A stretch of 22,478 bases of DNA from Fidelibacterota bacterium (lineage in GTDB: Bacteria > Fidelibacterota > Marinisomatia > Marinisomatales > S15-B10), in the NCBI GenBank assembly GCA_002729175.1, contig PBTS01000035.1:5763-28240 (forward strand). The letters run 5' to 3'. The stretch's first letter is position 1. The number at the start of each line of letters is the position of its first letter. Of the stretch, positions 1 through 22,478 are shown one piece after another. The notes beneath the pieces are model-generated. The model did not search any database, was not told where the DNA came from, and worked only from the letters and a program-made list of their open reading frames with translations. Both the position numbers and the translations under genes were made by a program.

Positions 1-1398
1 GTTCTGGTTTTCCAATTCATAAAGGAGAAATGAATGATTCACAACAACAATATCTGCATTCTGCGTCGCATCTCTGAGCGGTCCCAGGAAGCAGCCCCCT
101 TGTTGATTGCAAACACGAGGTGTGCAAAAACCGGGATCACTCTGAATCAAGGATCTTAAGCGATATGACTTCCTCTTTAAAAAACCGGTACACTCCTCAA
201 AGTCGCCTGATTTTGTCCACTGAAGCCAGATGAGAATAACAATCAGTGACTGAACCTCCTGTTCAGAAAGTAGAGTCCGGGCGTCCGCGATTACGCGATC
301 GACCCTGGTGAGGCAAACATAATTATGACGACCTTTCATAAGAGTGGCTGAAAAGGAAACATCCAGCGCCACCGCCAGTTTCGGAATTTCCCTCTGGAAT
401 AGTTGCTCCTGCAGAGGTTTTGTGTGACAGGAAATAATGACAGGTTCTCCTCCTTCAGCTAACGCCGTTCTCAGGGATGACATGAGATAAGCCAGCGATT
501 TTCCCAGACCTGTTCCCGCCTCAATCATACCAACGGCACTTTCATCAAAAATATCCTTCACGAAGTCGGCGTAGTTGATCTGACTCTCTCTCACTTCATA
601 CTCGCCATCGGAGAAGGAACGGGCCAGAAGGCCGTCATCGGCAAAGAATTCATCAGCGGTGGCCGGAAGTGACTCCCTGCTCCCCTCGTGTTGGAAAATA
701 GGTGACGGTAACGCCTTATCAACCTCGCTCTTGATCAAACCTTCTTTCATGTTACCGCTCTTTGCCAGCTCATTGCCCAGGTTGATGTAAAGAGTTTTGT
801 TGTAAAACATTTTCCCTTCAGTGGCCGAAAGAATCTTCTGGATCACTGGTAATGGATATGAGGCCGCTTCCCTGACCAGCTTCAGAAACAACTGTCCAAG
901 TATCTCTGTGTCCGCCAGAGCCCGGTGAGTATCTTCACTAGCTGAACCCAAATATTCGGCAATTGTCCCAAGCTGATGATTGGGCAGAAAAAACAGAAAC
1001 GCTTGAGCAAGAGGCACTGTATCGTACCCTTCGTTCTTAACCTCCTGCGATAGATAATTCAGTTTGAGGTCACTAAGAAATGATAAGTCAAATGGGAGAT
1101 TATGAGCAACGATGGGATAATCTCCAATAAAATTAAATATTTTTTCAACTATCTTATCCTCATTGGGAGCATCCTTAACCATCTCATCGGAAATACCGGT
1201 TTTCCTTACAATTTCCAGCGGAATGAGGCGCTGGGGATTGACCAATGTTTGAAATGAATCCGACGCAACGCCCTCCTCAAAGCGGACGGCGGCAAATTCT
1301 GTGATCTTGTCATCAGCCGGATTAAGACCGGTGGTTTCAAAATCGAATGCGATGAAAGTATGAAGATCTAGTTTACTGAGAAGGTTCGCAAACTCCAT
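1..1398 (-). CDS. dinG: DinG-family ATP-dependent helicase with N-terminal DEDDh 3'-5' exonuclease domain (partial, runs off left edge)
   Basis: Not in the ORF track; translated by hand from ATG at 1398, which overlaps the upstream TAA (TAATG). Open for 466 codons to base 1. Starts MEFANLLSKLDLHTFIAFDFETTG (ExoI), then AHNLPFD (ExoII), HRALAD (ExoIII), RESQ (Q motif), EAGTGLGKS (Walker A), TKPLQEQL, KGRHNYVC and ADIVVVNH. Confidence 0.93.
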   Translation of the reverse strand, partial: MEFANLLSKLDLHTFIAFDFETTGLNPADDKITEFAAVRFEEGVASDSFQTLVNPQRLIPLEIVRKTGISDEMVKDAPNEDKIVEKIFNFIGDYPIVAHNLPFDLSFLSDLKLNYLSQEVKNEGYDTVPLAQAFLFFLPNHQLGTIAEYLGSASEDTHRALADTEILGQLFLKLVREAASYPLPVIQKILSATEGKMFYNKTLYINLGNELAKSGNMKEGLIKSEVDKALPSPIFQHEGSRESLPATADEFFADDGLLARSFSDGEYEVRESQINYADFVKDIFDESAVGMIEAGTGLGKSLAYLMSSLRTALAEGGEPVIISCHTKPLQEQLFQREIPKLAVALDVSFSATLMKGRHNYVCLTRVDRVIADARTLLSEQEVQSLIVILIWLQWTKSGDFEECTGFLKRKSYRLRSLIQSDPGFCTPRVCNQQGGCFLGPLRDATQNADIVVVNHSFLLYELENQN

Positions 1399-2579
1399 TA
1401 AACGCCAGCGAATACCTTCATGACATCAACTAACAGAGAGGGTTTTTTGAAGATAGCTTTGCGGAACATTTTTCCAATGGTACGTTCTTCAGGCGGAATT
1501 TTTTCTACCGCATCGGAAATGCTGTTAAGCTCCTCATCAGTTAGCTTGCTTACAGTTTCTTTAATGGAATAGAAACGTTCGTGGTTCTTACCACCAACCT
1601 TGTTCCACTCTTTGGAATAACGGTTGAGGAATTTTTCCGATGTGTCCTCAGCCTTGATGGCCTCCACCGCGGTTTCTCCCGCCAGCATGCCGCCACGCAT
1701 GCCGGGAATAATACCACCTCCAGTCATTGGATTAACCATATGGGCTGCGTCACCAGCCAGCATAAGTCCATCAGAAACGAATTTCTTTAATGTTTTATCA
1801 CAAGGGACCCCTCCCACTGTTGAACTAACCACCGATCCATTCGGAAATGTCTTTTGAAGAAAGTCATCCAAATAACTTTGAGCTGATCGGAAACGACTAT
1901 ATTTCCCGGAAACGCCAAGGCCTACATTAGCAGCGTTTGATCCCTTGGGAAAAATCCAGAGGTAACCGCCAGGTGCACGCTCGTGTGACATGTAAAAATC
2001 GAACCTGTGCTCATCAATCTCAATTCCGGAAATGGTTTTCTGAGCGGCGGACTCCATATCTTTCATTTTAACAACCGTGTCCAGTCCAGCCCATCGCCCT
2101 ATGCGGCTCTCGACGCCATCAGCACCGATTACCAGGTTGGACTTTACTTCAAACGGCTCTCCCTGGTATTCACCTGTTACACCCACTATTTTACTGTCGT
2201 CAAAAAGCAGTCCATTAACATAAGCCTTGCAAACAATTTGTGCACCGAAGGCTGAAGCATATTGTGCCAGATCATAGTCAAAAATCCTGCGGTCCAGTAT
2301 ATACCCTTTCTGTTTCAAATTCAGATCAATCTTATGATCGTTAGGTGAAATAAGACGTAACTTGGTAATAACAGAGTTAATCCAGCGGGGATCGGGTTTA
2401 ACAAATAATCTCAACCCTTCATCGCTGACGGCCTCACCACATCTCACTGGGACACCAATATCGCGATCTTTCTCCAAAACAAGAACACTTATTCCAGCCT
2501 TGGCGGCATAACGGGCCGCGGTAGTCCCTGCTGGACCGCCTCCCACCACAATTAGATCAAACTTTTTCTGTCTCCACAT
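1398..2579 (-). CDS. Geranylgeranyl reductase family flavoprotein (digeranylgeranylglycerophospholipid reductase-like)
   Basis: FAD-binding GGGPAG; PVRCGEA; LDRRIFD; GADG; GGR signature APGGYLWIFPKG (PxxYxWxFP); AGDAAHMVNPMTGGGI. ATG at 2579 preferred over TTG at 2585 because GAGGT lies 8 nt upstream. Confidence 0.9.
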   Translation of the reverse strand: MWRQKKFDLIVVGGGPAGTTAARYAAKAGISVLVLEKDRDIGVPVRCGEAVSDEGLRLFVKPDPRWINSVITKLRLISPNDHKIDLNLKQKGYILDRRIFDYDLAQYASAFGAQIVCKAYVNGLLFDDSKIVGVTGEYQGEPFEVKSNLVIGADGVESRIGRWAGLDTVVKMKDMESAAQKTISGIEIDEHRFDFYMSHERAPGGYLWIFPKGSNAANVGLGVSGKYSRFRSAQSYLDDFLQKTFPNGSVVSSTVGGVPCDKTLKKFVSDGLMLAGDAAHMVNPMTGGGIIPGMRGGMLAGETAVEAIKAEDTSEKFLNRYSKEWNKVGGKNHERFYSIKETVSKLTDEELNSISDAVEKIPPEERTIGKMFRKAIFKKPSLLVDVMKVFAGV

Positions 2580-2742
2580 TTTCAAATACCTCTATAGGAC
2601 AGATATACATGCACAATTTGCAATCTATGCAGACATTATAAGCAATAGCTATATCTGCTTCTTTAAGTTCAATACAGTCAATAGGACAAACGGCCACACA
2701 GCAACCACAAAAATCGCACCTATTCGGTTTGATTTTAATCAT
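2557..2742 (-). CDS. 2x[4Fe-4S] dicluster ferredoxin
   Basis: Two CxxCxxCxxxCP motifs (CDFCGCCVAVCP, CIDCKLCMYICP) in 61 aa; overlaps both neighbours. Confidence 0.92.
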   Translation of the reverse strand: MIKIKPNRCDFCGCCVAVCPIDCIELKEADIAIAYNVCIDCKLCMYICPIEVFENVETEKV

Positions 2743-3691
2743 AGCTGACTTTCAATGTGGGACTAATAACACCATGGCGAAAGTAATTATATAACCTGAT
2801 TACGTTAAAGTTGAGGAACATAGCAACGCAGAGCCATGGGTATCGAACACTCACAAAAAAAGCCAAAATCATGATGGGATATTTGAATGCCCGGATAATG
2901 TGCTCAGCTCGGGAAACAACCAACGCTACAGCAAAGAATGGAATGGTGATGATGGAGGCCGTACTTATAACGGGATCACCCATCCTGTATCCTAGGAATA
3001 TTGAGACTGTAAGCAATAATCCGCCAAGGCCAACAATCCTTGTAATTTCATTCATAAAATCACGGTGATGAAGTTTTTCAGCCTTCACCGATATTGGCCA
3101 AAGAAGTGTGACTGCAATAAATCCGCACGCATAAGGTGCAGAAGCCAGCATTCCTGAGAGAATTTTCCCTCCTCCCAAGTGCCAGCCAATCATGAAAAGA
3201 GAGAGCGCAGGTAAAACACTTAAAGAAATCCTCATTATCATCTTTTCGTTCTTAAGCTTTTTCCAATGTTTCAGGTATAATCGCCATGATACATAGAAAA
3301 TAGACACCCACGCTCCGACAGAAAAAAGTCTGCTCATTTTCCCCGTTTCTACAGCATCTATTGCTACTGATGAAAGGACAATCAAAAATCCGGCAACTAA
3401 AAGGACAAGTGTTAATTTATTGGTACCGGAGTCTTCTCCTTTTAGGGCTGAGGAACTAGCTACTAATGTTGTTCCTAAAAAGGTCCAAAACAGCGGCCAA
3501 TGAACGGTAGTGGACCAGTAGAATTCATCAATGGTGTCACCCTTATATGCACTGAGACCAGCTGCCATCATAGTCCAAATGGTAATAAAAAGTATCGGGC
3601 GAAACTCAAAAAACCAGTCTAAAGAACGGGAAATATCGTTCAGTCTTACGTAGAGCTTCGTATCAGGTTTAATCCAGCGTGAAATCACCAT
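2735..3691 (-). CDS. Multi-pass membrane protein resembling a degenerate UbiA-family prenyltransferase
   Basis: About 8-9 hydrophobic segments in 318 aa. N-terminal LDWFFEFRPILF..W resembles the UbiA 'RP' start, and the gene sits next to ferredoxin and GGR. The Asp-rich NDxxDxxxD and DxxxD motifs are absent, so the family call is tentative. Confidence 0.55.
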   Translation of the reverse strand: MVISRWIKPDTKLYVRLNDISRSLDWFFEFRPILFITIWTMMAAGLSAYKGDTIDEFYWSTTVHWPLFWTFLGTTLVASSSALKGEDSGTNKLTLVLLVAGFLIVLSSVAIDAVETGKMSRLFSVGAWVSIFYVSWRLYLKHWKKLKNEKMIMRISLSVLPALSLFMIGWHLGGGKILSGMLASAPYACGFIAVTLLWPISVKAEKLHHRDFMNEITRIVGLGGLLLTVSIFLGYRMGDPVISTASIITIPFFAVALVVSRAEHIIRAFKYPIMILAFFVSVRYPWLCVAMFLNFNVIRLYNYFRHGVISPTLKVSYD

Positions 3692-3721
3692 TTCTTACAG
3701 AATAAGTAGCTAAGTGACGAG

Positions 3722-5098
3722 TTATCCAATCAGTGCTACACCGACAATTTTAGAATAAATTTCGTTGAATATAATAAAGGCCACAACTCCGGCTGCAATT
3801 GTCAATAAACCTTTTATCAGACGGGAAGATACATTGGAATCTTCCATCCCACTTGTAAGCTCTTTCATAAAGTTCGGAATACCCCACTGTTTAAGAACAA
3901 ATACAGCCGTAAACATTCCACCAAGCGGAAGCATGTATTTTGAGGATAAATAATCCACAGCATCAAAAAATGATATACCCAGGAATTCTGTGATATTGAT
4001 CCCACCTCCCAGTGAGAAGGAACAGAATATCCCGACGATAGTTATCACGGCACCGAATTGTATCGTGGCTTTTTTCCTGGACCACCCTTTCTGGTCAATA
4101 AAGTATGCTGTCACCACTTCAAGAATTGAAATTGCTGATGTGAGGGCTGCCATGAAAAGTAAGACAAAAAACAATGTTCCCCATAAAGTGCCGGCAGCCA
4201 ATTGTGGAAACACAGATGGCAAAACAACAAAAATCAAACCTGGACCTTCAGCGGGATTTGCTCCAAGAGCAAACACTGTGGTAAAAATGGCTACACCAGC
4301 TAACATAGCAATAGCTGTATCCAAAAAGAGGACCCAAAGGGCTGAATTCAATAAATTTTGTTTTTTATCCAGATAACTGCCATAAGTCATCATGGTGCCC
4401 ATACCGAGGCTAACTGTAAAAAATGAGTGTCCCAATGCCAGAACAATGGAAGAAGCAGTCAGATCCTCAAAACGGGGGTTAAATAAAAAGGAAATCCCTT
4501 TCATACCACCCGGAAGCGTTATCCCACGGATTGCAAGTACAAATAGAAGAACTACAATGAGTGGCATCATAATTGTTGACCATTTTTCAATCCCCCCCTT
4601 TACACCGTTCACAATAACCCAGATACAAAAGCCCATAAATAATACCTGATAAATTATAGGGCTCCAGGTAGATGTAGTAAAAGAGTTGAAAACATTTCCA
4701 GCAACATCAGGATTGCCTGCTAATCCATCAAATCCACCGGTAATGGAAACAACAACATATTTTATTATCCATCCACCGACTACACCATAGAATGAAAGAA
4801 TAACAAAGGCCGAAGCTACACCAAGGTAACCAACGTATTTCCAACTCGAGCCAGGTGCTAACTTCTCAAAAGCACCAACAGGACTCAGTTGTGTTTTACG
4901 CCCTATCACGAATTCGGCAATAACGATCGATAAACCAACAATAAGAATACATGCCAAGTATACGAGAGTAAATGCCGCGCCGCCATTTTGTCCAGCCATA
5001 TGGGGATATTTCCAAATATTACCAATGCCAACTGCCGATCCTGATGCTGCTAAGATAAACCCAATTCTTGATCCCCAGTGTTCGCGTTTTTTGGCCAT
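3722..5098 (-). CDS. Sodium-dependent transporter, neurotransmitter:sodium symporter (NSS/SNF, LeuT-like) family
   Basis: REHWGSRIGFILAASGSAVGIGNIWKYP, GGAAF, FFTVSLGMG..MTYGSY, GPGLIF, AALTSAISILE. Confidence 0.95.
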   Translation of the reverse strand: MAKKREHWGSRIGFILAASGSAVGIGNIWKYPHMAGQNGGAAFTLVYLACILIVGLSIVIAEFVIGRKTQLSPVGAFEKLAPGSSWKYVGYLGVASAFVILSFYGVVGGWIIKYVVVSITGGFDGLAGNPDVAGNVFNSFTTSTWSPIIYQVLFMGFCIWVIVNGVKGGIEKWSTIMMPLIVVLLFVLAIRGITLPGGMKGISFLFNPRFEDLTASSIVLALGHSFFTVSLGMGTMMTYGSYLDKKQNLLNSALWVLFLDTAIAMLAGVAIFTTVFALGANPAEGPGLIFVVLPSVFPQLAAGTLWGTLFFVLLFMAALTSAISILEVVTAYFIDQKGWSRKKATIQFGAVITIVGIFCSFSLGGGINITEFLGISFFDAVDYLSSKYMLPLGGMFTAVFVLKQWGIPNFMKELTSGMEDSNVSSRLIKGLLTIAAGVVAFIIFNEIYSKIVGVALIG

Positions 5099-5115
5099 TA
5101 TTCGGTTCCCTTCAT

Positions 5116-5508
5116 TTAGTTTTGTGTTTTGTCAACCTTTTCATTTTTTTCATCAAAATCGGAAAGGTGACTATCCACAAGTGCATCCGCCAGATTATAT
5201 ATATACACAAATGCGCTGTACCACGCATACTTGTTTCGATTGTTTCGATAATACTCCCTCGGCTTCGTGTAAGAACCGTCATCCCATGAATTGTATGAAG
5301 AACGATTTGTCTGGAACTGATATAGCATCCAGAATTGAGCTCCAAACATTAACGCCGCTTTAATCTTTTTCCCGTTATAAAGTTGGCCGCCTCCAGGGAT
5401 AATTGAATATACTACAGCTTTTCTGGGCGATTTGGGCGCCGTAGCGGTAGAGTCCTGCGCTGAAACAAATGCCGTCATAAGCATAATGAATAAAGCAAGG
5501 CGCTTCAC
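5116..5508 (-). CDS. DUF5683-like exported/membrane protein
   Basis: Signal-peptide-like N-terminus (MKRLALFIMLMTAFVSAQD); SPRKAVVYSIIPGGGQLYN and YNLADALVDSHL patterns typical of this FCB-group family; GTG start overlaps the upstream TAG. Confidence 0.75.
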   Translation of the reverse strand: MKRLALFIMLMTAFVSAQDSTATAPKSPRKAVVYSIIPGGGQLYNGKKIKAALMFGAQFWMLYQFQTNRSSYNSWDDGSYTKPREYYRNNRNKYAWYSAFVYIYNLADALVDSHLSDFDEKNEKVDKTQN

Positions 5509-6398
5509 TAAGGCGGCCCCAGGCCCCCGCCCCAGATTGTGAATCCGCCGGGAATTATTTCAACTTCAAAGACTTTATTTTCGCCTTCGATGATTTCACC
5601 GTCCAGGTGCATGGGTAATGGTTCTTCGCTGGTTACCTTCACTTTCCTGGAGCGAAGGATTGTTACTTCTTCCATATCGTTTATCTTACCGTTCATTAGC
5701 TTAGGAAAGTTCCAAACGATCTTTATAGAACTGATATCAGATACATGACAAATATCGAAGAATCCGTCTTCAAGCTGAGCATCTGGAGCAAGACTGAGCC
5801 CACCGCCAACTGACCAGCCGTTTGCGATACAGGTAAGATAGGAGTGATCATCTATAGTATGGTCATCCAGTGCAATTTTCATCGGAATAGAACTCCATTG
5901 GCGAAGTGTCTTAAAAATAGCAACAACATATACGGAAGTCCCTTTGAGTTTTTTTATCTTACGGCTCTGAATATTTGCAAAGGCGTCGAAGCCAATACCA
6001 ACAACGTTTACGAAATACCTCTCGCCGTTATAAAGACCTAAATCAATTTTTCTCGGTTTTCCATTTATAATATTATCCAAAGAAGCTTCCAATTTCATAG
6101 GGAGATTAGCACTTCGCGCAAAATCATTCCCGGTACCTATAGGAATCACTGCCATGGGGGTGTTGCCGCCAACAAGGCCGTTTAGGACTTCATTCATGGT
6201 ACCATCGCCACCGAAAACTGTAACTAAATTATAATCGTCTCTCATATCTTTAGTGAAAATGGTAGCATCCCCGGGACCTTCTGTCCACCTGACTTCATAA
6301 TCCATCTCTTTTTCTTTGAGCAATTTCTCAAGCCGAGGCAGCTGCTTCAAGGTGGTTCCCCGTCCCGCTTTAGGATTCATGACAAAAAGTATTCTCAC
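5508..6398 (-). CDS. Diacylglycerol/lipid kinase family protein (YegS/DagK/BmrU)
   Basis: NPKAG, GGDGT..EVLNG, IPIGTGNDFAR, GIGFDA, DGE motifs. Confidence 0.93.
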   Translation of the reverse strand: MRILFVMNPKAGRGTTLKQLPRLEKLLKEKEMDYEVRWTEGPGDATIFTKDMRDDYNLVTVFGGDGTMNEVLNGLVGGNTPMAVIPIGTGNDFARSANLPMKLEASLDNIINGKPRKIDLGLYNGERYFVNVVGIGFDAFANIQSRKIKKLKGTSVYVVAIFKTLRQWSSIPMKIALDDHTIDDHSYLTCIANGWSVGGGLSLAPDAQLEDGFFDICHVSDISSIKIVWNFPKLMNGKINDMEEVTILRSRKVKVTSEEPLPMHLDGEIIEGENKVFEVEIIPGGFTIWGGGLGPP

Positions 6399-6787
6399 AA
6401 ACTCTCCTTAACAGCCACGCATTCGATTTCCACATCAACCCCTAAAGGTAGTTTCGAAACTTCTAGTGCGGAACGGGCCGGTGGATCTTTTTCGAAAAAC
6501 TCTAAGAACACTTCATTCAGTTCAGAGAATCGGGAGAGATCCGTCATAAAGACAGTTAGCTTTACAGCATAGGAAAGAGACGACCCAGCCTCAACCAGAA
6601 TTCCGTCAATATTATTTAAAACTTGACGAACGCGGGTCTTGAAATCTCCTTCAATCACCTCTCCTGTGGAAGGATCCAGAGGAATCTGCCCTGCGGTAAA
6701 AATGATGTTGTCCGTTGAAATCCCCTGGCTGTATGTACCAACAGCGCTAGGAGCATTTTCTGTCCTTATTACAGTTCTCTCAGTCAC
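6395..6787 (-). CDS. ridA: RidA/YjgF reactive intermediate/imine deaminase
   Basis: AP..VGTYSQG, AGQIPLDP, catalytic Arg in PPARS, LP..VDVEIEC. Confidence 0.9.
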   Translation of the reverse strand: MTERTVIRTENAPSAVGTYSQGISTDNIIFTAGQIPLDPSTGEVIEGDFKTRVRQVLNNIDGILVEAGSSLSYAVKLTVFMTDLSRFSELNEVFLEFFEKDPPARSALEVSKLPLGVDVEIECVAVKESL

Positions 6788-7217
6788 TGTTCATCTCCTC
6801 TAAGTTCCATATCGCTAAACCAATATCATCATTCATCAGTCTTGCAATCGCACCATCAATGGGATCCATCACAAATTCACCCACAATGGCAACGGTGGCT
6901 TCCATGAGATGGCCGCCATAGACCTGATAATTCACATCAGCAATTGACACGTGAGTGTGGATAAAATGTTCTCCATCTTTCATGGTCACATTCCCAACGC
7001 AGGACAATAGTTCATACGTCTCAGGAAAATTCCGTTCAATATATTGTTTTTCATTAAGATTGTAAAAGGCTACAGTTACATCATTGATACCCCTTATACC
7101 AGAAATTGATGCTGCAGTTAGTTCATGATTATGAGCCACTTCTTTTAATGAAGCAACGACTCTGTCACCTCTCTCAAGAGAAACCACCACTCTTCTCCCA
7201 ATTAATTTTGATTTCAT
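6780..7217 (-). CDS. PPC domain (DUF296/AF0104-like) metal/DNA-binding protein
   Basis: YELLSCVGNV, HxH (HIHTH-like: HFIHTHV) and GGHL motifs. Confidence 0.88.
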   Translation of the reverse strand: MKSKLIGRRVVVSLERGDRVVASLKEVAHNHELTAASISGIRGINDVTVAFYNLNEKQYIERNFPETYELLSCVGNVTMKDGEHFIHTHVSIADVNYQVYGGHLMEATVAIVGEFVMDPIDGAIARLMNDDIGLAIWNLEEMNSD

Positions 7218-7232
7218 GAAAAAAACTGTATA

Positions 7233-9815
7233 TCAGAGGTTGGCGGTTATCAATTTTTTAGCTGCTTTCAAAGCACCATCCAATCTTTTAGGATCTTTTC
7301 CTCCCGCCGTGGCGAGATGTGGCTTTCCGCCACCGCCACCTCCCAACTCTTTCCCCACTTTCTTTACGAAATCAGTTGCCTTGATACCTGTTTTCACCAA
7401 GTCATCGGTCACGACGAAAGCGATGCTCGGTTTTCCATCAAGAACAGCTCCAATCACACCAACGCCACTTTTCAAGAGTGATCTTAACTGATCACCCAGT
7501 GACTTTAGGTGTTCCATATCATCAGCTTCGACGCGGGCGATAGCAACATTTTTCCCATCCACCGATTGGGCCGATTGAACCACCGCAACTAATTGATCAC
7601 CACCGGTTGAGAAACGCTGCTTCTTCAGTTCCTTCTCTAGTTTTTTCCGCTGACTCACGAGGGTCTCTACCCTTTGTACCACCTCCTCTACTGAGCAGTT
7701 AAGAAGACCTTTTATGGCCTCCAGCGACTCAAAACCGCTTACCGTATAATCAACTGCACCGGGCCCCGTCACTGCCACAATGCGGCGAACGCCAGAGGAG
7801 AGAGCCGATTCTTCAGTAACCTTGAAGAACCCGATTTCGCCTGTTAGTCCAACATGGGTGCCGCCACAAAGCTCTTTAGAAAATTCGCCTATCGTAATAA
7901 CGCGCACTTCATCACCGTATTTCTCTTCAAAGATCGCCTCTGCCCCATCTCTTTTGGCTGAATCGTAATCCTTCAAGGTAATATCCAGTACCGTATTTTT
8001 TAGGATCTCATTGTTAATTATCACCTCGATCTTTCGGAGTTCTTCTGTTGTGATCTTTTGATAATGTGTTAGATCAAACCGAAAATAATCGGAATGAACA
8101 AGAGAGCCCGCTTGCTGGACATGATCTCCCAGAACTTTTTTCAGCGCTTTGTGGAGAAGATGGGTAGCAGTATGATTCTTTTTGATATTCTCCCGCCGCA
8201 CGTTGTCCACCTGAGCGGTGACAGTTTCACCATTTATGCTATCACCCTCCGCATATTCACCAACATGGATATGACTGTCTCCATCCATTACTGTATTGGT
8301 AACCCGAATCGTGAAACCGTCACCAGTCAAACTGCCCGTATCACCGACCTGACCACCCTGTTCACCATAAAAAGGAGTTTGATCCAATATCATCAAGACG
8401 GTACCATTAGCACAGTGATACCTGCGGATAGTGGATTCAGATGAAAGATCATTATATCCAAGGAATTCTGAATCATCTCCCTTGGTTACTGTCGTCCACT
8501 CTTTATGGGAAACGTCAAGATTGAACTTTCCCTCGCTCCTAGCTTTAGTTCGCTGTTCTCCCATAGCCTTATCAAATCCTTCAATATCTACAGAAAGTCC
8601 CTTCTCCCGGGCCATCTGAACAGTGAGATCAACCGGAAAGCCGAAAGTATCGTACAGCTTAAATGTCTCTTTCCCCGAAATTGTTTTCCCGGTCAAGTCA
8701 TTAACTATATTACCAAACTGTTCCAGTCCCCTATCTAATGTTTCGTTAAAACCTACCTCTTCAGCCTCAATGACTTTTTCTATATGGGCCTGCTTTTCAA
8801 CAAGCTCGGGAAATACTTCGCTCATAAGTTCTACTACGGTACCTACCAGACTAGACAAAAATGGTTCCTCTCTCCCCATGCAATGGCCAAACCGGGCTGC
8901 ACGTCTTAAAATTCGCCTCGCCACATAGCCGCGACCCTCGTTGGAGGGCTGTACACCATCAGCTATTGAGAAAGAAAGCATCCGAACGTGATCAGCGATA
9001 GCACGATGACCGACCAGATCATCTTTATATTTCACACCAAGCTTTTTCTCCTGTACTTTAATAATCGACTGAAAAAGGTCCGTGTCATAATTGCTTGTCT
9101 TCCCCTGCAAAACTGCGGCTATCCTCTCTAGACCGGCACCGGTGTCCACGTGCTTTTTCGGTAATTCCTCCATTGTGCCGTCGGGTAGTCGGTTATTCTG
9201 AATGAAAACAAGGTTCCAGAGCTCCCAGTACTGATCCGAGGAATTGATGCCGTCTGCCGATTGTTTGGACGAATCCTCCCCTACGTAGTAGTGTATTTCA
9301 GAGCAGGGACCACAAGGTCCTGTATCGCCCATCTCCCAGAAATTGTCCTTTTTACCAAACCGCAGTACCCGTTCCGGGGCAATGTCCGTAACTTTTTTCC
9401 ACAATTCATCGGCTTCATCGTCATCATTATAAACAGTGGCCCATAGACGATCTTTCTCCAATCCCCAAACTTCAGTAAATAGCTCCCAAGCCCATTGAAT
9501 CGCTTCAGCTTTGTAATAATCACCAAAAGACCAGTTTCCCAGCATCTCAAAAAAAGTATGATGAAATGTGTCGATGCCGACTTCTTCTAGATCGTTGTGT
9601 TTACCGCTGACACGGATGCATTTCTGACTATTCACCACCCGTAAATGCTTCGGTTTTTCTTTCTCCAGGAATATGTTCTTGAACTGGTTCATCCCGGCAT
9701 TTATAAACAGGAGCGTGGGATCATCCTTCGGTACCAAGGGCGCACTCCGAACATAAGTGTGCCCCTTATCTGTAAAAAAGTCGAAGAATTGATTTCTGAT
9801 TTCAGATGTCTTCAT
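7233..9815 (-). CDS. alaS: Alanine--tRNA ligase
   Basis: DPTLLFINAGMNQFK, HHTFFEMLGNWSFGDY, GPCGPCSEI, LYDTFGFP, editing-domain HTATH and ELCGGTH, C-Ala GGGGGGK. Confidence 0.99.
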   Translation of the reverse strand: MKTSEIRNQFFDFFTDKGHTYVRSAPLVPKDDPTLLFINAGMNQFKNIFLEKEKPKHLRVVNSQKCIRVSGKHNDLEEVGIDTFHHTFFEMLGNWSFGDYYKAEAIQWAWELFTEVWGLEKDRLWATVYNDDDEADELWKKVTDIAPERVLRFGKKDNFWEMGDTGPCGPCSEIHYYVGEDSSKQSADGINSSDQYWELWNLVFIQNNRLPDGTMEELPKKHVDTGAGLERIAAVLQGKTSNYDTDLFQSIIKVQEKKLGVKYKDDLVGHRAIADHVRMLSFSIADGVQPSNEGRGYVARRILRRAARFGHCMGREEPFLSSLVGTVVELMSEVFPELVEKQAHIEKVIEAEEVGFNETLDRGLEQFGNIVNDLTGKTISGKETFKLYDTFGFPVDLTVQMAREKGLSVDIEGFDKAMGEQRTKARSEGKFNLDVSHKEWTTVTKGDDSEFLGYNDLSSESTIRRYHCANGTVLMILDQTPFYGEQGGQVGDTGSLTGDGFTIRVTNTVMDGDSHIHVGEYAEGDSINGETVTAQVDNVRRENIKKNHTATHLLHKALKKVLGDHVQQAGSLVHSDYFRFDLTHYQKITTEELRKIEVIINNEILKNTVLDITLKDYDSAKRDGAEAIFEEKYGDEVRVITIGEFSKELCGGTHVGLTGEIGFFKVTEESALSSGVRRIVAVTGPGAVDYTVSGFESLEAIKGLLNCSVEEVVQRVETLVSQRKKLEKELKKQRFSTGGDQLVAVVQSAQSVDGKNVAIARVEADDMEHLKSLGDQLRSLLKSGVGVIGAVLDGKPSIAFVVTDDLVKTGIKATDFVKKVGKELGGGGGGKPHLATAGGKDPKRLDGALKAAKKLITANL

Positions 9816-9987
9816 GATCGCCTGTGGTGTGCAATCGATTTGGTTAATTTACATTGATGGGACGAGGTGGAAAACGATGAAGGTAAAGAATCATTAGGTT
9901 TAACTGGTGTAGTTTCTTTTCATTAGATTTGGAGTTAACAATTATACCGGGAGTAAAATAGCGTAACATAATCTGAATAAAACTTAT

Positions 9988-11016
9988 ATGATCTCAATCG
10001 CTGTAGATGCCATGGGTGGAGACAATGCACCTCGGGAAATCGTTCATGGAGCTGTACTTGCTTCCAAGGCCAATCCTGTCCGAATTTTTCTTGTAGGGGA
10101 TGAATCCACCATAAAAGATGAACTGAAACAGCACGACTACTCTTCTGATAGTCTGGAAATTATTCATACTCCCGATTCCATATCTATGGATGAGTCACCA
10201 AAAGAAGCCGTTGTGAACAAACCAAATGCCTCAGTTCTTGTCGCCGCCTCTCTGGTGTCAAATGGGAAGGCTGATGCCCTTGTTTCCGCCGGAAGTACCG
10301 GATCTGTGGTTCTTTCAGCAGCTAAACATATTTCAAGGATCCCCGGTGTAAAAAGAACAGCTATTGCTACTGTCTACCCTACTCTCAACGAGTTCAAGCG
10401 TGATGACCATCTGGCACTCATGGTAGATATAGGTGCAAATGTGGAATCCTCCGCTAAAGAGTTGGTGCTGTTTGCTATCATGGGTTCTACTTACGTTGCC
10501 AATGTTCGGGGTGTGGGATCGCCTAAATCAGCTCTGTTAAATATAGGTGAAGAGGAAACAAAAGGAAGCGAAAAGATGCAGACCGCTTACCGCATGCTGA
10601 AAGAAGTACCATCCCTAAATTTTTCCGGGAATATTGAAGGGAAGGATATTCTCCGCGGTATGGCGGATGTTATTGTGACAGAAGGATTCGTTGGCAACAT
10701 TGTCATCAAGACACTGGAAGGAACTGCTATGGCAGCTAGTCACCTTGGCAAATTAGCGTTTCGGGCACGGTTTAGCTGGAAACTGGGACTTTTTTTCCTA
10801 CGAAAAGGATTGAGACGTATCCGAGAAGTAACGGATTACGCCGAATATGGTGGCGCACCATTATTGGGATTTGAAAAGATGGTTATTATTGCTCACGGAC
10901 GATCTAGTGCAAAGGCTGTCTCCAATGCCATCAAGCTGGCTGGCAAATCTGTAAGAGATAAAGTGTGCGAGACCATGGCTCAGAAAATTGGCGAACTCGA
11001 TTTTCAGCCGAAATAA
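9988..11016 (+). CDS. plsX: Phosphate:acyl-ACP acyltransferase PlsX
   Basis: IAVDAMGGDNAP, VSAGSTG, DIGAN, LLNIGEEETKG, GNIEG, GFVGN, YGGAPLLG, HGRS. Confidence 0.95.
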   Translation: MISIAVDAMGGDNAPREIVHGAVLASKANPVRIFLVGDESTIKDELKQHDYSSDSLEIIHTPDSISMDESPKEAVVNKPNASVLVAASLVSNGKADALVSAGSTGSVVLSAAKHISRIPGVKRTAIATVYPTLNEFKRDDHLALMVDIGANVESSAKELVLFAIMGSTYVANVRGVGSPKSALLNIGEEETKGSEKMQTAYRMLKEVPSLNFSGNIEGKDILRGMADVIVTEGFVGNIVIKTLEGTAMAASHLGKLAFRARFSWKLGLFFLRKGLRRIREVTDYAEYGGAPLLGFEKMVIIAHGRSSAKAVSNAIKLAGKSVRDKVCETMAQKIGELDFQPK

Positions 11017-11026
11017 AAGTCTCCAG

Positions 11027-11665
11027 TCAATTGGCCGTCTTAACACTCAGGTTTCTAACAACCGACTCCATCTGGTCCCAGGTAAACCCCTTTCGCTTCA
11101 GCAGGTTGATGAAGCGCTGTTTTTCTTTTTTTACCAGCGGCACATCCAGGTCAATTCCACGCTTTTTCATTAGGCGCTGAATCAGTTCGTCCGCTGGATA
11201 TTTTGAATAGACAGCTTCTATGGTCTTCTCTATAATTTTTTGTGCGACTCCCGTTTTTATCAGTTCACTTTTTAATGCTACAGGCCCGAGACATTTGTTC
11301 TTAGCCCTGTCTCTAGCAAATATGGCCGCAAATTCTTCATCATTCAGATATCCTTTATCAACCAGTTCCCCCGTAACCCGATCCGCCAGATCCTGATTCC
11401 AACCTTTCTGGACAAGCCTGTTGGAAACCTCTTTGATACTCCGCGGCCGGTAGCTTAACAGATTCACAGCTGCCTGTTTCGCCTTGTAAAATTCATCTGC
11501 TGTTGTCAGTTCCTTGATTTGTTTATCAGAAAGTTCTCCTCCTTCTTCAAGATTATGTTGAAAAAAAATGCCTTCAGAAACAGTGAAGGCAAATTGACCG
11601 TCGATAAATATGGAACGCCTGTTCGGCCGTTTTTTGTTGACCTTAATGGCGGTGATTTGAGGCAC
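11027..11665 (-). CDS. recX: Regulatory protein RecX (long form with N-terminal extension)
   Basis: Immediately downstream of recA; LLSYRPRSIKEV, GYLNDEEFA, GPVALKSEL, LKRKGF. GTG start. Confidence 0.92.
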   Translation of the reverse strand: MPQITAIKVNKKRPNRRSIFIDGQFAFTVSEGIFFQHNLEEGGELSDKQIKELTTADEFYKAKQAAVNLLSYRPRSIKEVSNRLVQKGWNQDLADRVTGELVDKGYLNDEEFAAIFARDRAKNKCLGPVALKSELIKTGVAQKIIEKTIEAVYSKYPADELIQRLMKKRGIDLDVPLVKKEKQRFINLLKRKGFTWDQMESVVRNLSVKTAN

Positions 11666-11668
11666 TAA

Positions 11669-12712
11669 TTAAGAATTTTCTGTTTCCTCTGTGGTTTCGG
11701 CTTCAGCTGCTTTCATCCCGAGAAAGCCTTTCACCTCGTGCTCAATTTTTTCACAGGTATCACTGTACTCCTTAAGATACGCCTTAGCATTCTCTCTTCC
11801 CTGACCTATCCGATCATCACCGTAGGAATACCAAGCACCTGATTTGTCCACAATTTCGGCTGTTACGGCCAGGTCGAGGAGGTCGCCTTCATATGAGATA
11901 CCTTCACCGTACATAATATCAAACTCAGTCTGCCGGAATGGCGGTGCACATTTATTCTTAACCACTTTCACTCGAACGCGATTCCCAACACTGGTGTCGC
12001 CTTCTTTGATAGCACCGATACGACGAATATCTAATCTCACAGATGTATAAAACTTGAGAGCGCGACCGCCTGGTGTCGTTTCAGGATTACCGAACATAAC
12101 ACCTATCTTCTCCCGAATCTGATTGACAAAAATTACAGCCGTGTTGGATTTGGATACGGAACCGGTCAGTTTCCGCAACGCCTGAGACATAAGTCTAGCC
12201 TGAAGCCCAACATAGCTATCGCCCATCTCTCCTTCCAGTTCCACACGAGGCACCAGCGCTGCCACTGAATCGACTATCACCACACCCACAGCACCACTGC
12301 GGACGAGTGTGTCACAGATCTCAAGCGCCTGTTCACCAGTATCAGGCTGAGACACCAATAGTTCGGTAATGTTTACTCCTAACTTTTCAGCATAGGTGGG
12401 ATCCATGGCGTGTTCTGCATCAATGAAAACACCATAGCCGCCCAGCTTCTGTGCTTCAGCCAGTATATGAAGCGCCAAGGTCGTTTTCCCCGATGCTTCG
12501 GGCCCGTAAATTTCAGTAACCCGTCCTCGAGGAACACCTCCTATGCCGAGAGCTGAATCAAGCGAAATGGCGCCCGTTGGGATGCCTTCCACTGATGCTA
12601 CAACACCTTCTTCTCCAAGGCGCATGATAGAACCTTTCCCAAACTGTTTGTCAATCTGACCTAAAGCAAGATCGAGAGCTTTATTTTTTTTATTGTCTTC
12701 TTTCGTACTCAT
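11669..12712 (-). CDS. recA: Recombinase RecA
   Basis: GPEASGKTT Walker [54 protein letters not shown] upstream. Confidence 0.99.
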
Positions 12713-12834
12713 CTGTCTATTCTCCTATACTCCCAGCCTTTGGTGTACTACTTTTAAATTTCAATGATATGCCCTATAAACTCCTGATTTGATCCTTTGA
12801 ATATATTCATAACTGAAGAGATTATGAATTGATC

Positions 12835-13410
12835 TCACCTTGGATTAAGATTATGAGTTCCCAATATTGAATAAATGGCACCGCTTGGGAGAAGTTCACT
12901 CTGGTAAAGAATGATCTTGGGGATATTCCAAGAGATGGGTTCATATTGAGCGGATAAAAAATCAGTTACATCCGGGGTCACCTTTTGAGGATAGCGTATC
13001 CTCCCTATTGTAATATGTGGAGAATAGTTGCGCTCTTCTTGCGGGTAACCTAGCTGATCCATTTCACTGTTGATCATTTCAACCAGTAATTTCAATTCGG
13101 CCACATCACCATCAACGCCAAGCCAAAGAATCCGTGGCCGCTCTTTTTTTGGAAAACAACCTGTGCCAGAAACATTAAGAGAAAGGTCACTGTTTTGTCC
13201 GACAATTTCGCTAAGTAAACGGTTAATCTTGTCCACCTCTCCCGGTGCCGTGGGACCGATATACCTGAGGGTGATATGAATATTTTCCTTTCTCACCCAC
13301 CTAACAGCTTTCCGATTCATTTTTACGGAGGATTGAACCGAGAGTGCAACCTTTGTGACCGTTTCCGGTGTATCTATAGCAATAAATGTTCTGATCAACT
13401 TTTCAGGCAT
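12835..13410 (-). CDS. thpR: RNA 2',3'-cyclic phosphodiesterase (2H phosphoesterase, LigT/ThpR)
   Basis: RTFIAI, two HxT motifs (HITL, PHITIGR), PRILWLG; usual position between cinA and recA. Confidence 0.95.
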   Translation of the reverse strand: MPEKLIRTFIAIDTPETVTKVALSVQSSVKMNRKAVRWVRKENIHITLRYIGPTAPGEVDKINRLLSEIVGQNSDLSLNVSGTGCFPKKERPRILWLGVDGDVAELKLLVEMINSEMDQLGYPQEERNYSPHITIGRIRYPQKVTPDVTDFLSAQYEPISWNIPKIILYQSELLPSGAIYSILGTHNLNPR

Positions 13411-13536
13411 AACCTACCTCGCCTACGATAAGCTTCTTGAGGTTTTCAGAATCCATTATCATCTCAGTTGACCGAATTCTATCTTTTGATTTTAGGTGCC
13501 TCGTTGCTCAAACTCTGTCAAAAGAATAAATGCTAC

Positions 13537-14778
13537 TTATGAAGGCATCCGGAATACACCAAAACCAAAAAGGTTATCACTATTATCAGATTCACTATAC
13601 TGTTTTGCAACCCTTCTCATCCGTTCTATCGTAATGTCCGCTACCGTTGGAAAGTCTTTTGCCACCTCTTCATCAAGCACGGGCTCATCCAGCTGAGCCA
13701 GAATGAACTGGCGAGTTCCACCGTCTTGGCGGTTTAATTCCCAGACAGCTTGACCGGTACTTCCTGCACCGGCAAAAAAGTCGAGTATCAAAGAATCTTT
13801 ATGACTGCCCATTTTAAGGAGGAGCTTAATGAGAACTACCGGTTTGGGATAATCAAAGACTCTCCTTTTAAATAGCGTTTTAAGCTCACGACTTCCCTTT
13901 TCGTTAGGGCACCCTCTGATGAGTGTTGAATAGGGGTTTGTCCTTACCATTTGCCGGCACTGGTTATCAACTTTTTCGTATTCCTTAAAATAGACAGATG
14001 TTTTTCCATTTCGACTTTTCTTGAAAACAATAAAGTCGTTCTCAATACCCCAGACAACTTTCTTCTCTGACCAGCGCCACGTCCATTTTTTGTCGTCAGG
14101 ATCCCCGCCCGGCCAAACTTCAATTCCATCAGTAGTGTTAATAGGATAATCGAGACTTTCGGAATATCGAATAGACCCACGATCCAGTTTATTCAATCGG
14201 TAGCACCCTCTCTCTTCCACATGCTTATCCTCATGGACAAAACCTTTCAGGGCGCTTGGTTTTCTGTTAAGAATGGTCTTTTTGGAATCTTTAGCATAGA
14301 TCATCACATAGTCATGTTGAACGGCCACATGCCGGGCATCCTGTCTTGGAGCCACACCACTTTGGCGAATCAAAGTGGCGATATAATTCGCTTCACCATA
14401 AATCTCTCCCATCATTTGACGGAGATTATGAATTTCATTATCATCAATAGAAATAAAGATTAATCCCTTTTCAGAAAGCAAATCTCTGGATATCTCCAGC
14501 CTCGGTTCCATGAACTGTCGCCACAGCGAATGAGGATCCATGTTGTTGGTATCTTGCAGGGAGGGAAGCGACCGATATCTATCATGTTTGAAACTGTCAC
14601 GGAAAGTGAAGTCTTTCCCGGTATTGTATGGGGGATCGATATAGATCATATCGATAAGATTTTTATGCCCCTCAAGTAAATGTTGAAGTACAGTCAGATT
14701 ATCACCACAGTATATACAGTTAGAACTGGAGGAGGGATTCACTGAAGCTTCATCATGGAGAACCGGTGTCAGCACCAT
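13537..14778 (-). CDS. Site-specific DNA adenine methyltransferase, Type III Mod-like (beta class), no Res partner in window
   Basis: GDNL, IYIDPPYNTGKDF (motif IV), PRL, IFISIDDNE, FDYPKP, ILDFFAGAGSTG (motif I), RQFILAQLDE, GFGVFR. Confidence 0.92.
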   Translation of the reverse strand: MVLTPVLHDEASVNPSSSSNCIYCGDNLTVLQHLLEGHKNLIDMIYIDPPYNTGKDFTFRDSFKHDRYRSLPSLQDTNNMDPHSLWRQFMEPRLEISRDLLSEKGLIFISIDDNEIHNLRQMMGEIYGEANYIATLIRQSGVAPRQDARHVAVQHDYVMIYAKDSKKTILNRKPSALKGFVHEDKHVEERGCYRLNKLDRGSIRYSESLDYPINTTDGIEVWPGGDPDDKKWTWRWSEKKVVWGIENDFIVFKKSRNGKTSVYFKEYEKVDNQCRQMVRTNPYSTLIRGCPNEKGSRELKTLFKRRVFDYPKPVVLIKLLLKMGSHKDSLILDFFAGAGSTGQAVWELNRQDGGTRQFILAQLDEPVLDEEVAKDFPTVADITIERMRRVAKQYSESDNSDNLFGFGVFRMPS

Positions 14779-14795
14779 TTATTCAGCCTGGGTTA

Positions 14796-16013
14796 TCATA
14801 TTTGGCCCGTTATTCTCAGTCGGACAGAATTAAGGGCGGTTTGAGCTGATAGTTCTTTATTGAACCGGCGGTCCCGGTAAAATGTAACAGAACGCGTAAA
14901 TGGCTTCTCACCATCATCAAGTCCGAAGCAGGTGAGCCCCACTGGCTTCTCATCCGTTCCACCGCCAGGGCCAGCTATACCTGTAATAGAAACTCCTATA
15001 TCAGCATCGAAAACTTTTCGGACACCGGCTGCCATCTCCGCCGCCGTCTCCTCACTGACAGCACCATATTTTTTCAAAGTTTCACTTTTAACGCCAACTA
15101 GATTTATCTTCGCTTTATCAGAATAACAGATGACACTTCCAGAAAAATATTCTGAGCTACCGGGCACGTTGGTGATCCTGTCTCCTAGGAGGCCCCCAGT
15201 ACACGACTCCGCCAATGCCAGCATAAGCCCTTTTTCTCTCAGAGATTCTCCTACCGATTGTTCGAGGGTAATCCAGTCTTCAGCATAAATGTATTTTCCA
15301 GCAAGATCATAGATGTTGGATGCTAATTCAGTAACAGCGGACTCATCACCAGCGGTCAGCCGAAGATCTACACCGCTAAAGCCCGGAACAAAAGCAATAT
15401 TCACCGCGGATTCCTCCATGGCTGGTTCCAGAAGATCGTGGAGTTTTGACTCCATAACACCGGTTGTGCGAATGTTGGTAATTATCAGTTCGCTGGATGA
15501 CATCTGTTCCAATTCCGGTAGAACAGTCTCCTCCATCATAGATTTCATCTCCGCTGGTACGCCCGGCAAGATACAGAGCCAGGTCCCGTCCACTGTACAG
15601 GACATTCCTCTGGCTGAACCCTTTGAATTGGGGATAACTGTTCCTCTGTCCGGTACAAGACCCTGATTCAAGTTCGATTTTGGCATATCAACACCACGCC
15701 TAGAGAACCTCTCCCGAAGCAGTTCCAGATAGTCTTCGTCCATTTCCAAAGTAGCACCGGTAAATTCACAATAGGCGTCCAGTGTAACATCATCCCTGGT
15801 GGGTCCTAGTCCCCCCGTGCAGATGACTATATCCGCTTTATTGGCCACCAGTGCCATCGCTTCCACGATCTCACCCTTGATATCCCCCACCGATGTTTTC
15901 CAGATAGTCCTGATTCCGATATCCATAAGTTTTCGTCCTATCCACGCGCCATTTGAATCAAGGGTGTAACCGCCCAACAGCTCATCACCAATTGTAAGAA
16001 TGGCACTCTTCAT
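14796..16013 (-). CDS. cinA: Competence/damage-inducible protein CinA (MoCF-like domain + NMN deamidase PncC domain)
   Basis: IGDELL, TGGLGPT.DDVT, LPGVPAEM, AESCTGG, GAVSEETA, SITGIAGPGGG..KPVG. Confidence 0.97.
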   Translation of the reverse strand: MKSAILTIGDELLGGYTLDSNGAWIGRKLMDIGIRTIWKTSVGDIKGEIVEAMALVANKADIVICTGGLGPTRDDVTLDAYCEFTGATLEMDEDYLELLRERFSRRGVDMPKSNLNQGLVPDRGTVIPNSKGSARGMSCTVDGTWLCILPGVPAEMKSMMEETVLPELEQMSSSELIITNIRTTGVMESKLHDLLEPAMEESAVNIAFVPGFSGVDLRLTAGDESAVTELASNIYDLAGKYIYAEDWITLEQSVGESLREKGLMLALAESCTGGLLGDRITNVPGSSEYFSGSVICYSDKAKINLVGVKSETLKKYGAVSEETAAEMAAGVRKVFDADIGVSITGIAGPGGGTDEKPVGLTCFGLDDGEKPFTRSVTFYRDRRFNKELSAQTALNSVRLRITGQI

Positions 16014-16468
16014 AGGAAAAGGGCCGCCGCCTGCGTTATAACACCAGCATAGAGCCCCGCCACCACATCATCCATCATTATTCCCCAGCCGCCGGGGAGG
16101 CGTTCGAAACGATTCGCAGGATACACTTTTATAATATCAAATATTCGAAACAGAATAAATGCAATCCCGAGCCACAACCATTCGTTCGGGATCATGAGTA
16201 GGGCAATCCACATGCCTACCCATTCATCGATGACGACCTCGGAAGGATCGCTGTTACTCTCTTCATCAGAAACAATGGAAGAAACAATAACACCAACAAG
16301 AAAGATCACAATCACAATCAATGAAAGTCTGAATAGTTCCATCTCCGGTAATAGACGCCAGGCAATCAATGCGGCGGCGCTTCCCCAAGTGCCTGGAGCT
16401 AAAGGGAGATATCCAATTCGGAAGCAGGTTGCGAGCCAGTTAGCAGAATGGACGAGAGCCGTCCTCAC
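16010..16468 (-). CDS. pgpA: Phosphatidylglycerophosphatase A
   Basis: APGTWGS, DPSEVVIDEWVG, FRIFDIIK, GGWGIMMDDVVAG. Confidence 0.96.
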   Translation of the reverse strand: MRTALVHSANWLATCFRIGYLPLAPGTWGSAAALIAWRLLPEMELFRLSLIVIVIFLVGVIVSSIVSDEESNSDPSEVVIDEWVGMWIALLMIPNEWLWLGIAFILFRIFDIIKVYPANRFERLPGGWGIMMDDVVAGLYAGVITQAAALFL

Positions 16469-17061
16469 GCATCGTCGCTGGAATTGTCCACAAAGGCTGC
16501 AATGGCGGCGCGGTTAACATACAAATAATGCAGTCCCGTATAGACTGAAAATATGGTCGCTGAAAAAACAGTGACCCATATAAGATTGAAAGTGTCGATA
16601 AATATGATAATCTGAGAAGCATCAACAAAGGATAGAGTTTTCAAAGCCAGATAGCTAAGCACAAAAATAATAGCCGCTAGCTGAACGCCTGTTTTTGCTT
16701 TCGCAATCTTGCTGGTGACAAGGCTGATACCATTGTTAAGAAACAGCATTCGCAGTCCAGTCACAAACAGATCCCTGAACACAATGAGCCCCACCATCCA
16801 GTATGGAATCTTGTGAAGGAAAGCAAACGACAGGAAAGCTGAAATTACTAAAATCTTGTCAGCAAGTGGATCCAGGAATTCACCAGTCTTGGTCACAAGT
16901 TCACGTTTCCGAGCGATATGACCATCAAAGGCGTCCGTTATGGAGGCGATAATAAAGATCCCCAGTGCGCACACCTTCGACCACGGCGCCTCATAAAAAA
17001 GACAAAGGATGAAAAGCGGCGTAAGGACAATACGACCAATAGTAAGAATATTGGGTAGCAT
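16465..17061 (-). CDS. pgsA: CDP-diacylglycerol--glycerol-3-phosphate 3-phosphatidyltransferase
   Basis: PNILTIGRI; CDP-alcohol phosphotransferase motif DAFDGHIAR...G.FLDPLADK; KAKT..Q. Confidence 0.95.
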   Translation of the reverse strand: MLPNILTIGRIVLTPLFILCLFYEAPWSKVCALGIFIIASITDAFDGHIARKRELVTKTGEFLDPLADKILVISAFLSFAFLHKIPYWMVGLIVFRDLFVTGLRMLFLNNGISLVTSKIAKAKTGVQLAAIIFVLSYLALKTLSFVDASQIIIFIDTFNLIWVTVFSATIFSVYTGLHYLYVNRAAIAAFVDNSSDDA

Positions 17062-17062
17062 G

Positions 17063-17656
17063 TCAGATCTCTCTACGACCTTCCAAGGCGCTCACCAATG
17101 TTGCTTCATCTGTGTATTCCAAGTCACCACCCACAGGAATTCCGCTGGCCAGTCGTGTTACCTTAACGTTATGCTCTTTCAGGAGTTTAGCCAGATAAAG
17201 AGCAGTGGTTTCACCCTCAGCGCTTGGATTTGTGGCTATGATCACCTCTTCTTCTCCATTTATTCTTTCAAGCAATGTATCAAAATGCAAATCCTCCGGA
17301 CCGATGCCATCCAGTGGAGACAGAACCCCGCCAAGAACATGGTACTTCCCGCGGAAATGATTCGTCTTCTCGAAAACTACTAAATCTGTAGTATCTTCAA
17401 CAACACAAAGTAGTGACGGATCTCGTTTGGCATCTGAACAGATTGAGCACGAAGACGTATCAGAAATATTGTGGCATTGGGGACATTCATGGATCTGCTC
17501 TTTTACATCCATAATGGCCTTGGCCAGATTCTGTGCCCAGCCGTCGTTCGATTTCAACAGATAAAAAGCCATCCGCTCAGCTGTTTTCTTCCCAATGCCG
17601 GGGAAATCAGAGAGACCGTCTACCAATCTATTCAGGGATTCAGGAAGGGCGTCCAT
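17063..17656 (-). CDS. recR: Recombination mediator RecR
   Basis: PGIGKKTAER HhH, CPQC..CSIC Zn finger, YHVLGG.LSPLDG, EGETTA, TRLASGIPVG. Confidence 0.98.
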   Translation of the reverse strand: MDALPESLNRLVDGLSDFPGIGKKTAERMAFYLLKSNDGWAQNLAKAIMDVKEQIHECPQCHNISDTSSCSICSDAKRDPSLLCVVEDTTDLVVFEKTNHFRGKYHVLGGVLSPLDGIGPEDLHFDTLLERINGEEEVIIATNPSAEGETTALYLAKLLKEHNVKVTRLASGIPVGGDLEYTDEATLVSALEGRREI

Positions 17657-17662
17657 TCCGTA

Positions 17663-17998
17663 TTAGGTGCCGGGAATCTGGAGGTCTCCCAGTGAGCCCA
17701 GCACACTGCCCGAAATGCCGGACATACGTTTCTGAGATTCCTCTCCCGCTTTGCTCAAACCTTGATTCACAGCCGCCACGATGAGATCCTCTACCATCTC
17801 CACATCATCGGTGAGAATTTCAGGATCGATCTTTAAAGATAAAAGTTCCTGCTTGCCGTTTACAATGGCTACGACCATGCCGCCACCTGCCTGACCTTTT
17901 ATTTCCAGTTTTTCCAGTTCAGCCTGAGTGGCTTCAAGTTTCTCCTGAACGTTTTTAGCCTGTTTCATAATATTTTGAAAATTACCTTTTGTAAACAT
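17663..17998 (-). CDS. ybaB: YbaB/EbfC nucleoid-associated protein
   Basis: MKQA..Q, AGGGMV, IDP, EDLIVAAVN; canonical dnaX-ybaB-recR order. Confidence 0.96.
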   Translation of the reverse strand: MFTKGNFQNIMKQAKNVQEKLEATQAELEKLEIKGQAGGGMVVAIVNGKQELLSLKIDPEILTDDVEMVEDLIVAAVNQGLSKAGEESQKRMSGISGSVLGSLGDLQIPGT

Positions 17999-18019
17999 AA
18001 TGCCTCCTAATACAGATAA

Positions 18020-19633
18020 TTAATCTAGGATTTCACCACCAAATAATTCAAGCATACGCTGAGTGACGGGATGAGTTTCTTCTGTTTTATTAAAAGAAGC
18101 TTTTTCATTTTGCACCAAAACGAATTCTACCCTCATTTCCTGGTCCAGCACTTTCATAATACTCGTTTCGATCCTTCTCACATTTTTCTTCAATACTTCC
18201 AGTTGAAATTTATATTTCTTAGGAAAACCTATAGTCAGACTTTTTCCTGAAAGTTCGATCGGCTTACCGTGAGAGAGAAAGGTGCTGATGGACGTTCCAT
18301 TTTCGGAAACTTTGGTCACAACCTCCTCCCACCGTTTGATAACTTTCTCAAGCTGCGGACTGTTCTCAACCGAAGATTTTGCCTCTTTCTTTTCCGGTGC
18401 GGTTTCACTTGCAGCAGTCGAAGATTTTTCCTTAACCGTTGATTGCGGTTCCGGCTGGAAAATCTCAGTTGCCTTTTGTTCTTCAGTGTAATTTGTTTCA
18501 GTGTTTCCTGAAGACAGTTTTTTCAGGATATCAGCAATATTGACTGAAGCATCCATTTCAGCAAGCTTAAGTATCATGGCCTCTACATAAATCTTCGGTT
18601 GCTGAACATACTTTAATTGTGACTCCATGACGGTAACATGATCAATCTGTCGGATAAGATCGCGTGGATTCAAGCCTTTACTCTCTTCTGAATAGCGTTG
18701 CTTCAGGTCATCAGTCATGTCAAGTAACTGGTCACCCTTTTCCCCACTTGCAATAAGGAGGTTTAGCAAATGGCGGTTGAGTCCACCGATTAAATCAGTA
18801 AGGGCAAAACCCTTGGCGTGAACTTCCGACAGTTGAACAAGTAAAGCACTGTGGTCCTTTGTCTTGAGGGCATCGGTGATGCTGAAGAATAGATCGTTTG
18901 GAATAATGCCTAACATTTCAGTTGCAGCTTTCAGGGTGACAGAGTCACCACAAAAAGCGATAAGCTGATCGGTAAGACTCAGGGCATCCCGCATGCTGCC
19001 GTCAGCCATATTGCCGATAAGATGGAGGACTGTGTCCTCAATTTTTATCTCTTCCATTTCAATGATTGTTCTCAAACCTTTCTCGATGGTCTCTAATGAC
19101 ATCCTGTGGAAATCGTGCCGCTGGCATCGTGAAAGAATAGTAGGTAAAACTTTATTTGGTTCGGTAGTAGCAAAAATAAATTTGACGTGAGGTGGCGGTT
19201 CTTCCAGTGTTTTAAGCAGAGCGTTGAAGGCCGCCTGTGTAAGCATATGCACTTCATCAATGATGAACACTTTGAACTTGGCGTTGATTGGCGCGTACTT
19301 AACCAACTCCCTCAAATTTCGAATCTCATCGATTCCACGGTTGGATGCGCCATCTATCTCAAGAACGTCCATACTCCGGGATGAGGCTATCTCATCACAG
19401 TTTTGACAATCATTACAAGAACTTCCGTTACTCTCATTCAGGCAGTTAAGCGCTTTTGCCAAAATGCGAGCGGTGGTGGTCTTACCTACTCCCCGCGGCC
19501 CAGAAAATAGATATGCATGTGCAATGCGATCCCGCTCAAAAGCATTCAACAATGTCTTGGTTACATGCTCCTGACCAAGAACATCCTGAAACTTTTCAGG
19601 TCTGTATTTACGTGCTAATACCTGATAACTCAC
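18020..19633 (-). CDS. dnaX: DNA polymerase III subunit gamma/tau
   Basis: YQVLARKYRP, GPRGVGKTT, C..C..C Zn module, EIDGASN, IIDEVHML, FNALLKTLEEPP, SRCQ; GTG start. Confidence 0.98.
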   Translation of the reverse strand: MSYQVLARKYRPEKFQDVLGQEHVTKTLLNAFERDRIAHAYLFSGPRGVGKTTTARILAKALNCLNESNGSSCNDCQNCDEIASSRSMDVLEIDGASNRGIDEIRNLRELVKYAPINAKFKVFIIDEVHMLTQAAFNALLKTLEEPPPHVKFIFATTEPNKVLPTILSRCQRHDFHRMSLETIEKGLRTIIEMEEIKIEDTVLHLIGNMADGSMRDALSLTDQLIAFCGDSVTLKAATEMLGIIPNDLFFSITDALKTKDHSALLVQLSEVHAKGFALTDLIGGLNRHLLNLLIASGEKGDQLLDMTDDLKQRYSEESKGLNPRDLIRQIDHVTVMESQLKYVQQPKIYVEAMILKLAEMDASVNIADILKKLSSGNTETNYTEEQKATEIFQPEPQSTVKEKSSTAASETAPEKKEAKSSVENSPQLEKVIKRWEEVVTKVSENGTSISTFLSHGKPIELSGKSLTIGFPKKYKFQLEVLKKNVRRIETSIMKVLDQEMRVEFVLVQNEKASFNKTEETHPVTQRMLELFGGEILD

Positions 19634-19692
19634 CGGCGTTTACTCCGCTTGATTCTAAGAAAAATAAGTAGGGTAATATACCATAGCCAAAG

Positions 19693-19765
19693 TGGAGCCG
19701 ATGGGGATCGAACCCACGACCTCAGCGTTGCGAACGCTGCGCTCTCCCAACTGAGCTACGGCCCC
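19693..19765 (-). tRNA. tRNA-Ala (anticodon CGC), CCA not encoded
   Basis: Reverse complement reads GGGGCCGTAGCTCAGTTGGGAGAGCGCAGCGTTCGCAACGCTGAGGTCGTGGGTTCGATCCCCATCGGCTCCA. Acceptor stem has G3:U70, anticodon arm is CAGCG-TTCGCAA-CGCTG, T-loop is TTCGATC; 73 nt. Confidence 0.97.
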
Positions 19766-19780
19766 CCGAATCTTCATTCG

Positions 19781-19809
19781 AATTTACCGTCAGAAGTTAA
19801 GAGTTGGAA
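19781..19809 (-). promoter_or_regulatory. Candidate sigma70 promoter for the tRNA-Ala/dnaX run
   Basis: TTCCAA-17 bp-TAAATT on the minus strand, ending 15 nt upstream of the tRNA 5' end. Weak -35. Confidence 0.4.
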
Positions 19810-19850
19810 CAAACAGTTTACGGTATATACCTTCTTCACCACACTATTTC

Positions 19851-20807
19851 ATGGCAGACAGATCTAATCCACTTAATCACTCCGCCTACGGCGGCCCCGG
19901 CTGGTCTCCACGCACGGACCCCCTTCATGCTGAGCTGGGATCAGTATGGACTAAGTGCGGAATCAACAGCGAATATGCCCCTTTAAAAGCAGTTCTTCTT
20001 CACCGTCCCGGTAATGAACTGACAGCCTCTGCCGATCCGGAGAAGGTTCAGATGCTGGCCAACATCGACTTGGCCAAGGCTCAAGATCAACACGATGCCT
20101 TAGCAGAAACATATCGGAACGCTGGTGTAATGGTCCATTATGTTGATCCTGAACCGCCATCTGCTCCCAATCAAATGTTTCTCGCCGACCTTCTCTTTTC
20201 AACCCCTGAAGGTATCATCATGGCACGACCGGCTTCTACTGTTAGAGCTGGAGAGGAACGGTGGGCGGCCCGGCGTGTAGCAGATCTCGGAATGCCTATC
20301 ATAAAAAGTGTTGGCGGCACAGGCACTTTCGAAGGTGCGGACGCCATGTGGATTCGACCTGATTTTGCCATTGTCGGCCGCGGACTTCGTACCAATGAAG
20401 AAGGTCAGCGACAGGTAACGCAAGTGCTCGAAAATATGGGTGCCAATGTTGCTAATGTGGATATGCCTGTTGGCACCATGCACCTCATGGGTATGCTTCG
20501 TTTTCTGGATAAAGATCTAGCCATCGGTTGGCCTCTCAGACTTGTATATGCAGGTTCTGATGTGCTGATGGAGTCTGGATATGAGATCGTTTATCTTCCG
20601 GATCCAGAGGAGACATTGGCTCATTCCGGATTTAATTTTGTTACCATTGCTCCCCGGGAAATTGTCATGCCCGCCGGGAATCCCAATCTTCAGTCATTCC
20701 TTGAAAATCTCGAGATTAAATGTCATGCGATTGATGTTTCTGAACTTAGCAAAGCTGCGGGCGCTATAGGATGCCTTACAGGCGTTCTTCACAGAGAATT
20801 CATCTGA
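19851..20807 (+). CDS. Amidinotransferase / arginine deiminase / dimethylargininase superfamily enzyme
   Basis: SEY..LKAVLLHRPG, A..QHD, R.GEE, FEGAD, G...RTNEEG, MHL, and C-terminal nucleophile in ELSKAAGAIGCLT. Confidence 0.9.
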   Translation: MADRSNPLNHSAYGGPGWSPRTDPLHAELGSVWTKCGINSEYAPLKAVLLHRPGNELTASADPEKVQMLANIDLAKAQDQHDALAETYRNAGVMVHYVDPEPPSAPNQMFLADLLFSTPEGIIMARPASTVRAGEERWAARRVADLGMPIIKSVGGTGTFEGADAMWIRPDFAIVGRGLRTNEEGQRQVTQVLENMGANVANVDMPVGTMHLMGMLRFLDKDLAIGWPLRLVYAGSDVLMESGYEIVYLPDPEETLAHSGFNFVTIAPREIVMPAGNPNLQSFLENLEIKCHAIDVSELSKAAGAIGCLTGVLHREFI

Positions 20808-20863
20808 ATTTCTGTTCCCAAGCTCTACACGCCAAAACAGTTTAAAGATTTCATTTGATTGGC

Positions 20864-20892
20864 TTGCGTTTTGTGGGTCAGTATTTTAAACT
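20864..20892 (+). promoter_or_regulatory. Candidate sigma70 promoter for the amidohydrolase gene
   Basis: TTGCGT-17 bp-TAAACT, 50 nt upstream of ATG 20943. Confidence 0.4.
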
Positions 20893-20942
20893 GATACAGT
20901 AAGTGGACAATTCTGGAAAATAAATGTAAAGTGAGGTTAAGG

Positions 20943-22478
20943 ATGAAACGACTCTTCTGCCTTTTATTGACCCTTTTCGTTATAAAAAATGTTTACGCTT
21001 CACCAAAGCGTTTCGGGGATCTTGCTGAAGGACCATACGAGAAACTGGTGATCCAGAACATTATGGTGATACCAGGCCATGGTGGTCCACCGGTTGGGCC
21101 TTATGATATCGTTATAGAGAAGAACATGATCACTGAAATGACACCTTTCGATCCTGTCACTGCTGAACGACGTGGCGATACTGACCGTGCCAAAGGTGAT
21201 CGATTGATAGATGGAACCGGATTATATGCCATGCCAGGAATGACCGACCTGCACATGCATCTCCGGAAAGAACCTATGGAGATCGAATATGTCTATTACC
21301 TGAAATTGGCTCACGGTGTAACAACACTTGTACCCGCTGCCGACCGGGGACTTGAAGCCGGCATGTCTGAAGCAGAAAAAAGTAAGAATAATGAAATCCT
21401 AGCTCCCCGTCTTTTTCCCATCTGGGGTTGGGGAAGAAATGTCGATATGACTCAAGTCGAAAAGGATGATCCAAAAAATGCGGACAAGATCGTCCGTAGA
21501 ATGAGTGCCCAAGGTGCTCATGTGGTTAGCGTCGGTGGTCAGGCTTGGAGTCAAGAGTTGTTCGGCGCTGCCTGTAAGGCGGTCTGGGAAAACGGCGGCA
21601 TTACCACTGTTCACCTCCCTCCTTCCTCAAATGCTGTAGTTCAGGCTGTGGATGCGGCTCGGCTCGGGGTTACTATGATTGAACACCATTACGGTTATGG
21701 TGAATCTTCGTTGGACCGCTCCGTTCAAGATTTCCCTCGGGATTACAATTACAATGATGAAAATGCCAGGTTCCGCCACGCTGGTAAAGTTTGGGTTGAT
21801 GCCGATAAAAAAAGACTTCTTTCAGAGGTGGCTGACTCTCTTGTTGCCTATGGTGTAACCATGCTCCCGACCCGAGTGGTATACGAAGCCAATCGGGACA
21901 TTGTGCGGTCACAAAGCTTACCATGGCATAAAAAGTATACCCATCAGGCCCTTATCAACTGGAACCTTCCTAATCCGGCTTATCACGGCTCATATCACTA
22001 CGACTGGACCTCCGATGATGAATATTACTGGTATTACGCTTTTGATTTGTGGGGAGACCTTATCTATGAATTCAATAAAAGAGGCGGTCGTGTTGCCTAT
22101 GGAACAGATGATAACTATATCTGGGCAACACCGGGATTCTCAAACGTCCGGGAACTACAACTTCTCCGAGAATCAGGAATGCACAATCTTGAAGTGATAA
22201 AATCAGCTACTCTCAACAGTGCTCAAACACTTCGACAGAATAATTTGGGACTTGTCAGGCCAGGTTACATTGCGGATCTGGCGTTGGTAGATGGCAACCC
22301 CGCATACAATCTTCGATTCCTATACAGCTTCGGTGCGCTCACCATAGATGAAGATGGTGAGATGATTCGCACAAAGGGAATTGTTCACACAATCAAGGAT
22401 GGTATCGTCACCAACAATGCCAGACTTATGGAGGAAGTTGCTAAAATGGTGAAAAAATCGAAGCGAGGGATCGGACCG
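20943..22478 (+). CDS. Secreted amidohydrolase-superfamily protein (partial, runs off right edge)
   Basis: Not in the ORF track; translated by hand and open for 512 codons from ATG 20943 (GAGG upstream). Signal-peptide-like MKRLFCLLLTLFVIKNVYA; IDGTGLYAMPGMTDLHMH (HxH); HGVTT; TVH; IEH; AYGTD; SATLNSA; G.VRPGYIADLALVDGNP. Confidence 0.93.
   Translation, partial: MKRLFCLLLTLFVIKNVYASPKRFGDLAEGPYEKLVIQNIMVIPGHGGPPVGPYDIVIEKNMITEMTPFDPVTAERRGDTDRAKGDRLIDGTGLYAMPGMTDLHMHLRKEPMEIEYVYYLKLAHGVTTLVPAADRGLEAGMSEAEKSKNNEILAPRLFPIWGWGRNVDMTQVEKDDPKNADKIVRRMSAQGAHVVSVGGQAWSQELFGAACKAVWENGGITTVHLPPSSNAVVQAVDAARLGVTMIEHHYGYGESSLDRSVQDFPRDYNYNDENARFRHAGKVWVDADKKRLLSEVADSLVAYGVTMLPTRVVYEANRDIVRSQSLPWHKKYTHQALINWNLPNPAYHGSYHYDWTSDDEYYWYYAFDLWGDLIYEFNKRGGRVAYGTDDNYIWATPGFSNVRELQLLRESGMHNLEVIKSATLNSAQTLRQNNLGLVRPGYIADLALVDGNPAYNLRFLYSFGALTIDEDGEMIRTKGIVHTIKDGIVTNNARLMEEVAKMVKKSKRGIGP

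Follow-up and report, generated by a model that had tools for sequence, protein, structure and literature searches.

The question raised by this locus is whether a bacterium with ordinary ester-lipid genes also possesses a system for the saturation of archaeal-type isoprenoid chains, and what part a UbiA-like membrane protein encoded beside it could play. The window (the whole stretch of 22,478 nucleotides analysed here) carries three real, overlapping genes on its minus strand and, as the first-pass annotation had listed, bacterial ester-lipid genes, all of which are present according to profile matches. The features are:

1398..2579, minus strand: geranylgeranyl reductase (GGR) family flavoprotein, ferredoxin-linked “type A” (TIGR02032, PF22578, alignment to 3OZ2)
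2557..2742, minus strand: dicluster 2x[4Fe-4S] ferredoxin, 61 aa (Fer4, Fer4_7, eight cysteines)
2735..3691, minus strand: polytopic membrane protein, UbiA-superfamily paralogue, 318 aa (AlphaFold model, intermediate homologues)
5508..6398: YegS-type lipid kinase (profile match)
9988..11016: plsX (profile match)
16010..16468: pgpA (profile match)
16465..17061: CDP-alcohol phosphatidyltransferase (profile match)

The reading frame of the reductase is open from 2585 down to 1398 (395 aa from a TTG start), and an ATG at 2579 gives 393 aa, which is the length of nearly all homologues. With this ATG the reductase gene overlaps the end of the ferredoxin gene by 23 nt, and the ferredoxin gene in turn overlaps the end of the membrane-protein gene by 8 nt, exactly as first described. 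The trio recurs in 5/5 related genome loci, thus its arrangement is not due to chance and the synteny that was to be checked across relatives is present; the whole neighbourhood is syntenic as well. RNA-library contigs from four studies cover the trio and one of them spans 2543-2903, i.e. both gene junctions, but as their coverage is even over the full 6.5 kb and they come with neither transcript ends nor strand, DNA carry-over is possible.

Judged from model scores and motifs, the flavoprotein is a true member of the geranylgeranyl reductase family. It lies above the cut-offs of TIGR02032 (225.8 bits, cut-off 158.8) and PF22578 GGR_cat (86.9 bits, cut-off 27), and all its motifs are intact: VVGGGPAG (FAD-binding GxGxxG), VRCGEAVS (context of the catalytic cysteine), PGGYLWIFP (the PxxYxWxFP motif correctly recognised in the first-pass annotation) and GDAAHMVNPMTGGGI, with the motif names of the GGR literature. 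Some of this nomenclature also appears in passages of PMC10821996. VRCGEAVS aligns with CGE/CGD in 3OZ2 and 4OPU, and PGGYLWIFP with its counterpart in 3OZ2. The columns for FAD binding, the catalytic cysteine and PxxYxWxFP are invariant in 27/27 orthologues, and dN/dS amounts to 0.056-0.074.

By its scores this enzyme is closest to archaeal DGGGPL reductase, with BchP, FixC and MenJ trailing by a wide margin. The best solved relative is 3OZ2, the DGGGPL reductase of Thermoplasma acidophilum (236 bits, E 6e-69, residues 8-363), with the Sulfolobus GGR at 96 bits and FixC at 45 bits, and among the specific models the top scores, 258.8 and 186.6 bits, go to archaeal DGGGPL reductases. Nevertheless, the equivalogue cut-offs of NF041160, NF041080 and NF041385 are not reached (258.8/780, 186.6/580 and 99.7/700), therefore the substrate is not assigned by homology. 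The same holds for the likeness to 3OZ2, with which the catalytic cysteine context and the YxWxFP and GDAAxxxxPxTGGGI motifs are shared but whose Thermoplasmatales NCBIfam cut-off lies far above the score obtained; moreover, the Thermoplasma enzyme uses a different electron donor according to passages of PMC10821996. Three other assignments were rejected. On the MenJ model (NF045655) the reductase reaches 55.5 where 700 is required, and neither PF02621 nor a true MenB was found in the genome; FixC scores 56.6 against 610, and no ETF genes (fixAB) were found among the window ORFs beside the reductase; BchP/ChlP (TIGR02023) scores 136.7 against 343.3. A quick tree with 31 rows unites the ferredoxin-linked reductases in one compact group (type A), outside which two BchP references, haloarchaeal DGGGPL reductases, FixC and a Streptomyces GGR-family protein stand on long branches. 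This tree holds no Thermoplasma, Methanosarcina or MenJ references, its key split reaches an SH-aLRT of no more than 83, and inside the type A polytomy there is one long haloarchaeal row. The proposed placement check came out on the archaeal side by model scores and PDB matches, and the tree sets FixC and BchP apart.

The small protein encoded next to the reductase is a dicluster ferredoxin, as had been noted. It shows two CxxCxxCxxxCP motifs (C9, C12, C15, C19 and C38, C41, C44, C48, with proline after each set), all eight cysteines are invariant in 21/21 orthologues and both Fer4 (32.9, cut-off 21.1) and Fer4_7 (29.2, cut-off 27) are exceeded. Its linkage to the reductase reaches well beyond the window. 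In a sample of 80 metagenome loci fetched with motif-bearing UbiA homologues, a same-strand ferredoxin gene lies downstream of the UbiA-family gene in 52 of the 57 loci that offer at least 400 nt of downstream sequence (49 within 300 nt). Where at least 1700 nt of downstream sequence is available (49 loci), the reductase comes next in 44. This unit of orphan UbiA, ferredoxin and reductase recurs as a conserved arrangement on many FCB-type metagenome contigs. Of the phylum sample, 47 genomes possess both the UbiA-family gene and the reductase, and judged from the coordinates the two share a contig in 46 of them, at a distance below 1 kb. Where the UbiA gene is absent, ferredoxin and reductase stay together (L098-L102), as they do in the families f14, f16 and f18. 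They look like a dedicated pair, and together with the proximity of the reductase to archaeal DGGGPL reductase this favours the suggestion of the first-pass annotation that they form a system for prenyl-chain saturation.

A comparable arrangement occurs in Methanosarcina acetivorans, where a GGR-family flavoprotein (MA1484) lies directly beside a small ferredoxin (MA1485). In this archaeon the reductase requires the neighbouring ferredoxin as in vivo reductant, according to passages of PMC10821996 and the reference list of PMC7852524; the work is cited as Isobe et al. 2014 in the latter and ascribed to Ogawa et al. 2014 in the former. There the ferredoxin serves the saturation of DGGGP-type lipids. 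The window host, in contrast, is a bacterium and its pair is preceded by a UbiA-family gene; the two systems are compared here by gene arrangement.

Candidates for the synthesis of a suitable substrate are found elsewhere in this genome (a marine member of Marinimicrobia, 93% complete). A GGGP synthase is recognised by PF01884 (119.5) and TIGR01769 (185.9, cut-off 161.55), and a DGGGPS-like UbiA protein keeps both motifs (NDYRDLETD and DADGD), with scores on NF009523 (187.8) and NF009521 (180.5) that are below the cut-offs of 269 and 296. The two genes are not co-localised (contigs C58 and C36). Three polyprenyl synthases are also encoded. Neither G1P dehydrogenase (PF13685) nor CarS/CDP-archaeol synthase (PF01864) was found in the 93% complete genome. 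The expected ether-lipid genes are thus there in part, namely GGGPS and an intact DGGGPS-like UbiA, and these genes do not show a mixed membrane.

The phyletic pattern points in the same direction as far as the order is concerned. Among its 61 genomes, which are related and not independent so that co-occurrence counts overstate the case, GGGPS accompanies the reductase in 49/49 and the DGGGPS-like gene in 48/49 genomes. Eight genomes (96-99% complete; genera g5 and g7 and one member of g11) lack GGGPS, and the same eight also lack the DGGGPS-like gene and the reductase. In four others (three of g11, and G131) the reductase is missing although GGGPS and the DGGGPS-like gene are present. In the phylum sample the GGGPS query found no match in 17 of 100 reductase-positive genomes; 14 of these belong to genus g25 (where 14 of the 15 genomes have ferredoxin and reductase without such a match), therefore the link is not universal.

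The membrane protein gives no Pfam or NCBIfam match, and PF01040 does not appear even at E up to 1; however, 16 of 70 family members do match PF01040 (best 3.8e-26), and the family profile matches chlorophyll synthase (E 4e-6). For its AlphaFold (AF2) model (pLDDT 78, pTM 0.82) UbiA structures rank first, with VIA-align Z scores of 16.3 (4od4), 14.7 (4tq3) and 14.5 (6m31) over 224-234 residues and Foldseek TM values of 0.47-0.56; as a Z near 14 can arise by chance in helical bundles, this structural likeness is weighed jointly with the chain of intermediate sequences. On these grounds the protein belongs to the UbiA superfamily by common descent and predicted fold, at the level of remote homology. 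This is the sense in which “UbiA-like” holds, with the reservation that the protein itself has no family match.

UbiA prenyltransferases bind Mg-diphosphate by their Asp-rich motifs (N[DQ]xxDxxxD and DxxxD). Distant members of the family retain both as NQxxDxxxDxxNxK and PDxxGDxxxxKxT, whereas in the window protein motif 1 and about 17 residues after it are lost. The corresponding site reads SSALKGEDSGTNK and the family alignment shows no invariant residue between F71 and G101, where motif 1 is expected. At motif 2 the protein has VKAEKLHHRDF instead of PDxxGDxxxxKxTF, with conserved Glu205 and Arg210-Asp211 as the only remnant. Within the order the same gene slot shows graded decay. Compared with ApUbiA (4OD4), AfUbiA (4TQ3) and the DGGGPS of M. 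jannaschii (6M31), the protein shares the predicted fold but differs in lacking motif 1 and PF01040, in retaining one conserved Glu of motif 2 and in adding a conserved C-terminal helix and tail after the fold. The C-terminal part (residues 235-318) is family-specific and strongly conserved; the last 84 residues hold 27 of the 43 invariant ones. The DGGGP synthase models NF009521, NF009522 and NF009523 do not match the protein, and its motif-bearing relatives reach only 22-72 bits on these models (cut-offs 269-353). Since motif 1 is lost and motif 2 is reduced to a single conserved Glu, the protein is no DGGGP synthase. A role as the ether-lipid DGGGP synthase, which the module outlined in the first-pass annotation would suggest, was therefore dropped in favour of an orphan UbiA subfamily that has lost its catalytic Asp-rich motifs in this lineage. 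The family is found in 57/61 genomes of the order, with its frame open in every genome examined. The relic survives in six of the eight genomes devoid of GGGPS, the DGGGPS-like gene and the reductase, and in five genomes (G153, G160, G139, G059 and G095) it lies directly between a transporter gene and dinG, ferredoxin and reductase being gone. Its present role can thus not depend on the reductase.

The reading we prefer, to which we give about an even chance, is a ferredoxin-driven saturase for isoprenoid ether lipids, accompanied by a UbiA relic that is non-catalytic and has been retained for a different role. Ferredoxin and GGR would act as a two-component prenyl reductase of the M. acetivorans kind. 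Four 2-oxoacid:ferredoxin oxidoreductase alpha-type (POR_N) genes are present in the genome, and their products could supply electrons to the 2x[4Fe-4S] ferredoxin, which would pass them at low potential to the FAD of the reductase for hydrogenation of the double bonds of geranylgeranyl chains. The likeliest substrates would be glycerol ether lipids with isoprenoid chains, which GGGP synthase and the intact DGGGPS-like UbiA protein would produce and bacterial head-group enzymes would complete. The membrane protein takes no part as a prenyltransferase; it descends from the orphan UbiA subfamily upstream of ferredoxin and reductase in many FCB-type bacteria, has lost its diphosphate- and Mg-binding motifs in this lineage and persists under purifying selection, presumably in a non-catalytic or differently catalytic form.

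An alternative that we regard as unlikely, but take seriously, is that the pair saturates another polyprenyl compound, be it the side chain of a respiratory quinone (in a MenJ-like manner), a carrier of the polyprenol or polyprenyl phosphate type, or free GGPP destined for a further product. Such reductases are promiscuous towards DGGGP, GGPP, FPP and prenols according to passages of PMC10821996, the ancestral partner is an orphan UbiA protein with no assigned acceptor, the genome holds a MenA-like UbiA protein and a heme o synthase, and the genus g25 keeps the pair where GGGPS was not matched. The quinone option is weakened by the genome, in which the futalosine enzyme PF02621 gave no match, a true MenB was not found (best 99.9 bits, cut-off 342.7) and a UbiE-like protein gave only a weak match (32.6 bits), as well as by the low MenJ score of the reductase. 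Against all these variants stands the order sample, in which every reductase comes with GGGPS (49/49) and none of the eight genomes without GGGPS has a reductase.

Two further proposals concern the membrane protein. It could serve as a membrane dock or substrate presenter whose former prenyl-binding cavity keeps an isoprenoid lipid ready for the soluble reductase and ferredoxin. The translational coupling given by the 8-nt overlap, the close neighbourhood in 46/47 genomes of the phylum sample, the retained fold of the model and purifying selection would suit this function, yet the protein outlasts ferredoxin and reductase in the five genomes named above and the whole pathway in six of eight, while the families f14, f16 and f18 manage with the pair but have no membrane-protein gene. 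Given the synteny of the entire neighbourhood, the genes may just have kept an ancestral order, and we think this role improbable. We are more doubtful again that the protein is a slowly decaying relic without any function today, which would leave the ferredoxin-reductase pair as all that matters. Related lineages do show stepwise loss of motif 1, motif 2, about 50 residues and finally the whole gene, and the protein has diverged far more rapidly than the products of the genes around it (36-53% identity, compared with 72-82% for the reductase), with dN/dS of 0.27-0.47 (0.27 against L014), above that of the reductase. But the open frames, the wide retention in the order and a pN of 0.32 with saturated pS of 0.75 against L016 speak for constraint, and the clustering of invariant residues at the C-terminus is not a pattern of neutral decay. 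The interpretation given in the first-pass annotation is supported in part: by the saturation pair, by GGGPS and the DGGGPS-like gene elsewhere in the genome and by their joint absence with the reductase in the order sample, but not as regards a DGGGP synthase in the module, G1P dehydrogenase, CarS or a mixed membrane.

The presence of GGGPS and DGGGPS in Marinimicrobia is already published. In the parts of Coleman et al. 2019 (PMC6431249) drawn on here, orthologues of both are given for 12/12 FCB phyla surveyed, Marinimicrobia included, and passages of Villanueva et al. 2021 (PMC7852524) describe GGGPS, DGGGPS and GGR in Ca. Cloacimonetes; according to passages of both papers most FCB cases have no G1P dehydrogenase and CDP-archaeol synthase. 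The window genome resembles this set as an FCB genome with GGGPS, a DGGGPS-like UbiA protein and GGR beside the full bacterial ester-lipid set, and equally in the missing G1P dehydrogenase (as in most FCB phyla) and CarS (as in the Cloacimonetes MAGs), as far as those passages go. The same passages of PMC7852524 and PMC6431249 do not describe a ferredoxin partner, an upstream orphan UbiA subfamily or its motif-less derivative. The ferredoxin-GGR pair with its motif-less UbiA protein would therefore, on sequence evidence and without proving it, extend the published idea of archaeal-like lipids in these bacteria.

The ferredoxin-linked reductase and its membrane-protein neighbour are encoded by three genes of the window:

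1398..2585, minus strand, geranylgeranyl reductase (GGR) ORF, 395 aa from TTG
2557..2742, minus strand, dicluster ferredoxin ORF, 61 aa
2735..3691, minus strand, membrane protein ORF, 318 aa

An ATG at 2579 yields a GGR of 393 aa, the length common to nearly all homologues, and the ORF coordinates bear out the 23-nt and 8-nt overlaps described in the first-pass annotation. The housekeeping setting with bacterial lipid genes was also described correctly: plsX, pgpA and genes for a CDP-alcohol phosphatidyltransferase and a YegS-type lipid kinase are present, together with those for a dinG-type exonuclease–helicase, an SNF-family sodium symporter and a DUF5683 protein as well as ridA, alaS and recA. 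The order ridA, (yegS), DUF5683, SNF transporter, ..., ferredoxin, GGR, dinG (window 3722-7217; loci L020-L108) persists across very distant FCB-type contigs in which the GGR is only 43–54% identical, and is unusually long-lived for functionally unrelated genes. A lone gene for an N6/N4 DNA methylase (13537-14778, minus strand) lies within this otherwise housekeeping run, with a LigT-like phosphoesterase gene on one side and cinA on the other. Contigs from metatranscriptome libraries of four studies cover all of window 1-6500 at 95–100% likeness; one corresponds to 2543-2903, across the GGR–ferredoxin and ferredoxin–membrane protein junctions, and others extend from 763 to 2600 and from 2600 to 3955. 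These contigs show neither strand nor ends, their depth cannot rank the genes and they attest presence only; as the cover of 1-6500 is even, they may also derive from DNA carry-over.

The reductase is almost certainly a GGR-family enzyme and represents the only gene of this family above cut-off in its genome (1.83 Mb in 87 contigs, 93% complete, 7% contaminated). Homologue names assign this genome to Candidatus Marinimicrobia (SAR406 or Marinisomatota). The 393-aa protein reaches 225.8 bits with TIGR02032 (cut-off 158.8) and 86.9 bits with PF22578. No equivalogue cut-off of the six specific models was reached.

Scores of the GGR with specific reductase models
Thermoplasmatales DGGGPL reductase: 258.8 bits (cut-off 780)
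General archaeal DGGGPL reductase: 186.6 bits (cut-off 580)
BchP/ChlP: 136.7 bits (cut-off 343.3)
Haloarchaeal DGGGPL reductase: 99.7 bits (cut-off 700)
FixC: 56.6 bits (cut-off 610)
MenJ: 55.5 bits (cut-off 700)

Among solved structures, Thermoplasma acidophilum 3OZ2 matches GGR residues 8–363 with 236 bits (E 6e-69), and lower matches are those of the Sulfolobus GGR (96 bits) and FixC (45 bits). The FAD-binding glycines, the catalytic-cysteine context VRCGEAVS, PGGYLWIFP and GDAAHMVNPMTGGGI are all present and do not vary among the 27 orthologues compared. For a quick tree, 31 rows were compared by maximum likelihood: 22 ferredoxin-linked GGRs, two divergent paralogues, two plasmid-borne BchP, two haloarchaeal DGGGPL reductases, one haloarchaeal GGR-family protein, E. 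coli FixC and one Streptomyces GGR-family protein; references from Thermoplasma and Methanosarcina and MenJ were not among the rows. In this tree the ferredoxin-linked GGRs (type A) form one compact group (split SH-aLRT 83), outside which BchP, the haloarchaeal reductases, FixC, the Streptomyces protein and the paralogues stand on long branches. The haloarchaeal GGR-family row from Natronorubrum lies inside the type A polytomy with a branch length of 5.67, a placement treated here as long-branch noise. A grouping with MenJ or FixC, which had been named as the outcome that would speak against an archaeal-style reductase, was seen neither with the models and structures nor in the tree, the latter being without a MenJ row.

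Compared with locus L014 from a close relative (1398-2742 vs L014:5229-6573), dS amounts to 1.29 for the GGR and 0.58 for the ferredoxin vs 0.05–0.24 for six flanking genes, and it looks like the GGR allele was replaced via recombination with a more distant lineage. Another GGR (P0160), 71% identical to that of the window, is found on a 4-kb contig labelled Candidatus Poseidoniia archaeon at NCBI; either the contig belongs to Marinimicrobia and was misbinned, or the gene passed recently between the two groups, both of them abundant in the sea.

The 61-aa ferredoxin carries two CxxCxxCxxxCP motifs, scores above the Fer4 and Fer4_7 cut-offs and has eight cysteines that are conserved without exception in 21 orthologues of widely differing lineages. 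It is probably the electron donor of the neighbouring GGR, and by analogy the two would most likely work like the Methanosarcina pair. Four 2-oxoacid:ferredoxin oxidoreductase alpha-type genes occur in the genome, and such oxidoreductases could reduce the ferredoxin; a search of the same genome for Rnf and Nqr found neither. In locus L017 (genome UBA1134) a masked or unknown stretch (X, 5200-5310) between the ferredoxin and GGR genes makes the junction unreadable.

The archaeal-type lipid pathway suspected in the first-pass annotation was recovered in part from the same genome. Contig C58 encodes a GGGP synthase (GGGPS; PF01884 119.5 bits, TIGR01769 185.9 bits vs cut-off 161.55) and contig C36 a UbiA protein that resembles archaeal DGGGP synthases, with sub-cut-off scores of 187.8 and 180.5 bits and intact NDYRDLETD and DADGD motifs, whereas neither a G1P dehydrogenase (PF13685) nor CarS (PF01864) had a match in this 93% complete genome. 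In the portion of Coleman et al. (2019, PMC6431249) covered here, GGGPS and DGGGPS orthologues are reported for all 12 FCB phyla surveyed, including Marinimicrobia, and G1P dehydrogenase only for Fibrobacteres and Cloacimonetes. According to the covered part of Villanueva et al. (2021, PMC7852524), GGGPS and DGGGPS of Cloacimonetes are active, and Cloacimonetes MAGs contain GGRs related to euryarchaeal ones and, like the genome analyzed here, no detected CarS.

In the order to which the window belongs these genes tend to occur together. Among 61 genomes (including the window's own), GGGPS is found in 53, the DGGGPS-like gene in 52 and a GGR of any type in 49, namely type A in 40 and only a divergent paralogue without ferredoxin gene (type B) in nine. 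All 49 GGR-positive genomes possess GGGPS and 48 of them the DGGGPS-like gene, the exception being 81% complete. The eight genomes without GGGPS (five of genus g5, two of g7, one of g11) are 96–99% complete, and none of the eight has the DGGGPS-like gene or a GGR, a distribution suggestive of joint loss of the three genes on at least three separate occasions in this order. Against such a linkage, three g11 genomes and G131 lack a GGR although both GGGPS and the DGGGPS-like gene are present. In a phylum sample of 121 genomes type A GGR occurs in 100 and GGGPS in 91; 17 of the 100 GGR-positive genomes have no GGGPS match, 14 of them from one genus (one of these 14 placed there from genus tallies). 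As the sampled genomes are related and not independent, these counts describe a pattern and are not a test.

For the GGR, the likeliest substrates would be geranylgeranyl chains in the ether lipids that GGGPS and the DGGGPS-like enzyme produce, an assignment in which we have moderate confidence. For the phylum's one cultured member, the lipids on record are fatty-acid methyl esters only (PMC11652737). Reduction of some other polyprenyl compound by the ferredoxin–GGR pair is a clearly less probable alternative. The phylum genomes without GGGPS match bear on it. The window's genome contains three polyprenyl synthases; of the quinone genes sought in that genome, futalosine enzymes and a true MenB were not found, UbiE-like gave a weak match only, and no menaquinone ring pathway was detected despite a MenA-like fusion. 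This fusion, on contig C83 (L004:1000-2340), is an unusual 446-aa protein with an N-terminal PAS domain and a MenA-like UbiA prenyltransferase. A further 642-aa ORF on contig C42 (L002:1432-3360) combines heme o synthase at residues 357–638 with a faint N-terminal heme A synthase match and is possibly a CtaA–CtaB fusion.

Neither Pfam nor NCBIfam matches the 318-aa membrane protein, even with E relaxed to 1. A word-index search yielded 30 relatives with 38–99% identity, all unannotated and one named from Marinimicrobia, and phmmer against 1.84 billion representatives yielded 100 at E up to 0.001; in the ESM Atlas the best scores were 0.78–0.79, below a level also reached by shuffled proteins. 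For an AlphaFold model based on 20 aligned rows (pLDDT 78, pTM 0.82), the UbiA structures 4tq3, 7bpu, 6m31 and 4od4 are the top Foldseek matches (E about 0.01–0.2, TM 0.47–0.56). With VIA-align, Z is 16.3 for 4od4, 14.7 for 4tq3 and 14.5 for the DGGGP synthase 6m31, followed by soluble trans-prenyltransferases at 12–14; since helical bundles reach Z near 14 by chance, the fold match needs a chain of sequence evidence. This is provided by PF01040, which matches 16 of 70 aligned family members (best 3.8e-26), and by the profile of these 70, which matches chlorophyll synthase at E 4e-6. Fold rank, PF01040 chain and profile match together make the protein a member of the UbiA superfamily by descent. 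Hence the earlier designation as UbiA-like stands for fold and ancestry, yet not for the catalytic equipment. Distant family members bear the signatures NQxxDxxxDxxNxK and PDxxGDxxxxKxT, while the window protein has SSALKGEDSGTNK and VKAEKLHHRDF at these sites and misses about 17 residues after the first. In its own clade no residue between F71 and G101 is invariant, and near-invariance at the second site is limited to E205 and R210-D211. In UbiA enzymes the prenyl donor is bound through its Mg-diphosphate by both Asp-rich motifs; with these motifs lost, classical prenyl transfer becomes very unlikely, and the protein, hereafter called relic, is probably unable to transfer prenyl groups. Its clade nevertheless keeps 27 of 43 invariant residues within the last 84 positions, and the family-specific C-terminal pattern DPVxST, PF, RAEHxxRAxRYP, RYPW, YNYFR and PTLKV is common to motif-bearing relatives.

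Metagenome contigs were scanned with a 12-row alignment of these motif-bearing members, and the best 80 of 133 confirmed loci of relatives were kept. Among these best 80, downstream sequence extends for 400 nt or more in 57 loci, 52 of which have a ferredoxin gene there on the same strand (49 within 300 nt); of the 49 loci in which it extends for 1700 nt or more, 44 also have a GGR. In 33 of these 44 GGR-bearing loci all three genes are closely packed; 16 loci depart from this order, 11 being spaced apart and five (L019, L027, L040, L067, L070) having no ferredoxin or GGR downstream. The two annotated spaced-apart loci contain restriction-modification genes inside the unit (L024:6231-8852, L046:6017-8082), the inserted pairs being NotI-like plus D12 methylase and MjaI-like plus N4/N6 methylase, and the unit survives this splitting. 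After the GGR a CDP-alcohol phosphatidyltransferase gene follows in L020 and L081, the two loci annotated there. The purF gene, situated between transporter and UbiA genes in motif-bearing loci, was rejected as a unit member because it is housekeeping and absent from this place in the window. Source names of the motif-bearing loci mention Bacteroidota and Marinimicrobia. The best NCBIfam scores of the motif-bearing UbiA proteins are 36–72 bits vs cut-offs of 205–313, spread over homogentisate phytyltransferase, chlorophyll synthase, DGGGPS and MenA, and judged by sequence these proteins are an orphan subfamily.

If the slot between transporter gene and dinG (transporter, X, ferredoxin, GGR, dinG) is compared among genomes, the UbiA gene at X occurs in graded states.

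States of the UbiA gene in the compared slot
Both UbiA motifs intact: G099, G101, G018
Motif 1 decayed, motif 2 intact: G153, G160, G121
Both motifs gone, full length: window, G143, G115, G122, G135, G145
Forms of about 265 aa without the stretch after motif 1: G063 and others
Slot without UbiA gene, purF or other genes directly before ferredoxin–GGR: families f14, f16, f18 (L098-L102)

The relic family is present in 57 of the 61 order genomes and 56 of the 121 phylum genomes, and is matched in six of the eight order genomes devoid of GGGPS, DGGGPS-like gene and GGR (three clearly, three weakly). In G153 and G160 from the window's own family as well as in G139, G059 and G095, ferredoxin–GGR is cleanly absent between relic and dinG. 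The type B paralogue (L104:4572-5816 in G067, L105:4988-6304 in G047; also G153, G160 and seven others) reaches 137–183 bits on the type A profile with a weak PF22578 match; in G047 and G067 it directly follows a short relic form at the place of ferredoxin–GGR, with no ferredoxin gene. The SNF transporter was dismissed as functional partner of the relic, their adjacency even where ferredoxin–GGR is missing being equally explained by inherited gene order.

That the relic is functionless is improbable. Its dN/dS against L014 is 0.27 (GGR 0.056, ferredoxin 0.14, transporter 0.10, lipid kinase 0.30) and against the more distant L016 pN is 0.32 with pS saturated at 0.75, values indicating that the gene is maintained by selection in spite of its lost motifs. 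A role in docking the reductase at the membrane would accord with the shared unit, but as the relic is present where ferredoxin–GGR is gone, selection on it cannot rest on the reductase alone, and we consider docking rather unlikely. A predicted complex of GGR and ferredoxin with the membrane protein as partner scored 0.00 in two runs without controls, a result that speaks neither for binding nor against it. The relic may well be a UbiA pseudoenzyme, or an enzyme with changed chemistry, descended from the ancestral unit of orphan UbiA, ferredoxin and GGR. About as plausible as not is the composite reading to which this belongs, in which ferredoxin and GGR act like the Methanosarcina pair on geranylgeranyl chains of ether lipids beside this UbiA derivative.

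Archaeal-type lipid genes of FCB bacteria, the inclusion of Marinimicrobia in a gene survey and a ferredoxin-dependent GGR in an archaeon are already in print. In the passages covered from PMC7852524, PMC6431249 and PMC10821996 and in the other literature surveyed, we found no mention of the ferredoxin–GGR pair conserved in these bacteria, its orphan UbiA partner or the motif-less derivative, and a search combining Marinimicrobia with 'geranylgeranyl reductase' returned nothing.

In the dark ocean, SAR406/Marinimicrobia count among the most common bacteria. Archaeal-type lipid genes of FCB bacteria have a central place in the 'lipid divide' debate, yet work on the saturation step in bacteria is scarce. 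A more far-reaching and tentative proposal, which we regard as unlikely at present, is that these bacteria make saturated archaeol-like isoprenoid ether lipids beside ester lipids via GGGPS, the DGGGPS-like enzyme and ferredoxin–GGR, that the marine 'archaeal' diether signal is partly bacterial, and that the relic is a true pseudoenzyme whose new membrane role outlives the pathway. If true, the conserved ferredoxin–GGR pair, whose occurrence tracks that of GGGPS and the DGGGPS-like gene in one order of Marinimicrobia, would constitute a concrete set of three to four genes, open to reconstitution in E. coli and to a search of ocean lipidomes, and with phytanyl ethers from deep-sea bacteria the source assignment of archaeol-type biomarkers would need care. 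The relic would then represent a natural series in which an intramembrane enzyme loses its catalytic motifs stepwise under selection, useful for the study of membrane pseudoenzymes.
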